DNA from: Flectonema sp. DT1601
Lineage: Eukaryota
Assembly (NCBI GenBank): GCA_964019425.1
Contig: OZ025792.1
Location: 806,001-870,000 of the forward strand
Direction of reading: 5' to 3'
Length of the DNA: 64,000 nucleotides
Shown: positions 1 to 64,000 of the stretch, piece after piece
How positions within the stretch are numbered: position 1 is the first letter of the stretch
Layout: every line of letters starts with the position of its first letter
The notes under the pieces: generated by a model
The model's database searches: none
Seen by the model: only the letters and a program-made list of their open reading frames with translations
Told to the model about the DNA's origin: nothing
Made by a program: the position numbers and the translations under genes

Positions 1-1774
1 GTTTTGTTTTGTTTTGTTTGCAACAAATGAATTTTTTCTGCGCGTTTTTTGAAATCAAAATCCTTTGCAGTTTGCAACTCAACAATCTGCAGTAGTCGGG
101 TGACCCAATTCTCTTATTGTGGAAACTTTTGGACTCGCAAAAATTTTCAAATGACTCTGCGACCAATCCTTTTAGAGGATCTGATAATGTGGTCTCCCAT
201 GACCGTATTTAGTCTTGCAGTTCATTGCCATGCTCAATTCAGTGCTGAAGATGGAAGTTGTCTTCTATTTTCTTTCAGTCAGGAGCGCAAGTTGCTGCAT
301 TTTCTTTTATTAACACATTTATCTTTACTAACTTAATATTATTATTTAATGATCAGCTCTCTAATATTCTTGAGGGTCAACATGAGAGTTAGCAACAGTT
401 ATGTTGGTGGAGGTTTGTCCTTCAAATCAACTCGCTGGCGACAACGATGCTGTTTTTGTTTTGGTTGGGTTGTTTTTGTAAGCTCAACTTTATTGATAAA
501 GTTGTGGCATTTTGCGGTAATTTATTCCTGTCATCTCTTCGGTAATCCTTTCTGTCACTTCTAATGAAAATCAGATACGTGTTACTGGTGAGGGAGTGAA
601 ACCGTACGAAGTTTATTTAATTGCTTTCGAGGGGATGCTAAAAATAAATAATCTCAATACCTCTGAAATACGTGAGACGTCGCTAATTGCTTACCTTTCT
701 TTTATTTTATGGTTTTCCGTTGGCTGAAGCTAAGCTGACAATCATTCTTATTGGATAGGGACCGTTCACTTTTGTGGAATACTTCTAGTACAAGATTCTT
801 TGTTTCTACTTTGTTCTATTTCTTACCTAGTTTGAGGGAACCAACCAAGCAGTGCAGTAAACGGTTCTTTGTTAACAAGGGGCTAAAAAATATTGTTTTG
901 GTAAAATCCCTTTTTTTTTTTTCAATCCTTATGTTAAGTACAACACCTGTTAAACAGATTTAAATATATTTCAAACCTCTCGGTGTTGTGGATAATTACA
1001 TTACTCTTCTTCATTTATCTTTGAAAGTTCACTTTTGTGTGAAGCGCTTCGTTTCATTGATATGGCTTTTGCTTCGCAATCTAAAAAACGTTTAAAAATA
1101 TGTTTGTAATTGTTGTTCTGTAATTGAATTCATGAACTTATTACAGCGGGGAACTTAATTAATGTTCAAAGTTAGGATCAGTTCATTTCTTATGAACGGC
1201 AGATGGCAGCGTTCTAGTGACTCTGTGTTCCGCTTCTTGTTTTGTCTTTGAAGGCGTCGTGCGTAAAGCACGGTGAGCAGTGAACCACACTGCGATGAAT
1301 CTACGCTGCCAACCTTCTTTTTTCGTTTGCGTCCTTTTCCCTGTGTAAAAGTTCATGTACCTTGAATAATCTCATACTAACTTGCAGATTGCTGAATGTG
1401 TGTTTCAGTATTTCAGCTATTTTTTTTTCCCCTTTTTTTTCTCTTTTTTTTTTTTGTGAATGCGATTTTTTTTTTTGTTGTTTTTTAATTTAGTACTTGT
1501 GGTACTTGTCGATCTTTATGGAAAGAAATCAGATCCGGGTTTGTGTCCTGTATGGAAGTGATAAACTTTTATGTTGCTCGTGTTTAGTTTTCTTTTACAG
1601 AAATTTCAGAGTTATAAATAAGAGAGGTCATCAGCCCTGCAATTTGGAGGCGCGTTATGACTCCAGCGTTGTTTAATTGGATTGGATGACAGCAAAATAT
1701 AAATTTAGTTTTTTTTAGAAAACTGATCGATTTAGTTTTCATCAACAGAAATAAAAGTTATTTGTAATAATATT

Positions 1775-2287
1775 ATGGGCTGCTCGCAATCACAGGAAGA
1801 GAAGAGAGTTAAGCACGCTCCAGCGAAGAGAGGTGTTGGGGGATTTGGAGCACCTACAGAAACTAAGAATCCAACACAGCTGCCGACTGGAATCTTTGAT
1901 GAAGGATCGTGGAATTCACTGCCTCCGTGTGATGTCGCTGATGAGATTCAGAACTTACATCCTTCAAAAGGAGGACCTGATAATGGAATAGTAATCCTAT
2001 CCAACTTGTACAGAGCAATCCATTTGTTGAGTGAAACAGGAAGACAAGACAAGGGAACGAGAAAGCTTCAAACCAATCTCATTGAAAGCAACGGCACTGT
2101 CCCCAATGCTGCGATGGAGATCGCTGAACACGTTGGTTTTATGAAAATACCGGACAAGCCAGAGAAGCTCCTCGCAGAAGACCCCAACACAGGAGCATAT
2201 GTCAGTAAATTAAGCAGCACTGAAATTAGAGTACTTCTCGACTACATTGAGGCGTGCATTGGAGGTGTTCCTCAGCTGTTCCCGTAG
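1775..2287 (+). CDS. Hypothetical 170-aa protein with N-terminal MGC dual-acylation motif; C-terminal half weakly PUB-domain-like
   Basis: Intact ORF starting MGCSQS (Gly2 myristoylation, Cys3 palmitoylation pattern), with AACAG acceptor-like site about 30 nt upstream; segment AAMEIAEHVGF resembles PUB-domain helix. Only clear plus-strand gene in the window. Confidence 0.7.
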   Translation: MGCSQSQEEKRVKHAPAKRGVGGFGAPTETKNPTQLPTGIFDEGSWNSLPPCDVADEIQNLHPSKGGPDNGIVILSNLYRAIHLLSETGRQDKGTRKLQTNLIESNGTVPNAAMEIAEHVGFMKIPDKPEKLLAEDPNTGAYVSKLSSTEIRVLLDYIEACIGGVPQLFP

Positions 2288-4468
2288 TGGCACACCACAT
2301 GTTTGGTCTCACACAAGTTTGCAATTGAAGTTGCGAGGACCGGAACGAGCGAAGACGGCATTCAACTAACTAATAAACTCATATTATAACTAACAAACAT
2401 TCAAAGTAGTTGAACTTCTTCTTCTTGTCAACACTAAATAGCGTCTTGACAGGCTCACGTGAAGAAATTAATTACTTGTCACGTTGTGAAGGCACGTGGC
2501 ATTTGACTCCCAGAAGGTTTTTGTACCTGTGGTTGACCTAAATTAAATAAAACCAGGGGCAGAAACGCGATAAATTACTTTTTTGATTTTTGTAAAAGCT
2601 TTTCTGTTCTTCACATTCTCCATTTTTAGCGTATGTTGCAGTTTTTATAACTTAGCTTTGTTCTCTACTTTTTTTTCTACTTGAGTGTTGCAATAATTCT
2701 TTTTTGGTATCGGCTCTCCTCAGTAGTGGACAAGCAGAATTTAGTAAGGATTTGAGGCTGAACCTCGAGCGGTCTTTAATTTTTTGGGTTTTTCTTTATT
2801 TCTTAAAAGGGGTGCGCGGTCTCAATTATTTCTTCTCTCCAACAGGGAAATAGATGTTCCCCTTCTGGTCGGGACTCTTTTTTAATAGCATTTTCTTTTC
2901 AAGAGATCAGAAAACTCAACAAAATAACTATTCGGTAGTTGGCTGGAAGGGATGGCTCTTAAAATTAAGAAGCAAATTCTGTATGCAGCTGATCCGCAAA
3001 CCAGAACTTCTATTTTTGTTTCTCTGAATAACTTTATTTTTTCCCCTGTTGAAAATCGGTTGTGTTGTCAACCCAAGGTTCGGCAATTAGCTTTCTATCA
3101 CAGATTCGGTTCGACAGGGCATCGGCAGGGAATGGGGTGGGATTAAAGATTATTGAGTGGTGAACACAGGATAGAGAAATCTGATATAGGGGAGATTGTT
3201 ATCGTTCAAAAGGCATGATGAATAGTAATTTTATTGCAGAAAGATAATCGGTGATTATGCAGATGGCCTATCGATATTTGTTAGCAGTAGACTCTGAAAT
3301 GAGTCTGTCAATAGAGAAGACGTAGTTTTTAGCCGGCATGGTTTGGGCTCTGTAGATTCCTAGACTGTATCTTCCATCAACTATAAAACTGGAGGCCCAT
3401 TTTACCTTTTAGATGATTTAGGCTTAGTACCTTGAGCACAACTGAATCGCGATGGAAGAACAACCTTTCAGTGGAATTGGTCTTCAAAAGATGGAATGCA
3501 CACTGCTTAGCTACATCTGCTGAACAGAAGTTTCATCCTGATATCTCTCGGAGTTTGCACTGGCCACTATAAATTAGGTGTCCCGTCGAATCGAAACGGC
3601 CCATTACAACCTACACAGAAGTAATCTGCACCACAGTGCATGTTTATTCAATTAACCCTTACACCGCCGTAGAACCCCCAAAACAGCAGGTCCAAAATTT
3701 TACTGTTTTTTCAAAAAGAGAAAAGGTAGAAAACCTATGTACCAAACCGGACACGACAGGTGCTATTGACCTGTGGTGCCCTGCACACCTAACGGTGCCT
3801 TAGTGCGTTGTTAGCAGGCACATTCAGCAGAATAAAGTCGCAGTGTCGCACTCAACAGTTTCCATCCATAGCATGTTATTCCTTTCCGGTATTTTGAAAG
3901 GGATGATGTTTCTGTGCAACATCATCCCATGTCAGAAGGGGCCCAAGTAAAGAGAATGCCAAATCACAGCCGATATTAAATTGAAAAATCAGCCCCTGTT
4001 TTTTGAGCTTGCAAAAGCCCTGTGGTAGCGGGGAATACACAAACAACCCGCATCATGGCACAGCAGGTTCAGACACAGGAGGGTTACCACATGGTGTAAG
4101 GGTTAAGTATACTTCTTTACCAGGTGCATACAGTATAGGAAGGCTAATTACTTTTTTTTTTAATTGACTGATAATGTAATTGCTGTAATTATAAATATCC
4201 TGGTGTATAAAAAGTCTCCAAATCAGCAAAAAATGGCCAAATCCACCACCTTTATTTATATCCAAAGTTTTTTTAGTATCATTCACAGAAAACACTTTGC
4301 AAAATTCAGATTCCAGAAATTTTTTTTTTTCTTTTTGACCTTTTTTCTTTGACTTTGGTAAATTATCGACATTTTGAACTGGTTAAAGTTCTACAGGCTG
4401 GTCTTGTGTCCTGCACTGTTGATCTCTTCTTATGGTCTGTGTTGAAGTATGCAATCGCCCTTGGCAAC

Positions 4469-4740
4469 AAAATTTTTTTCTCATCACTTTTTATATTTTA
4501 AGAAAATGGTTAACAGGAATTTATGAAGACTTTTGGGTAGATCAAGAGATAACTATAAAAAATGTGTTGCACCTTTTTTAGGAGATCTGTAGCAAAAAAT
4601 TGAAAAAATAAATTTTTCAGAAAATATTATAAAGGAAAACTTTTTTTAACTGCCTACTAAATTGGCAACCATACACCTAAATTTCAAAACCATACCAAAA
4701 AAAATTTTTCATCACATTTTATACTTTAAGAAAATGGTTA
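4469..4740. repeat. Degenerate direct repeat of about 42 bp (4469-4512 and 4701-4740)
   Basis: Both copies read aaaattttt..catcac.ttt.ata.tttaagaaaatggtta. Confidence 0.6.
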
Positions 4741-5456
4741 GCCATTTTCTAGACCTGCTTGGGCACAAAAATCCAGCATTTTTCCTTAGGCAAAATTATT
4801 TCTTACATTTCTTACTTACTTCCTACTGAAGAAAATTGGCAGCTTAAATTTGCTTGCGGGAAGAAAATAAGCAGCCAAAATTTGCTCAGAAGTGCTACAT
4901 AAGCATTGATTGCGGAAAGGTGGCAAATAACTGCAAAAATGAAAGGGATTATTTATTACCCAGATTGTCTAAACCATAACAAAAAGACAGCTTGGCACCA
5001 AAACTCTAAAATCTTTCTCCACTCAGAAATTTGTGAAGCCTTTTCGAGATCGATAGATTGAGAGATAACCATAAAAAAGGTGTACCCTGTTTTTTTGGAG
5101 GTGGCGCAAAAAGCAGTAAAAAAAAAAAAAAAAAAAATTCCATGACAAAGGCAAAGAACTGCAAAAGCAGCAATTTTCTTTCCGCAAACGCCCGCCGTGG
5201 GTCATCAGATCATTTGGTAGTGCCAATTCCGGGTCAATTTGCAACACTCTACTTTTCTTCCTGTAATGCACCAGTCAACACTTACTTAACACCAGACCAG
5301 CTTGCGGGAAAAAACAGAAGCCTTATTTTCAGTACGGGGGTAGCTAGGCCTGGTGCAGTCAAAGGCCATCTCATGTGCATGAGTTCTGTTGCGGGCTGGG
5401 GCGAGCCGTGGTTTGTGAAGCAGGGGGATGTTCTGCTGAAGCAGCTGCGAATGCAG

Positions 5457-5596
5457 CATATGAGGCGGTGCAGAAACCCCCCCCCATCTTTTCGTATCGT
5501 ATTAAAGGTCCCCCCCAATTTTTACCAGGCTATTCTGTGGGCACCTAATACCCAATCCGAGCTCACCACCCCACGAAAATAGTATCCAAAAAACTC
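5457..5596 (+). repeat. Extra truncated copy of the left terminal repeat of the TIR element
   Basis: catatgaggcggtgcagaaacccc...tttaccaggctattctgtgggcacctaatacccaat...ccccacgaaaatagtatccaaaaaactc is nearly identical to the copy starting at 5710, with a 24-nt insert inside the C-run. Confidence 0.85.
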
Positions 5597-5709
5597 CAAA
5601 AAACATTATTCCATCAAAGGATTAACGAAAGAAAAGAATTCAAATGCGACTCGAAAAAAAAAAAGAAAATGATAATAAAACGTTTCGAAGTAAATTCAAC
5701 GAAGCAGTT

Positions 5710-7440
5710 ATATGAGGCGGTGCAGAAACCCCCCACCAATTTTTACCAGGCTATTCTGTGGGCACCTAATACCCAATCTGAGCTCACCACCCCACGAAAA
5801 TACTATCCAAAAAACTCAAATCCGGTACTGGGGCATCCTCTAACTGCTCACCAGTTTCAAAATTCTATATTTTTTGACTGTTTCTGGTACTTTTGCCTTG
5901 TGTCTCTGTTGGTTGCCCTCAAAATGCTCAAAAACCAGCTTAGCAGCTACATTGCAGAAATTTGTTTACACCCTGGGTTCCTATGAAGACTGGGATGATA
6001 GGAACTGGAGAAGTGATGAGACAGGGGAATCTGAGAACTGCAGAGTACGATATCGGGTGGTGATTCTGAGTCACCCTCGCTGGCAGTGATGGGTTGAGCA
6101 TGATGTGGGCATGCTGTTCACAATAAGTGCACCCTCAGGGTTACTGGGGTTTTTCTAGAATCTATAGCCGCTTGAGGACGCTGCTACAAGCTCTATGTTC
6201 CAGTGGCTGGGGATGGCAGAAGTGAATAAGACCGAGGAAAGGAATTGTGGAAGAATAGGGACAAGAAAGTGGAGTCAGTGGTTGCCTGTCAGTTGTAACG
6301 CCTGACATGAAAAATCAGGTTCAATAAGAACTGGTAACCACTAGTGGTACCATAATATAAAACTCCTCCAAGTATCAAAAAAAAGGAGAGAGGCAGTTAC
6401 TATTACTGTATCAACTAGTCGATAATAACTCCCCTCTAAAAGACACTATCTCATACACACAGTACTGTTCTCTACCTGGAGTTGAGTTTCAGCAGTTTCG
6501 GCGCTGTATGGATGTGTGCAACTACCGTCTCGCAGGCAGCAATCTCTGAAAGAAGCTTGCCTTCCCGGCATCTTCAGTATTCGCCACATGTATCTGTGAT
6601 GTTGACAGACGTAATGGGTGGATCTCTGGGGCCTTCAACATCCTTCTGGCGCTCATAAAGTCCGAAGCTGGGAAGCGAACAACAATGAGAGGAATTATTG
6701 AAATAGATTCTCACATTGGAGATAAGAGACATGTCAGGTGTATTGAGAAGATACATCTAATCCATCCTGGTGACTATATCATGACTCTGGGTTATAAAGA
6801 AAAGGACTTCTAATGACAGAAGGGCCAAATTCCCCTTTCTATCAACAGGGGAAATAGTCTGCTTGGGTGTGTACTACATGAGCAGTTTGGAACTGAGGTT
6901 CAGTGTGGCCATAACAACTTCCTACTCCCACACATCAACCAGAATGCGATAGTAACGTATCCGGTTATGAATAAGTTCTTCTTGATGTCTGAGAATGACA
7001 AGATGATTCACTATCGGGCTGATGCTGGTAGGCAGCTTGAGAACACAACCGTCATCAGCCTGTTCTGTAAAATAGGTTGATCAGCTTGGGTTAACTTTTT
7101 CCCTAGTCGGCATGGCAAGTCCGAATGTGGTTGACACTTTGGCAATATCACATCTGTGCTGACACTCGCATCTAAATCGCAGGAAATCTGGGCCTTCAAG
7201 AAAAACAAAATTTCAAACATAATTTCTACCAGTGCCACACAGCTTGCAAGGCAAATGTTACTAGAAACAGTCAAAAAAGTGAAATTTTTAAACTGGTGGG
7301 CAGTAAAAGGGTTCCCCAGTACCGGATTTGAGTCTTTTGGATACTATTTTCGTGGGGTGGTGGGCTCGGATTGGGTGTTAGGTGCCCACGGGATAGCCTG
7401 GTAAAAATTGGGGGGGGGGGTTTCTGCACATCCTCATATG
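5710..7440. mobile_element. Putative non-autonomous DNA transposon bounded by about 190-bp terminal inverted repeats (5710-5900 and 7247-7440)
   Basis: Reverse complement of 7247-7440 aligns with 5710-5900 (catatgagg..gtgcagaaacccc..aatttttaccaggctat..gtgggcaccta..cccaat..ccccacgaaaata..tccggtactgggg..ttttttgactgtttct..tttgccttg). No recognisable transposase inside. Confidence 0.6.
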
Positions 7441-7618
7441 TTTAGTGTTGGCGGAACCCGCCAGGGTGAGCTGGAAGAGCAGCTGGGGATTGAGGGTGAT
7501 GACCCCTTGGACCCCAATGCGACTATTGTAAAACGAAAATTGAAGAAATCATCAGGTAAGACTCATACAACAAGAAAGCGGTGCGGGGAAACGGGAAAGT
7601 AATCTGCTGGGGTCTGGG

Positions 7619-7733
7619 AAGTAATTTGCTTCCCATGTCTGTACAGCACCTGAATAAAGAATATAAAGTAATACGCGCAACTGGCAGAACAGATACTAAG
7701 GACATTCATGCGACCCTACCCTAGTCTTAGATA
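7619..7733 (+). repeat. Left arm of 115-bp inverted repeat (partner 10095-10209)
   Basis: Ungapped alignment to the reverse complement of 10095-10209 with 8 mismatches (counted by hand). Confidence 0.9.
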
Positions 7734-8770
7734 GGTTCACCGCGTGTTTTGAATTGAAGGGTGGGAGTGGGTGGCTGTGAACTGCAGAAGAAGTTCGATA
7801 ATAACGATAAAACTAATAACAGTACCACTCACGCCGAATATATAATATGCACGAGGTAAGGGAAGTGGAATAAAATAAGCACAAAGTAATTTCGGTAGTT
7901 TATGTTTTCTTTATCATCGGCGCTGCTTTAGGGCATGGTAGCAAATTACCTAAACGCAATGACAAACCCCAGGGCAAATGCAAGTGAGGTTGTGTCCCCT
8001 TCTAAAAAGGCACAGGCTGTCGTTAATTACAGGCACCCAACGATCAGAACGAAACAATGTTCGCATCCTCCCAACTGCTGCTAGTTCGACGAAACACATC
8101 AGAAAAAGCACATCAGAAAAAAGCTGCATCCCCATCATCACCTCGGTATCAAAGCTGCCATCAATAGCCAAGCTTCCATCGGTCACAGGCACTCGACGAA
8201 GCATAAGCGAAGCAGAAAGGGACCCTGTTTACATCCTCTCAGCCACAAAGACACTGTTACTCTTAGGTGCTCAACGGAATCAAAACACATTAAGCCGGGA
8301 TCATATCCCAATCACAAGTTCAAGGTTGATATCAATAAGCAAGTCAGAACGGAACCCCATTCACATCCTCCCAGCTACAAAGATGCTGTTGCCTTTAGGT
8401 GCTTGAAAGGGTCGAGGCACACTGAGGCGAAGCCATATCTCAATTGTACAGTCGATAGTAGATGCTCGACAAAGCCTGAATGCAGTAAAACAACAAAGCC
8501 TTGTCCTGAAACCCAAAGGCAAGCTATTAATTATAGAAACTCGGCGGCGCTTAAACAGGTTGATTCTGAGACAGGACCCCACAAGTTCAGAGCCTCAGGA
8601 AGACATGGGTACACGAACGAAGCTAAGCCCAGGGCCCAAGGCATCAGGCAAGAACTTGGCAACTCAGGCCAAATTCAAAGGAACCCAAAGGCCAGTTCGT
8701 TCAAATACTCCACCAAAAACCTGTTCAACACTGCAGAATAATAGGAAGTCCCGATCGCACAACAGACAGA

Positions 8771-9482
8771 GTGCTAACGGAAGGCTCACAAGAGAATATT
8801 GTTGGAAATATCCTGCTGAACATGATGGAAGGTGGCAAATTTTTGGGAATGGACAATGGACCGCTCCTAAGTCTGGCTGAAGCACTGGGAGCATCAGGTG
8901 CAGCAATTCCTCTGGAGCAGGCCTTGCCTATAAAGCATGTCGGCCTGATAAACTGGGCAAAAGTGCAGAACAAGCGGGCCTGCCTGGCAATGTTGGTTTG
9001 TTGGAAGGCAGCATCAAGGTGGGGCGAGACTGCTGCTTTATCAAGGGATCAGTTCATAGTACTAAGGCCGTACGAAATAATAATCGATTGGTTTCGCACA
9101 CCCAAGGGAAGGAAAGCAAATCCATACTCGCCCAGCAGGTGGGCAGTCATCAGTGGAAGGCATGCCGATCAGAGACTCTGGTAAGGCAAATGGGAGACTT
9201 CGAACAACCCCACCTGGGATACTTCAAGGCTGGTGAAGGAATTCCAGAAGGACAACACCATGAAGAAATACACCGCCCATTCGATAAAGCGAGGTGCCAT
9301 CAGCTGTCTGTTAGGGGTGCTCGCAACAAGACGGCGACAGTCAGGAATCAGCGAAATCCTGATAAGCAGATTAGCAAAGCATGCAGGGACTTCACCGATA
9401 TCGAGCACAACCCAGGTATGGGGGAAATCCTATTGCAATGGCCAGGGCACTGAGAACAGCGGATGTCACTCGTTCCCTTTGA
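8771..9482 (+). pseudogene. Frameshifted tyrosine recombinase of the retrotransposon
   Basis: Catalytic motifs across frames: WKAASRWGE (Arg), TPKG (Lys), YTAHSIKRGA (His..Arg box), RLAKH, and after a frameshift TRYGGNPIAMARAL (Tyr), stop at 9480-9482. Confidence 0.8.
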
Positions 9483-9529
9483 GGGGTGATATTGGACGGT
9501 CAGATGAGCGAGAAGTGATTCGAAAAATG

Positions 9530-10094
9530 TCAACTCAATTCACGCATCGTTCCAAAAGTACACGTTTGCCCATCACACCTGATGAACACCCTGCACCGCT
9601 TCATGTTTCAAAGGCGGGGCCTATGGATGTACCTTTTTTATTAAAGAGGATGCTACCTAAGGTTAAGCGCTTTCACAGATTCCGCAATATCAATTGAGAG
9701 GGGCTTTCAGTCGAAGTTTAGCAGTAAGCATGCTTCGGGGTTGGTGCAATGTGGGGTTGCAGTTTCAAGCCTGTCCTTATCTCGGAGCTGTGCACCCTGA
9801 AGTTGCATCTTGCAGGGATTTTAAAACTGGGTTCTATCAGATAAGTATTCCAGTAGAGTCTAGACCCTTCTTCGCTTTTTATGGCTCTTCTGGTAAGTCA
9901 TATGCTCTTACTCGTTTACCGATGGGGCATGTATGTGCACCTGAGCTTATGAACACCATTGCGGCAGTTGTTGCAGGCGACCCGCTTTTTGTTTTAGAAC
10001 AACATGCAGAGAGAGATGTCAGCATTCATTGGCGGATCGATAATATTCGTCTCTTTGGGCCAAGACAGGCTGTTCAGGCTGCCACTTCTCGGCA
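9530..10094 (+). pseudogene. Truncated reverse transcriptase (DIRS/TATE-type)
   Basis: Motifs DFKTGFYQISIP, RPFFAF, LTRLPMGHVCAPELM and WRIDNIRL (YxDD-equivalent); ends abruptly at the right inverted repeat with no RNase H. Confidence 0.8.
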
Positions 10095-10209
10095 TATCTA
10101 AGATTAGGATAGGGTCACATGAATGTCCTTAGTATCTGTTCTGCCAGTTGTGCGTATTAATTTATATTCTTTATTCAGGTGCTGTGCAGACATGGAAAGC
10201 GAATTACTT
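10095..10209 (-). repeat. Right arm of 115-bp inverted repeat (partner 7619-7733)
   Basis: About 93% identical to the reverse complement of 7619-7733. Confidence 0.9.
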
Positions 10210-10472
10210 GACCACTTCTCATAGCAGAAGGGGCATTTGTAAAGGGCCTGAAAAAATTGTGCATAGTGTGAAAGGTATGGTATCTTTCTCATAGCTTGTA
10301 GAATTATCAGCAGGGATAATAACAACAAAGACATGCTTGGACAGAGGCAGGGGATCAAGGAAATGGCTTGCACCTGTTTGCTCCCAGAGCAGACCTGCCT
10401 TGCCATGTGTTCATACCTTCGCGGCTAGGTAGGTTTCGAAAGAAGTATGATGATCCAGCCGGCGAACCATGA

Positions 10473-11125
10473 TTAAACTTGAGGGAAACCATGATTAAAC
10501 TTTTCGGAAGTAATATTTAGACGTCTTCGAATTGCAGCTGCAACATTGCCATCGTCAATATATAACTTGATAAAGCTGTGACAAGCTACTGCGAGGTTCT
10601 TAAACTTGTATCCTCGGTTGAGTAGTCTGTATGTTACGAACTCGAACTCTTGTAGAAGATCTGTCTGATTATTACAGATTCTGAGTGCTCGTAGGAGCAT
10701 GGTGGTGAATATATCGATTCTTGAGCAGCCGAGTGCTGGTGAGTGAATCTTGTTGGTATTATGTGCCATCTACGCGCTTTGTCGTTAACGCTAAGACGTA
10801 TCCATCTGTTGTTTGATTTTGTGGTTTCGATTCGAATTCTAATTCCGATGTATGAAACATCATCAATACCATTAGAGGTCTCGGTGTAGTTCAGTTGGAA
10901 TATAATTCTGCTGGTGGGTTGCAGTTCCATGTAAGGAAATCGTCTATGTACCGGCAAGAGTAGTCGTGTTTGCGTGCTAAATCTAACCCTCCTTTTGCTA
11001 CAAGGTCATCCATAAATTTAGATTCGATTCTGTAACAGTAGAGATTAGCTATATCGCTACTTGCGTTGCTGCCCATGGGAATGCCAACTACATGTCTCCA
11101 TAGTTTTCCTCCGAGATAGTGAAAA
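10473..11125 (-). mobile_element. 5'-truncated, frameshifted Penelope-like element (PLE) reverse transcriptase, C-terminal part
   Basis: FHYLGGKLWRHVVGIPMGSNASSDIANLY and CRYIDDFL, then (other frames) VSYIGIRI..LSVNDK and thumb-like FTTMLLRALRICNNQ..RLLNRGY. ORF stops without a GIY-YIG domain; 5' junction abuts a (TTTA)n microsatellite. Confidence 0.85.
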
Positions 11126-11178
11126 CAAATAATAAATAAATAAATTCTTCTGCTGTTCCATAATACACTGCAGAATAC

Positions 11179-11246
11179 GTAGTTTCAGGCCTTAATCTTA
11201 TACTACTTGTCCCTTTTTAGGCTTTCATCAGTAAGTTCTAAGGGAC
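11179..11246 (-). ncRNA. Putative hammerhead ribozyme with non-circularly permuted (pseudoknotted) strand order
   Basis: Minus strand: GUCCCUU AGAA CUUA CUGAUGA AAGCCU AAA AAGGGAC AA GUAG UA UAAG AUUA AGGCCU GAAA CUAC. Full core (CUGAUGA, GAAA, UH); stem I CUUA/UAAG, stem II AAGCCU/AGGCCU (one mismatch), stem III GUAGU/ACUAC, extra 7-bp helix GUCCCUU/AAGGGAC. Confidence 0.7.
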
Positions 11247-11754
11247 TTCATTCTATGTTGAAGTTGCTATCGTTCAAAGATAAAAATCCATCGGAGCTCG
11301 CCAGGATAGGGCTAGCAATGTTTATTTGCTTTTGCTCAATTTGAATTTTTGACGTCTGGTCGTTTCACTATTACAGTCGAGTTATTAGATGAGTCGTCAT
11401 CCAATTTGCGTTTTACTTTATCTTCGCATACCATCAAAGGTCCTATATTCGCAGGTGTCATTGTAACCGGTTAGATAACGACAGGTGGAACGGTTAACCA
11501 CCCATGAGTCCCCAATACTACGACTTGGCTAATCAAACACCTCCAAATACTTAAGTTATCCGTTGCAATAACTTTGCCATCCTGATTAAGCACCTGTGTA
11601 ATTAGAGTGGGTGAGAACGAGAATATTTTTTTAGGATAATAAACCAATGAGAATCTTCTCAGAAAAAAAGATTAGAATTACGAAAAAGTAATTGGGTAAA
11701 TGAAAATCAAGACATTAACGAACATAAAATCCTATGAAACGAAACTGTAGCAAT

Positions 11755-14363
11755 CTATGCAATCCACTCCTTTCTTCGAGAGGCAGAAAGAGGTTTTAGT
11801 GTATTTGACCTGAATTGCCTGATAGGTTGTGCGTGTAATCGGAGGTTGGCAGAACATACGAAATTACAACTAGAATTGTTAGAAAAGCCTCCGTGGATGA
11901 CATTACTCTGGGGCTTGGGGTCAATGAGGACAGTTCCCCAGGAAGTTTGATAACAACCAACTGGTGACATTGACTCAGAACAGCTTAATGGAGAAGATCT
12001 TACTGCAACCATTTCAAGTGATGGCGAGGGAAAATCGGGAACTGGTGACGCTGGCTGTTCAGTGTTGCGTTTCTTCGGAACAAACCTGCGAGGGGCTGGA
12101 CTCCTGTATGGTTTTGCGGAAGCCAATATCTCTGCAGTAAGAGATTGGTTCCTACTGATAGTCGACTTCCGTACACGGGGTCCAAAAAAAGAATCCAACA
12201 AGCTGCTACTCACTGACAGCTCATCGTCTGCAACTACCTGCATCGGAGTTCCCGATATTACATTAGGAGGGGATTCGATTGCTTGTAACGCATTACTTTT
12301 TTTCCTGCTCCTCCGAAGAGGCTTCAAGTCAGATCGATCGTATACTCTCAGAGATAATAACCAGTCTCGGACATTAACACAATCCGCTGTACTTCTTGTC
12401 ATTTGAATTGCTTGCTTATGAGCCACATGAAGAGAAGACAAAACAGGCAATTGCCACTGACGGTTTGTTTCGTCAACAGTGCGGTTAATGACCGGATTTT
12501 TGAAATCTCCATTTCCGAGTGAAAAGATGTCACCGTTACTGCTGCTTGCACCGTTGCACTGATTAGTCCAATTTAGTTGCTTGTTAGTGTCTGTACCATC
12601 AGCAGCTGCAGCGTAGGCCATGCGAATAACGTCTGAAACAAGGCGAGGAGACGGAGGGTCAGAATCAGAATCAGCTAAGCTACTTGTTTGTGAAGCAACT
12701 CCATCTAATCGCCTTGTGTTCCACCATTTGTTCTTATCGAATACGACATCTTTATTATGAAGTATTTGAAGATGATTTAGTGTTTTATTAGCCATCGCAC
12801 ACTTCGGAGGTATGTATTCCCCAATTCGCATTTGGTGTAGTTTGTGCATTTGGTCTCTCAACTGCCGCTCCCTTCTTACCAGCGCATTTTCTCGTAATAC
12901 CTTTTGAAGAAGTCCCCAAACAGAGTTTCGGAAATAATAACCTTTCCACAAAGATTGTATGCTGGACGCCGACGTAAAAACTCGCTGCAAGTACGATTCC
13001 AATTCCCTCGTTCTCTTTCGAAGCTTCATTTTTCTGTACCATCTTTGAATTACTCGCGGTGCTCCACACATCAGTGACGTGCTCCATTGCTTCTCTCTCC
13101 TTTTTACTGACCGATACCAGGCTTGTATTTTTATACATGCACTTATTGTTCTCCTATAGTGTCTTAAGTTAGCATAGTGAATCCTTCCCTTCATCCCCCT
13201 GTAGATTCTTTGGATTCTTAGCGCCGCTTGTCGACGAACGCGATTTCCTTTCTTAACAGATTGCCTAAACTTGTAGAGGAATAGTATTGCGTATTTCTGT
13301 TCCAGAATTCGTACTTGCGCCTGAATCAGATCAGTGTCAGTATGTTCCACTAACGGGGAGTCCTTCCGAGTTACTTTTAACAATTCGAACCTTTGTCTCG
13401 CTAAATATCCTCTCCAGACGCGTTGAATGCCTATCACTGCGCAAGTCGCAATTTGCCGTGTCCTTTGCTCTCGTGTTTTCCTGTTTTGTTGGTCTAATTT
13501 TTTACAAGTGGCTTTGAGTAATAACAACTACTTGTTCTTTTGTGAATTTAGAACTTAGAATGAAATACCTCCGAGCTACTTTGACCTCAATAACGTGCCG
13601 CAGCCAGCGTGTTATTTTATAAGCAGATAACGAGCGCCTTTTCCGAACACGTTCACGATAACCTCGAAAGACTCGCTGGACTTCAACAGATGCAACGTGT
13701 TGCTCGAGACCCAATAAGCAACCTCGCCGAGCTCGTATTTCCTCTTCAACGATCACTAGTCTTGCCGCAGTCTCGACGCTGCTCACAGTGAATGAAAACG
13801 GACGTGATTCCCAAAGCTGTTATAATATTGCGTTAATCAATGCGGACTACAGAAATGTAAATAAATAGCAAATAACAAACCAGAGTCAGCGACGGTAACC
13901 TACTCTCCTGTATGAGTTCCATTGCCATCATAAGTGTCGGATGATCAGTTCGATTACAAGAGTTGATGAGGGCTGACGTTCTTAAGTTCGGACTGTCAAC
14001 GGAGCTGATCAGCAACCCAAGAAATGTATTGCTGTCATCCTCTTCTCGTTGTTGTTGTTGTTGTTGTTGTTGTTGTTGCTGATGCAGCTGCTGCTGTGTC
14101 GGATTTATTGGAATCGGTTCTCCTGTTTCATGTTTGGTGTTACTGTCTAATCCTTCACCCCCCCTATCGGAATCGTTTTTAGGTTCGCTACGTACAGCTT
14201 GTTGCGCATCTTCATCATCCAAGTCATCTCCGTCTGCTAACTGCGAGTCAGGAAATGTTCCGACATCATCATCAACTTCTTCTACATCCCCATCATCCAG
14301 TTGAGAGTCAGGAAAAGTTTCATTGTCGTCATTTTCTTCCTGATCCTGCTCGGCATCAGTCAT
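11755..14363 (-). CDS. IQ-motif (calmodulin-binding) repeat protein; 3 exons (14363-13881, 13816-13569, 13480-11755)
   Basis: Multiple IQxxxRGxxxR motifs (IQRVWRGYLAR, IQRIYRGMKGR, IQAWYRS, VQRVFRGYRER). GT-AG introns 13817-13880 (phase 0) and 13481-13568 (phase 2) join three ORF-track pieces in frame; acidic repeats and polyQ at the N-terminus. Confidence 0.75.
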
Positions 14364-14466
14364 TCTGAACCGACTGTCATAAAAAACATAAAACCCTTTC
14401 CAGTAAACAACAAAAACAGAAAACCGGGCAACATGTCTACTGGGAACAGTAGGCGAGACATTACAC

Positions 14467-17316
14467 TCAAATTAAAGGGAACATTCCCGTACCGAGTGTA
14501 TTAGACGAGTGCTCACGTTTGTCTGGTAGCTTCTTGAGTCTATCAAATATACTCATCAACCCCTCAGGCATCTCTTCTTCATTATTAGTTGGAACTTCTC
14601 CTTCTGCAGGGATACGTCGGAGGAGCTTATGGAGCCTCTTAGCAGAATCAATTTCGCTGTGTTTTGGTTTGGGAAGGTTGCTGACGGGTTCTTGTTGCTG
14701 TACTCTTTGCTGCTTCAAGAGATTACCACCTTGTTGTTGAAGTTGTTGCTGTTGTTGTAATTTCTGTACTACTCCAGCTAAGCTGGTTGGGTTCTCTTCA
14801 GCAGCAACACAATTTACGAATGTGGCTTCGCGTGCATTGTGAATTGCATCGCGCTTTGCTTCCTGCCGACCCGCCTTTCGACTAGCAGCGTCTCGTTGTC
14901 GAGTAATAAAAGCATCTTCAACAACATCTGCTACATTCCCACTTGCTATTCGTACGGCTTTCAACTTTTGTGCAACAGTCATGAATTGAGGAAATAGGAG
15001 ACTTCCTGGTGTCTTTTTAGATACCTTTGCCATCTCTTGAAGAGAACCCAGGCATGCTTTCAGAAGATACTCGGGAGGGTCAAACTCGGTAGGCTCATGA
15101 GGTGTCTCTTCAGTGATATGAAATGAAGTCAGCAACGGACCTAAGTAACGAATTATTTCCCCAAAGTACTTTTGGATTGCCAACGCTTCTGATATAACTC
15201 CCTCAGATCCGACATTTTCAGTTGATGACAAAAAGAACGCGAGCGATGTTGTTGGAGCATTTGAGGTGACAGGTTCCGGAGGTGCATCTGCTGGTTGCTG
15301 GTCAGGTAATTCCTCATCCACGCTTGCGTCAGTTGAAGAATCCAACTCGTCAGTTTGTGTTGTGACTGAGCAGTTAATCGGAGAGATGATCTCTTCTGGA
15401 GAGTCTGTTTGAATTTGAACATCGATAAGAGTTGCTGGTGTTTTTATTTCTTCTCTAAGAGTGCTAACATCTACTAACATGGTATTCACTTGCTGGAGAA
15501 CAGTTCTTCTTAAAGTTCCCATTATACTTTGCAACTCCGACACGAACTCGTGAGCCTGCGTTGTAATTAAGGATCGATATTCTTTAACGCTAATACGATA
15601 ACTTGAAGTTCCAGAAGCGGCGCCATGTAACTCAACTGCAAGATTGTGAAACTTCTGAAGTCTGTCACTGACAGTCGAGTGAAACAGCGATGCGATGTAA
15701 TCAAGAACTTCATTTCCTGATAGCTCTGGTATCTCGGCGCTGAATTCCAACATTTGAAGCTGGTGATGTGCATCCGAGTCATTAAATGAATATCCTTCAC
15801 TATTAACATCTTCAATAAACATTAGTAGTCTTTCATAACGAGAGATGTGATTCGCCAGATACAATCCCGCCTTGAGTTGAGTACTCTTGGCATCTGATGC
15901 GACACTTTGTTCACGGGATTGGAGATCCTTGTCGCCATTAACGATGTCACAAAACTCTTCATTGTGGTTGTAGTCAGAGTTTCTCTTAACTTGTTTCGAT
16001 AACTCCATTTCGAGTTCTTCAATCTTCTCACTTGCCGTTACCAACTCCTTTTCCAAACGTTTTCTTTCAAAGGTCTCTCTTGCAAGTGAATTACTCAGAT
16101 CTTTCTGAATCTTCGATTGCGGGTCTTTACGAGCAGCCTTTGAAGCTTCTTCTTTCTCAAGTTTCTTAAGAACTCGAGCGAGGTCCTCCTCGACTTCGTT
16201 GCACTTCTTCGTTTGATTACTGCACTCCAATTTTATGTGATCAATCAATTCAGTAGTTTCTCTTTTGTATTGTTCTTCCCACAAATCACGTTCAGCCACA
16301 ACACTCGAGAGCTCGTATTCGAGTTTCTCATTGTTTTCAGTGCAATCCCTGAGATCCTTATCGAGAATTGTAATACGGTTAGTGAAGGTCTCTTGCAGCA
16401 GCGTCTTTTCTTCCTCAACGAGCCTTAACCGCTTGAGTCTGCTTTGCATCCAACACGCTACTCTCTGGGCCAGGTGATGGCTGGCTAAAAGTGCATCTTT
16501 TATTATTTGATTTGATGATACAAACTGTTCCTGTTTGTGACGTAAGACGATGACTTCTTGTTTGAGAGCTTCTTTATCGAGGAATACCTTTTTATCTGGC
16601 GGATCGTAGTAAGTTGTTAGAGAAGGATTAATCGAATGTTGTATTCGCATCGCTTTTATTAAATAAATGAGATCTGAAACAGGCATCGCTAGAGCGTCCC
16701 TGTCGTCTTCGCAAGACTGACGTTGCCAGTCAGATTCTTCCGAACTGTCTGACAACTCTTCCGGGTTGTCCTCCGGGCGTGGAAGATCTTCTCGTGATTT
16801 TTGAAGTAGCACGTTGGGACCGAATACGTCAGTTTCTGTTTCTTTACATAAGTTTATCTCTTCATCCATCCTCATTGCTTCCAACTTGTTGTCGATATCT
16901 AAACTTTGTTCTTCTAAGTCACTTAGTATAATATTTATAGTTGACATTACTCCATGTCCTCTGTGTTCCATCTCTCGCTGATATTTCACGAGTTTGTTCA
17001 TCTTTTTTAACGATTTTTTTAACACCACAGGAGGTGTGTTTTCGACTCCGCCGAGCGGCACATCATCGAACTTACTTGCGGTGTCAGACGCCAGCTTCTC
17101 GCACAGTAGTTTCAAATTTGATCTGCTCAAGTTAGATATGCTCCGTCGCATGTTCTTAAATCGTGATTTCGCTTTGCTGAGCGTCCTATTCAACCTGGCA
17201 GTGGATTTATCTGTTGAACTGTTGTCAGAAACGTCCTGCTGCTGATCCACATCTTCCAGCCAGCCATCGAAGTTGAACTCGCGGACTGGCTTTTGATTCG
17301 TACCCAACCTTGCCAT
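14467..17316 (-). CDS. Hypothetical 949-aa coiled-coil protein
   Basis: Long intact ORF with heptad-rich central region and Q-rich C-terminus. Confidence 0.8.
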   Translation of the reverse strand: MARLGTNQKPVREFNFDGWLEDVDQQQDVSDNSSTDKSTARLNRTLSKAKSRFKNMRRSISNLSRSNLKLLCEKLASDTASKFDDVPLGGVENTPPVVLKKSLKKMNKLVKYQREMEHRGHGVMSTINIILSDLEEQSLDIDNKLEAMRMDEEINLCKETETDVFGPNVLLQKSREDLPRPEDNPEELSDSSEESDWQRQSCEDDRDALAMPVSDLIYLIKAMRIQHSINPSLTTYYDPPDKKVFLDKEALKQEVIVLRHKQEQFVSSNQIIKDALLASHHLAQRVACWMQSRLKRLRLVEEEKTLLQETFTNRITILDKDLRDCTENNEKLEYELSSVVAERDLWEEQYKRETTELIDHIKLECSNQTKKCNEVEEDLARVLKKLEKEEASKAARKDPQSKIQKDLSNSLARETFERKRLEKELVTASEKIEELEMELSKQVKRNSDYNHNEEFCDIVNGDKDLQSREQSVASDAKSTQLKAGLYLANHISRYERLLMFIEDVNSEGYSFNDSDAHHQLQMLEFSAEIPELSGNEVLDYIASLFHSTVSDRLQKFHNLAVELHGAASGTSSYRISVKEYRSLITTQAHEFVSELQSIMGTLRRTVLQQVNTMLVDVSTLREEIKTPATLIDVQIQTDSPEEIISPINCSVTTQTDELDSSTDASVDEELPDQQPADAPPEPVTSNAPTTSLAFFLSSTENVGSEGVISEALAIQKYFGEIIRYLGPLLTSFHITEETPHEPTEFDPPEYLLKACLGSLQEMAKVSKKTPGSLLFPQFMTVAQKLKAVRIASGNVADVVEDAFITRQRDAASRKAGRQEAKRDAIHNAREATFVNCVAAEENPTSLAGVVQKLQQQQQLQQQGGNLLKQQRVQQQEPVSNLPKPKHSEIDSAKRLHKLLRRIPAEGEVPTNNEEEMPEGLMSIFDRLKKLPDKREHSSNTLGTGMFPLI

Positions 17317-17424
17317 CAGTTGATTCTATGTGGCCATGATTCTGAAGTTATGAAATTAAAGTTAGGAATTCCATAACAACTTATTAAGAAAACAACTCAA
17401 ACTACTAACTAATGTTATTAATAT

Positions 17425-18537
17425 TTAAGAACATCGTCTCGTAGGATTTGACGATTTTTTGATGAGAGTTGTTATCTCTCCATCGCTACCTTCAGAGTTC
17501 TGAGCGATGGCGAGCGCAGTATTCCCGTCGTTGTCGCAAATAGAAAGATCTGCATTTGATTTAATAAGAAGTTCGACCAGAGAAATATTATTTTGATAGC
17601 TAGTCGCCGTCGCAGTCCCGAAAGGGACTACTCCGACAACTTCAGCAGCGTAGTGTAGAGGAGTTCTGCCCATGTAGTCTTTGTCGTTGATAGAAATACC
17701 TTCACATTTTGTTAATAATGTTTTTACGAATCGAACAGAACCCTTTGTGAGGCTGCCACTGCAACTGCTATGAAGGGAGGTCCGCAGTGTATGAGGTACT
17801 TTAAAACACTCGTTTGTTCCATTTCTGAATGGATTATAAGAATACAAAACTGTTTTGAGACCACGCTTATCATTTTCCTCATCAAACCACTCGATTATCA
17901 ACTTCTCTATTTCAGATGACCATTGAGGTTGAGAAGCAAGCATCCACGGTTGAAGTATATCGTGCTCACGTGGTATAGACAAACCAAAAGTTGTGTCAAA
18001 ATAAAGTATTTCAGTATCACAATATGGATGTATAATAAGAACCCACTTGGAGATGTCAACTAGCGTTGGGAAATTATCAGGCGATCCAATAAAATATGAT
18101 TTTGATTTTATTTTGTTCTCAAACTGATACTCAAAGCTCCATCTACACTGCCTTGTGTCTGGTTCTCCAAGTGAGTTGCAAGCAGTTGAATAGGAATCCA
18201 TGTACACTACTCCCGATGTTATTTCTTCCGTCCCACTTGGTGATGAAATATCTATCCGAAAAGGTTCTTTCAGTTTGTTAATAAGTGGAATCACAATCGG
18301 TACTCCGGATTCTATTTCCCTTTTTACAACACGAACTGTTCGTCCTTTATCGTCGCTACCAAGTTCCTCTACACTACAGTTTTCTTTATCGTATATTGTG
18401 TATTTAATATCTACTTCCGCAGCCATTCTTGTCTCATCAGGACGCTTAACGCTCTTCGATGAAGGAACCAACACACTTTTCACATAGTCTTTTAGACTCA
18501 CCTCCTTTTCTCTATAAACCACGTAGCTCACAGTCAT
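17425..18537 (-). CDS. Ankyrin-repeat protein (start uncertain; ORF open to 18648)
   Basis: C-terminal ankyrin motifs INDKDYMGRTPLHYAA and DLSICDNDGNTALAIA. Confidence 0.75.
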   Translation of the reverse strand: MTVSYVVYREKEVSLKDYVKSVLVPSSKSVKRPDETRMAAEVDIKYTIYDKENCSVEELGSDDKGRTVRVVKREIESGVPIVIPLINKLKEPFRIDISSPSGTEEITSGVVYMDSYSTACNSLGEPDTRQCRWSFEYQFENKIKSKSYFIGSPDNFPTLVDISKWVLIIHPYCDTEILYFDTTFGLSIPREHDILQPWMLASQPQWSSEIEKLIIEWFDEENDKRGLKTVLYSYNPFRNGTNECFKVPHTLRTSLHSSCSGSLTKGSVRFVKTLLTKCEGISINDKDYMGRTPLHYAAEVVGVVPFGTATATSYQNNISLVELLIKSNADLSICDNDGNTALAIAQNSEGSDGEITTLIKKSSNPTRRCS

Positions 18538-19176
18538 TGTTTTAGTGTAAGTAAGAGCGCATGGAAATGCACTTTCTAAAGAAAAGTTAATTGGGGTGGA
18601 AGCAGCGCAATGAAATATTAATTTAAGTTGACTTGTTTTCGTACTCACTTTGTAAGGAATAGAAATCAGACGCCTTGTTGTACCTGTTTGGACGGATAAT
18701 TAATAAAATTGCTGAGCTGCTGACATGATTACCAGAATAATTAAGGACGGTAATCCAACAAAATTATTGGGTTGCAAAATTTGATCTAAAAAAAAAACAA
18801 ATAAACGAGGAGACTTAAATAATTTTACTCGCAACGAATTCTAACATAAAAAAATAGCAACCAAATAACAATTAGTGGATAAGGAGATTCAATGGTGATG
18901 TTATTTTTTTATCCGAAATAACACAACAGAACAAGCCGAAGCTGGCAAGAAGAGAGCAGGAGAAAACAAAGAGTAGAGCAGTGCAGAGTAGTGCACTCCG
19001 ACTAAACAATTCGGCAGCAGTACCTTCACAGATACTTGAAAGCCATAAAACAGAAGTAGCCAAAAGGATATTATTAAGAAAAGAAACCAGACTCAATTAA
19101 TAAGTGCGGCTACTGACATAAGGGGTCAGTCAAAAAATAGTTCGGAGAATCAAATAAAGTTGTGAAGGTCAGCACA

Positions 19177-20077
19177 CTACAGCACTGCACTGCTTGTGAA
19201 GTTACGAGCACACAACTCATTGAGTCGTGCATGTCTTTCAAGAATTGTGTCGGAAAGATGTTTCGCTCTATCTAAAACTAAATCACTACCATGGTTTATT
19301 ATCGCTGAGAGAGTACGAAGTCCAGGAGTTGAAGAATCTGAGTGTGGGAGAGACGTTGGTGGCAGTGGGTGTGCTTCTCTGACACCGTGTCTCCAGTCAG
19401 AAGGTCGATGCTCCCCCCAAGAGCCTCCTATGCTGAAGTCACTCATATCGGGGATCTCTTCTTCTTCTTCTTCTTCATCAAAAGATTCTAATTTCCAAGG
19501 TGGAACTGCTGGATTGTCACTCAACCCGCTAGCAGCTGCATCAACGTGAAAAGATGCCACCTTCTCTTCTCTAGTGGGTTCTTGATTCTTATTAGATCTT
19601 ATCCGCTCTGGGGATCGATACCTGCCAGTAGTTTTTAAATATCCGGCGTGAACATTCCTCTTCGATGCCATCTTCCATGGTCCCGCATCAATCGTCGTCC
19701 TCAATATCGGTTCAGGAACAGGTACTCCAGGTTCCGTGTTGAGGGAACCAGTGCTGACGAGGTATTTGTTTCTCGCTGATGTCGGTGTTCGAAAAGCTCT
19801 CCTGCTCTCACCAGCTTTCTGAAGATATTGAAAAGTCTGTTTTTTATGATTTGAAATTAAATGTTCTCAAAAAGAAAGCAGACAAAGAACAATAATTTCA
19901 TACCGAAGAATTAACACTACGGGACGTACTCGGGTTATCCCTTCGAGTGGGTGCATAGCGTTGGGGGGCCGTTGGCATTGAAGCGTTTATATTTAGTCCC
20001 CGCAGACTGCTTATTATCTCGTCATTCTGTACGCTCCTATTATGCAGGTAACTCCCCCGAGGAGGATATCGATTCAT
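19177..20077 (-). CDS. Hypothetical protein, 2 exons (20077-19904, 19836-19177)
   Basis: ATG at 20077 (MNRYPPRGS..), GTATGA..AAACAG intron 19837-19903 joins in frame to the 19177-19704 ORF. Confidence 0.65.
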
Positions 20078-20391
20078 TCCCTCCTGTAAATTAATTTTAA
20101 GTCCCCCGATAAACTATTCCTAACAGTGTTATGAGTCGTGTTGTTCTGTTCTTATTGTCTGATGGCTGTTGTGAAATAATTGTTTGACAGGTTGAGATGC
20201 TTATTTCTTAATATCACAAACCGAAATCCAAAAAGAAACTAAAAATTCTGTCTTTGACAGAATTGCGGTGAGGGCTCAACAAAACTATGCATATAAACTG
20301 AAGAACAAATATTTCCCACTTTGACAATAACATTTCTATTGCAATGCTTTCGTTGACTATTTCCAATCTGACGGGTGAATGATGAATTCTG

Positions 20392-22794
20392 TTAGTTCGC
20401 ATCAGGTGACATTGATATCTCTCTTTGACTCTTTAAGTTCATTAGTTCTTTACTGAGTTTTGTATTTACGTCTCTCAACTTCACATTTGACAACATCGTG
20501 TCTTCGATAATGACTTGCATGTCTACATGTTCGCTGTGAATATTAAATAATTTGCTAATGTGCGTCTGCTTTCGTGTGATATCGCGGTTACGACGCGAAA
20601 CTTCGGCTTCAAGAGACCGACGACACTCTTCGGCTGCCCAAGTCTTTTCTTGAAGCTTCTGAAGGAGATCAGTGAGACGAATGTTTTCTTCAGTTAGTTC
20701 AAGAAAACGAGGCTTATCAGAACTCTGAGTAACATCAACTGAGTTAAATGAAGCATCAGCATTTGGCTCAAGTTCGGTACTGGCTCCAAATCTAGATTCC
20801 AGTGTGAGTAAGGACTCGCAGATTTCTTCAGTTTTTGCTATCGCAATGTCAAGCTGATTATGCAAGTCACACTTTTTCGCCACCGCCTTCCTTTTAATTA
20901 TCTCCGTATCGCAGTGTAAGTCAGATACCTCAATCTCTTGGTATTCTTTAACTTGCTCAATTTCGATGAGTCGAGCTTCTACTTCGTCTTTCGCGTGTTT
21001 TATTTCTGCCTGCAGACCAACAACTTCCACCTGAATGGCATCGCATGCTTTCTCTTCTTGTTGATTTTGTGATTCCTTATCGATGAGCTCTTTCATTAGC
21101 TGATTAGACGTTTGGTTCGAATCTGCTAAAGAGTTTTGGATCGCCTCCGCCTTCTGTTTGTACTGCGCAACCTCCTCTTCAATTGGTTCGAGTTCTTTCA
21201 GTTCCGCACGCAGCTCAGTGAGTTCGATTGTAAGTGTTTTTGATTTGTCAAGTTCATCAGCGAGAACCTGTGAGCGTTCCTTCGTCAGATTAGCAAGCCT
21301 GCGTGTGTCTTGAGTGAAAGATTCAATTTCGTGAAAAGTACTTTTCAGTTGCTTAGTAACAACCTGCTGTTTGTCAGATATTTCGAGTATCTCCCTCTCT
21401 GCTGCAATCCAACGCCTACGTGAGTCTCTAAGTTTAGTAACAGCCACTTCAGCCTTCTCAACTCTACCCCGCAGCTTTTCATCCATCTCTCGCATACCTG
21501 CGTTCGACTTTGTTAAACATTCATTTATCTTCATGTGAGTTTCGATTTCTTTCTCGATCTCGCGTATCTTTTTTGCCGTTGAACTCTCCTCTCCATGAAC
21601 TCTGATTAACATTTCCTCTGCTTGTGCGATGTGGCGATCTTTGTCAGAGCTGACAGACTTAACTTTATCCATCAGTTGCTTTACTGTTTCGTTGTAGGCG
21701 TCATTGCCTAGTTTTACTTGTGCGGAAAGGCGCTTGCGTTCTTCAAGTAGTTCTGCATTCTCATCGATGAGATTCGCATGAGTTCTGTTGAGCGCTTTAA
21801 TACTTTTGTCATTTTCTGCGACTTCGTCCTGAAGGGATTCCAGCGCAACATTAGCTGAGTGCGCTTCTTGTTCTACGTCGTCGAGCTGCTGTTTTAATTC
21901 ACTGCGTCGTTCAGTCAACTGCTGTAGCTGCACAGCCAGTTCAATGTGACTGCCTGAATCCGCCCCCAGTAAGACATCGTCCCCATCTCCGTCATCGTTG
22001 TCATGCTCTGGTGGAAGTCCTAATTTTGTTGTGAGTTGCCTGTTTTCCGCAACGAGCTTTCGCATGGATATTTTAATAGCGGCTTCTGTTTGTTTGTAGC
22101 GTTCGACATCAGCAACGATAGTCGTCTTCAATTCTTCGAGACGATTATCCGCATCGAGAGCTTCTTTCGCAACGCTCGATTTTGATATGAGATTCTTGAT
22201 CCGTTTTACATCTTGTTGAGCAGATTCCATAGCACTTTGGGCCTGCGACGCTGTTTTTTTTAACTGCACTGCAAATCTTGAGGCCTTAGCCTCGCGCTGC
22301 GTGAGGTCTCTCGCTGTCGTTCGCAGAGCCACAAAGTCTTTATTTAATTGTTCAAATTCTTCCTCAGGTACATTTGTTAAAACACCTCCACAGTCAGGTA
22401 CTCTACAGTCAAATACGATCATAGAAACGTCTGGGTGAGTTGCTTTACCTAAGACAGCTTTAATATCGTCAAGTGTCGAGGTGCGGGTTCCATTTACTTC
22501 GACTATCTGCATGCCAGTTTTAAATCCGGCTGCTGCTGCTGGAGTATCTTTTGAAACATCGTTAATAATACATTTCCCTGAGTCGATTGTCATACCCAAC
22601 GGTTCATTCATTGATGATCGAACTACCGTTAGTTTTACTTCACCAATAACTCCTCCTTTCGCAGCGGCAGCTGCAATCGCTGGGCTTGAAACATCAAATG
22701 CATTCTGTCCATTTGTTGGTGATCCCGTGGGTGATCCCACCATCCTCGCTGCCTGAGCCCCCAACTTCTTTCGCTTTTCTTCTAAAAACTGCAT
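20392..22794 (-). CDS. PDZ-domain plus long coiled-coil protein (800 aa)
   Basis: PDZ signature EPLGMTI..INDVSKDTPAAAAGFKTGMQIVEVNG followed by about 650 aa of coiled coil. Confidence 0.85.
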   Translation of the reverse strand: MQFLEEKRKKLGAQAARMVGSPTGSPTNGQNAFDVSSPAIAAAAAKGGVIGEVKLTVVRSSMNEPLGMTIDSGKCIINDVSKDTPAAAAGFKTGMQIVEVNGTRTSTLDDIKAVLGKATHPDVSMIVFDCRVPDCGGVLTNVPEEEFEQLNKDFVALRTTARDLTQREAKASRFAVQLKKTASQAQSAMESAQQDVKRIKNLISKSSVAKEALDADNRLEELKTTIVADVERYKQTEAAIKISMRKLVAENRQLTTKLGLPPEHDNDDGDGDDVLLGADSGSHIELAVQLQQLTERRSELKQQLDDVEQEAHSANVALESLQDEVAENDKSIKALNRTHANLIDENAELLEERKRLSAQVKLGNDAYNETVKQLMDKVKSVSSDKDRHIAQAEEMLIRVHGEESSTAKKIREIEKEIETHMKINECLTKSNAGMREMDEKLRGRVEKAEVAVTKLRDSRRRWIAAEREILEISDKQQVVTKQLKSTFHEIESFTQDTRRLANLTKERSQVLADELDKSKTLTIELTELRAELKELEPIEEEVAQYKQKAEAIQNSLADSNQTSNQLMKELIDKESQNQQEEKACDAIQVEVVGLQAEIKHAKDEVEARLIEIEQVKEYQEIEVSDLHCDTEIIKRKAVAKKCDLHNQLDIAIAKTEEICESLLTLESRFGASTELEPNADASFNSVDVTQSSDKPRFLELTEENIRLTDLLQKLQEKTWAAEECRRSLEAEVSRRNRDITRKQTHISKLFNIHSEHVDMQVIIEDTMLSNVKLRDVNTKLSKELMNLKSQREISMSPDAN

Positions 22795-22925
22795 CGTATT
22801 CCCCGACCTGTTGTTAATAAATACAAATAAATATTTCGCATTGATAACTTCATCGTAATCCTAACCATCGTCTCAACTGTCGACGAGGTTGCGGTCGAAT
22901 CGACTGAACAATCGGAAGGACGGAA

Positions 22926-23702
22926 TCAAATTGCCATCAATGACTTAACAGAAGTGAAAACAGTGATGCTAATAGACCCGCCAACACTCATTCGAAGCAG
23001 TTTTGGCATCAGACCTTTATAGAGAGAGAATACTCCTTCAGATTCGCATATTGAAAAGAGGAGCGATAGAAGAGAAGAATTACTTGGAGAGGATTGCAAT
23101 CTAGACTTCACAACATCAAAGGGAGTATTAAATAAACAACCAAACGCTCCAGCAATAAATCCAGATATAGCTGTCGGAAACATTGACAACTGTGAGATAG
23201 TTCCGAAATAGATTCCTGTCCAAATACCGTTCCGAAACATTGTTGCAGAGAGTCCTGAAAAAAGTGATAACCAACCTTCTTCAGATATAATAGATTTAAG
23301 ACAATGAGAAGGTGATGAGTACCTGTTAAGATTCTCTTTTGATTGCATTCTCACTTTAACAACTTGAAAAGGAGTCACAACCACCGCCTCAGGTAGGGCT
23401 GCGAGGACTCCTGTAACTCCACTTACTAAAACATCACCTGAAATTAATTTATCAATCTCTCCTCTCATGAAATCATAAACAATAAAACAAGTACTTCTAG
23501 CTGCGACAATGCTTCCAATTTCAACCCCACCGCCTCTATAAAACCTTGTTATCCCCCCTTCAGCAACTATCGATTGTACGCTGCTAAGTATTGAGCTATT
23601 CTTTCCTTTATTTAACTGAAATCTTGTTTTAATGAGGTCAAGTGGCTGAACTAACGAAGCCTCAGCTACACCAGCTGCGAACCCGGGTACTAAGGTATCC
23701 AT
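22926..23702 (-). CDS. Mitochondrial carrier (SLC25 family), most similar in motif content to the 2-oxodicarboxylate carrier (ODC/SLC25A21-like)
   Basis: Three carrier signatures PLDLIKTRFQ, PFQVVKVRMQ, PFDVVKSRLQ; RNGIWTGIYFG and LYKGLMPKLLR as in ODC-type carriers. Confidence 0.85.
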   Translation of the reverse strand: MDTLVPGFAAGVAEASLVQPLDLIKTRFQLNKGKNSSILSSVQSIVAEGGITRFYRGGGVEIGSIVAARSTCFIVYDFMRGEIDKLISGDVLVSGVTGVLAALPEAVVVTPFQVVKVRMQSKENLNRYSSPSHCLKSIISEEGWLSLFSGLSATMFRNGIWTGIYFGTISQLSMFPTAISGFIAGAFGCLFNTPFDVVKSRLQSSPSNSSLLSLLFSICESEGVFSLYKGLMPKLLRMSVGGSISITVFTSVKSLMAI

Positions 23703-24273
23703 CTCGTGGGTACGAGGCTGGGCGAATGTAAATTAATAAAATTTAAGAATTTTGTTTCTACTCAGATGATGAAGTGGAAGCACCAATTCATAGTCGGGAG
23801 GAGCATCAGATTCTTACTGAGTGGGGGAACAATATCTCATCGTAGAAATAAATGAAATAATAACACACAAACTACATAATCACTCTTTAGTTCAAGAGGT
23901 TTGTAACTAATGAAAAAAAAAAAAAAAAAAAACGAGAAATTCGTAAACATCCAAGAACATAATGACTCGTCGTGGTTATTGTTATGGCGTCCAATCACTT
24001 TGTGAACTTCAGTGTAAAAAAGTATAACACATAACTTGTGTTTTCAGCAACTAAATAGTCATTCGTCACACACCTTCCTATTCACCGCACAAAGAGACTT
24101 GTGACTAACGAGGTCACAGAGGAACAAAACAATAAAAAAGAAACACTTCTTCATTTTTAACAAACAAATACTAAACAGACATCGCAAAGAAACAGTAATT
24201 TGGGAACTTCGTATCTCATACCCTCCCAAGGTAGATGATTAAAAGAGAAAACAAAACACGAGTTGAATTTCGT

Positions 24274-24945
24274 TTAAATATCGGCTGACTTTGCTTTCAG
24301 GTCTTCGAGAGTACCCAAATTGCTGACCTGAGTAATTATTTCAAGAGCATCATAAAGAGAGAGAACAGGAACTACGTTTGCATTAAATTCCTTTAAACGC
24401 TTCCCAATTGTGTCAGCGTTTACAGGAGGACCAGATTTGAACTGTGATTGTCGAAGTAGGCGAGTTTCACACACTTTTGGAGGGCAAGTAAGTTGAATAC
24501 AGCGACTTGGTTTTATTTGTTTATTTAATCTGATCGCTGCTTTCATAGTTCGAGGAAACCCCTCGACGTACAGAACTTTGCATCCGATTCGTCCATCGAG
24601 AATCTGTTCTATCTTTTCGTCATCAGATGCTTTTGACTTTGAAAGATTTAGTATTTTAACATTATCATTCTTTGATAACTCCTCACAAAGACTGCTACTT
24701 CCAGCACCCGGTGATGAGAGAATGACGTGGATTTCAGCGAGTTCCTCCTTGTTTTGTATGTCTAATCCTCCGTCACTGTGAATCTGTTCAAGTCTTTCTA
24801 ATAAATAAGATAAAGGTTTCTCAGGTGACGTATGTATCAACTCTCTAGCTAATTGTTCAAACAGAATGTGAATACCGTGTTTTGATAAATATTCTTTTGC
24901 ATGTCCAACATCTATTCCGTTTAGAGCTGTTGTTCCGTTTTGCAT
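24274..24945 (-). CDS. Adenylate-kinase-like protein with N-terminal RIIa/Dpy-30 dimerisation-docking domain; degenerate P-loop
   Basis: EYLSKHGIHILFEQLARELIHTSPEKPLSYL (D/D domain); SSPGAGSSS P-loop; VEGFPRT; CETRLLR..DTIGKRLKEF. Confidence 0.8.
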   Translation of the reverse strand: MQNGTTALNGIDVGHAKEYLSKHGIHILFEQLARELIHTSPEKPLSYLLERLEQIHSDGGLDIQNKEELAEIHVILSSPGAGSSSLCEELSKNDNVKILNLSKSKASDDEKIEQILDGRIGCKVLYVEGFPRTMKAAIRLNKQIKPSRCIQLTCPPKVCETRLLRQSQFKSGPPVNADTIGKRLKEFNANVVPVLSLYDALEIITQVSNLGTLEDLKAKSADI

Positions 24946-25227
24946 ATTCTTTGTATTTACTTCAATTATAAGTTAGGTTTAATACTTCTTTTTTTAAATT
25001 GAGTATCATAATAATATGTACTCGTACAACACACACGAAATAAAAACATTGTGTGAACGGGCTGGTAGTAAATAACTATAGATTTCCAGAAAGGATTTAA
25101 CTACTCAACGGAAACTGTGAACTACAAACTAAATGTGAGTTCAAAGTCAAAACACTTACGACATATGACGTACTGAAATAGAGTTGGTCATGTAGACGAA
25201 ACACACGAATGGAACACAAGACGTTAT

Positions 25228-26705
25228 TTACGTCTGCTGCTGCTGTTGCAGGTCGTTTGCCTTCTGCTGAAGCTTCGCTTTCTGCTCAAACATTTCTGTT
25301 TTTTTTATATTGGATTTTGATTTCATTCTAGTCAGACGACTAAAGACACAAATATTAACAAACCTTTTATCAATTTCTTAAACTGAAGAACATTATAATT
25401 GATGAGTCCTATCTTCTTGAAGGAGTCTTCACGCAACAAGCAGACTAAAGCGAGGTACTTATTAACTTCGCGGAGGTAGAGAACTTGTTTCGAATCGAGG
25501 CGAATAACGGCGTATGAATCGCTATCAAAAGGGAAACTGTGCTCTTCATCAACAAGAGCACCAGAACCTGGGTATTCATCAGGTGGAGTACCCTCATCTG
25601 CTATCGCTGGTAAGTCTTCCTCAGATACTTCGTCTACTCCTCCAGCCTGAGAGCTGCAGCCGTAAATCGCTGAAATATCAATTGCGACGTCAATCATATC
25701 AAAACACACTTCGTACATCTGCGCGGTGACTTCGTGCTCATCTTGAGCAACGTATATCTTAGAAAGGACATCAAAAACATAAGCCTTCTCCATCCCGCAC
25801 CTCGTTACTAACATTCCCAACAAGCTAGTGATACACTCGTGAAGGAATCCAATAACTCGATGTACTACTTTACTAAAAGCATCAAAAACAGAATGATCAT
25901 AAATTGATGTCATGTGGTAGTGCACAGCTGTGCTGGTGAATTGCGAGACCTCCAAACCGTTAAAAGTTGGATCCTTTTTCATGCGGTCGGCGATCTCGAT
26001 CTTCAACTCCTCCTCAACAAACCGCTTGACGTCACTGTGCTTTTCTGTTGTAGTATTGTTATGAAATGTTTATTACCATCAGAGTTTGTGTATGTAGAGC
26101 TATATTAAAGTGTTTGTGGACATACCTCTACTTTGTTCTGACTTCAAACAATCAACTTTGTGAATAAATATTTCAAAGTTCTTTGGTTTGTTATCGCCAG
26201 GTGTCGTGACCACTCGAACGATTGTCTGAACCAGTCGCTTAACAGCTTCAGCAGGTGGCCATTTGTCCTGTTTGGGTGTTTAGTCTTTAATATAAATTAT
26301 CAAACCAATACTAACCTGTTAATACCGAAACCGATTCAGGTTTCAATTGTTTAAAACAAAACATACAGCGCAATCGATAACGTAAACGATAGCACCATGA
26401 CCTGAGAAGACTTTGTCCCAATCCATGTCGCTGTCTTCTTCATCAAAGAGGTCCATCAGCTGTCCCGGAAAGTCCCAAATCTGAAATTGCACAAAGCTGC
26501 TGTTCGAAATATCACACTTTTGCATCTTTTGGGAAGTCTCCAACAGAACTGTTTCGTGAGGAGAAACTTTCTGAAATACTACTTTTTGGATACTCGTCTT
26601 TCCACTCTTCTTTAGACCCATCAGTAGAATTCTGGGTTGGTTCTCTTTCAAAGCCATCACTCCTCTTTTAGCTTCTTCTTCCAGTTGTCCATAGCCCTCC
26701 GCCAT
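25228..26705 (-). CDS. RRAGC/D: Rag C/D (Gtr2) small GTPase; exons 26705-26367, 26267-26126, 26044-25364, 25295-25228
   Basis: [68 protein letters not shown] introns restore a continuous frame. Confidence 0.92.
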
Positions 26706-27193
26706 TTTGTGTTCGCTGGTGAGATTCAAATTATTGCTTCGCAATGTCTCAAATATTGTACAGACTCGTAGTTTTCGAACACTCAGAGAGAGACCCTTCC
26801 TTTACTGATGTGTATGCTGTCTGATTAATAAAATGAGATGTTGCAAACTAAGAATAATCTGCAGGAGAAGAAAAAAAAAACTTCGTCAGGTGGCAGTACA
26901 CCTGACCTCACACTAATCGGACAAGCGGAGCTTTTATTGTACTCCAAAAGTTTGTTACTATACCAACGTGACTTGTGATTACTAATAACAATACACTGCC
27001 ACTGTATTCCAAAAAGTGGCGGGTGGGCCTCTTTTCGCGAATTGCCTTCCGAACGTGTTCCTCAGGCATCAGTTCTTTCTTTTGAAGTTGTTCCGGTACA
27101 CATAACGTGACGTAAATAAAAAGGGGAACCGGGATACACTAATATTGTTTTCAAAACACTAACGTCTACAAGACCTGCAACTAGAGCCACTAC

Positions 27194-27946
27194 TTAACTG
27201 GCAGAAAGACGAGTGACACTAGCAGTAGTTGGGTGTACTTCCTTCTTAATCTGCTTAATGACGTGAGCAGGGTTGAGATACTTTGGGCACACAATCGTAC
27301 AGTTCATGACGTTGTGGCACATGTTCAACTTTGGGCTGTTCTCCAAAAGTTCTAATCTCTTATCGAGATCGGCATCAAGCGGCTCGCTGATCCAACGGTA
27401 CGACTGCAGAAGTACAGATGGCCCTGTTTAGTGTTTTAGATGTTCACGTCAGATCACATTATTTACCTCAATCATGAATCATTAAACTTTTACATCATTC
27501 GTATAAAAACAGAGTTTAACATACCCAAAAACACTTCTCTGTTCCACCAGTAAGATGGGCAACTAGAAGTACAACTCGCACAGAGAACGCACTGGTAAAG
27601 ACCTTCGAGTCTGTTTGTTGTTAAATTTCGTCCTGTTTCGCCTTACTACTATCAGAGAAATTACGAAGGTTTTTCGTCACTAATAATTAATAAAAGGGAA
27701 CAACAGTAAATCAGAATAGATAACAAACCTGTTTCTGTTTGAAATGTGAACCTTCGCCTTTAGGTACCATCTGCTAAGGGACCACTCACCAAATCCTCCC
27801 TTGAAGGCGCTCATGCAGACGACTGCTTTTTCGGCGTCTTTCGTAATGTATAATCTTTCTGGAGTTGTCTTCTTAGTGGCGTCTTTGACAATCTTTCGGT
27901 AGTTAAACAACGGAGACGAAAAGCGGTTCTTAATCATCTTGCTCAT
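27194..27946 (-). CDS. SDH2C: Succinate dehydrogenase iron-sulfur subunit, C-terminal half (split SDH2C); exons 27946-27729, 27610-27525, 27423-27194
   Basis: Spliced translation [59 protein letters not shown] carries the 4Fe-4S/3Fe-4S motifs; no 2Fe-2S domain. Mostly missed by the ORF track. Confidence 0.92.
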
Positions 27947-28286
27947 TTTATTTTAATAACCTGAATAATGGATTAGATGTAATTCTGTTGGTCTAAAACA
28001 AAACAAAAATTCTTTTTTTTAAAAAAAAAAAAAATAACCGATTCAAATCGTAAAAAAAAAAAAAAAAACACGATGCGGATTGAAACAACACGAAGTCACG
28101 TTGAAATGTTATTTTCCCATTAAAGAAAACTTTTGTTAATTAAAAAACCCCACCTCACACAGTCCTCACACATTTCAATAAATATATGTGTCAACGGTGG
28201 GATCCAACAGTGTTTTTAAACAGAGACATCTTAAAGACGTCTTAAATTATCTCACAAAGGTTAGTCCAGTAGCCACATTAACAAAG

Positions 28287-29036
28287 TTAAAAAGGGCTCT
28301 TCGTATCAGAAAGGTAGCTATACTTCCACCACAAGTAAGAAAGCCCATAAGTCTTGAGTCCAATATAAGGTTGGGCTTCAGCTATCGTACCGCTATGTGC
28401 GAAGGTAACGTTTCGGTTAGGAAAAGTAATTCGGTGGGAGCTCTCTTGAGGAGAATAAAAAGAATACATCGTCAGCAGCAGTCGAGAACGGACTCGAATC
28501 CCAAACGCGTTTACCGTCATCGAAGGATTTCGTTTTTCCAACGTTTCGTAAATATATAAAGATCTGGAAATATGATCCAAAGAAAGGACCCGCATCGTTC
28601 TCATGAACGACGACAACGGTTTCTGTTTTGGTCGAAGTGCGTTCTTGTCTATCAGCAACTTGCAGAAAACACGATCTTCGTTACGAAAATTATAATCTCC
28701 CTTTGCGATTTGAGTAATAAAGGTTTTTGACGGATCGGGATCGCGTATTTCCATACCAAGACAATAGACCCATCCTCCAAGAACTACTCCTGTGAAGATA
28801 CTCCCAGGAATGGTTCTGTTCAATCGCTTTCGTCCATTTAAAAATATTTTTGTTGACAACAATCCGACCGCGCACCCAGTCATTTCTTGTTTTCTTCCCA
28901 TCTCTTCATCCATAACCTCAACAAGTCTTCGTTGTGCAGGAAGCGGCAGGGTCTGTCCTTTCTGCCGCTTGAACTTCAAAAAACGTCCCAGCCACGTTAT
29001 GGAGTCCAGCTGTGTGCCCCCCTCCGATGGCTGCAT
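28287..29036 (-). CDS. Hypothetical 249-aa protein with a central hydrophobic segment
   Basis: Intact ORF on the cluster strand; no family recognised. Confidence 0.6.
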   Translation of the reverse strand: MQPSEGGTQLDSITWLGRFLKFKRQKGQTLPLPAQRRLVEVMDEEMGRKQEMTGCAVGLLSTKIFLNGRKRLNRTIPGSIFTGVVLGGWVYCLGMEIRDPDPSKTFITQIAKGDYNFRNEDRVFCKLLIDKNALRPKQKPLSSFMRTMRVLSLDHISRSLYIYETLEKRNPSMTVNAFGIRVRSRLLLTMYSFYSPQESSHRITFPNRNVTFAHSGTIAEAQPYIGLKTYGLSYLWWKYSYLSDTKSPF

Positions 29037-29783
29037 TTTAAACTACTAATCGATTGTAATATTTTGTGATTTGTTAAGAAGCTCAACTGGCAAAGATGAA
29101 ATAAATACCACAAAGCCCAGTAATATTGTTATTAGTTAGTTGTCTCTTTATTCCCAGTCAGTTCTGCTAAGAGTGCTGAGGCAGTCACCACCAAACGTCA
29201 GCAACTTCTCTCATAATTGATTAGAAATTCAGCTGCTGTTTTTGAAAAATAAAAAATATGTTTTAAGAATTAATCTTGACCTCAACAAATACAAAATAAG
29301 AGGGATACGTCGCTAATCAGTTTCTCAAACGGATTGACTTAAAATATGAAGACGAGACTTAACTCAACGGTTGTCCTTTAAAATCCACACAGTAATCGGT
29401 TAGTAACAGCAAAAGAAAAAGAAATGAAAAAGGGGCAAGAATTGAAGAGCATCTTCCTTTTTATTCACAAAGATTTCATCACACAGACACCTTTAACTTC
29501 ACTCAAAGGAAGACCGTTAAGTAGGAAAGGAGTAGAAAATCAGATCAGTCAAAATACCGCCAACCAGATTAGTGAGCTCCGATATCTCTTCTTTTTCACA
29601 TTCTGCTGACGAAAAGTCATTGAAACAAATTATTAATTTGCTTTTTTAGTTTTCTTTTTTTTTCTGGGGGGGGGTGTTGTATATTCTTTACTGGGGTTAC
29701 TTCATGCTGTTAATTCAAAACTAAAACATGGAGCGTTGGGTTAGTCTTAGGAGTAAGAAAGTGCAGAGGTGATTGGAATGTAT

Positions 29784-31253
29784 TTATAACCCCGCCTTGT
29801 GTCCAAGCTTCAATGACTTCATCGCAGTGTCGTGTTCCGAAGGAACAGCAACCTCAGGATGTGACAGGTAATGTCCATCTTCCAAGAGCGTACACCATTT
29901 CATATATGTTTCAGCAGAATCGAATGAGATGGTTAAAGACTTCTCTAAGAATGGACCTGACACATCCAACAAGTAAGGTGAATTATGATTTCCCTTTCGA
30001 CGAGTTAGAGTCGTGTCACGAAGTGGAACAACACGAATATTAGAAATCGATTCTGTGTTCGGTCGAATAGTAAACCAGCCCGGGTGCAGCGTAGCAAATA
30101 AACGAACCGAAATATTCGTCTTACTGAGCCAGCCATCTTCTGAAAATGTTTTAACATAACCAGCAAGTCTACAGTCACTTTCTTCTTCTGGAAGTTTATC
30201 AGCAGCAAGACAAGGCACTACAGGTCTCATGGTCATTTCCTTTGCTAAGAAAATGTGCTGCTCTAAATACTGAGATGTTTTGGAACCCGGCTTAGCTTGC
30301 TGCATAGCTAATGACAGCCTAGCTAACCACATGTTGTAATCATAAAGAGAATGACAAGTTATCTTGAGAGGCTTCTCTGTTGCCGAAGGCTTATCAGGAA
30401 CCAACTCGAAGTTGATATTTGCGGGTACCGGTATTCCGGTAGAGTTGGTGAACGTTCCCTTCAATAAGGAACACGAAGAGAGATCGTACGCCCTGTGAAA
30501 TTCAACATCCGAACTGCTTGACGCGAAGAAAACTTTATTATCAATTAACAACATCCATTGCTTTGAAACACTTGTTTGTAACCAACCGAACTCATTTAAC
30601 CAAACGTATCCACTGAAATAGGCTCTCGCTTTAGTCAGAGTCTTTAGTTCTTTGTGTCTCGTTATCGAGTGAGCCGTTGCTGTCAAATCTGCTTCCGGAA
30701 CACCAGCCCACTCTTCTCCATCCTCAAAGCAAACGCTGTAGAACAAGTCATCTGTTGCACCAACAACAACACCATCTTCCCACTCAGTAGTTTCTCCATT
30801 TGAACTAATAATCTTAACCTGAACTTGTTGACCAATTGAATACTCACCCTTTGTTGTACGAGGTGTTATCGGTGATCCTGGGAGTGAAGTTATACTTTTG
30901 TCGAGTGGGGTGGCTGTCGTAGAACGAAGTTTCCTCGGAGAGCCCGTAGGAATTAATGATTTAAGCTGCTTGATGACTTTAATCGGAGTTTCCTTTTTAG
31001 GAGTTGGGCTTTCTAAATCAAAAGAAGGAGACGCAACTTTTTCAGCAAATTGATGCCTTCTGTTGTTTGTTCTTCGGTTGTCAATTTGAATCTCAAAACT
31101 GGAAGTGCTCGATGAAGATGACGACGTGTCATCAAGTTTCTCTAATTGCGCTACTCGATACTCCAGTCTCTCTCTGGCACTTCTTTCCGTTGAAAGCTCT
31201 TCTCTCAGTACAGCAATCTCATCTCGTAAGGATTGCAATTGTTCTTTATCCAT
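29784..31253 (-). CDS. Protein with N-terminal coiled coil, Tudor/SH3-like module and two PH-like domains
   Basis: YSIGQQVQV..WEDGVVV..YSVCFEDGEE (Tudor-like); FSGYVW..KQWMLL..YNMWLARL and LAGYVK..YMKWCTLL (PH-like). Confidence 0.7.
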   Translation of the reverse strand: MDKEQLQSLRDEIAVLREELSTERSARERLEYRVAQLEKLDDTSSSSSSTSSFEIQIDNRRTNNRRHQFAEKVASPSFDLESPTPKKETPIKVIKQLKSLIPTGSPRKLRSTTATPLDKSITSLPGSPITPRTTKGEYSIGQQVQVKIISSNGETTEWEDGVVVGATDDLFYSVCFEDGEEWAGVPEADLTATAHSITRHKELKTLTKARAYFSGYVWLNEFGWLQTSVSKQWMLLIDNKVFFASSSSDVEFHRAYDLSSCSLLKGTFTNSTGIPVPANINFELVPDKPSATEKPLKITCHSLYDYNMWLARLSLAMQQAKPGSKTSQYLEQHIFLAKEMTMRPVVPCLAADKLPEEESDCRLAGYVKTFSEDGWLSKTNISVRLFATLHPGWFTIRPNTESISNIRVVPLRDTTLTRRKGNHNSPYLLDVSGPFLEKSLTISFDSAETYMKWCTLLEDGHYLSHPEVAVPSEHDTAMKSLKLGHKAGL

Positions 31254-31563
31254 ATCCTCCTGTTAGTGAGTTAGTTTTTAATTAAAGGGACGAGTTATTC
31301 TTTTTTAATTAAACAAAATTACTGCCAACAATTACTGGCGAACTCACAAATTCTATAAAGTAATTTCTAATTAGTTATTTTTACTGAATAGGTCACTGGT
31401 GGAAGGTACCCACCAAGTTGAGCCGGTGTGCAACATGCTTAGAGTGAAAGGTAGCGACAGTACATTCGCATTCTCTTGATATCCTTTCTTTTCTTTTCTT
31501 TGTTTTTTTTAAATTTTTATACATTTCTTTTTTTTCATTTCTATTTCAAGCAACACTGAACAC

Positions 31564-31842
31564 TTATTTTCCTGGGAACTGAGCGTTCTTCTGCTGTTCA
31601 AGAAGCTCCTGGAACTTCTGCTTGAAGTGTCCGGAGTGATCTCTCATCTTCTTGTTGAACTTGTCAGTGTGTTCCTTAATCATCTTCTCAAACTTGTCGT
31701 AGTGCTCCTTCATTTCCGGTGAGAGAGTGCTCTCGTCTGGCTTGTCAGCAAAGAACTTCTTGTTCTGCTCTTCCATCTTCTTGCTGAACTCAGCATCAAG
31801 TCTGTCCAACTTGTCAGAGAACTCCTGGTAGGTGGTGCACAT
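31564..31842 (-). CDS. KMP-11: Kinetoplastid membrane protein 11
   Basis: 92-aa MCTTYQEFSDKLDRLDAEFSKKMEEQNKKFFADKPDESTLSPEMKEHYDKFEKMIKEHTDKFNKKM.., nearly identical to trypanosomatid KMP-11. Confidence 0.97.
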   Translation of the reverse strand: MCTTYQEFSDKLDRLDAEFSKKMEEQNKKFFADKPDESTLSPEMKEHYDKFEKMIKEHTDKFNKKMRDHSGHFKQKFQELLEQQKNAQFPGK

Positions 31843-32805
31843 TGTGTTAAGTTAATAAAGTCTGAGGAGAAAACAAAAGTACTAAACATAAAAAGAATTT
31901 TAAAGTCACTTGCGAGCACCAGTTTGATTGTGTCGATTTTGTTTTAAGAATTCAGAGAGATCCTGAAACAAATAACAAAGCGACAGATACGGTGCTACTT
32001 AAATAGCGGAGAACGGGTTGCGGTCGATAGCTGTAAATAGATTACGAGAGGGACATGTAGCTTCTGAAGTGTACAGAGATCTCAACAAGGAAGGTCGCAA
32101 CTTTATCCACTAGAAGCCATGGCCAGATAAGTTGAACAAACCTTCTAGTGAAGAGAACAAAGAAGAAAGGAAAAGATAAATAAAAGACAACAGATTGTGG
32201 GCCACGACAGTGTAAGAATTTGACTTTCGCCAAAATAATGAAATCGTAGCACTTCACAGCAATAGATTGCTGCATCTGATATCTTCTTTATAAGCCGACA
32301 GAATTGTTACCCGTTTTGGTATCTGAAGAACAGAAAGTATTGAGGCACAGTTTTTTTTTCTTTTTTTTCAGGGAAGTCAAAACCCCATTAGGGAGCCTAC
32401 GGGGTACCAGTGATTCGGTACCACAACCGTGAGACTCTCACAGGTGAGAAGAGACGTAGTTATAACCATCTTATGTGTTGCAGATGGTCGCAGATCAAGA
32501 ACCTGAGAAGTCAGACTTGTTGAGATCCAATCCAGTGACTTGAAAAGACTTTTCAAATGCATCGGAAAATTGAAAAGGGGGGAGGAGGGTGATGAACAGA
32601 ACTCTTCAAAGCAACACGAAATAGGGAAACCTGACTTTGCTTTATCGCTTTTCAGAACTTACTGTTGGCAAGTCTCTCTACCGACTTCACAATAATACAT
32701 TCGATCTGTTGATTGCTGTCCATGGCGAGGATGAAAAAAAAAAAAAAAAAAAGAAGAATTTTTTGAGATGCCCACAAACAACTACCATTGTCACTACAAT
32801 AGAAC

Positions 32806-33093
32806 ATCACTACCCTAATGTTGAGCCTCAGGTGTTGATATTCAAGTAGATTCCAAGTGTAGCTGTTGGAAAGCAACTTAACCAAGACAAGAATACTAAC
32901 CTCTACGAAGGCGAATGTCACCACCTCAAGTTGAGCCTCAGGTGCTGACTTTCTTCCTTCATCGAGTTCGCAGTATTCGCGTTTGGAATATTTGGTACAT
33001 AATGATGATGATGATTGACAGCAAGATTGTGTCAACAACAACAACAACACACTCAGAAATATCACCACCTTTGAATTGAGCCGCAGGTGATGA
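32806..33093. repeat. Three dispersed ~33-nt hairpin repeats separated by unique spacers
   Basis: atcactaccctaatgttgagcctcaggtgttgat (32806-32839), gtcaccacctcaagttgagcctcaggtgctgac (32917-32949), tcaccacctttgaattgagccgcaggtgatga (33062-33093). Confidence 0.7.
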
Positions 33094-33600
33094 AAGTACT
33101 TCTCAGAGTGTCCGAAAGTAAATTGATTAATGAAACAAACAATGTATTAATTTATGTGACAAACAGCTTTTTTACAGATAAAAAAGCAAAATATTCTAAA
33201 GAGGGGATAAATGATATTGTTATAATAGTTGGGAAGGAGGAAGACTTGTTAATAAGAGAGCAACACAAGTATGCCACATAACAATTATTCGTTATGAGCG
33301 TACTAAGCTGCTGCGAGTGGACTACACGTACAGCGACAAGAAGATCAATTCTGCCGCCTCAGTGCGAAATATAAAAAAAAGGGGTCTTTGGTAAATTGAT
33401 TGTTAATGACCAAATAGAAAAGGTTGTTTTGATTCTCACTGAGCAACTGTTAGAGAAACTTTTACTAACTCTTTACAGCACAGTTAGTGGTAGTCAAAGT
33501 ATTAGTCTCAAGTAGATAAAGAGCTGCAGACACTAAAGAAGTTCTTTCGATCCAAAGAAGAACTAAGTCAGCTGCTGTTGGATAGAATTATCCTTTTTGT

Positions 33601-35937
33601 TTAGAGATTCTTCCTCTTGTTGGGAATTCTTTTGTTCTTCTTCTTCTTTGCGTTCTTCTTCTTTTTTCTGTCGTTTCTCCTTTTGTTTCTTCTCCTGTTT
33701 CTGCGGCGTCTTCTTCTCTGTCTGCGTCTTCTTCTTCTTCTATTTTTATCTCCGCAGTCTCCATCACCGCTGTCCTCATCGTCAGTAAGTGGAGGTGCTG
33801 TAACTGGAGGGTCTAATGGAGTGCAGCATTCAGCTACCTGCCCATCATTACATTCGCATAAACCGTCTTCATTACATGTTCCCATACCACCACAAGTGAT
33901 ATCAGCATCACAGTAAACCAAACAAGATTGTGAATCATCATCACTCTGATCATCAAGTATTGGATACCAATTACTTCTACACAAATCACACTCACCAGTT
34001 ACTTCATCAACTGCCATATTCGGATCAGAACAATAACAACTCTCATCGTAAAGTGAGTCAGCATCTTGGAAGACGAGTGTCAAGTACGTCGGGCAGTCAG
34101 TCATTGCGAAGGTGACACCAGAATATAGACATGCTTCTGCGATACATTGCGGGTAAGCATCCTGGCAGGCTATTCCAAATTCACAGCAACTCTGAGCGTA
34201 CTGAATTCGAATTGGATTTCCTTCGCAGACCAAAAGGGCGTCAGCAAAAGTAAGAAATCCGGGTGCTGATTGTTGCGGCTGAGGGCGTCTTTCCAATTCG
34301 AAGAAGGACGGGACGCAAGCCGAAACCTGTGTGAACCGATCAGATTTACAATGCGTATCTTCATAAGGAGATGGGTCGATCCATGTTTCACCAGTTGTTG
34401 ATAATCCCGTTTGTGAAAAGTCTGCATCAAAAACAAGTCCTGCTGGTTGCAATTCAGGACCAACGTACTCAAATAATAAATCCATATGGAAGGTTGGGTA
34501 CTGTGCATCGCTTGCGGTAATTTCCATAAATAACACGGCAATTCCATCGTTATTAAGCACCTCTCCGATAACTCTTCTGGGTTCTGACTCACTGTGTGTG
34601 AGTGAGAAGTAGTTTGATCCCCAAGATGAGTATTTTGGATTCAAATACGGATCCGTATCGAAAGTAATTTCATGAGCATAGCAGTCCGCAACTATCCAAG
34701 GAAGTGAAGTATCACCGAATTCAGATTTCGTTGGAGCAGATATGAATTCTATTAAATTAGCCACACCACCAAATACTTTTGTCACTACTGCGACATGTTT
34801 AATACAAGTACTTTGAAAGTAACACTCACCGTATGTCGCAGTTATCTTAACGAATTCATCAACATAAAGAATATAAGTTGTATTACTCAACCCATTAAAT
34901 AATAATGGACCTCTTGAATACGGTCCTAAGACGTGACCAACTCCCCACCATAGTGATTCTTGTCCACAATGAGGTCCCTTATATCTAGCGTACATAGTAC
35001 AGGTAATCTGATTAACTCCGTTAGCATCTTGGTACTGACCAGGACAACGTGCATATAAGTCAGTTCCAATTTCTTTATCAGCTGGACATTCACATCTATT
35101 CTGAATGCTATCCCAGGTCCCGTTAACACATTTCAACTCCGAAACGAATTCAAACTCTTCAACATATCGAAGCGGAGTTAGGTCAGGATTATTTTTGTAC
35201 ACACACCCGAGAGTAACATTAAAGTTATTGTCAACTGTTGGAACAGAGCACATTGCACAAGCCACTTCGGTTGTTAAATTCCAAATGATGTTCTTAAAAG
35301 TATTGTCATGAGATCCAGGACTCGTATACATCCAGCAACCTTCTTTCTTACAATACATGTCACGAACACCACCTTCACCTTCGATACCTGACCACCTAAA
35401 TAATTGATCTTTACTGAAGCTCTGCATTCCCCAAGATTCCTTCGACCATCCCGACTCGTAAATTGATTCGTTGTTTTGGGCACCGCTTGTAGAAGGATGC
35501 TCACCTCCATTAGCAGAACAAGCAGCTAACATGAGAGGACTATCTCTTATTGCTATTGACACCTGTTCATTCCAAATAATAGAACCAGACTCATGATCAG
35601 CTCTTAAGAGATTGTGGTACTCTAAAATAGTTTCCGACTGCCACTGTGAAGGTGTGATGAAGCAGCCTCCTCCTGTAGTTGTGTCGCAGGCTGTTTTAGG
35701 ACTCGGATCCGTATCTGGACTGGTGGGTACTCCGTGAGCGAATTCACAGCAATCAAAACATGCCGCTAACGGAAATGTGTCAGCGCACCCAAACTCAGCA
35801 CATCCAAACCCATTTGGTTTGCAGATATCTTCCCCTCCACTCCCACATCGTTCAATATTGTGACTCGGCCTCGTACATGGCGCTGAGGCTCCAGCCAGTG
35901 GCACCAGCAGTGCTGTGATACCAAACAGCAGCAACAT
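33601..35937 (-). CDS. Secreted cysteine-rich protein: CAP/SCP domain, EGF-like and possible VWD-like region, polybasic tail
   Basis: Signal peptide MLLLFGITALLVPLAGA; ILEYHNLLRADH..IIWN and FKNIIWNLTTEVACA (CAP); CGGMGTCNEDGLCEC (EGF); Arg/Lys tail. Confidence 0.75.
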   Translation of the reverse strand: MLLLFGITALLVPLAGASAPCTRPSHNIERCGSGGEDICKPNGFGCAEFGCADTFPLAACFDCCEFAHGVPTSPDTDPSPKTACDTTTGGGCFITPSQWQSETILEYHNLLRADHESGSIIWNEQVSIAIRDSPLMLAACSANGGEHPSTSGAQNNESIYESGWSKESWGMQSFSKDQLFRWSGIEGEGGVRDMYCKKEGCWMYTSPGSHDNTFKNIIWNLTTEVACAMCSVPTVDNNFNVTLGCVYKNNPDLTPLRYVEEFEFVSELKCVNGTWDSIQNRCECPADKEIGTDLYARCPGQYQDANGVNQITCTMYARYKGPHCGQESLWWGVGHVLGPYSRGPLLFNGLSNTTYILYVDEFVKITATYGECYFQSTCIKHVAVVTKVFGGVANLIEFISAPTKSEFGDTSLPWIVADCYAHEITFDTDPYLNPKYSSWGSNYFSLTHSESEPRRVIGEVLNNDGIAVLFMEITASDAQYPTFHMDLLFEYVGPELQPAGLVFDADFSQTGLSTTGETWIDPSPYEDTHCKSDRFTQVSACVPSFFELERRPQPQQSAPGFLTFADALLVCEGNPIRIQYAQSCCEFGIACQDAYPQCIAEACLYSGVTFAMTDCPTYLTLVFQDADSLYDESCYCSDPNMAVDEVTGECDLCRSNWYPILDDQSDDDSQSCLVYCDADITCGGMGTCNEDGLCECNDGQVAECCTPLDPPVTAPPLTDDEDSGDGDCGDKNRRRRRRRQRRRRRRNRRRNKRRNDRKKKKNAKKKKNKRIPNKRKNL

Positions 35938-36238
35938 AAAACTATTTCTTTTTGACAAACCGTTGGTGTTAAACTGCGGGATGGGATGAGAAGTAAATAA
36001 AGTAATAAAACAGAACAGAGAGAAGTACTCCACCGTGAGGTAACCCAACACGACATTTAATTAATTATTTTGTAAGTCTGCAGAACAAGTTCATAACTCG
36101 CACTTGACAATCTCATCAGAGGTGAGCTTAAAAAGTGTAAATGGTTAAATACTACCCACCCGATAAGTAACTTATTCAAATTAAATATAAGCAAACCGAT
36201 GCCTAACGTACTCTTCACTCTAATCGGAGTGACGAGTC

Positions 36239-38113
36239 CTAATCGACACTGAGAGGAGAGACTCTTGAGGTAGCTCGTGGTCTCGCAAACATGTCATTCA
36301 GTCTGCTACTCGGAGGGTATGGCATGTTGTCAGGTTTACTGGCCTGTTTCATAAACATCGTTTTTACGTCACACGATTTCGTCCTCGCAGTCCTTCGAAC
36401 TTTCAACCTGCAAGGAGACCTTGAGAGAGCCTTCAGTTCTGCAGGCGGCTCAGTCTTTTTCAAAATTTGCGAATTCTTCCGTCGTAGAAAAGCCGCGAGA
36501 TACGTCTCATCAGCTGCCTTTGAAATGAGTGCGGCTCGAGGAATGTTAAAATGATTTCCCCGCCTAGCAGTTCCTCTAGTTTCTCCAATTCTTAAATCGA
36601 TTGTATCTTTATGAACAGCTGTAACAGTACCGAGTATTCCAACTAGATTAGATAAGTCTTCAGTAGGAGTGATTCCTAATACAGAACAATGATATTCCAA
36701 CTCGTCTACAATTTCTGTTACAGTAGCGAGGTCTCCAGGCTTCCATTCTGTTTGATGTTCTTCAGGAGGGAGTTGTCTTGTGTCACCACCTTTATTATCA
36801 TTACAAAATGTATTTTTCGTCTTACTAATCATTACCGCAGGCTGTGGAGTGTCAGAAACAGAAACTTCCGCTTCCTTGTTTTGTTGGAGTCTCCAGTCGA
36901 GCATTTCCTTAAACAGTGCGACCTCGCTCTTAGCTCCTGATAGCTGAATATTTAATTTATTTATCATCATTCGTACTGCTGACCCTGCTTTGTTTGCTTG
37001 TTGTCCGTATTCTCTGTTTAGTTCAACAGCAGCTAACCAAGCTTGTTCTAACCATGATATATAATTCGAAACCTCGACCAAGTTATCAGCTCCCATGACA
37101 CGCTGCTTACCATGTTGATTGTAGAAGACAACTGTAGAACTGCCTCTCGACTCACCTTCGATATCTCTCATGACGAGTTGCTTTCGATGAGGGCAGGCGG
37201 AATCAAAAGAGTGAAGTGTTAGTGTCTGTGCGAGAGGTCGAAGTGGATACATTTGATGAATCACTCGAATATCAATTGGGCAGAACTTCGCCCCAACACA
37301 TGGATACGAACTGAACAGATATGAAAATATTTGTGACGTCCTAAAACAGAGCGACTCATCGTGTGAATTGAAGTCTCGTCCTCCACAATATTTGTTACTG
37401 AGTTGTAAGACACCGAGACATTTTCCATTTTCTCTGGTTAAAGGAAGCAGTAGAGCTGACCAGACTCGATATGCACTTCCTGAAACATTTCGAGATCCTT
37501 TAAATTGATAATTGCAACCTGTTGAACTTGGAACTGCTATCCGAGATGAGTAACAGGAGGAGACTAAACCTTCCGCGTTGCTACATCGCAGTTCGTTTGG
37601 CTTCATCGATCCGTAGCCGTAGGCTACTGCACCAATCATATCACCTCCGTCTTTATGAGGCACCCATACGACTGCTCTTTCAGCACCAGCTTCTTTAGCT
37701 GTTGCTTCTAAAATAAAATATAAAACTGTAGTTAGTGATTGATGAATACAAATCGGAACTTCCGTTGTTCGAATGGGAAGCTCCATGGCAGGCTCTTTCT
37801 CTTTGTCTTTATCTTTCTTTTGTTCATTTACTTCGGAATTGGGGACAGGGTTAATCCCAGCAATTGGAAAACTACCAGACAGCTCTTGAACCAACTCATG
37901 AGCACCAGAAGTGATCTCCATTAATCGTTTAGACCAACTGTCAGATAATTTCTTTCCCAAGTCTGACGGCTTTACTCGAGAAATCTCTTCTGCTAAATCA
38001 TTTAACTTATCACATTTTAGTTTTAGTTTCCAACATGATCTTCTCGGTTGGATTGTTTCCGCTGGCAACGTATTACCGAAATGATCGCTGTGACTCCTCC
38101 CATTGTCAATCAT
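36239..38113 (-). CDS. GAF-domain protein (624 aa)
   Basis: ILEATAKEAGAERAVVW..EGLVSSCY..SALLLPLTRENGKCLGVLQLSNKYCGGRDFNSHDE (GAF NKxxxxxFxxxDE motif). Confidence 0.85.
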   Translation of the reverse strand: MIDNGRSHSDHFGNTLPAETIQPRRSCWKLKLKCDKLNDLAEEISRVKPSDLGKKLSDSWSKRLMEITSGAHELVQELSGSFPIAGINPVPNSEVNEQKKDKDKEKEPAMELPIRTTEVPICIHQSLTTVLYFILEATAKEAGAERAVVWVPHKDGGDMIGAVAYGYGSMKPNELRCSNAEGLVSSCYSSRIAVPSSTGCNYQFKGSRNVSGSAYRVWSALLLPLTRENGKCLGVLQLSNKYCGGRDFNSHDESLCFRTSQIFSYLFSSYPCVGAKFCPIDIRVIHQMYPLRPLAQTLTLHSFDSACPHRKQLVMRDIEGESRGSSTVVFYNQHGKQRVMGADNLVEVSNYISWLEQAWLAAVELNREYGQQANKAGSAVRMMINKLNIQLSGAKSEVALFKEMLDWRLQQNKEAEVSVSDTPQPAVMISKTKNTFCNDNKGGDTRQLPPEEHQTEWKPGDLATVTEIVDELEYHCSVLGITPTEDLSNLVGILGTVTAVHKDTIDLRIGETRGTARRGNHFNIPRAALISKAADETYLAAFLRRKNSQILKKTEPPAELKALSRSPCRLKVRRTARTKSCDVKTMFMKQASKPDNMPYPPSSRLNDMFARPRATSRVSPLSVD

Positions 38114-38590
38114 TTCTGTAACTGGAACAAAATAAATATACTTAAGTCATTTCTTCTTCCTTTTCTGAACAAAATTCCATCTCGCAGAGAACATCCGGTC
38201 AGGTAGGTGAGCTGTCCAAAAAAAAAGAAGGGTCAAGGAGTCACCCGACAACAAAATCTGACCACTACGAAATTCTATTTCCAACAATACTCACCAGAGC
38301 AAACTTTATTGCGCCAACTGGTGGTAGTTCGGAGCAGTTCTCTGAATTGCGTGTACGGATGCCTAGGCTCACGTTATTAAGTTAACATGAATAAACCTGA
38401 GGATATTGTCTGCATTATTCTGGGGATGGGAGGGGGAGTAGGGAGGGTGGCAAGCATGACAAACATCCGTCGTATCTCTAATAAGTTTCATTTCGATAAG
38501 GTAGTGTGGCTAAAAGATGGCTAAAAGAAACTTGTTTTGCACGCTGTAAAGAAAAAAGAGAAAAAATCTTCCAAAAATGTCTACAACCTC

Positions 38591-41439
38591 TCAATTCTTA
38601 TCATCAACATCTTCTCCTCTCATCTTTGCTAACTCTTCTTTGGTCTTCGCTGGCCATACGGAGGCGTAACCTTCTGTACCGAACTGAGTCTGTTTTTAGT
38701 TGGAAGGTAGAGATCAGAATAGAGAGTCCTTGGAAGGTAAAAAAAAGTAAACTACACACCTGCTCCAGAATCCAAGGCTCTCTATCACCCATAACAGCTG
38801 GTGGGAGTTCACGTGACAGATCATAGGAAGGGTCGATAAACGGCTGCCTTGGAGATCCATTAACTGAGCACCAAATATCTGCGTAGATCTTTATCGCTTT
38901 TGAGTGGTCGATAATATCTTCTGTTCTGTCGGAAACATCAATTCTGTTTTAGTTATTGTTGTCTTCCTCATGAGGATTGAATTTCATATAAAAAAAAAGA
39001 AAGAAAAAGACCAACAGGCTCAACAATAATAATACAAAAAGACAACACAATAAAAGGAAAAGGTCAAGAAGTATAAAGAGGTTACTAATTGCTATCTACA
39101 TACCCGTCAATTTGCCTGACGGTCTTGGTCCAGTTTTCATAAAACTTTCTAAGTTTCCATGACAGTTGTCTGACGTATGTTGCGATAGTTGGAAGCTTCT
39201 TCAGTTGATGAGTATTCAGAGAGATAGGTCCGTTATAACCTGTTTCACTGATAGTGACGTTGTGATGTAATCCAATACCATCCGCGATAGTCATTAGAAC
39301 ACCAGAGCAGTTCTTATGCCTCGACATCATATGCCAACTAAACTTTCTTCCGTGTTCAGTCCAAGCAACTTGTTGATTTGTTCTAAAGTGGTAGTACACT
39401 GAACGGAGTGGGAGGAGGCATTCAATTATTGCTACAAAGATAAATATCAAACAGACAAAGACTCTGAATAATGGAGAATGTTTCTTACTAACTTTTGGTT
39501 GTGGAACACGAATAGTTCCATAAGGCTGAGTGTACCAAGTGCTGTGAAGATAGTGTTGGTAAACTTCATCAGTGAAGGCAGGTACGTTCGGATATACTTT
39601 TGCTCCGGTCCATCTGGCGAGTTTACGGGACCAAATCTCAAAGATTTCGAGTTTCTTAGGAAACGTGTCGGGTGTTAAAGTTAGCCTCTGCGCCCAGTCA
39701 GCTGATGATCTGATGAATCTTCTTGTCTCAAAAGTATCAACTAGAAGTGGAATAGATCCAAGCATCATCCAAGGAAACACTCCAATATTAAACATTATCA
39801 TATTGGATAAATTAAAGAAAATGAATCCGAAAAGGGCAAACATTCTCAGGGGACTGTAAGCGAAGTACAGAGGACCAACCATATCAAAAACCAAACCACC
39901 CCATCCGAGGAAGAAGACGCACAGCTCAGCAACAATCCACGGGACTTCTCCATCAAAACCTGCTCTCATGACATGTCCACTGACCCAGTCGTTGTTAAGT
40001 TTTGCGACAAATCCGTAAAAAAATACGAACAATATAAACGCCCTAAATATAAAATGGTGGAAATACGAAAACGTCTGTATCTCATTCACGTTTTCTTGCG
40101 GTTTTTCTTTACTTTTTTTAGTGAAGATTCCCTTAAGGAACTTCACAGGATCGAACTTTAGGCATCTATCAGTTCTGGCGATTAAGAATAGGAATCCAAG
40201 AGTCAGAATTAAATAATAATGATTATTATAGTGAGTAGCTTCAGAGAAGAAGTGCCAGGCAAAGGTTGGGATGAATAGCAAGCAGCTAAGACGGTATGGC
40301 CAACCAATCATGATACCGAATGAAGCAAGTCCCATTAAGTAGTAAACATAGTAGCAGTAAGGTTCACCAAGATCAGGTCCTAACCATTCCATGTAGTCGT
40401 ATTTAAATCTCATGCCAGACCAGCCGTGGTCTCTATAAACTCTTCCTTCATAGACAGCTTTGAATGCATAATCAATCATTAAGTATCCAAATAGAATTCT
40501 AAATATCGCTAACGGAAGGGGATCAGTTCTTAGGAACATCCATTCCTGAATTGAGAGATTACTTCCCCATCTAAATGGTAATGAACAAAGTGGGAAAAAC
40601 CAAGACGAAGCAGCACTCGGTTCGAAGTCAATCCAACCTGATTGAGAATGAACTGAGAACCCAAATGATCGTTGAATCCCAAAATTAACTTCTTTCATTT
40701 CTCTTTCAGCGCAGCCTTTCTTAATGTCTTGCTGCAACTCATAAGATCCGAGCGTGTCAATTAAAATAGGAAGCTCAGATTCCTTCTTCTGTTCGGCTTC
40801 AATCATCTGAACGACGTTATTAATTCCTTCTAATTCACAGCTGATGTCAGCTCCGGAAATCTTTTTCGCGGCTATCTCAAGATCCTTAAACATTCCATGT
40901 TTTCCAGATAAGATAATTTTAACAAAAGGAGGTCTCTTCTGATCCTTCACAGTTGGAAGCACTTCCAAGAGATTTGAAACGAAGGTCAGCTCCTCCTCGC
41001 TGTGAACGAACCAAAATATCTTCGCTCTCTTCATCTTTGAAGGTGCTTCCCATCGAAGCATTGCTATCAGAGGAATCTGAGCAAGTTGAGAAACACCGCA
41101 ATTCAAAATGAAGTATGGCGTTACTTGTTCACCACGACCAAGTACAGACCCACCATAACACTGAACATGAACTTCAAGTTTCAGACCAACGTTGAGGTGC
41201 TCCTTATTGATTCTCGTGAATTTTCTGACGTCGGAAAAGAAAATGGCGGCTTTCTCCCCGACGGTAGACAAAATTGAAAACCCGTCGAAGGAGACTTCCG
41301 TCCCTTCTCTTCTCAACATAACGTATATTCCCGGAATAGAAGCTTTCGGGATTCCATCGAAGAATAAAACGACGCCATTATCGAGTTTCTTTGCGTCTGT
41401 TGCTGTCCAAATACAAGTTTCTGTCTTTTTTTCCGTCAT
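38591..41439 (-). CDS. Vitamin K-dependent gamma-carboxylase-like (HTTM) protein with N-terminal FNR-like domain, copy 2; exons 41439-39104, 38943-38760, 38689-38591
   Basis: LAIFRILFGYLM, YNNHYYL, AKLNNDW, FNIGVFPWMML, WTEHGRKFSWHMM; spliced C-terminal exon IYADIWCSVNGSPRQPFIDPSYDL matches the GGCX IYFDIWVSIN..QRIFDP region. Confidence 0.88.
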
Positions 41440-41722
41440 ATTTGTAAGATCTGCTTTGGAGGGCAAGAAGTTAAAGCCTGCCTTCTCTTTGTGCGCAAAT
41501 GCTGAGAAGATGGTGTAAATGGTCAGGAAAGCCGTCCGAACACGTGCTGCGGATAATTATCAGAGCTCGTGGTGTGGAGGAGATGCCGGGGGAAAATAAG
41601 GGGGAAAAAAAAAATAAGGGAAGAAAGCAGAAGAATACAAAAAAAAAAAAAAAATAAGGAAAATCATTGAGCCTTGGTCAAACAATAAATATTGAATAAT
41701 AATAAAAAACACTGACACATAC

Positions 41723-44082
41723 TGCGCCAAGACGTTTCCGCTCATCTTCTGCTCGAGATGCTTTCTTATCTTCCAGCAGTATTGTCTAACGTATGTCGGT
41801 ACAAGGCAAAGCTTCTTAACTTGATGAGAGCTCAGTACTACCGGAGCCTTATACAGTTCTGGGTTCCTGGAATCAGGGATCGAATAATTAATCATCAGCT
41901 CATTATCAACCATGACGGTAATGTTTCCATCACATAACTTGTGTCGAGACATCATATGCCAACTAAACTTTCTTCCATGCTCTGTCCAAGCAACTTGTTG
42001 ATTACTACCGTGATGGTAATAGTGTGAACGGAATGGGTACACACATTCAATAACAATTACAATGAAAAGGAATAGAACGGATGCGAATCTAAAAACTGCT
42101 GGTTTTGAAGACTTTAAGACTGGCTGCTCAACTCTTAAAGTTCCTCCTGGCTGACTGTACCAAGTGCTGTGAAGGAAGTTTTGATAAATCTGATCTCTGT
42201 GTGGAGGAACAATCACTCGAATCCTTTCAACCCAACGAACTACACGAGAACGAACTCCACGTTCAAGAGATTGAAATGATTTTGGAAGAACACATTTAGA
42301 GCGACAAACGTTTTCAATTCTGTCGCAGTTCCAACGAATAAACTCACGAGGTTGATGTGTATCAACAAGAATTGGAATACAGCCAAGCATCATCCAAGGA
42401 AACACACCAATTGTAAACATAATCATGTTACACATATTAAAGAACATGAATCCCAACAATGAGAATGTTCTTAACGGGCTGTAACATAAATACAAAGGTC
42501 CAACCATATCAAAAACAAGACCACCCCAAGTGAGGAAGAAAACCAACAACTCAGATGCTACCCAGGGCAGTCCTTCGTCATCAAAACCCGCACGCATTGC
42601 GTGTCCGCTGCACCAATCGTTGTTAAGCTTTGCGAAGAATCCATAGAAGAAGACGAACAAGACAAACCCTCTAAAAACAAAGTGAGAATAGTACGACATC
42701 CTCGGGACTTCATTAACATTCTCTTCAGGTTTTATCTTCTCACCATTAGCGTCTACTTTCGGCTTCAAATAATTCTTCAAAATTCGAATCGGATCAAACT
42801 TAAGACAGGCATCAGCCCTCGTAATTAAAAAGAAGATCCCAAGACAAGTAATCAAATAATAATGATTATTGTAATGCGTAGCTTCAACAAAGAAATGCCA
42901 TGCGAAAGTAATTGAAAAAACTAAACTGCTAAGACGATATGGCCAACCAAGACCAATTCCAATGGAAGCTAACCCCATGACGTAATAAACATAGTAGCAG
43001 TAAGGGTCTCCCAGATCAGGTCCTAGCCATTCCATGTAGTCGTATTTAAATCTCATGTCTGTTTCAACGTAGGATCTCTGGGCTTTGCCTTCGGTTATTG
43101 TTTTCAAGGCATAGTCGAACATTAAATATCCAAATAGGATTCTGAATATAGCTAACGGAAGGGGATCTGTCTGTAGAAACATCCATTCCTGAACTGGTAA
43201 GTTATTACCCCACTTGAAAGGAGTAAAATTTAAAGGAAACAACCACGAGGTAGCTGACTGGTTCTGAAAATCAATCCAAGAAGAACGATTTAACTCCGGG
43301 AATCCGAATGACGCTTGAACTCCAAAAGTCACATTTTCAACGTCTTTAAAATTCTTCTTCAGATCCTCATGTAGTTCATGTGTTCCAATAGTCTCCAATA
43401 CAATCTTCTTGTCTTTTTCTTTTGTGATGAAATCCTTGAGGATAGGAACAGCTTTATTAATACCTTCCGCTTCACACACTACTTCAACTCCAGGAAGCTT
43501 TTTAGCCGTTGCTTGCAATTCTGTGAAGTCACCATGTTTACCAGAGAGAATGATTTGAACTTCAACGGCTCTCTTCTGTTTGGAAGATTTCTGTCTGTCA
43601 AGTACGGCAGCCACCAGTTCAATCTCTTCAGAAGAATGAACAAACCAAAATATTTTTGGTATTTTCATTTCTGCAGGTACATCCCAGCGCATGATGGACG
43701 CTAATGGTATCAAGGCGAGAGGAGTAACTCCGCAATTCAAAACAAAACAAACTTTACTCTCCGCAGAGCGTGAGATCGGAGAAGCACCTCCAGGTTTCTT
43801 CATCACTTCAAACTTCGGACTCTCACTCAGAAGGTAGTCTCTGTGTGTAATTGTGAATCGACGTCGGGATGAAAAGTAAACCACAACATCCTCTCCAACA
43901 GTATTCGCCATTGAGAATGCATCAAAATCAACGGAGCTTCCATCTTTTCTGATTTTAATGAACGCACCGGGGAATTTGTTACTTGCCTTTCCATCAAAAT
44001 GAACCAAAATACCACTCGGCAGAACCTCCTGCTTCACTGCTGTCCAGGTGGTATAAGGATTCTCTTCCGGCTCAGATGACAT
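41723..44082 (-). CDS. Vitamin K-dependent gamma-carboxylase-like (HTTM) protein with N-terminal FNR-like domain, copy 1; large first exon lacking its own C-terminal exons
   Basis: Paralogous to copy 2 throughout; ends at a phase-2 GTATGT donor (41722) at the homologous position. Read-through to 41560 is low-complexity intron-like sequence. Confidence 0.85.
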
Positions 44083-44215
44083 TTTTAATAATTTCTGTAA
44101 TAAAAAATATTTTAATAAAAAAACACCAACTAGGAAGTCAATTAATAGCGAGAAAAGGAAAATAGCTCAGAAATTCCTGATGGATGTCTTTTGACAGAAA
44201 ATCCTATATTTTGCA

Positions 44216-45385
44216 TCACTGAAGTAGTGCAGCCAACAGCTTGTCGGGATCCATCTCTGGTTTGTATCTACTTTTGGGTTGTCCTCCAGTTATGAGAATC
44301 TGTTCTAAGGCTTGTTTAATTTCTCTAGTTTGGGGAACATCATTAATTCTCATTTGATCAGAAAGGATGTCAGCTGACCTCACAGATCCAATCTTTATAT
44401 AAACTTTTAGCATTGCGAGGTAAACGAATACGACGTCTCTTTCTTTATTGCGAAACACTTTTTGAAATACCTCCTCCGCAGCAAGAAAACTCGCATCTCC
44501 AAACGAACAAGTCCGCTCTCTGTGGCTGTCAATTAAACAGCAGTGAGACTCTGTAGTGTGTTTAGACATTTCGTTGTAAATGGTTTCTAATTTATTGTGT
44601 TCGTTGGATGCCAAGTAGCAACGCATTAGAGCATTCTGCGAAGAATGACTGAGAACGGCCGACTTGAATTGTGTGCTGAGTAGTCGTTCAGCAGATTCTG
44701 ATGGAGAGTTTGATATAATACAAAGTCTTCTAAATACTTGAGAGTACACTCCGTCATCCATCACAACTCTGGTGTCGTTCTGTAAGCGGGTTAGGATGTT
44801 AATTAAATCATTTTCAGTCTGTGATGTTCCTAAGTAAGCAGTCCAGTCTTGAATAGATAATTCATCGAATGTTGTGTAAAGTGAACTTCTCTCTGATGCA
44901 GTATCGGAATCACCTGCTCTAGTCATTACCGATACAAACTTTGTCAGAGTTCTAGAAGTGTGTATAATCCCATTGTTAGTCATCTCACTTTCAATTTCCC
45001 TCAAGAAGGGAGCGTCTCTGGCTGCAAACTTGCCTCTTTCAATAACTTGTTGATAGTTCTTTTTGGATAATTTAACTCCTCGACTTAGAAGTTCTGAATA
45101 CACTTTGTTGGCTCTACCCACGGCCCCAATTCTACAAAGTACTTCAAGTGCTGCTACCAAGGTCTCATTACCAACTCCAGGTTTCGCACAAGCGTCCGTA
45201 ACGAGTCCACCCACAGCTGCTGGTGATAACTTCATCGTTTTTATTGTCCGCAACTTCCTTGCCGCCTGGAGGTCTTCCTGCTGAAGAGTTAGCTTGTGTC
45301 TTCTCCCTATTATTGGCAAGTTGTTCTTCTTCACAGCCCCCAGCTGTGCAACTGCTCTGCTGCAGTCTCGAAAAAGGTGTTTCAT
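44216..45385 (-). CDS. Pentatricopeptide-repeat-like protein, probably mitochondrial
   Basis: Degenerate 35-aa repeats (LEVLCRIGAVGRANKVYSELLSRGVK; YLAMLKVYIKIGSVRSADILSDQMRINDV); basic N-terminal presequence-like segment. Confidence 0.65.
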   Translation of the reverse strand: MKHLFRDCSRAVAQLGAVKKNNLPIIGRRHKLTLQQEDLQAARKLRTIKTMKLSPAAVGGLVTDACAKPGVGNETLVAALEVLCRIGAVGRANKVYSELLSRGVKLSKKNYQQVIERGKFAARDAPFLREIESEMTNNGIIHTSRTLTKFVSVMTRAGDSDTASERSSLYTTFDELSIQDWTAYLGTSQTENDLINILTRLQNDTRVVMDDGVYSQVFRRLCIISNSPSESAERLLSTQFKSAVLSHSSQNALMRCYLASNEHNKLETIYNEMSKHTTESHCCLIDSHRERTCSFGDASFLAAEEVFQKVFRNKERDVVFVYLAMLKVYIKIGSVRSADILSDQMRINDVPQTREIKQALEQILITGGQPKSRYKPEMDPDKLLAALLQ

Positions 45386-46996
45386 CTCATGTTCATATAA
45401 TCCTTATCACCTTCCAACTCCTGTCTGAAGTAATTGCGTTACTGAACAGATTAAGAAGGAAGCAAACCTTATCAAAGTTTATTGCATTGTGATCAGTGTT
45501 GAGTATCCTTTGTTGAGAATGTAAGTGAGAGAAGATTATTGCAATGAAGCTCAAAATATGACAATTGAAGCGACAAAAGGGGCCCTTCTTTCGGGATGGG
45601 AAGGGGGATGGCTCACGTTTAATTACTGAGAGTTGGGAGGTGGTAACATTCTTTTAAAGTTACTGATTTTAGTGATGAATAAAAAAAAAACTGATAAAAA
45701 AAGTATGAAGCCCACCACCCAACAAAAATTGACAATTTAGTGCCGAGAAAAGGCTGTATATAATCTTCTACCTCGATAATCAAAAAGAATTACCACCAAT
45801 CGCTCTGAGTAAGCTAAACAATAAGACGCGCACTTTCACTCGTGGGGTGCTCCGAAGTCGCGCATCACTGCTCTTTCTTATTTACTTTATTTATTTATTT
45901 TTTTAAAACGACTTTTCAGAATTTCCGTCAGTCAGTTTCAATGTTACCATCTGTTGTTCATTACTAAAACACTTTGCACTGTGCGAAAACCCTCAAAAAC
46001 AATACAACCGCTCAACTACATCAACATCGTTTTGGAGCACCCTCCGATAATTTGAATTGCTCTCCACCCCAGAAAAAAAAAAAAGGAAAAAGTTTTTTTT
46101 TTTTTTTTTTAAAAATCAAGAAACGAAAGAAATGATGGAATAAGGAGATAGAAAAAAGAAATTAAAAAAAAAAAAAAAAAAATTGGGGAGAACAAAAAAA
46201 AAAAAAAAAAAGAGTTGAGTTCACGATGCCTGCTGTCTGCAAGCTGAACAAAAAAAGAAAAAAAAAAAGGAAATGACACATGCAGGACCCAAAAACTGCT
46301 GACAATAACGAGTCAAGTAAATAATTTCAAAAGAAAAAAAAAGGGAAATCAAACCTGGTATGATGAGTCCTAAAGGCAAGACTTATATTTTTTCAAGCAA
46401 TAGGCATCTCCATTTGTTGTACCACATGGCAAGCTGCCTATCACATGCCGTTTAAACTAATTTTTTTTCTTTTCTTTTTTTTTCTTCTTTTTATTACCAT
46501 TTTTAGAAACTTATTCTTCCTCATTTTTCTTTTTTTTCCCCTTTTTTTTTTCCTTTTTCTCGTCTTCTTTTTATATTTATTTTTCCCTGTGTTGACCTTC
46601 CCAATAAGTATCAACGAATGTAAGCAAAGGAACAAAAAAAAAGGTTTAAAAAAAAGTGTTGAAGAAAAGATAACCAAAAGAAGTAAAAGGCTCAGCACAT
46701 GGGGGGTATTTTCTCGAAAGGTTTCACAAAAAAAAGATATGTTTCTACGAATCGAACTCAAAACCAGCATGTAGCTTCACCACGGAGAGAGGGAGCATAA
46801 AGAAAAAGGCAAAGAGAGAAGTTGACAATTTTAAGGCGCCGCGAGAGGCTTCGCCGATAAATGACATCAAAACTACAAGAGTTTGGAAGTCGTTCTGTCT
46901 TTGGAATAGAAAGGAAAGTAAGATTACAGATTGCGAAGGAATGGAACGAATAAAGTAGCACTCTATTTGATGAATCCTCAAAGTTAGTTAAGTTAT

Positions 46997-49720
46997 TTAT
47001 TCCTGTTCGGCTTCCTCCTCCTCCTCTGCTTCTTCTTCAACTTCTTCCTCCTCACCTCCTCCAACAAACTCCTTCAAGTGCTTGGCGGCAACGGCTGTTT
47101 TTGGTGAAATAATATTTTAAGTATTTAAAGTAACAACTCATCAGATACTAACATACCTATCTTTGACGATCCCTTCATTCCATTAAATACTGAGGAGAGG
47201 GTTTCAGTATCGAAGAGCTGTACATCTTCAATGAGGTATTTAATCATAAAAGTAATTACTGCTTCTTCTTCAATCAATGGCCAAGAAGTTTTGTGGTTGA
47301 AAGCAATCAAAGCGTTTAGAACGGTGCTGGTCTTCTCTTCGATATCAGTTTCGAACTTCATGTCAGCGTGAAGTGGACGCCAGAGACCTTCAACAACGAT
47401 AGCGTACAACTCCTGAACGTCCTCGTATGGTCTTTCTTCCTCTGCGAGTTCCTGGAAGCACAATTTGATCATTCTGCAACCATTTCTAAATACTGAGTTA
47501 ATCTCTTTGTATCCCGTAAAGTCTGAGGTTTCCTCAGGGTCCGATGGGAGAAGTTTCTTCAACACAACAGCTGCTCTGGAGTAGGCCTTTGGTTTATCAC
47601 TGACAAGATCTTCCATGGCTGAGTTAGCAATGAAGTAAGCAATTCCTCTCATGATATCGTCTCTTTTAAATAAAGAAGTACTTGTTAAGAAGTTGATGTA
47701 CTCAGAGAGCATGTCGCGACTCTCTTCATCGTTCTCGACAGCAATAGCTCTAAGCACTTCCATCACAACAACTGGGCAGAGGTTGTCAAAGTTGTATTCC
47801 TCTTCGTAGTGCTTCATATCCTCTTCTAACAATATATTCTTTTCAACTTCCATCATACACTCCATTGCTCTGGTTCCCACCTTAGCTCTGAAGGCTGAGT
47901 CAACTTCCATAGGTGGCTTGTCTCTTGCCTTCTTTTCGTCTTCATCCTTGTCCCTGTGCTTCTTCTCCTTCTTGTCCTTCTTCTTCTTCTTTTTGTCTCC
48001 GCTCTGAATCGAGCTGTAGGCATTGCTCTGTGTTTGGTAGTTTGTGAATTGTTTTTCGACATAGAAAGGGAATGTATTTCAGTACTACAACAGGAGAGGA
48101 ATAGTCAAAACATACCTTGGTTGGCTGTGGTTGTGGGGTACCAGCGGCTTTACTACCTCCACTTCCAGCTGCACCACTGCCGCCACTGGCCTGCTTTGCG
48201 GTGTTTTTAGTGCTTCCCTTCTTAGAGGTCCCGGTAGTTTGCCACTCGTCCTTCGCGTTCTTCTTTGCGGCGGCCGCTGCCTTAGCTTCATCTTTCCTCG
48301 CCTTACCTCCAACGGACTTGTGGACAGTTGCACCAGAACCCCACGCGTTACTCTCTCCAGAGTGAGATACGTTACCCTGACCGGCCAACCTGTTTGTTTG
48401 TTTTTGTGATTATTCCGATACTGTACATCGAGCATCATTGATTAAATACATACTTCTTTCTCTCAGCGTCATCGCTCTCTTTCTCGAGATCCTTCAATTT
48501 CTTGGCAGTTCCTGCCTTTTGAGGCTGTTTTTTTTGTTTTTTTTTTGTTTTGTTTTTTTTCGTATGATTAGAATGGTTGCTAGTTAGAAATAAATAGAAA
48601 GACAACATACCCATCCCTTAGCTCTCGCTTCTACAGTGTTGATGATAGAAAACTGAATACGCTTATCGAACCTTCCATTGTGGGCCAACTTCTCCATCTC
48701 ACTAAAGTACTCGTCAATCTTCTGAGAGTGGTCAAACTTCTCACCTCTCTTTCTGAGTTCCATCTCTCTTCCGACTGTGTTGAGAAGCTTGCAAAGAACT
48801 TCGATTTCCTCCCCTGCTGGGATTCCATCTTTCTTGAATAAGATTTCAGGAATAACCCAATGAATAACTTTGTTAGAAAGCATCTGAGTTTTGTATAATT
48901 CTCCAACGAAGTGAACGTTTCCAAGTTGGCGTTTTTTGGCAAGAAGTTCTTCGAGATCACGTTCTTCAATAGTCTGTTCAGGGTCAACTTTACTTCTCTC
49001 AAGGATCTTCTTACAACGTTCGAATTCACCCTGTACAACTTGAATGAACTGACTTCTAAATCTCAAATCACCGCCTTTCTTTGATTGCTTCTCTCTGTCT
49101 GACATTCTCTTTGATAGCGATGCGTACATTTCACAGAAAGAAGGCTGGTTAGCAGCTCTATCAAAGATAAGTTGGATAGTCAAGTTCATCGCCTCCTCGG
49201 TGTTGAGAATCTCATCCTTTCCAACAAGTTGCTCAGAAAGAGCTTCGTATTTCTCAGGAGTTAACTTGTTAAGTACACCGTTAACGAATTTCTTAACCTT
49301 ATCTAACTCTGATAATTCATTTTGACTCTTAATACGGTAAGCGTCTTCAGTAGTCTGCAGAGAGCCCAGACCGTTATCAACTTGCTGCTTCTCACTTCCG
49401 AATATAGCTCTACCCTCTCCTGCGTTGTTAGAGTTATCGTTTCTGTTGTTAGAAATGTTATACATGAATGCTCCCATGCTGCCTTCGGTTTCAGGCTTCT
49501 CGAGACCTTCTTCCTTCAGTCTGTCGATGAGACCTTCTGGAAGCTGAGGATCATCTTGAACTTTTTGTTTTATTTCCAACATGTGGTCAAGTTCATATTG
49601 GTACTTTGGCTTGTCATCTGACAAAAGGTCTTCCACAGCTGTGCTACTTGACGGAGCCTTCACATCAGTGGTGACGGTCTTCTGCTGACTTTTGTTGTTC
49701 TTGAAACTAAACAACGACAT
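46997..49720 (-). CDS. eIF4G: Eukaryotic translation initiation factor 4G-like (MIF4G + MA3-like); exons 49720-48611, 48524-48454, 48389-48116, 48027-47157, 47094-46997
   Basis: VNGVLNKLTPEKYE, IFDRAANQPSFCEMYASL, KKRQLGNVHFVGELYK, IEVLCKLLNTVG, RIQF; four GT-AG introns join the pieces in frame. Confidence 0.9.
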
Positions 49721-50220
49721 TTTCGCAACTGATTAGTAGTGCGCTTTTGATAATCTGATTGAAGGGAAGGAAATGATAAATAAAAAGATTGACAATAAGA
49801 AATGTTAAACTGCCGAGTGCGAAAACGTTTCTTCCACTCATTTATTTGTCTAAAGAGGAATAAAAACGTCCTTCGATAAAATCAACAAAGTGCTTCGGCT
49901 TTTCATGTGCTTCACCTCGTGAGTTGGTAGTCAGTACGACACATTCTCTTTTTGTGTTGCTGCAATAAAGAAAGGAGGGGTCAATAGACTTCGCTACTAC
50001 AGATGATTGTCCAAGGGCATACGCAACAGCGAATCCCTTCCTTATAAAATAATATTATCAAAAATGCGTTCATTGCAAACTCCTGACGAAATGAGTTGCA
50101 CATTAGGTTCTCTTTGGAAACTGGCTGGAATAGGAGAACTACCCAATGATGAGATACTACTTAAAGAGCCTCCTGCTGAGAGAGTACTACAATACGATCG
50201 ATACGATAAATAGTAAGGAC

Positions 50221-50790
50221 TCAGCGTCCTTTTGGTCGTTTTTTAATTTGTTTTGCCTGAACATTAGCAGCTGAGAATTCGATTATATCTTCAAAGGATC
50301 TCTTTAGTTTCGCAGCCGACGGTGATCGCAAAACCTTCGGGTATTTAGATACGATCATGTTAATGTCGGCATTCAACGTCGCGTTCGCCTGGCGCAAGAC
50401 CGTTGGAGAAATGAGTCTTGAAGCGATGCACGCAGAAGAGAAGGCAACTTCGACAGCGTTGGCTAATCGATTTGGTGTAGCAAATGAAAGTTTTATCGCT
50501 CGTTGAATATAGGAAGAATCTGCCTCAGTGATATCTCTGTCGCCACCATTTCCCTGAACTAATTTCGTTACTTTATCGGCTACTCTCTTTGCGTTCTCTT
50601 CAATATCATCATCGACACTAACTTTAATATCCAATTGCTCTAAAATACAATCCTTAGTAGCATTCTCCTCTTCTAATTCTCTCACTCGTAATGATAATTG
50701 TTTGCATTCTTTACTCATGTTGTCGTTCATTTCGTTGAGCAACGGAAGTAATATTTTCATCTTTTGAAAGGACTTGTTCTTGTCGTCCAT
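50221..50790 (-). CDS. Hypothetical 189-aa protein with coiled-coil N-terminus
   Basis: Intact ORF on the cluster strand. Confidence 0.65.
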   Translation of the reverse strand: MDDKNKSFQKMKILLPLLNEMNDNMSKECKQLSLRVRELEEENATKDCILEQLDIKVSVDDDIEENAKRVADKVTKLVQGNGGDRDITEADSSYIQRAIKLSFATPNRLANAVEVAFSSACIASRLISPTVLRQANATLNADINMIVSKYPKVLRSPSAAKLKRSFEDIIEFSAANVQAKQIKKRPKGR

Positions 50791-53291
50791 TTTGTATGTG
50801 TTGTTCCCCCCCCAACTACCCTGAGTAATAAATAAATAATATTGTTAAGAATAATAATACTAAACTTACATGTTAACTAATTAATATCGTCACCTGACGT
50901 ACAACTAAAGCTACGATCTCACACAAGCCTTTTGTTAAATTTCTCCCTTAGTATATGTTGTTCCGTTTTCAGTTCACTTCCTTTTAAAGGCTCGTTTGGT
51001 TTTATTATTTTTTCAACACATTTTTTGAAGGGAAAAAAAAAAAAAAAAAAAAAAAAAGGAAGGAAGGAAGAAAAAAGAACAAGAGCCTAGTCAAACCAGT
51101 GCAGCAATTGCTGTTTAAAAAAGAAAATGGGGTCTGTTAGTTTCGTCTATTGTAAAGTCTTTTTTTATTTGGATCAATTAAGATTTTGAGCTTCCCTGTT
51201 TCTTCATCAAATATAAGTCCAACAGACATAAGTAATTATGTAGAGACCTTCCTTCTTCTCAGAGAACGGTAACTGAGAGATTCCAATGTAAACACTGACT
51301 AGTGTTTTAATTAAAATTCGTCGCTCATTTCATCTTTTGATAAGGCACCAGGGAACAAATCCCATCATCTCATTAGTTACGTTAAGAAATCGATAGCAAA
51401 GAATAAGAAGACGGTTTTGATAAAACTGAAGTTGAAATCAAAAGAGACACAAAGCCAGCAACGGGTTGTACTGTCTGACAAAATAAAGGAAAACAGCGAG
51501 ACCTATTGTACTAGGCATACAAGTAGCAATCAGGAGGACACTAAAAACCAGAAAAACACCGATACTTGCACAATCGGCTGTTCCGCAGATAGGCTTTTGT
51601 GTCACTGCTCCCTTTCTCAAATCAAAAGAAAGGGAATACTAAAAAGAAAAAAAAAAAAAAAAAACTCTTCCTACGAAATATCGCAAGAACGTTATTTAGT
51701 GACAAGGGGCAGTCAAAAAAAAAAAAAAGGAGAAATGTCTCCAGGTCGTGTACCAGTCAAGTAATTTCGTTTTTTTCCTTAAAATGAGTGAGTGACTTAG
51801 TTAATGAATAACTAGTGCGAGAACTCATTAGCAGTAACTGATCCTTGAGAGACAATCAAATTGAAAGGATTTCAAGGATCCAATCCGATAGGATTGTTAA
51901 AAAAAAGTATTTTCGTTTTTAATCTGATGAGAGAACGAAGGAAGAACCCTTCGTCTGGTTTTTGTTATTTCATATTAATCGTCAATCATGAAAATCTCTT
52001 TTAATGATTGTTACAATAAAATCAAAATAACTACCAACTCAACACGAAGTACGTTGTGTCAGGTTGGTAGAATAAAGGTTTTCGAATTTGTTTTATTATA
52101 TAAAAAAAAAAAAAAAAAATTAAAAAATAAAAAGATAACTACGAAGTCTGTCGATTGATACAAATTGAAAGCAACAAAACCAAAACGAACTACAAAAAGA
52201 AACAAAAAAACAAGGCAAACAGCTGCATGGAAAGTGAATCAGAAATCTGAATACCAGTACTTAACTTTGAACATATTTCGTACTACCAATGCTAAAATGC
52301 AACACAACACTTGAAGAAGAGTAGGAGGGCAAATAGATACTGTATAATCAAGCTTAAAGGAACAATAATCTCTCAGACAATCTTGACCAGGGGGGTGGGA
52401 ACTAAATTCTCACTTTTCTCATAACATCGCACCTAGTCACAAAACAAGGGAAACTAAACAATGCGATGGTAAGACTTCTCCCTTCTGAATATGTTTACTT
52501 TTGGGCACGCAGACAATACAACCTATCTCAAACTACCTTAAACTGACCAACAAAAATTAATGGAACAAAAAATATACTTAAAGAGTTAGTGAGCAGATCT
52601 AACTGCTCGCTGTTAAAAGGAAATATTTAAAATTTTTTGCTTTTTTCTTTTCTTTCTTTCTTTTCTTTAAAATAGGTAAGCGTTTACTTAACAAAACCCC
52701 CCTAAAGAAAAGATGTGTTTTATGTAATGTTAGAAACGGAAAACCATTTGTAACGGCAAAGGAAACGATTATTTGAATTTGGAAAGCGAAAGGCGCCGCA
52801 AACCATTCTCTTCACCGATTCCGATTTCCCTTCATATATTTGTTCTCTTTTATTATTTATTCTTTAGGTTTGAGTTCACTTAATTCCCGCAGCAAGAACA
52901 CAAAAACAGCGAAAAAGATAACAACAACCACACGCCTGAATCACAAGAACTCAGAAAGCTAGTTTGGAGTGTGTTTTGTTATTAAAACAGAACCATAAAC
53001 AGAAGGACGCGTTTTGTTAAAAAGGAAAGATACTAAAAATGAATAGGACTTTATTTAGTTGTTTTACAGCACAAGAGAGATCACTTCAGTCATTAAAACT
53101 TCAGGGACGTGGGACACTAATCGATTCAATTATTAAATGCCAAGTGAGTAATCAAAGCATTCAATAGAAGTGAATGATGAAAGTATTGTAAATTTATATT
53201 ACAACTGTTGAGGTTAGGTGTCTGCTGATTCTGTCGCAGATACGGAAACTAAACTTGATAAACTGAAAAAGAAATCAAATTGACGGACTGA

Positions 53292-55673
53292 TCATACAGC
53301 AAGTACGGGAACGGGAGACAACGAGGCGCTATCTCCTTTAAACTGCATAGTGTTTATTTCTTTTCTGCTAATCTTCTCGTGAGTGATTTTACTCCAAAGT
53401 AACAAAGAAAGGTGATAGCGATCTGGTAAGTGATCTCCACAGAAGTGCGGAGACACATACATTACATTAACAGCCCAACTTGCCATATCTGCAGAAGACA
53501 GATGTTCATTTGATTTTCCTTTCGAAGTGTGCGGCGCAGGCGAGTGAATCGCCTTCACAGTTTCAGCTCCTGTCGACTGCGGGAGATCATACACCAGAAG
53601 TCCTTTTTTGCATCTTCCAACTGGGCGATCAATTAGTCGTAACTTTCCAGGTATATAAAGTCTCTTATGAGGCATGTCACGATGGATATCCTCATCTTTA
53701 AATCCGGCAACTTCTCTTGCAAGTCTTTCGAGATTAATTACAGACACTCGAGGGATGGCATCCAGTCCGCAGATGACGCTGGTGACGAATTTCTCGGAAT
53801 TCACCCGCTGGAGCAATTTGTCACACACAACTGGTGGAGAGCCGAACGAAAAACATTCGACACGATGCTTCCATCCTTGCATTTCACTCTCAACTTTTTT
53901 TGATGTGAACTTTTCGTTTTTAACGCACTCTTCTGTAGCAATAGTTGGGTCAGTGTGACTCACCTCCTTGTCCTGGTTACTCTCCATAGTCTCCTTTACA
54001 ACATTATCATTCTCAGGTTGAGTAGGGATCTCCGAAGTCTCCTCTGGGGGAGGAGTGGAGGGGACAACATTATCATTCTCAGGTTGAGTAGGGATCTCCG
54101 TAGTCTCCTTTACAACATTGTCATTCTCAGGTTGAGTAGGGATCTCCGAAGTCTCCTGGACAACATTATCACTCTCAGATTGAGTAGGGCTACTTGTTTT
54201 GTCATCTTTCTGTTTGCATTCATCTCTGACAGTGATACAAAAAAGCGTCGCCACAGCAGCACCGAGAGAGTGTCCCGTCACAATAATTCGATAGTTCGGA
54301 TACTTTTTCGCGTTGATATCCATCTGGGATATTAAATTTAAATTATTTAACACAGAATCTGTACATTGTTTAATACCACTGTGTGCTTCCCCGTCAAGGA
54401 ACGGACCTGAATCAGCTGCTAAGTCAGTGAGAGTATCTTTATCAGAGACTGTTCCTCTGATTGCTAAAATAATCCATTTCATATTGTGATCGACGAATAG
54501 TACAAAAGCTGGATTATAAACCTGATTTGACCAATCACTCATAACTAACTCTCTGTCAGTATTTGAGATCGCATCCAGAACTTGTAGCGCTCCGATGTCA
54601 TTTTCACGAGAAGTGACATCCCGACCAACATCTTTAAATGGTTTCAGTATTGTGTGCATTCTAAATGCTGCTCCCAGTGATCGTAAGTGACCTCCCGTGT
54701 ATGCAACGCCATAACTAGCCTTTGCGTACAGCATTGCTTGAGCACAGTCTAAGGCTTCTTTTTGATCATTTTGTAATTTGTGTTTCGCGTGTAGAACATT
54801 ATAAAGTTTCGTGTGTCTGTACGACACTCTGATTAGTGAAACTGGATTAGCCAGCGACAGCTTTCTACGAATTGGCCATCTTTTACTAAAGTCCTGCAAC
54901 AAGTGCTTTAATACTTTCATTGCATCATCTCGGTGAGCATTGTCTTCGGATTGGAATTCGTTGTTTGTTTCCTTTTTGACGTGTCCAACTCGAACTTTGT
55001 TAAATTCATGTTTTTCTGCACAGCTTTGATGGTAGTAGCGATCACATGCCATACATCTAACACAATACATGACTCCCCAAATGAATTCTTTACAACTTGA
55101 ACACCAAACTGGTTTCATTGGAATAGTCGCCTGAACAACGTGACTGAGACAGTCAGCGAAGGAAACTTCGAGAAGCTGAATTGATTCTTCCTGAGGTTGA
55201 CATCCAACTTCATCATCCACATCTCTACTGAGTTCCCCAAGACTTTGATCTGTTGACTTGCTAGAACTGCTTGCGAGACTCTTCAACGATCCGTCAGCAG
55301 TCCTCTTCTTCGTGCTGCTCGTGAATGAGGTTTCTCTTTTCTTTGTTAAACTCTTTGGACTCTCTTCCAACATCGTTTCTTCTAATTTCCCAATTGATGA
55401 CAAAGTATTTGGAAGACATTTCACGTGTGTTATCAATCCACACAAAGTACACTTCATTCCTTGCTTGTGAATGCCCCAAATACTTCCGCTGCAACATCCA
55501 CAAGTCTGTCCTAATTTAACTGTTGCGCTGGACATTTTATGTTGGCAGCCAACATACTTCGAGTTTACGATTTTCGTTGCAATTTCTCTGGACATTTGCT
55601 TCTTACTCAAAGTCTTTGGTGAAGCTGGCTGATTTGGATCGCTCTTTGTCATTGCGACTGATGAACGAGTCAT
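53292..55673 (-). CDS. Class 3 lipase (DAG-lipase-like) with two N-terminal C1 domains (start could be 55808)
   Basis: C1: H..CGCCSGSIWGIHKQGMKCTLCGLITHVKC and H..WCSSCKEFIWG..RCMACDRYYHQSC; lipase: ILAIRGT..TDL, AHSG, VTGHSLGAAVA, CFSFGSPP, DAIPRVS, DHLPDRY. Confidence 0.88.
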   Translation of the reverse strand: MTRSSVAMTKSDPNQPASPKTLSKKQMSREIATKIVNSKYVGCQHKMSSATVKLGQTCGCCSGSIWGIHKQGMKCTLCGLITHVKCLPNTLSSIGKLEETMLEESPKSLTKKRETSFTSSTKKRTADGSLKSLASSSSKSTDQSLGELSRDVDDEVGCQPQEESIQLLEVSFADCLSHVVQATIPMKPVWCSSCKEFIWGVMYCVRCMACDRYYHQSCAEKHEFNKVRVGHVKKETNNEFQSEDNAHRDDAMKVLKHLLQDFSKRWPIRRKLSLANPVSLIRVSYRHTKLYNVLHAKHKLQNDQKEALDCAQAMLYAKASYGVAYTGGHLRSLGAAFRMHTILKPFKDVGRDVTSRENDIGALQVLDAISNTDRELVMSDWSNQVYNPAFVLFVDHNMKWIILAIRGTVSDKDTLTDLAADSGPFLDGEAHSGIKQCTDSVLNNLNLISQMDINAKKYPNYRIIVTGHSLGAAVATLFCITVRDECKQKDDKTSSPTQSESDNVVQETSEIPTQPENDNVVKETTEIPTQPENDNVVPSTPPPEETSEIPTQPENDNVVKETMESNQDKEVSHTDPTIATEECVKNEKFTSKKVESEMQGWKHRVECFSFGSPPVVCDKLLQRVNSEKFVTSVICGLDAIPRVSVINLERLAREVAGFKDEDIHRDMPHKRLYIPGKLRLIDRPVGRCKKGLLVYDLPQSTGAETVKAIHSPAPHTSKGKSNEHLSSADMASWAVNVMYVSPHFCGDHLPDRYHLSLLLWSKITHEKISRKEINTMQFKGDSASLSPVPVLAV
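53989..54189 (-). repeat. Coding minisatellite (about 48-nt unit, ~4 copies) encoding ETSEIPTQPENDNVV
   Basis: Repeated acaacattatcattctcaggttgagtagggatctccg. Confidence 0.9.
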
Positions 55674-55930
55674 TTTAATTAGCCTCCTGGAGTACAATAA
55701 AAAAGTTTTAAAATCCGCAACAATATGATCGACACATAAACCGGCTGAGATGCAACAAGAAATGTAGAATCTGAAAGTTAAACTGGCAGGACAATCCACC
55801 GCCAGCATTTCGAGTAACGAAACGAAATCTTCAAAGGAAAAGAATCCAACGCAGAAACGGGGAAATCTGACGGGTAATCATGTCTTAATTCGATCATGAA
55901 ATTGATTTTTAAAAAAAAAAAAGTAAGTAA

Positions 55931-57547
55931 TTACTGAAGAGATCCTTTATTAATAATATTTGCGAACGTCTCAAAGAAATCGAACAAAACAGCACCACCA
56001 AAGTATAGTGAAGTAATTACGACTCCGACTTTTACGGCAGAACGCGGTAGTTGAACAGCCACAGGAGAAGCGTCTTCGACTCTGAGACGAGTGAAGTACG
56101 TCATGTAAGCAACGAATACACCAGTTTCAATATTTAAGAGAGCTGAATTAAATACGTCTAAAATAACATACAGAGAGTGTGAAAACAAAAGACCTATAAC
56201 GAGAACGGATAAGAAAGATAAGAAATACATCACATACGATGCGTACTTCTTAGCCATCAGTGATTTGTCTGGATGGACAAAAAAAACTCGAGGAGGAATG
56301 ATGGCAGGACAAAAACGGGACCAAAGTGCGAATGGAGAAATCTCATGAGTCTCTGGAAAGCCAACTTCGTGAATAGCCGTGTCGATTGCTCCATCGAGAT
56401 AGTGTTTAAGACCGAGTCCCAAAGCAACAAATGAAACAGTGACGGAGATTATAATAAAAATTGTAACAATTTTCCCGACAAAAGCGTATTTTGGATAGCT
56501 CACAGCCAGGAAGTGCATCAACGGAATGGTCGATATCTCGTGATTCTGTTTTGCAAACTGAAGTGAAATATCACCTTTAGCTGCAGTCTGTGGGACAATC
56601 ATCAACACTGCTGCCGTCCACAGTAAGTTCAATCCAAAACATAATATTGTACCGCAGACACATCCGTTGCGAAAACTTTTTATATTTTGAGGAGTTCTTG
56701 GGAATGATGAATAGACCACAGGCAGGACGTTAATTGATCCGCCCAAACTAACAGTTCCAATTAAAATGGTATCACTTATTGCTCCCCAACTGTTCTCTTG
56801 TTCATGACGTACTTCTGATGCAACAAATGCAACGACAGTCATCATAGACAGTAGTAGAGTAGCCTTCAAGAAAGTTAAACAGGCTACAGCATTCTGAAGT
56901 TTATCTCCTAAAGTAATAATTACAAAAGATAAAGGTATCACAAAGAATGGAGTTACGGTCCGCCTGTCAATTTCGAAGAGGTCTCCGAAGGCGTTCGACG
57001 CGCTGAGTGCGTAGGCAATCAAAACGATAATAAAATGCATGAACACACAGAAGTCAAATATATTTCTGAAAAAGGGATTTGGGACGAAATATCTCGCCAT
57101 GGTGTGAAGGTTTGGTACGAAGTCGCCATCGGCATCGAGAAGGTCGGCTTCAAGAAGACACTCTTCATTTGTTTCATGAGAGTAGCCACGGCGACGTACA
57201 TCACCAGCAATACTTCGTTTAGGAGATGTAATTGTTGCATAAGAATCCTCACCAGTTGGTGTTGCTGATGTCGGCGACTGGTCTGCAGTCAGTGGAGCCA
57301 TCTCTGCTTCTGTCGGACTTCCACTTCCCATCTCTACTTTCATCATCGCCTCCGTTCTTTGAAGAAGTTCAACTAAAAAGACGATCACAGTAATCTGACA
57401 AACCAAAGCAATACTAAATGTGGATACGAAAGGATAAAAACCTGGTCCTGATACTTTCACAGGAAGTGCTAATATTCCAATACCCAGAATGGTGGCGGTT
57501 GTGATCAGCATCGATCTCAGAAAGACGAAATTCTCACTGCAAGCCAT
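55931..57547 (-). CDS. Amino-acid permease (APC superfamily, aromatic amino acid permease-like)
   Basis: ATILGIGILALP TM1 motif, about 11 hydrophobic segments, ISVTVSFVALGLGL. Confidence 0.8.
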   Translation of the reverse strand: MACSENFVFLRSMLITTATILGIGILALPVKVSGPGFYPFVSTFSIALVCQITVIVFLVELLQRTEAMMKVEMGSGSPTEAEMAPLTADQSPTSATPTGEDSYATITSPKRSIAGDVRRRGYSHETNEECLLEADLLDADGDFVPNLHTMARYFVPNPFFRNIFDFCVFMHFIIVLIAYALSASNAFGDLFEIDRRTVTPFFVIPLSFVIITLGDKLQNAVACLTFLKATLLLSMMTVVAFVASEVRHEQENSWGAISDTILIGTVSLGGSINVLPVVYSSFPRTPQNIKSFRNGCVCGTILCFGLNLLWTAAVLMIVPQTAAKGDISLQFAKQNHEISTIPLMHFLAVSYPKYAFVGKIVTIFIIISVTVSFVALGLGLKHYLDGAIDTAIHEVGFPETHEISPFALWSRFCPAIIPPRVFFVHPDKSLMAKKYASYVMYFLSFLSVLVIGLLFSHSLYVILDVFNSALLNIETGVFVAYMTYFTRLRVEDASPVAVQLPRSAVKVGVVITSLYFGGAVLFDFFETFANIINKGSLQ

Positions 57548-57788
57548 CTTGTGGCAGTCAATCTAATTCCTGTTGGAGAAACAAATTAAAAGAACACAAA
57601 GCTGACGGACAAATCGATCACAGCACTGTTGTTATTTTGATTGATACTGTTTGAGTAAATGGTTATTTATTTCATTTTACAACAATACTATCCTCAAAGT
57701 AAGAAACAAATAAACCGCAATGTGTGCAGGGTATAGTAATTAATAATTTGTAGTTAGGCGTCGATCGGAAATCACACGGAGGATACGG

Positions 57789-60459
57789 CTACTTTGCAGG
57801 ACTGGGTTGCTGATCGTTGTGGCTGCTGAAGATGTTCCGAAACTTATTTCTACCAGCCCTGAATTTATCTTTCACAAATGATGTCACCCTCGACTGAGAC
57901 TCGTGTTGGATGTGTATTTGAATTTCTGATTCTACTTCCGGACTTTCATCCTTCGCTGCTTCTTCGAATTTCAAAGCGATTTCAGTTTTTGTTGAACGAA
58001 TGGCATGTCTGATGATCGCTCTGTCTTGTAGAGACAGTGAAGGAAGTCGACTGACGAGTTCAAACAGAAGTACGCTGCCGAGATCCTCTGCTGTAACGTT
58101 GTCGTCAACAAGTCTCAAAGAGATATCAGAAATACAACTCAAAGTTAAAGGAGCTGAAGTTCTTTGAGAAGCTGTGTAGTAAGCCGCTAGTAAATTAACA
58201 ACTTTCTCAATAGAGATTTGGTTAATTGAATTGTTATTATTAACCTTCAGCATCCATCTCGTAATCATTGCTACCTCATCGACAGGAAGCGGATCACACG
58301 CAACAATATCAACAAACCCTCCAGTGAGACTGTTAAATTGTTTTTCACTGATCGTGTGAACAATCTCAACTTCTTTGCTCTTTGCAAGTCGAATGATATT
58401 CGGATCTGGAACGACACCTGTTTTGTTAATCATCTCAGTGAGATGAGGAAGTTGGTAAGAAAACAGAACTGATAAAAAACATACCTAACAAATGTATAAC
58501 AGACTCCTGATATTTGTTATTTGCATATTTATTTGTTGAGTCGTGTTCTGCCTTCAGCCATTCAGTCAATTGATAAACATCAATCGGAGAAGCAGTAAGA
58601 CAACTCTTTGAACTTAACTTACAATAAGTCTCAACCAACGAATCTTTATAAGAAGGAGGACCAGTTAGCGTAGCAGTAGAAAACCCTTTTAAAACGGTAG
58701 TGAGGTATAGCAGTCTTCGAATGAATGTCGGAGTCAGGCATTTATTTTTAATTAGAGTGGTGTCACCAGATTGAGATAAAGAATGCCAAGCTAAAGTATA
58801 TTCAAATCGAGTATGAGGGGAAACTTGAATAAGATTTACTGGAGCAGCGAGGTCTGACCAGGTTCCAAGAGGATGGGAAGGAAACTCAGATTCCCATATT
58901 TTTAAAACCAAACTGACGATAGAAGAATCACCAGAATGAGTCTTTTCACTTACACTGTGATGACTCGGTAGTGTCGCAAGTATTCTTATTAATCCTGTTA
59001 CACTATCACCATCAGATGGTACCATTCCAACTAATAGTTCTGAAGGTACTACTTGACTACTTCCTGCACTCTCAACACACTCTTTCGAAAAGAACTGAGA
59101 GTAGATCTGCGACAACGCCATCGCCCACTGTCTACCTAATTGATCAGAAACATCCTTATTAACATCACGTATTACAGAACTACATAAAACATGTTTCAAC
59201 ACATGAACTGAATAAGGTTCTGATTTAAATCGAGATATAGGACACATGTCTACGACTGTTTTCGCACAAGAAGCGATTTCTGCCAACAGTTCTGGACTGG
59301 GTGAAGATGAGTCTCCTGATCTATTTGGTGATGACCATCCCATAAAAACTGATAAAGTCTTTTCTAATTCAGATCTAAAACAAGGATCGATATTACACTC
59401 GACAATAGTTCGATGTAACTCCAGAACGATGTGCTGAACAGTTTTTAGATTCCTGTCGCGTTCATTCGATAAAATTACAGCCTCCAAGAACCACCTCCTA
59501 GTAAAGTACTCCGGGTGTTCCGCAATTAAATGAGTCAGCACAGAGTACTTATGAATAGGACGAGCACGGTGTACAATTGGACGAAGTAAGTTAGTTGTAA
59601 TTAAGTAACTCGACGACAAGTGAGAAACTCTCTCCAAAACACTCATAGTCCATTCTGATGTACTGTCGAGAGCGAGTTGGTGTCCCCAGTCTTTTGATAG
59701 TTCGGTGATGTCACTCTCGTTTGTTATAAACTTCACGATGTGACAACAACAGTCGAGACCTAATTCTCTCCAACAGGTACTGATATAAGTAATTGACGAC
59801 ATCTTTCCATCACTCCACATTACTAAACATTCATCTCCTTCGTTTCGAGGAATATTTTGTAACGTCGACTCGTCCCAAATCGGAGATTGCTCTCCACTGC
59901 CGTTAGTGACTGCGACTGGTCTCAAAGGTGCTGATGCTTGTATGAGAATAGGTTCGCATCCCTCAGTTAGGATATTCCTCACTCCTCCATTCCCTGCGAG
60001 TACTTTTAATAGTAGTAATGCCTCGTCAGCAGATACTCGATTCTCAGTTTCTTGAAGAATACTTTTAATCTGCCTAAAACTATTACCAATTCCCTTTAAT
60101 GGAATTGTTTCAGCTGATTGGATAGAATCATCTCTGGTGGGAGTGTTGGTAGTCGGCCACTTAAACTGTTTATCGTCAATAAAAATATTTTCAACTATCG
60201 AGCGCAGGTCATCCCCGTCAGCAGCCTTTGCAGTGAGAGTCATACACCACATCGCCAGCATGGCGTGACGATGTTTGTTCTCGAAGAACATACTTTGTAA
60301 TGATCCAACTGCTAGAGCTACTTCTCTCCATCCGAGATCATGCTTTCCCCACTCTGGTGTACTTCTTAATAACATTGTGTACAACTGACTGACCCAACAG
60401 TCGTCTTTTACAGTCGCGGCCATCATCTGTCGCAGGGTGCTGCTTCCACTCCACGTCAT
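57789..60459 (-). CDS. Hypothetical protein, 2 exons (60459-58485, 58417-57789)
   Basis: GTATGT..AAACAG intron 58418-58484 (phase 1) joins the 674-aa and 214-aa ORFs in frame. Confidence 0.7.
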
Positions 60460-60997
60460 TTTATGAGGCCTGCGAAGGATGTGTTACTCAGAAAGGTTAT
60501 AATAGTTGTCGTTAGATGTCGTCAGATTCTTTTATTAATGTGACCTGTTCAAGGGAGTGGTGGGAGTGGTTGTGATTACAACAAACTACAAACTAATGTC
60601 AACAATTGGAACAAACTGATCAAATAGTTCGAATAACACTGATAACAAACATCCTTAAGAGGACTTAAGAGAAAGGGGAATTTCTTTTCGTCCCAACGAA
60701 ACACAGCAAGCACGGCTGCTTGTCATTTCTTTTGGGGAAAAGTCCGCCGTTTCTTATTCATCTATCCGTAATTTAATTGTGTGATCAAGTGTCCCACGTT
60801 GAGAATTGTGAACAAGTAATTGAAGTTCTCAGTACTCATGTTTGTTGTTGTGTTGTCTGACACCAATTAAGTGATGAAGAGGTTCTGAAGTCAGATTCAT
60901 AACGCGATCTGTTGGATGTCAACATGTCGTACTCCTGAAGTAATTCAATCATTCTGAAAGGCAGGTGTTCTTCTGAAGCCAGCTGGGTTTTCGATAT

Positions 60998-62416
60998 CTA
61001 AATCGTTCGTATCACTCGCGGACGACCAGTATCCTGAGCGTTACCATCATTCTCATAGTGGTCAAGATCTTGAATGCGAGGAACTGATTGCAAGTCGTAC
61101 ATTTTTTCAACCTGTTTTATTATTTTATTATTTTCACTCTCTCCGTGTCTACAAAGATAATGAGACGGACTGTCTGTATTACAAAAAGAGTTAAATACCT
61201 GATCAGGGTCAAGGGCAATAATGACACCCTTTTGTTTAAGAAACCCGTGGAACTTTACAATAAACTCATCAGCGTGATCGCGACCTCGTTTGTCGTAGGA
61301 GTCAGTGGCCCATTGTTTGACATCGTCGTCCATTTGGCTGACAATTTTAGATTTTAATTTCTTCATTTTGCGTTCGAAATCATCGGGTTTGAACACTTCA
61401 ACATCCGGAGGGGCGTAGACAGGACCATCAGGTGTGAGTCCGAGGATGTGTCGATTCAAGTCAATGTCGAAAGACTTCTTTAGTTGTGGAATATAAACAT
61501 TTTGAACATTAGATGTTTCATCGCTTGTCTTGTTAAACCACGATAATGGATTGTACCATTTAGGACCGTCTAGGATCTTTCTTTGTTCGATGGAAATACC
61601 ATCTTGCAAATCTGCTATTTCCTCAGCCGCCTTCTCAGAAATAGTACTATCAGATCTAAGACAAGCTTGTCTGTATGGTATCCATTGCGTCTCTTTAAAT
61701 TCATTAAATAGTTTCTTATATTCTGGAAAGTTCTCTCTCGCAAATCTGATGATCTCGAGAGTCTTAATTCGATTTGCAGGAAGGACTGGGTTGGCAATTC
61801 CTTGAGTTCGGAGTTTTGTACGCAATGCCATGTAACTCATAAATTTAAGAAGGAAAGCAGTCAAGAATAAGAATCCCCAAAAGAAGTAACGAATCCCGAA
61901 CAGAACCATTTTTTGACGAAGATTATCTTCTCTGATTCGCATCTCAGGGCTGGGAATCATCGGTCCTAATATTCTGATGGCTAAACCAGTTCTGGTATCG
62001 TGTAAGACAGGACCTGGAGGCAGTTCCGAATTCTTACTGTCAAGAGGGTCGTGGATCATGTGCATTGGCGCTCGTACAAATCGAGGCATTCCGTTTTCCC
62101 AAACCTGAATCTCTCTCTCGGGATTGGAACTGTAGATGTTTAAATGTTTTCTTTTCGCCTCGTGTTCTAATATGACATCTAAAGGAACAGGTGTTCCTGG
62201 TTTATAAAACCTCTCTGCTACTTCCATCTGATGATCAATTATATCTGTACCCTCACCAGGTTTAAAATCTAACGAAATAGGACCATCACCAGACTGTTGA
62301 ATGCTGACAGGTCTCTCAATTACTGGAGTTACTTTCTTCTCATCGTTATCAACAACAAGTGTTTTACATCCCCGGCGGCCAAATCTGATGTGGGCTGCGG
62401 TTGTTACTCGTTTCAT
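60998..62416 (-). CDS. Hypothetical 472-aa single-pass membrane protein, probable mitochondrial presequence
   Basis: MKRVTTAAHIRFGRRG N-terminus; one TM segment (VLFGIRYFFWGFLFLTAFLL). Confidence 0.7.
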   Translation of the reverse strand: MKRVTTAAHIRFGRRGCKTLVVDNDEKKVTPVIERPVSIQQSGDGPISLDFKPGEGTDIIDHQMEVAERFYKPGTPVPLDVILEHEAKRKHLNIYSSNPEREIQVWENGMPRFVRAPMHMIHDPLDSKNSELPPGPVLHDTRTGLAIRILGPMIPSPEMRIREDNLRQKMVLFGIRYFFWGFLFLTAFLLKFMSYMALRTKLRTQGIANPVLPANRIKTLEIIRFARENFPEYKKLFNEFKETQWIPYRQACLRSDSTISEKAAEEIADLQDGISIEQRKILDGPKWYNPLSWFNKTSDETSNVQNVYIPQLKKSFDIDLNRHILGLTPDGPVYAPPDVEVFKPDDFERKMKKLKSKIVSQMDDDVKQWATDSYDKRGRDHADEFIVKFHGFLKQKGVIIALDPDQVFNSFCNTDSPSHYLCRHGESENNKIIKQVEKMYDLQSVPRIQDLDHYENDGNAQDTGRPRVIRTI

Positions 62417-62697
62417 TGTACAGCTGTGCAGCCCTTAGTGAAAGAAATAACACAATTAATTAAAATATACAGATTGAAGTCTTTCTTACTATATCATCCT
62501 CGACATACAATTCATCTGAGCAATGAGAGGATGCTAAGTTAAAATCGGATGAAACGGGTGGGTAAAAAAAGTACAAAATAATACAATAGGAATACCCTTA
62601 AGTAACAACACCAATTATGGTGTAGTAGGGTTCAGGAGGGTTATTTAAGAAGACACAATTTTCTTATTTAAAAAACGACACCAATAGGTCACAAGTT

Positions 62698-63891
62698 TTA
62701 ACCAGTTGCTGATGTTGTTGACAATCGACAAGATCTGTGAAGGAGATTTTGCTCTCGCATTTCTACTTCCTCCAGTCGGATGCTGACGGATTCTTTTTCT
62801 GTCAGTACTTTTAGTTCCTCCTGAAGTAGTTCGACTTCCTTTGATTCTGCCTGCTTCTTGAGTTGTTTTAATTCGATGGCTTGCTTCTCAATGTCTGCTT
62901 GCTTGGAGTTCAGTTTGGCCTCCCTTTCGATAAGTGACTGAGTTTGTTGTTCAACTGTTGCTGCCTGGGCAGAGTGTTGCTCGTCGCGGTTTCTAAGAAC
63001 ACCTGCTGACGCGCGAATTAGTTCCGAAGCTTTGGATGCGAGTTCGTCAACTCCCAAACTAAGTAACGCACCTCTACTGGTACCTGGGAGTACGGACACA
63101 ATAGCATTCCGTAAGATCTCTTCTCCTTCTTCCAATGCGGTGTTTCTTTCAGCGATTCCGTCGTCTTTCTTCATCTGCTCTGTTGCTATTTTGTCGAGAA
63201 CATTTTTTCCTTCTGCAATTAAATTCTCTTTCTCAACAAGACCTGTTTCCTTCTGTGCTAGAGCTTCTTCTCGCTGTTTTAATTTCTTGAGCGTCTTCTG
63301 GTGTTGCGTGTCGGTGTCGCGCATTCTTCTGTTTATTATCCGCTCCTGGTTTTCAAGCTTCTCTTGTGCGTCTCGCAATTCAGCCTCCATTGCCCGACTC
63401 TTCTTAGCGACGGTGTTCCATTCCTTCTTCTCCTTGGTGTCTCGCTGGTTCAATTTTGCGAGTCGATCATTGAAATCATTTTCAGCGATTTCCAGTCCGC
63501 GTTGCTTCTCATTGATCGCTCGCTCGAGTGCCTTCATTTCAGCTATTTTGCCTTTCACGCCGGCGTATTCGTGGAGTTGAGTTTCGATCTCCCTTTCCAA
63601 AGATACGAGTTTAGCTTCTTTTGCATCTAATTCATCGCGTTCAGTGTCGAAAGCCAACTGCTGTTCTCGGAGACTATTTACTTGTTGTGGAAGGTTTGAA
63701 TTCATTTCTTGTGCATGCACGAGTTTTAGTTCACGCTCAGCAGCAGCAGCTTCTCTTTCCTCGAGTACGGCTTCCCTGTTTCTCAATTTCCGAGTGAGCA
63801 ACTCGTTTTGCTCTGCCGCCAGCCTCTGTTTGTCAAACCCGCTGCTATTTTGCTTTTGAAGCAAATTAACTTTCTTACTCGGAACTTGCAT
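62698..63891 (-). CDS. Coiled-coil protein (397 aa; may extend upstream via intron)
   Basis: Intact E/K/R/Q-rich heptad ORF. Confidence 0.75.
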   Translation of the reverse strand: MQVPSKKVNLLQKQNSSGFDKQRLAAEQNELLTRKLRNREAVLEEREAAAAERELKLVHAQEMNSNLPQQVNSLREQQLAFDTERDELDAKEAKLVSLEREIETQLHEYAGVKGKIAEMKALERAINEKQRGLEIAENDFNDRLAKLNQRDTKEKKEWNTVAKKSRAMEAELRDAQEKLENQERIINRRMRDTDTQHQKTLKKLKQREEALAQKETGLVEKENLIAEGKNVLDKIATEQMKKDDGIAERNTALEEGEEILRNAIVSVLPGTSRGALLSLGVDELASKASELIRASAGVLRNRDEQHSAQAATVEQQTQSLIEREAKLNSKQADIEKQAIELKQLKKQAESKEVELLQEELKVLTEKESVSIRLEEVEMREQNLLHRSCRLSTTSATG

Positions 63892-64000
63892 GTCCTGAGG
63901 ATTCCTATGAAGTGGACAGCTATCACCACTGCAGAAGTGTGCTGGTGTTCCTTTTTGATTTTGTCTGACGGGTACAACTAACGGTGTCTGGGGCTGCGGA

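What the first reader, a model, noticed from the sequence alone, without database searches (positions are those of the whole stretch)
11179..11246. Hammerhead ribozyme with a non-circularly permuted strand order beside a Penelope-like RT
Seen: on the minus strand all invariant hammerhead nucleotides are present and all three stems can form, but the cleavage strand (GUAG-UA-UAAG, 11206-11197) lies inside what would be loop II. The order is [stemI-CUGAUGA-stemII] > [stemIII-UH-stemI'] > [stemII'-GAAA-stemIII'], which is none of the circular permutations (types I/II/III). A perfect extra 7-bp helix (GUCCCUU 11246-11240 / AAGGGAC 11215-11209) occupies the long linker; the stem I to stem II linker is only 4 nt, consistent with those stems lying side by side in the hammerhead fold. 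Predicted cut after GUA (between 11201 and 11200). It lies about 55 nt upstream of, and on the same strand as, the PLE RT fragment. Known: many PLEs carry hammerheads, rearranged hammerheads have been reported only rarely, and standard type I-III models would miss this one. Inference: this euglenozoan PLE family uses a rearranged ribozyme to process its RNA. One A-C mismatch in stem II may mean this copy is decaying.
Basis: partly seen in the sequence, partly recalled or inferred. Interest (0 to 1): 0.88.

Follow-up and report, generated by a model that had tools for sequence, protein, structure and literature searches.

The report
Knotted CSG hammerhead ending Penelope retroelements
The tail of a jumping gene in a marine-protist-like genome carries all the parts of a hammerhead RNA in a rare knotted order, known so far from two soil DNA sequences with no known host; it is predicted to cut itself, and the same layout can be read in published roundworm jumping genes that were reported to lack a normal hammerhead.

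Summary
Confirmed. Minus strand 11246-11179 holds the full hammerhead core, stems I-III and a 7-bp extra helix in the order C-S-G. This is type CSG of Eckert et al. 2023 (two soil-metagenome sequences, cleaving in vitro, host unknown), so the order is known, not new. Chance is low: 2 of 10,123 shuffled windows matched as well. One correction: the ribozyme is not at the 5' side of the nearby RT's element. It lies 89 nt after the stop codon of another Penelope-like family (41 of 42 residues identical; N-terminal endonuclease, Chlamys type, diplonemid-like host); the RT fragment belongs to a sister family. A low-depth contig from another run has G-C at the stem II mismatch. The same layout with changed stems appears in one metagenome repeat unit and, by eye, in 6 of 8 nematode Naiad consensus sequences of Craig et al. 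2021. I found this link in no paper. Cleavage is untested. This scan has already noted rearranged hammerheads in Naiads and in a moss element, mostly with other wiring.

The parts
11336..11464 (-). Last 42 codons and TGA stop of a 5'-truncated family-2 PLE ORF
   Evidence: tblastn 97.6% over 42 aa to P0002, 93-95% to other family-2 proteins, 40-44% to family 1; stop codon read
11247..11335 (-). 3' UTR between stop codon and ribozyme (89 nt)
   Evidence: covered by X1 record 6
11240..11246 (-). [quoted passage not shown]
   Evidence: pair probabilities 1.0 for 5 of 7 pairs, 0.87 and 0.46 for the others
11219..11235 (-). Block C: stem I 5' strand, CUGAUGA, stem II 5' strand; A11223 mismatched in this copy
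   Evidence: X1 letter at 11223 restores G-C
11209..11215 (-). P0 3' arm
11197..11206 (-). Block S: stem III 5' strand, GUA triplet, predicted cut between 11201 and 11200, stem I 3' strand
   Evidence: cut site by analogy with CSG-1/2
11193..11196 (-). AUUA linker between stem I 3' and stem II 3' strands
   Evidence: AUUAA stands at the same place in CSG-1/2
11179..11192 (-). Block G: stem II 3' strand, GAAA, stem III 3' strand
11122..11178 (-). Element end: about 32 nt of likely tail, then an ATTT-rich run
   Evidence: X1 record 4 follows the window to 11150, record 5 leaves at 11172; tail reading inferred
10482..11115 (-). 5'-truncated, frameshifted RT fragment of sister PLE family 1 (adjacent; not the ribozyme's own element)
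   Evidence: 86-92% to P0001/P0014 in three frames versus 62-81% to family 2

Best explanation
The stretch has every part of a type-CSG hammerhead and lies in the 3' UTR of a truncated Chlamys-type Penelope-like retroelement; it is predicted to cut itself after GUA and likely trims the element's RNA. Shown: the motif, its place 89 nt after the family-2 stop codon, and the family's domain order (GIY-YIG endonuclease, CxC, DKG, RT). Predicted fold: two stable hairpins (P0 and stem III) whose loops pair with each other to make stems I and II, a double kissing knot that rebuilds the ordinary core. [quoted passage not shown] The downstream ribozyme was uncut or re-joined when this copy was made, since the copy runs about 55 nt past the cut site. 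This genomic copy is a dead fragment with one stem II mismatch; I put its own activity near even odds and that of the family's intact form at about 0.85.
For: Motif and chance tests. Same layout as CSG-1/2, which cleave at the predicted site at 0.004 and 0.026 per min: P0, 2-nt link to stem III, GUWG/CWAC stem III, AUUAA linker. P0 and stem III dominate the nested fold. X1 record 6 differs at two listed places; one restores G-C in stem II, the other restores the isoleucine found in the family-2 proteins, so it looks nearer the family's intact form. Metagenome locus L156 has the same layout with 8 pairs changed on both sides relative to the window (2 in stem I, 4 in II, 2 in III), scores above all 1,722 chimeric controls, and lies in a 980-bp tandem unit. 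By eye, Naiad_Parc, Naiad-1/-2/-3_Nbra, Naiad_Hcon and Naiad_Hpol carry the same order with P0 and perfect stems of different sequence in their 3' part.
Against: No cleavage or expression data. Only one other copy of this family was seen, at depth 2.8, where one letter may be an error; 2 of its 4 differences were not listed and may lie in the 3' half of the ribozyme. Stem I is only 4 bp (duplex energy +0.3 kcal/mol) and stem II closes with A-U where CSG-1/2 and all six Naiads have G-C. Whole-fold z-score is weak (-1.45; pseudoknots not modelled). Window, L156 and Naiads need not share ancestry, so their pair changes are not strict covariation. L156 shows no PLE protein (best E 0.054). In Poseidon, hammerhead cutting was not needed for insertion in vitro and no reads ended at the cut site.
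Confidence: 0.8

Rival explanations
1. The motif is a real CSG hammerhead but a passenger: it cuts, yet the element does not need it.
For: Poseidon catalytic mutants insert normally in vitro. Craig et al. suggest hammerheads may simply parasitise PLEs. This copy keeps the whole ribozyme and a tail.
Against: The same layout is kept in the 3' part of six nematode Naiads and here, in two branches of the clade.
Confidence: 0.1
2. The RNA acts as a minimal type-I hammerhead (monomer or dimer), cutting after the second GUA at 11176, with UUCU pairing to AGAA/UAGAA as stem I; the self-complementary AGGCCU arms could join two molecules.
For: A CGS reading exists with a 5-bp stem I. Minimal, dimer-acting type-I hammerheads are usual in PLEs. 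X1 record 5 leaves the window right after UUCU.
Against: It needs a 4-nt insertion next to CUGAUGA and has one stem III pair plus A-U; Eckert et al. saw no insertions above 1-2 nt there. It leaves CUUA/UAAG and GUAG/CUAC unexplained. Stem II is not palindromic in the Naiads or L156.
Confidence: 0.05
3. A chance arrangement in AT-rich UTR sequence, or a fold that no longer cleaves in any member of the family.
For: Across some 250,000 windows, loose matches at 2 in 10,000 would occur. Weak stem I.
Against: 0 of 10,123 shuffles matched with Watson-Crick stems I and III; position at a PLE 3' end; shared linker features with CSG-1/2; restoring letter in X1.
Confidence: 0.05

Closest known systems
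Type-CSG hammerheads CSG-1 and CSG-2 (Eckert et al. 2023, PMC10085705; seen: main text parts 1-6 of 8, and supplement passages on CSG)
   Same: [quoted passage not shown]
   Different: Here stem I is 4 bp (6 there), stem II closes A-U (G-C there), triplet GUA (GUC there), stem II-to-III linker 12 nt. The two CSG RNAmotif descriptors shown in their supplement require the G-C pair, and the one shown in full a linker of at most 10 nt, so they would miss this copy. Their two sequences come from soil metagenome DNA with no host or gene context; this one ends a PLE.
Chlamys PLEs, especially Chlamys-1_cBra (Craig et al. 2021, PMC8557442; seen: passages, section 9, supplement part 1 and search passages)
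   Same: N-terminal GIY-YIG without the cysteine pair, CxC motif, DK motif, RT, C-terminal extension, 5' truncation, AT-rich insertion site.
   Different: Described from green algae, spike mosses and slime moulds, with no canonical hammerhead except type-I forms in two subclades. No CSG form was seen in their Chlamys consensus file in my word searches, which were not exhaustive.
Nematode Naiads flagged HHR_core or HHR_half_core (same paper, Files S1 and S5)
   Same: By eye, same CSG order with P0 in the 3' part; CUUA/UAAG stem I in the three Nippostrongylus families; core-to-GAAA distance here 38 nt, inside their 35-50 nt half-core range.
   Different: Naiad endonuclease type; longer P0 (8-16 bp) and mostly longer stem III; G-C closing pair. 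The authors did not read these as ribozymes.
Type-I minimal and canonical PLE hammerheads (Cervera and de la Pena 2014, PMC4209133, passages; Frangieh et al. 2024, PMC11167929, passages and part 2 of section 3)
   Same: Hammerhead in the pseudo-LTR of a PLE, upstream of a short tail.
   Different: Order C-G-S, no knot in the core; many need dimers or protein help; only stem I joins the products.

Membership tests
Type-CSG hammerhead | Block order C, S, G with uninterrupted blocks | tested here: met
Type-CSG hammerhead | Conserved core CUGAnGA, GAAA, UH | tested here: met
Type-CSG hammerhead | Stems I, II and III can form | tested here: met
   4, 5 of 6, and 4 bp plus the core A-U; mismatch paired in X1
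Type-CSG hammerhead | [quoted passage not shown] | tested here: met
   7-bp P0
Type-CSG hammerhead | Covariation among homologues | tested here: inconclusive
   One restoring letter in-family; 8 double changes versus L156; Naiads by eye only; common ancestry not shown
Type-CSG hammerhead | Site-specific self-cleavage | not testable with these tools
   needs an in vitro assay
Hammerhead types I, II, III | Circularly permuted order without insertions next to the core | tested here: not met
   No Rfam hit; CGS and SCG readings need 3-4 nt insertions
Chlamys-type PLE | GIY-YIG endonuclease N-terminal to the RT | tested here: met
   Motif at residues 237-256 of P0038, RT motifs at 840-958; Pfam GIY-YIG weak, E 0.007 and 0.15
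Chlamys-type PLE | No cysteine pair inside the GIY-YIG motif (CCHH absent) | tested here: met
   in a 31-row RT tree both families fall apart from the 3 CxxC-type rows
Chlamys-type PLE | CxC motif and DK motif upstream of the RT | tested here: met
   CNC/CPC read in P0038/P0014; VDKG
Chlamys-type PLE | Phylogenetic placement with named Chlamys families; insertion-in-fingers domain | not tested
   No named Chlamys sequence was in my tree; named neighbours are Diplonema papillatum and Flectonema neradi proteins
Chlamys-type PLE | Partial tandems forming pseudo-LTRs | tested here: inconclusive
   No genome held; two X1 contigs branch just after the ribozyme
Chlamys-1_cBra subtype | C-terminal Josephin-like domain | tested here: inconclusive
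   Resemblance by eye and recall only; no Josephin hit in Pfam, PDB or Atlas; no structure model obtained

The most novel reading that the evidence does not exclude
Type CSG is a standing ribozyme of N-terminal-endonuclease Penelope-like elements, from diplonemids to nematodes, and the two orphan soil sequences are pieces of such elements. Among the six block orders it alone leaves all three stems joining the two cut products, so the ends of a doubly cut unit-length RNA would rebuild the whole ribozyme and re-join into a circle. That would explain why genomic copies keep an intact ribozyme plus tail, and why L156 is a tandem unit.
Probability: 0.3. Interest if true: 0.88.

Novelty: new variant of a known kind. 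Interest (0 to 1): 0.72.

Why it matters
Eckert et al. called the evidence for type CSG weaker because it rested on two similar sequences without a host. This gives it a genomic home, a likely job and at least seven further divergent examples. It also bears on the report that Naiad and most Chlamys elements lack canonical hammerheads: several have a knotted one that the descriptors could not see. Compact monomer-type constructs from active families make the open question of what PLE hammerheads do directly testable.

Tried and rejected
No whole genome is held, so copies could not be counted. No second copy in the window. No RNA holder listed. A second laying of X1 at 100% likeness returned nothing. 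Under the strict test 1 of 304 loci passed. The metagenome pattern fixed part of stem I and the linker, so it misses other CSG forms; it did not return CSG-1/2, whose gene context stays unknown (the shortest contig returned was 1,158 nt). The search for related loci with the PLE alignment found no relative in viral or prokaryote contigs. Josephin identity of the C-terminal domain was not confirmed; no structure model was obtained. Rejected: ribozyme as 5' part of the RT's own element; type I/III readings. One tree run failed at display and was redone with FastTree.

Full report
1. Observation. A base-pair-aware search finds one CSG-order match in the window, at minus-strand 11231. Stem I has 4 bp, stem II 5 of 6, stem III 4 plus the core A-U, and the extra helix P0 7 bp. 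Of 10,123 shuffled windows, 14 gave core plus three stems, none of them with Watson-Crick-only stems I and III, and 2 had a P0 of 7 bp or more. Within 300 nt, CSG is the only order that needs no insertion beside the core; the best rival is a type-I reading with a 4-nt insertion. Rfam has no hammerhead hit.

2. What the order is. Eckert et al. 2023 (PMC10085705; main text parts 1-6 of 8; supplement passages) split the hammerhead into blocks C, G and S and name six orders. This one is CSG. They found two similar CSG sequences, only in soil metagenome DNA, which cleave at the expected site (0.004 and 0.026 per min), and called the evidence weaker than for SGC. [quoted passage not shown] The CSG descriptors shown in their supplement would miss this copy.

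3. Whose ribozyme. The RT fragment (11115-10482) is frameshifted and 86-92% identical to a family of 24 clustered ENA proteins (family 1). Upstream of the ribozyme, 11464-11339 matches the last 42 residues of a second family of 59 proteins at 93-98% (family 2), and only 40-44% to family 1. The stop codon ends at 11336, 89 nt before P0. So the locus reads: truncated family-2 3' end, UTR, ribozyme, about 32 nt of tail, ATTT run, then a truncated family-1 copy. A template jump or a second insertion into the AT-rich end would both give this; I cannot separate them. Full-length proteins (P0038, P0014) have an N-terminal GIY-YIG motif without the cysteine pair, then CxC, DKG and RT, the Chlamys pattern of Craig et al. 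2021. In a FastTree RT tree of 31 rows (2 family representatives, 1 of the Diplonema hits and 28 of the 150 hits, picked for length or score) both families sit with Diplonema papillatum and Flectonema neradi proteins at support 1.0, apart from the three CxxC-type rows. A window gene has D. papillatum as its best named hit (47%), so the host is diplonemid-like.

4. Other copies. No genome is held. One public run holds the stretch. Its record 6 covers 11179-11415 with 4 differences, 2 listed: one makes the stem II mismatch a G-C pair, the other gives the isoleucine seen in the family-2 proteins. Depth is 2.8 and two differences are unseen, so this is supportive, not proof. Records 4 and 5 branch after the ribozyme: one follows the window to 11150, the other leaves at 11172, as a tail versus an internal junction would.

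5. The same layout elsewhere. The metagenome scan gave 25 loci; 1 passed the stem test (L156). It has stems of 8, 7 and 3 bp plus P0, beats all 1,722 chimeric controls on total pairs (5 of 1,722 passed a looser test), and differs from the window on both sides of 8 pairs. It lies in a 980-bp tandem unit without a PLE ORF. None of 21 prokaryote-genome hits passed. Craig et al. (PMC8557442; passages, section 9, supplement) report no canonical hammerhead in Naiads but flag half-cores whose two halves are 35-50 nt apart; here the distance is 38 nt. Reading their consensus file by eye, not scored by program, I see the full CSG layout with P0 in 6 of 8 nematode Naiads: Parc, Nbra-1, -2, -3, Hcon and Hpol (4 of the 6 were flagged by the authors). 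A seventh lies in Asuum or the spider family Ptep. None was seen in the last 450 nt or so of Ppac. Stems differ in sequence and stay paired, for example stem II GUUCC/GGAAC, GCCUC/GAGGC, GGUCC/GGACC. My word searches covered nine 8-letter core words and miss words broken by line ends, so absence from the Chlamys file is weak. Notes from this scan report rearranged hammerheads in Naiads, mostly SGC-like or four-way forms, and one in a moss element; they were a lead for reading that file and are not counted as support.

6. How it likely works. P0 and stem III are the dominant nested helices. Their loops are complementary, so stems I and II would form as two loop-loop helices and rebuild the usual core. 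P0 and the short linker would hold stems I and II together in place of the usual loop contact (as Eckert et al. propose). Cutting would leave a 2',3'-cyclic phosphate and a 5'-hydroxyl (established hammerhead chemistry, recalled). In a tandem or read-through transcript the upstream ribozyme would set the RNA's 5' end. The copy here runs past the cut, so its template was uncut or re-joined at the 3' ribozyme; this fits the finding that uncut RNA is the main substrate for Poseidon in vitro (PMC11167929). CSG is the only order in which all three stems join the two products, which predicts slow release and re-ligation. That step is inference only.

7. Novelty. The ribozyme is a new member of type CSG; the pairing of type CSG with PLE 3' ends was in none of my searches: 'non-circular permutation' + hammerhead (8 papers), Penelope + hammerhead + retrotransposon + pseudoknot (12), Naiad + hammerhead + Penelope from 2021 (4), 'type-CSG' + hammerhead (1), Diplonema + Penelope + retrotransposon (1), 'permuted hammerhead' + retrotransposon from 2023 (0), and (12). 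From these lists I read passages of a 2026 retrozyme preprint (its supplements were not seen and could bear on this) and of PMC13725137; the rest were seen as listings only. The library lacks most subscription journals.

8. Verdict. A real type-CSG hammerhead at the 3' end of a Chlamys-type PLE family (0.8), in a decayed copy; new variant of a known kind; interest 0.72.

Noticed in passing
L156 (whole 1,332-nt metagenome contig; ribozyme core at 798, minus strand): A 980-bp tandem unit (overlapping 352-357 nt, 89.7% identical) with one clean CSG hammerhead and no PLE ORF: a candidate retrozyme or non-autonomous PLE with a CSG ribozyme.
   Followed up: partly
window 7619-10209: A decayed DIRS-like element beside the family-1 fragment: 115-nt inverted repeats at 7619-7733 and 10095-10209 (93%), a weak RT hit at 9667-10101, and tyrosine-recombinase-like motifs by eye (recalled, no Pfam hit).
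   Followed up: partly
window 10466-10500: A 14-nt or longer direct repeat at the point where family-1 homology breaks off.
   Followed up: no
window 5510-5900 and 7247-7439: Another dispersed repeat, in direct and inverted copies of 90-194 nt at 87-96% identity.
   Followed up: no
proteins P0038, P0014 versus P0005, P0008: The two families here end in a domain with a Cys-containing motif that recalls Josephin proteases (unconfirmed), while Diplonema papillatum relatives end in a UCH-like domain (Pfam E 0.0004-0.02; PF00443 precomputed): possibly swapped deubiquitinase domains.
   Followed up: partly
window 11239-11236 and 11175-11172: The AGAA linker is complementary to UUCU just after the ribozyme, where X1 record 5 diverges; a fifth helix is possible.
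   Followed up: partly
Craig et al. File S5: Coral, octopus and ctenophore Naiads show GAAA before CUGAUGA, a different rearranged order from the nematode CSG form.
   Followed up: no
protein clusters of P0096, P0098, P0106: Full-length relatives lie on JGI contigs of 7-9 kb; their 3' UTRs could be read for ribozymes.
   Followed up: no

Follow-up and report, generated by a model that had tools for sequence, protein, structure and literature searches.

A Flectonema sp. DT1601 locus for a GGCX-like membrane protein with an N-terminal FNR-fold domain and, probably, two alternative first exons

In our best explanation, to which we assign a probability of about 0.5, the locus described here likely encodes, in two isoforms, a membrane protein found across diplonemids that combines a likely active, quinol-dependent GGCX-like enzyme with a degenerate NOX-fold domain that probably serves in regulation or docking. 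The locus lies in a 64,000-nucleotide stretch of Flectonema sp. DT1601 DNA (the window). Two minus-strand frames, starting with the ATGs at 44082 and 41439, encode about 260 N-terminal residues (N-domain), then, in frame, Pfam HTTM (E 1e-44 and 3e-42, respectively) and part of VKGC_lumenal_dom. The first-pass annotation had placed a reductase-like domain ahead of a carboxylase domain, and in both copies they do share one reading frame. In relatives the two domains are also on one mRNA: complete (Trinity) transcript ORFs of other diplonemids contain the N-domain together with the HTTM/GGCX-like domain. The N-domain is present in 12 of 13 diplonemid-type matches; the thirteenth match is a partial ORF, whose cluster mate carries the N-domain. 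The earlier annotation knew of no described reductase-carboxylase fusion, and our literature search found no description of such a fusion or of its motifs either.

Diplonemids are among the most abundant marine protist groups. The roles of GGCX-like proteins outside animals are little settled, and the diplonemid family offers a eukaryotic case in a culturable organism (D. papillatum, protein DIPPA_22027). If the N-domain is active, the protein has a built-in quinol supply, of interest for how the enzymes of vitamin K recycling work. An inactive N-domain would instead be a conserved pseudo-reductase that regulates a quinol-dependent enzyme.

Gene layout and alternative first exons

The two copies had been taken for paralogues. 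They are probably not two separate genes: the sequence suggests that they are likely to belong to a single gene, as very large alternative first exons that share exons 2 and 3, all on the minus strand. Exon 1A (41723..44082, 2360 nt) has a GTATGT donor in phase 2 and encodes the N-domain, the HTTM domain and the first part of the luminal domain; its spliced product (880 aa) is 75.7% identical to Flectonema neradi isoform P0009 (886 aa). Exon 1B (39104..41439, 2336 nt) has the same phase and donor sequence, and its spliced product of 872 aa shows 80.3% identity to F. neradi isoform P0003 (874 aa). The N-domains, residues 1-260 in both copies, are encoded by 43303..44082 in copy A (NOX dehydrogenase-like by the model and Foldseek) and by 40660..41439 in copy B (identified by profiles, with the orthologue modelled), and are 41% identical to each other. 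The HTTM membrane domains, delimited by Pfam, comprise residues 304-573 of copy A (42364..43173) and residues 304-567 of copy B (39739..40530).

Exon 1B is followed by a 160-nt GT..AG intron (38944..39103), placed by frame and splice sites, and by common exon 2 (38760..38943), which encodes the last strands of the luminal domain (Pfam VKGC_lumenal_dom, E 4e-7). Common exon 3 (38591..38689) is preceded by a 70-nt intron and runs through the stop codon. The isoform A intron (38944..41722) would be 2779 nt long and would enclose the entire exon 1B; we infer it from the frame, the donor and acceptor sites and the 94-aa suffix common to P0003 and P0009. An equivalent phase-2 GT donor closes both first exons, and both join the common exons in frame. 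Exon 2 gave only one tblastn match within the window, and no second exon 2-3 copy belonging to the upstream exon 1A was found there; it is because the upstream copy lacks exons 2-3 of its own that copies A and B are probably not separate genes. The tail encoded by exons 2-3 (93 aa) is identical to the F. neradi tail in 82 of 93 positions, and in the F. neradi transcript ORFs isoforms P0003 and P0009 end in an identical 94-residue tail.

Alternatively, copy A could be a separate or truncated tandem duplicate, in which case the common tail in F. neradi would be a Trinity chimera, or the assembly would have collapsed a second exon 2-3. Trinity can join paralogues, but the layout of this genome and the transcript tails of the second species are independent of each other and concordant, the reading frame of exon 1A is unbroken, with its donor in phase and the above similarity to its orthologue, and the A and B orthologues pair between both Flectonema species in the tree. 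We therefore consider the duplicate distinctly unlikely and prefer the single gene, in which the choice between exons 1A and 1B would be set by competition between cis-splicing and trans-splicing. The spacer between the two first exons (41440..41716), as read from the sequence, contains long T-rich tracts and then AG sites; by analogy with the trans-splicing described in diplonemids (PMC10161547) it is a candidate spliced-leader acceptor region for isoform B. Alternative splicing affects about 5% of diplonemid multi-exon genes (PMC10161547), and the exon 1A/1B layout would represent a rare case of its conservation.

Fold and redox motifs of the N-terminal domain

The fold of the N-domain was confirmed by modelling to be that of the FNR superfamily, as the first-pass annotation had proposed. 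The AF2 model (pLDDT 89.6, pTM 0.87) consists of an FAD-binding beta-barrel followed by an alpha/beta NAD(P)-binding domain, Foldseek returned 271 matching PDB chains with E<=0.001, the best of them at 5.4e-12, and profile-profile comparison (hhalign) with 41 FNR/NOX domains gave probabilities of 96-97.5%. The best structural matches were NOX/DUOX dehydrogenase (DH) domains, e.g. DUOX1 (Z 17.5, rmsd 4.8, 246 aligned residues) and the NOX5 DH (Z 16.8, rmsd 3.0, 214 aligned); the top 16 rows, all on the NOX side, had Z 15.2-17.5, vs. 14.3 for the best FNR, but in the profile comparison NOX and FNR tied (87.4% vs. 86.6%). A haem-binding ferric-reductase membrane domain, as in NOX enzymes, is absent; Pfam identifies the membrane part as HTTM, and its structural matches are to GGCX. 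In copy A the N-domain also had a weak Pfam match to NAD_binding_6 (E 0.049) and an ESM Atlas score of 0.90 to FNR-type clusters. The order of the motifs quoted earlier fits the fold, but the two copies had been mixed (FILNCGVSQLA is in copy B, FVLNCGVTPLA in copy A), and ETIGTHEL, described as the terminal strand, lies on the CGP-motif strand; the domain ends with ..SFG at residue ~260.

Sequence searches gave no relatives of the N-domain outside diplonemids, neither among 1.84 billion representatives (6 matches) nor among 7997 scored candidates of 133-592 aa (1 match), and matches in 101 bacterial genomes were at chance level, in 3 of them. Pfam scored 1 of 12 members (E 0.04), NCBIfam gave no useful match and ESM Atlas, queried with the full protein, no usable one; when prokaryote genomes, viral contigs and metagenome contigs were scanned with patterns derived from the diplonemid alignment, no relative turned up. 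Two kinds of candidates were rejected: the PDB profile-search matches were summed TAL-repeat artefacts only, and a 264-residue stretch upstream in locus L080 was merely open frame ahead of the likely start codon and did not match the N-domain profile. Comparison of F. neradi with six proteins from other genera gives 22-33% identity for the N-domain and 52-64% for HTTM; the N-domain alignment has 9 invariant columns out of 265. The proteins have no hydrophobic N-terminus and their glycosylation sequons cluster in the C-terminal domain; the protein would sit in the ER with the N-domain in the cytosol and the C-domain in the lumen. The pTM of the full-length model (0.74) may hint at a defined arrangement of the domains, a hint we discount for the linker between them, which has pLDDT <50.

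The NAD(P)H motifs are rebuilt. At 13-18% identity, at which the motifs were mapped onto FNR/NOX, the NAD(P)H loop GxG[IVFLA]xP is found in 39 of 41 control domains vs. 0/12 diplonemid domains, all 12 of which have a 3-residue insertion in the loop and A, T or S for its last Gly. Column 230, equivalent to the Cys of the CG(P) motif, is L, I, F or M in 12/12 and never Cys; the Gly of this motif is present in 8/12 and the Pro in none. PMC11031084 describes the two NAD(P)H motifs as universal among DH domains; normal transfer of hydride from NAD(P)H to flavin has probably been lost in the N-domain. The flavin site is less uniformly altered: in the FAD motif (RxY(S/T)/HPF(T/S)) the first residue is never R/H and is D/E/Q in 11/12, and in 11/12 an Arg stands at or adjoining the Gly in the GxxS/T motif, but the aromatic residue (Phe) and the Ser/Thr are each kept in 10/12, and the C-terminal flavin-stacking Phe259 is kept in 11/12. 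By position and model ranges Phe259 would correspond to F397 of SpNOX; the residues that in SpNOX sandwich the flavin ring (PMC11031084) are thus mostly kept. NOX-type DHs bind FAD mainly by the ring and their phosphate contacts come from the membrane domain, so that a domain with eroded phosphate motifs need not have lost its flavin. The invariant W143, H146, E149 and E150, which presumably lie at the adenine/2'-phosphate end of the nucleotide in this fold, could form a rewired yet working nucleotide site.

The first-pass annotation left two options for the N-domain, regeneration of the quinol cofactor or a degenerate regulatory role. The complete lack of GxGxxP and of the CG Cys favours the latter: having lost its NAD(P)H motifs, the domain more likely regulates the enzyme than recharges the vitamin. 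It may still bind flavin or nucleotide, and could tie the activity, location or turnover of the enzyme to the state of the cytosol. It is possible, but less probable, that the N-domain works as a flavin-dependent quinone reductase whose nucleotide site has been rewired; it would then reduce quinone to quinol on the cytosolic side and supply the carboxylase of the same protein, performing half a cycle, without the epoxide step. The mostly retained flavin-ring residues, the retention of the fusion in all diplonemid lineages found, VKOR adjoining GGCX-like genes in giant viruses, and the isolated SpNOX DH, which acts as a flavin reductase recognising the ring only (PMC11031084), would agree with such an activity. 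However, both NAD(P)H motifs are changed in every domain, the N-domain diverges fast, and the 2368 ORFs surrounding 80 bacterial HTTM loci included no FNR-family gene at E<1e-5. A scan of 139 of the 149 nearest-neighbour ORFs likewise revealed no FNR/NOX or NDH-2 neighbour. We consider possible, but rather unlikely, a scheme in which, within one polypeptide, a NOX-derived flavin domain with rebuilt nucleotide site reduces a membrane quinone and feeds a bacterial-type vitamin K-dependent carboxylase making an undescribed luminal modification, the alternative 2.3-kb first exons switching between two variants of the enzyme.

GGCX converts the quinol to the epoxide, and it takes two steps, by VKOR and by a vitamin K reductase, to turn this back (PMC9929328). 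An FNR-type flavoprotein could do at most the step from quinone to quinol, and the self-contained vitamin K cycle suggested earlier is unlikely because return of the epoxide needs VKOR. With a regulatory N-domain, which we favour, the quinol would be supplied by separate enzymes such as VKOR.

The carboxylase part

NNHYYL and AKLNNDW are both present, and the Lys of the latter, correctly singled out before as the catalytic-region Lys, aligns with human Lys218 (K485 of copy A, 42628-42630; K480 of copy B, 40000-40002). Equivalents of N159, H160, K218, W223, D263, N290, F299 and M401 (human numbering) occur in 13/13 proteins, and GGCX structures are the best matches of the full-length model (E 1e-19). 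This part is thus likely to be an active, quinol-dependent GGCX-like enzyme with the catalytic Lys218 set. The Lys218-type residue would deprotonate the naphthoquinol, reaction with O2 would follow, and a substrate other than a propeptide-bearing Gla protein would then be carboxylated or undergo related base chemistry.

All 13 proteins have Arg for human Tyr395 (mapped in a weak but ungapped segment, W390-W399), Asn for His287 and Ala/Ser for Lys217; the last is Ala/Ser in 77/77 bacterial homologues, too. In human GGCX Tyr395 and His287 matter, and Lys217 is required for substrate binding. P0003 residues 798-826 align to human 464-492 (a weak segment) and are followed by 48 residues; the luminal region apparently stops near human residue ~540, and the protein seems to lack the Arch domain and the greater part of the propeptide-binding domain (405-604). 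The luminal motif is of bacterial type.

Gla-type modification, which the first-pass annotation implied, is weakened by the replacements of Tyr395 and His287 and by the short luminal region. That a protist should carry out animal-type Gla modification on its secreted proteins, recognising a propeptide, agrees with the conserved catalytic core and GGCX fold, and with the automatic label of the source on P0008 (K10106/GGCX), but is made very unlikely by the bacterial-type motif, the mostly missing propeptide region, the Arg for Tyr395 and the Ala/Ser at position 217. The membrane domain might also be an epoxidase only or another quinol/O2 enzyme acting e.g. on a lipid or small molecule, with the N-domain as accessory. 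The changes at Tyr395 and His287 and the early end of the luminal region fit this, as does the proposal that viral GGCX-like proteins are epoxidases fused to desaturases. Nevertheless, region 374-418, absent in the viral proteins, is present and strongly conserved in diplonemids, as are N159, H160 and F299, an Arg could bind a substrate carboxylate, and bacterial MloH carboxylates aspartate; we find this alternative rather unlikely. In a FastTree of HTTM-type sequences, which included no animal sequence, the diplonemid sequences formed their own long-branched clade and no donor lineage was identified.

Comparison with known systems

The DH domains of NOX, DUOX and SpNOX (PDB 7D3F, 5O0X, 8QQ5) share with the N-domain the barrel and NAD(P) domain, the motif order and the flavin-stacking Phe, but they are C-terminal to the membrane part and their partner is a haem ferric-reductase domain, whereas the diplonemid domain is N-terminal, its partner is HTTM and its NAD(P)H motifs are rebuilt (13-18% identity). 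FSP1, a vitamin K reductase (PMC9929328), is a functional model for an active N-domain, as it reduces quinone with NAD(P)H and flavin; it is, however, a separate protein of NDH-2-type fold, in contrast to the fused, FNR-type diplonemid domain. The giant-virus modules of VKOR and a GGCX-like epoxidase-desaturase (bioRxiv 10.64898/2026.03.26.714578) are examples of GGCX-like proteins joined to or adjoining redox enzymes outside animals, but there the GGCX-like protein lacks 374-418 and is fused to a desaturase, and the reductase is a separate VKOR.

Bacterial HTTM/VKGC-like proteins (PF05090 + PF22777; MloH, malonomycin synthesis) have, like the diplonemid proteins, AK-x4-W and WTE.G..[FY].WHM and an enzyme part of similar length, and P0015 scored 117 bits in the comparison with them vs. 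68 bits for human GGCX, in different searches. They differ in having mostly His at positions 287 and 395, and at none of the 80 loci retrieved does an FNR-fold domain precede the enzyme part. Human GGCX (PDB 9WFC, 9L21, 9BVK; PMC12647623, PMC13187478) is ~20% identical to the diplonemid protein, which differs by K217A, H287N and Y395R, by the additional 260-residue N-terminal FNR-fold domain and by a much shorter luminal region. The two have in common the HTTM fold and the first luminal subdomain, and both keep Lys218, Trp223, Asp263, Asn159, His160, Asn290, Phe299 and Met401.

A probable single gene with two alternative first exons

Two long open frames on the minus strand, A (starting at 44082) and B (starting at 41439), are 53-54% identical, and each encodes an HTTM domain followed by the first part of the GGCX luminal domain (Pfam). 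The end of the luminal domain (38943-38760, minus strand; Pfam) is present in a single copy common to both frames, and the last exon (38689-38591, minus strand) is joined in both spliced products. An equivalent phase 2 GTATGT donor closes each frame. Joined to 38943-38760 and 38689-38591, A would yield 880 amino acids with 75.7% identity to Flectonema neradi P0009, and B yields 872 with 80.3% identity to F. neradi P0003; these identities point to a diplonemid close to F. neradi as the source organism. P0009 and P0003 are two isoforms of one Trinity gene, 55% identical over the first 780 residues and identical in the C-terminal 94 residues, an end that has one copy within the window (tblastn). 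In the tree the A forms of Flectonema sp. DT1601 and F. neradi group together, as do the B forms. The first-pass annotation described two paralogues; the shared single-copy 3' end, the equivalent donors and the F. neradi isoforms with their identical ends make one gene likelier, and its simplest reading would be two duplicated, mutually exclusive first exons of 2.3 kb.

An 819-aa frame at 33601-36060 (minus strand) opens with a signal-like start; it also has a weak CAP domain (E 0.064) and EGF-like repeats rich in cysteine, and ends in a strongly basic Arg/Lys tail. All but two of the frames of at least 200 aa at 11755-62434 are on the minus strand, a bias that resembles a unidirectional gene cluster as in euglenozoans. 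The neighbouring genes in the window (PPR, GAF, MIF4G, C1-lipase, mitochondrial carrier, Rag GTPase, adenylate kinase) show no vitamin K link.

Distribution and fold of the N-terminal domain

A search with the enzyme part, i.e. the HTTM/GGCX-like membrane domain and the luminal domain, matched 16 proteins, 13 diplonemid-type and three short prokaryote-type. The named diplonemid sources were F. neradi, Rhynchopus humris, R. euleeides, Diplonema papillatum (DIPPA_22027), Lacrimia lanifica and Namystynia karyoxenos; the record prefix Hpha presumably stands for Hemistasia phaeocysticola. The N-domain, a fold of ~260 residues preceding the enzyme part, was present in 12 of the 13 diplonemid-type proteins, and the remaining one is an incomplete ORF whose cluster contains another sequence with the domain. 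Several of these fusions are complete transcript ORFs spanning both parts, thus the fusion is expressed as a single mRNA. Sequence searches, which a very distant relative would escape, found no N-domain relatives, stand-alone or outside diplonemids. The domain fusion is real, diplonemid-wide and apparently undescribed. The gene was also duplicated independently in Lacrimia (P0012, P0014, P0021, P0022) and Namystynia (P0007, P0019); variants of the N- and C-terminal parts occur in mixed combinations among the Lacrimia isoforms, which may be paralogues, alternative exons or assembly chimeras.

The FNR-like fold proposed in the first-pass annotation was borne out. The AlphaFold2 model of the N-domain (15-row alignment) had a pLDDT of 89.6 and a pTM of 0.87, and Foldseek placed DUOX1 on top (E 5.4e-12, TM 0.67), followed by NOX5, SpNOX and then bacterial FNRs, at 11-17% identity. 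After structural re-alignment 16 NOX/DUOX entries ranked highest (Z 15.2-17.5; best FNR 14.3). The profile of the N-domain matched those of 41 FNR/NOX control domains of 180-330 residues, excised from fetched genomes, at 96-97.5% probability, but NOX-type and other members were not told apart; ESM Atlas features pointed in the FNR/NOX direction too, at a borderline 0.90. Two cyanobacterial EF-hand NOX5-like genes (L085, L086), one adjoining a double-globin protein, served as motif controls only.

Flavin and NAD(P)H sites

The N-domain may be a degenerate regulatory domain (probability about 0.5), which we consider likelier than an active reductase. The motifs were counted in 12 diplonemid sequences, in copy B numbering. 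An active reductase would fit the flavin-ring side, mostly retained at F54 (10/12), S/T55 (10/12) and F259 (11/12), whose equivalents sandwich the flavin ring in SpNOX as described in PMC11031084. In 11/12 the FAD motif opens with D/E/Q, and in 11/12 there is an Arg at the glycine opening the phosphate-binding helix, or next to it. In DUOX1 (bioRxiv 10.1101/2020.09.23.309245) and SpNOX (PMC11031084) the membrane domain is reported to contribute FAD contacts, therefore the N-domain may still bind flavin. The NAD(P)H side, however, is rebuilt: GxGxxP occurs in none of the 12 sequences (39/41 controls), the loop has a three-residue insertion in all 12 and its last glycine is substituted, and the CG cysteine is replaced by L/I/F/M throughout. 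Looser patterns matched 4-5 of the 12 sequences, but the motifs are absent at the aligned columns, thus these matches fall elsewhere. An active reductase is less likely than not, and so is an active quinone reductase built into the fusion.

The N-domain diverges at roughly twice the rate of HTTM (identity 22-33% vs. 52-64%), and despite this retains an invariant W-x-x-H-x-x-E-E. In P0006 (D. papillatum DIPPA_22027) a deletion of ~13 residues within residues 40-75 takes out the conserved Arg, and no FAD motif can be recognised; this further erosion of the FAD barrel would fit a degenerate flavin site.

Even an active N-domain would not make the vitamin K cycle self-contained, a possibility raised in the first-pass annotation. 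The epoxide produced by GGCX is converted back in two reductions, by VKOR and a vitamin K reductase (according to PMC9929328), and a flavin domain could presumably cover only the second. VKOR sequences are reported from euglenozoans and trypanosomatids (PMC4555120, PMC6832408).

The enzyme part and related architectures

The full-length F. neradi model (pLDDT 78.3, pTM 0.74) matched GGCX structures best (E 1e-19), FNR/NOX domains next. In human GGCX numbering, taken from HMMER alignments, N159, H160, K218, W223, D263, N290, F299 and M401 are retained in 13/13 diplonemid sequences (for their roles see PMC12647623 and PMC13187478). The K217 position is Ala/Ser, the same as in 77/77 bacterial homologues (a motif-selected set of ORFs of 420-640 aa); in human GGCX the K217A change is reported to abolish substrate binding, not catalysis (bioRxiv 10.1101/2025.02.09.637231). 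H287 is replaced by Asn, also found in 6/77 bacterial homologues, and Y395 by Arg. The chain stops 48 residues past the human-492 equivalent, thus the Arch domain and most of the propeptide-binding domain appear to be missing. Given these changes and the short C-terminal end, the enzyme is likely a quinol-dependent carboxylase or epoxidase, closer to the bacterial type than to animal GGCX. A clustering of glycosylation sequons in the C-terminal domain, together with the lack of a hydrophobic leader, agrees with the topology of GGCX and would place the N-domain in the cytosol.

No FNR-family ORF was found around 80 bacterial HTTM loci, therefore this sample gives no sign that the fusion came from an operon. 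Nor did an NDH-2-type reductase neighbour HTTM in these loci, which probably represent another HTTM subfamily than HTTM-DCC1. Six loci forming one well-supported clade (L055, L056, L060, L061, L071, L076) have adjoining imelysin (PF09375) genes, and L056 a TonB-dependent receptor too, which suggests an iron-uptake context for one HTTM subfamily of bacteria. HTTM genes form tandem pairs in Planctomycetaceae (L002, L035, L068), and L021, L037, L046, L070 and L079 have longer ORFs (716-803 aa).

Full-text literature searches (top-ranked matches, few subscription papers covered) returned no description of a diplonemid GGCX-like protein or FNR-HTTM fusion; P0008 is already labelled GGCX by automatic annotation in one source. 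The main text of the D. papillatum genome paper (PMC10161547) does not contain 'vitamin', 'carboxylase' or 'quinone', and its supplementary annotation tables may list the gene. Related published architectures are HTTM-DCC1 with DUF5819 (bioRxiv 10.64898/2026.08.19.745780) and viral GGCX-like epoxidase-desaturases adjacent to VKOR (bioRxiv 10.64898/2026.03.26.714578). Fatty acid hydroxylase, desaturase or tocopherol-cyclase-like genes adjoin HTTM in some Bacteroidota (L007:6543-7451, L010:6514-7353, L033:3510-4676, L019:6501-7457); these neighbours, possibly there by chance, may recall the viral desaturase link.

Follow-up and report, generated by a model that had tools for sequence, protein, structure and literature searches.

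A vitamin K carboxylase-like gene of Flectonema sp. DT1601, a marine diplonemid flagellate and unicellular euglenozoan, very probably consists of two large duplicated first exons followed by one shared pair of 3′ exons (Table 1). It lies on the minus strand of the 64-kb stretch of DNA that was analyzed (the window), and its two variable first exons, each of approximately 2.3 kb, are 54% identical at the amino-acid level (413/771 aligned residues) and encode the same order of domains. The arrangement arose before the split from Flectonema neradi by a partial tandem duplication, in which the segment from the start through the first donor was copied and the 3′ exons were not. Both copies are under purifying selection (pN 0.30 over 771 codon pairs; pS 0.76, saturated). 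Plain ORF calling misses the locus, which is stored in the database as two shortened proteins of 840 and 784 aa.

Table 1. Features of the variable/constant locus in the Flectonema sp. DT1601 window.
Feature	Coordinates	Strand	Basis
Spacer, 133 nt, upstream PPR gene to copy 1	44083..44215	-	sequence
Candidate SL acceptor TTACAG of copy 1	ending at 44095	-	predicted from sequence
Variable first exon 1, coding part, 786 codons + 2 nt	41723..44082	-	translation, Pfam, F. neradi i4 homology
Donor 1, CA|GTATGT, phase 2	41717..41722	-	sequence
Predicted isoform-1 intron, 2,779 nt (spacer, whole variable exon 2 and intron 2)	38944..41722	-	in-frame join
Spacer before copy 2, 283 nt, predicted SL acceptor site	41440..41722	-	sequence
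Variable first exon 2, coding part, 778 codons + 2 nt	39104..41439	-	translation, Pfam, F. neradi i5 homology
Isoform-2 intron, 160 nt, donor GG|GTATGT	38944..39103	-	sequence
Constant exon 1, 184 nt, PF22777 positions 104-135	38760..38943	-	translation, Pfam, single copy in window
Intron between constant exons, 70 nt, phase 0, GTGTGT ... CTAAAAACAG	38690..38759	-	sequence
Constant exon 2, 32 codons + stop	38591..38689	-	translation, F. neradi homology

An initial annotation of this DNA had assigned each copy its own start codon, and ATGs are present at both 44082 and 41439. The variable exons (2360 and 2336 nt) each end in phase 2 at a GTATGT donor, and the donors at 41722 and 39103 are the only two occurrences of this motif on the minus strand between 37000 and 46000. 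They had been placed at homologous positions, which is accurate to within one codon: copy 1 in the window has one residue fewer ahead of the junction, and the F. neradi isoforms are equal in length there. The C-terminal exons, described as occurring once and downstream of copy 2, are indeed single-copy in the 64-kb window by tblastn: the two exons match themselves at E 3e-39 and 6e-19, and their best other matches have E 2.3 and 0.31. The introns of both isoforms have in common the A-rich acceptor CTAAAACAG at 38944, and both joins are in frame, giving 872 aa for copy 2 and, from the join of donor 41722 to this acceptor that had been proposed as full-length, 880 aa for copy 1 (...VLAQ/IDVSDR...). 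The variable exon makes up approximately 89% of the protein. Splice-motif counts in the window (GTATG, 41 versus 38; a loose acceptor motif, 73 minus and 56 plus, which separated neither strands nor site types, cis acceptors and candidate trans acceptors being alike) are therefore no evidence by themselves, and it is frame, domain, and homology that carry the argument. When five other motif-picked candidate introns were put through the frame test, the frame stayed open across the join in only two.

The junction falls within a recognized protein domain. With family calls judged against curated Pfam cut-offs, PF22777 is split between copy 1 (positions 6-104) and the constant exon (104-135), and in both F. 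neradi isoforms it is a single continuous match (6/7-135). The constant exons complete this lumenal domain. The full F. neradi isoforms score 153 and 146 bits for PF05090 and 53 and 56 bits for PF22777 (cut-off 27.7). In the structural model of F. neradi isoform i4 (pLDDT 88), lumenal strands are contributed both by the variable part (719-729 and 733-739) and by the constant part (808-819), and the peptide across the join of the 70-nt intron matches both F. neradi isoforms.

Evidence for the joining itself is provided by the F. neradi transcriptome, where isoforms i4 and i5 of a single Trinity gene (DN591_c0_g1), translated from a short-read assembly of a kind that can form chimeras, have an identical last 94 aa beginning at the predicted junction. 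Upstream of it they are 54% identical, with a longest identical run of 22 aa, and the equivalent of the long isoform-1 join is present in the assembled transcript i4. Over the variable part, copy 1 is 74% identical to i4 and copy 2 is 79% identical to i5, and 82/93 residues of the whole constant part are identical between the window and F. neradi. In a tree calculated without P0006, P0015, P0018, P0162, P0163, and any non-diplonemid matches, copy 1 grouped with i4 (100/100), copy 2 with i5 (100/99), and all four together (100/100). Given orthologous copies and a shared end in F. neradi, the layout is older than the separation of this species from the window's organism, and F. neradi expresses it. 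Namystynia possesses two whole-gene paralogues (527/953 columns identical) whose common suffix is 1 aa; being equally diverged and differing in their ends, they serve as a control for the identical F. neradi ends. Each first exon is thus joined to the same constant exons in the F. neradi assembled transcripts, and judging from its sequence the same would hold in the window. The variable/constant reading put forward in the initial annotation is one on which the F. neradi isoform pair, the split Pfam domain, and the Namystynia control all agree.

F. neradi is the only other species in which the layout was found. With constant exon 1 as query against longer proteins, three of 13 candidates matched, namely two from F. 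neradi and one from Lacrimia, and not one of the 2730 candidates screened as shorter relatives (30-431 aa) of copy 1 passed. The 58 loci from a metagenome scan reached 20-37% identity in their best segments and had no match to the N-terminal 279 residues; lacking a close relative, these loci provide no second genomic example of the layout.

Gene order and SL (spliced leader) use suggest that diplonemids transcribe their genes polycistronically. One-strand clusters are found in D. papillatum, where essentially all mRNAs carry an SL (PMC10161547), and in the window 24/26 ORFs of at least 200 aa are on the minus strand, in an unbroken run from 11755 to 62434. A distinct promoter before each variable exon is predicted to be absent. 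Isoform choice is probably made on the polycistronic precursor, where cis-splicing from donor 1 over copy 2 would compete with SL addition in front of copy 2. This mechanism, suggested in the initial annotation, fits the one-strand cluster and what is published on euglenozoans. The locus would be transcribed within the long one-strand unit, its 283-nt spacer presumably free of a promoter, and SL addition in the spacer would cut the precursor and lead to isoform 2, leaving the freed copy-1 piece to be degraded or to yield a truncated 840-aa by-product. Were the spacer skipped, donor 1 would pair with the acceptor at 38944 to give isoform 1; made in cis, this isoform requires SL addition in the spacer to be skipped. 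A given precursor could yield no more than one full-length isoform.

The spacer contains a 103-nt pyrimidine tract (41671-41569), one of five of this kind on the minus strand in the window, and 11 AGs, among which 41547, 41502, 41454, and 41451 are predicted candidate SL acceptors for copy 2, with no one of the 11 singled out. Spliced to any of these 11 AGs ahead of the copy-2 ATG, donor 1 would read into a stop after at most 66 residues; the acceptor at approximately 41547, for which a short tail and stop had been noted, gives about 24. A short intron fusing copy 1 with copy 2 is ruled out, as 0/11 AGs give the frame of copy 2. Folded alone, the spacer and intron 2 were unremarkable relative to shuffled sequences (27/100 and 22/100), and the sequence of the locus yielded no explanation for skipping of the spacer SL site. 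Coupling of SL addition to polyadenylation as tight as in trypanosomes would leave such skipping in need of explanation.

Choice could instead operate at transcription, as in UGT1A, if copy 2 had a promoter of its own, within the spacer or towards the end of copy 1, and received its SL on a short outron. Vertebrate clusters work in this way (PMC1885805) and diplonemid promoters are unmapped in the cited literature, the word 'promoter' being absent from the main text of PMC10161547; however, the spacer is just 283 nt and is embedded among 24 long ORFs that all run on one strand, and PMC10161547 favors co-transcription with little control at initiation, making such a promoter unlikely. It is also conceivable, though quite improbable, that isoform 1 derives from two precursors in the manner of mod(mdg4), the cut copy-1 RNA being spliced to the constant exons of another molecule. 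Machinery that joins separate RNA molecules is in constant use in the diplonemid lineage, and by this route the SL site need not be skipped. Against it, exon order and strand permit plain cis-splicing, pairing between the spacer and intron 2 did not exceed chance (127/200 shuffles equally stable), and a far longer intron, of 72 kb against the 2.8 kb needed here, has been validated in D. papillatum (PMC10161547).

The evidence on copy 1 makes it very unlikely that in the window this copy stands apart from the shared exons, whether as a decaying sequence or as one expressed without splicing, giving an 840-aa protein that ends in a hydrophobic tail. Its frame does remain open for 54 codons beyond donor 1 (stop at 41560), at position -1 donor 1 carries A where the consensus (G)/GTATG has G (PMC12621601), and 11 outgroup-conserved residues have been lost in the copy-1 type versus three in the copy-2 type. 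The tail, however, stems from the stop-poor pyrimidine tract and is not homologous to the constant part (9/51 columns), the two remaining frames past donor 1 are likewise stop-poor, the donor is intact at its ancestral position, and copy 1 is itself intact and close to the spliced isoform of F. neradi, in which the 11 changes are also present. Least probable, and highly so, is an artefact in which the genome assembly collapsed two whole genes with near-identical 3′ ends and Trinity merged their F. neradi counterparts. Repeat collapse normally removes the unique sequence between copies, which is kept here; the sequences after donors 1 and 2, although both T-rich, are unlike (local score 31, equalled in 6/200 shuffles; no blastn match between them); identity in F. 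neradi starts exactly at the splice junction; the equally old whole-gene paralogues of Namystynia have diverged ends; and the collapse would have to recur in the transcriptome of a second species.

Variable/constant clusters are known from vertebrates, in which each variable exon has a promoter. UGT1A, UGT2A, GCNT2, and protocadherin alpha/gamma resemble the Flectonema locus in having tandem first exons that are alike, unusually large, and of one phase, each joined to one constant set, and their variable exons are likewise orthologous between species; the nearest in shape are UGT2A, with two variable exons, and GCNT2, with two constant exons (PMC1885805). In place of their individual promoters (PMC1885805), Flectonema has a one-strand cluster with 283 nt before exon 2, and its junction lies inside a domain with most of the protein variable, whereas in the vertebrate clusters described the junction lies between domains. 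By analogy, the locus may be said to work like these clusters rather than to belong to them. In trypanosomatids, SL addition takes place at cis acceptors and within an intron, and for PAP1, RBP20, and DBP2B it competes with cis-splicing as proposed here, but the SL product lacks exon 1 (PMC11613528); in Flectonema, the internal entry would open a paralogous replacement exon with its own donor, and either outcome would be full-length. Drosophila mod(mdg4), as described, also generates several isoforms from common and variable exons, but its common exons are 5′ and its variable exons 3′, with joining between molecules, for which there is no need in Flectonema. In the literature searched, no such locus came up for Euglenozoa; the data on introns and polycistronic units in Additional file 1 of PMC10161547 may bear on this.

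The layout known from vertebrates here arose in a unicellular lineage thought to be without gene-by-gene transcription control, so that RNA processing would do the choosing. The locus offers a direct test of whether diplonemids can skip SL addition along with any coupled polyadenylation. We lean, by a little, towards the broader proposal that diplonemids have promoter-free variable/constant genes in which an SL acceptor nested in an intron acts as the isoform switch, this trans-splice site of the polycistronic precursor can be deliberately skipped, and selection has maintained the arrangement across species. The locus also illustrates how partial tandem duplicates can persist as predicted full-length enzymes.

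The products are predicted to be membrane enzymes that belong to the HTTM/GGCX-like family and carry a NOX/FNR-like domain at the N terminus; variable exon 1 encodes this domain, the HTTM membrane domain, and the start of the lumenal domain. The copies had been called carboxylase paralogues, of which the family likeness stands, but the name is better given as 'carboxylase-like'. In the i4 model, the N-terminal 260 aa, for which Pfam gave no match, adopt a predicted NOX dehydrogenase/FNR-like two-domain FAD/NAD(P)-binding fold with putative cofactor binding (model 7-262 versus DUOX1 7d3f: Z 16.4, rmsd 3.7, 242 aligned), a domain that is extra relative to human GGCX. The model matches the GGCX membrane and lumenal fold (Foldseek E 9e-20), and residues 276-861 superpose on the membrane and first lumenal parts of the human protein (VIA Z 26.4, rmsd 3.1, 449 aligned). 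The superposition stops at model 861/human 516, beyond which the 886-aa protein continues for 25 residues; the missing part of human GGCX comprises what we take to be the second clamp and the C-terminal domain.

Roles of the GGCX active-site residues have been described (PMC12647623), and with human numbering hand-counted from the alignment, equivalents of N159, H160, K218 (the catalytic base), W223, N290, and F299 are kept in both copies. Those of K217, H287, and Y395 are A, N, and R, and the column of the Glu-anchoring Y395, mapped via a weakly aligned stretch, is Arg in 11/11 covering rows. The variable exons encode nearly all of the mapped active-site residues, which do not differ between the copies.

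On the minus strand, two paralogous giant first exons of an HTTM/GGCX-like gene (copies 1 and 2) precede a single pair of constant exons. The start codons, donors, acceptor and exon coordinates proposed in the initial annotation were all verified in the sequence, as was its claim that the conserved C-terminal exons occur only once, no second copy of the 3' exons being found within the window. Copies 1 and 2 both terminate in a GTATGT donor of phase 2, and the predicted joining of the copy 1 donor to the shared acceptor is indeed in frame, giving a product of 880 aa (872 aa for copy 2 with the same exons). The acceptor near 41547, already described as leading to a non-homologous tail, is no exception: none of the 11 AGs between the copy 1 donor and the copy 2 ATG yields a homologous tail or the frame of copy 2. 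Splice signals in the window match those described for Diplonemidae (PMC12621601), with GTATG at the donor, CAG at the intron end and an A-rich region at the 3' splice site. A PPR-repeat gene (44216-45403, minus strand) ends just 133 nt upstream of copy 1.

Coordinates of the variable and constant parts of the locus
Feature	Position	Strand	Basis
Copy 1	ATG 44082 to donor at 41722	minus	sequence
Copy 2	ATG 41439 to donor at 39103	minus	sequence
Constant exon 1	38943-38760, opened by single acceptor at 38944	minus	
Intron between constant exons	70 nt	minus	
Constant exon 2	38689-38591	minus	
NOX/DUOX dehydrogenase or FNR-like domain, copy 1	43300-44082	minus	structure match
NOX/DUOX dehydrogenase or FNR-like domain, copy 2	40660-41439	minus	structure match

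With copy 1 as query, 13 proteins were found among 7995 candidates scored; the closest relatives of both proteins came from Flectonema neradi, then Diplonema papillatum, Rhynchopus, Lacrimia, Namystynia and Hemistasia, so the window comes from a near relative of F. neradi among the diplonemids. Two of the 13 belong to a single Trinity gene of F. neradi, as its isoforms i4 and i5, and are protein sequences from a short-read assembly. Their last 94 residues are identical, identity starting at the first whole codon past the variable/constant junction of the window, whereas upstream identity falls to 54% and no identical run exceeds 22 residues. Copy 1 matches i4 at 74% identity and i5 at 55%, for copy 2 the values are 79% with i5 and 54% with i4, and the constant parts of the two species match at 82 of 93 positions. 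In a tree of 11 rows, in which the window copies and i4/i5 were entered as variable parts only, copy 1 grouped with i4 (100/100), copy 2 with i5 (100/99) and all four in one clade (100/100); the duplication therefore predates the divergence of the two species and, among the lineages sampled, is confined to theirs. The shared F. neradi tail might be an assembly chimera, but a chimera should switch within a shared stretch (the 22-residue run, some 70 residues further upstream, would be one) and not at the splice junction. Nor is an identical tail a family property, because two equally distant whole-gene paralogues of Namystynia karyoxenos (P0162, P0163; 527 of 953 columns identical), the product of an independent duplication, have diverged, private C-termini with one terminal residue in common. 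These searches returned one gene each in D. papillatum, two Rhynchopus, Lacrimia and Hemistasia, the orthogroup table in PMC10161547 has one copy in each of the four diplonemids covered, and a metagenome scan found no second genomic locus with this layout. The variable/constant locus is very probably real and conserved.

The junction falls inside a folded unit. Pfam PF22777 is split between copy 1 (positions 6-104) and constant exon 1 (104-135), and in an AlphaFold2 model of full-length i4 (83-row alignment, mean pLDDT 88) residues 276-861 superpose on human GGCX (Z 26.4, rmsd 3.1, 449 aligned) across the junction at 792/793. Lumenal strands of the model come from the variable exon (719-729, 733-739) and the constant exon (808-819); these three would be the counterpart of the central three-stranded sheet of clamp A, as described for human GGCX (PMC12647623). 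The junction itself lies in a dispensable loop, since the Lacrimia lanifica homologue (P0015, P0016) is without the approximately 25-residue loop that spans it. In two genome ORFs (P0006, P0007) homology stops shortly past the HQLKK motif, which suggests, from sequence, an intron in those genomes some 25 codons before the position of the junction in the window. The N-terminal 260 residues had no Pfam match and adopt a NOX/DUOX dehydrogenase or FNR-like fold (Z 16.4, rmsd 3.7, 242 aligned) with cofactor motifs that look degenerate. The same fold is joined to the HTTM/GGCX-like core in other diplonemid homologues, and, among the best 150 matches listed, the best-matching stretch begins in this region for diplonemid proteins only. 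Through this fusion, the reductase-like domain could provide the GGCX-like enzyme with reduced quinone.

Over 771 codon pairs, the two copies differ with a pS of 0.76 (saturated) and a pN of 0.30; within the membrane domain alone pN is 0.17. Both retain the counterparts of human N159, H160, K218, W223, N290 and F299 (numbers counted by hand from the alignment), and every diplonemid row has other residues at the positions of K217, H287 and Y395. The longer stem branch of the copy 1 type (0.58 vs 0.27) and its greater loss of outgroup-conserved residues (11 vs 3), several close to the membrane-domain start, hint at a changed function of isoform 1.

The genes of D. papillatum are arranged in one-strand clusters, and a spliced leader (SL) is present on essentially all of its mRNAs, a pattern that the authors of PMC10161547 interpret as polycistronic processing; in the window, 24 of 26 ORFs of at least 200 aa are on the minus strand. 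On such a precursor, SL addition within the 283-nt spacer between the copy 1 donor and the copy 2 ATG would cut the RNA and give isoform 2, skipping of that site would allow 2,779 nt to be spliced out in cis to give isoform 1, and the two outcomes would be mutually exclusive. Within the spacer lies a pyrimidine tract of 103 nt, one of five on the minus strand of the window and a plausible control element, and interplay of cis- and trans-splicing, including SL addition within an intron, is reported for trypanosomatids (PMC11613528). We infer that the switch is probably promoter-free. An internal promoter before copy 2 is unlikely, and joining between separate molecules is slightly more so. Without splicing, copy 1 runs for 54 further codons into the pyrimidine tract, where the other two frames are stop-poor too; that copy 1 no longer splices in this species is very unlikely, and an artefact is the least probable reading.

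The UGT1A, UGT2A, GCNT2 and protocadherin clusters share this layout but have a distinct promoter for each variable exon (PMC1885805). The locus works like them but would be classed with them only if each of its variable exons had a promoter of its own. The layout is not among the classes of alternative splicing described for D. papillatum (PMC10161547) and Euglena gracilis (PMC11170887) in the accessible portions of those papers, and no such locus was found for Euglenozoa in full-text searches that covered few subscription papers; as far as searched, it is new for this lineage.

Elsewhere in the window, three long inverted repeat pairs at 5500-10210 (146, 115 and 90 nt, 88-93% complementary, 1.4-2.4 kb apart) surround overlapping ORFs with no convincing Pfam match and are likely remains of a repeat or mobile element. 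At 47125-49732 (minus strand) a MIF4G-domain ORF precedes an acidic helical ORF, GTATGT sites lie between the two, and both are probably parts of a single intron-containing eIF4G-like gene; removal of a 31-nt candidate intron there gave no open frame. A 48-nt tandem repeat (54062-54189, 2.7 copies, partial copies nearby) lies within the coding sequence of a C1-domain/lipase-3 gene.
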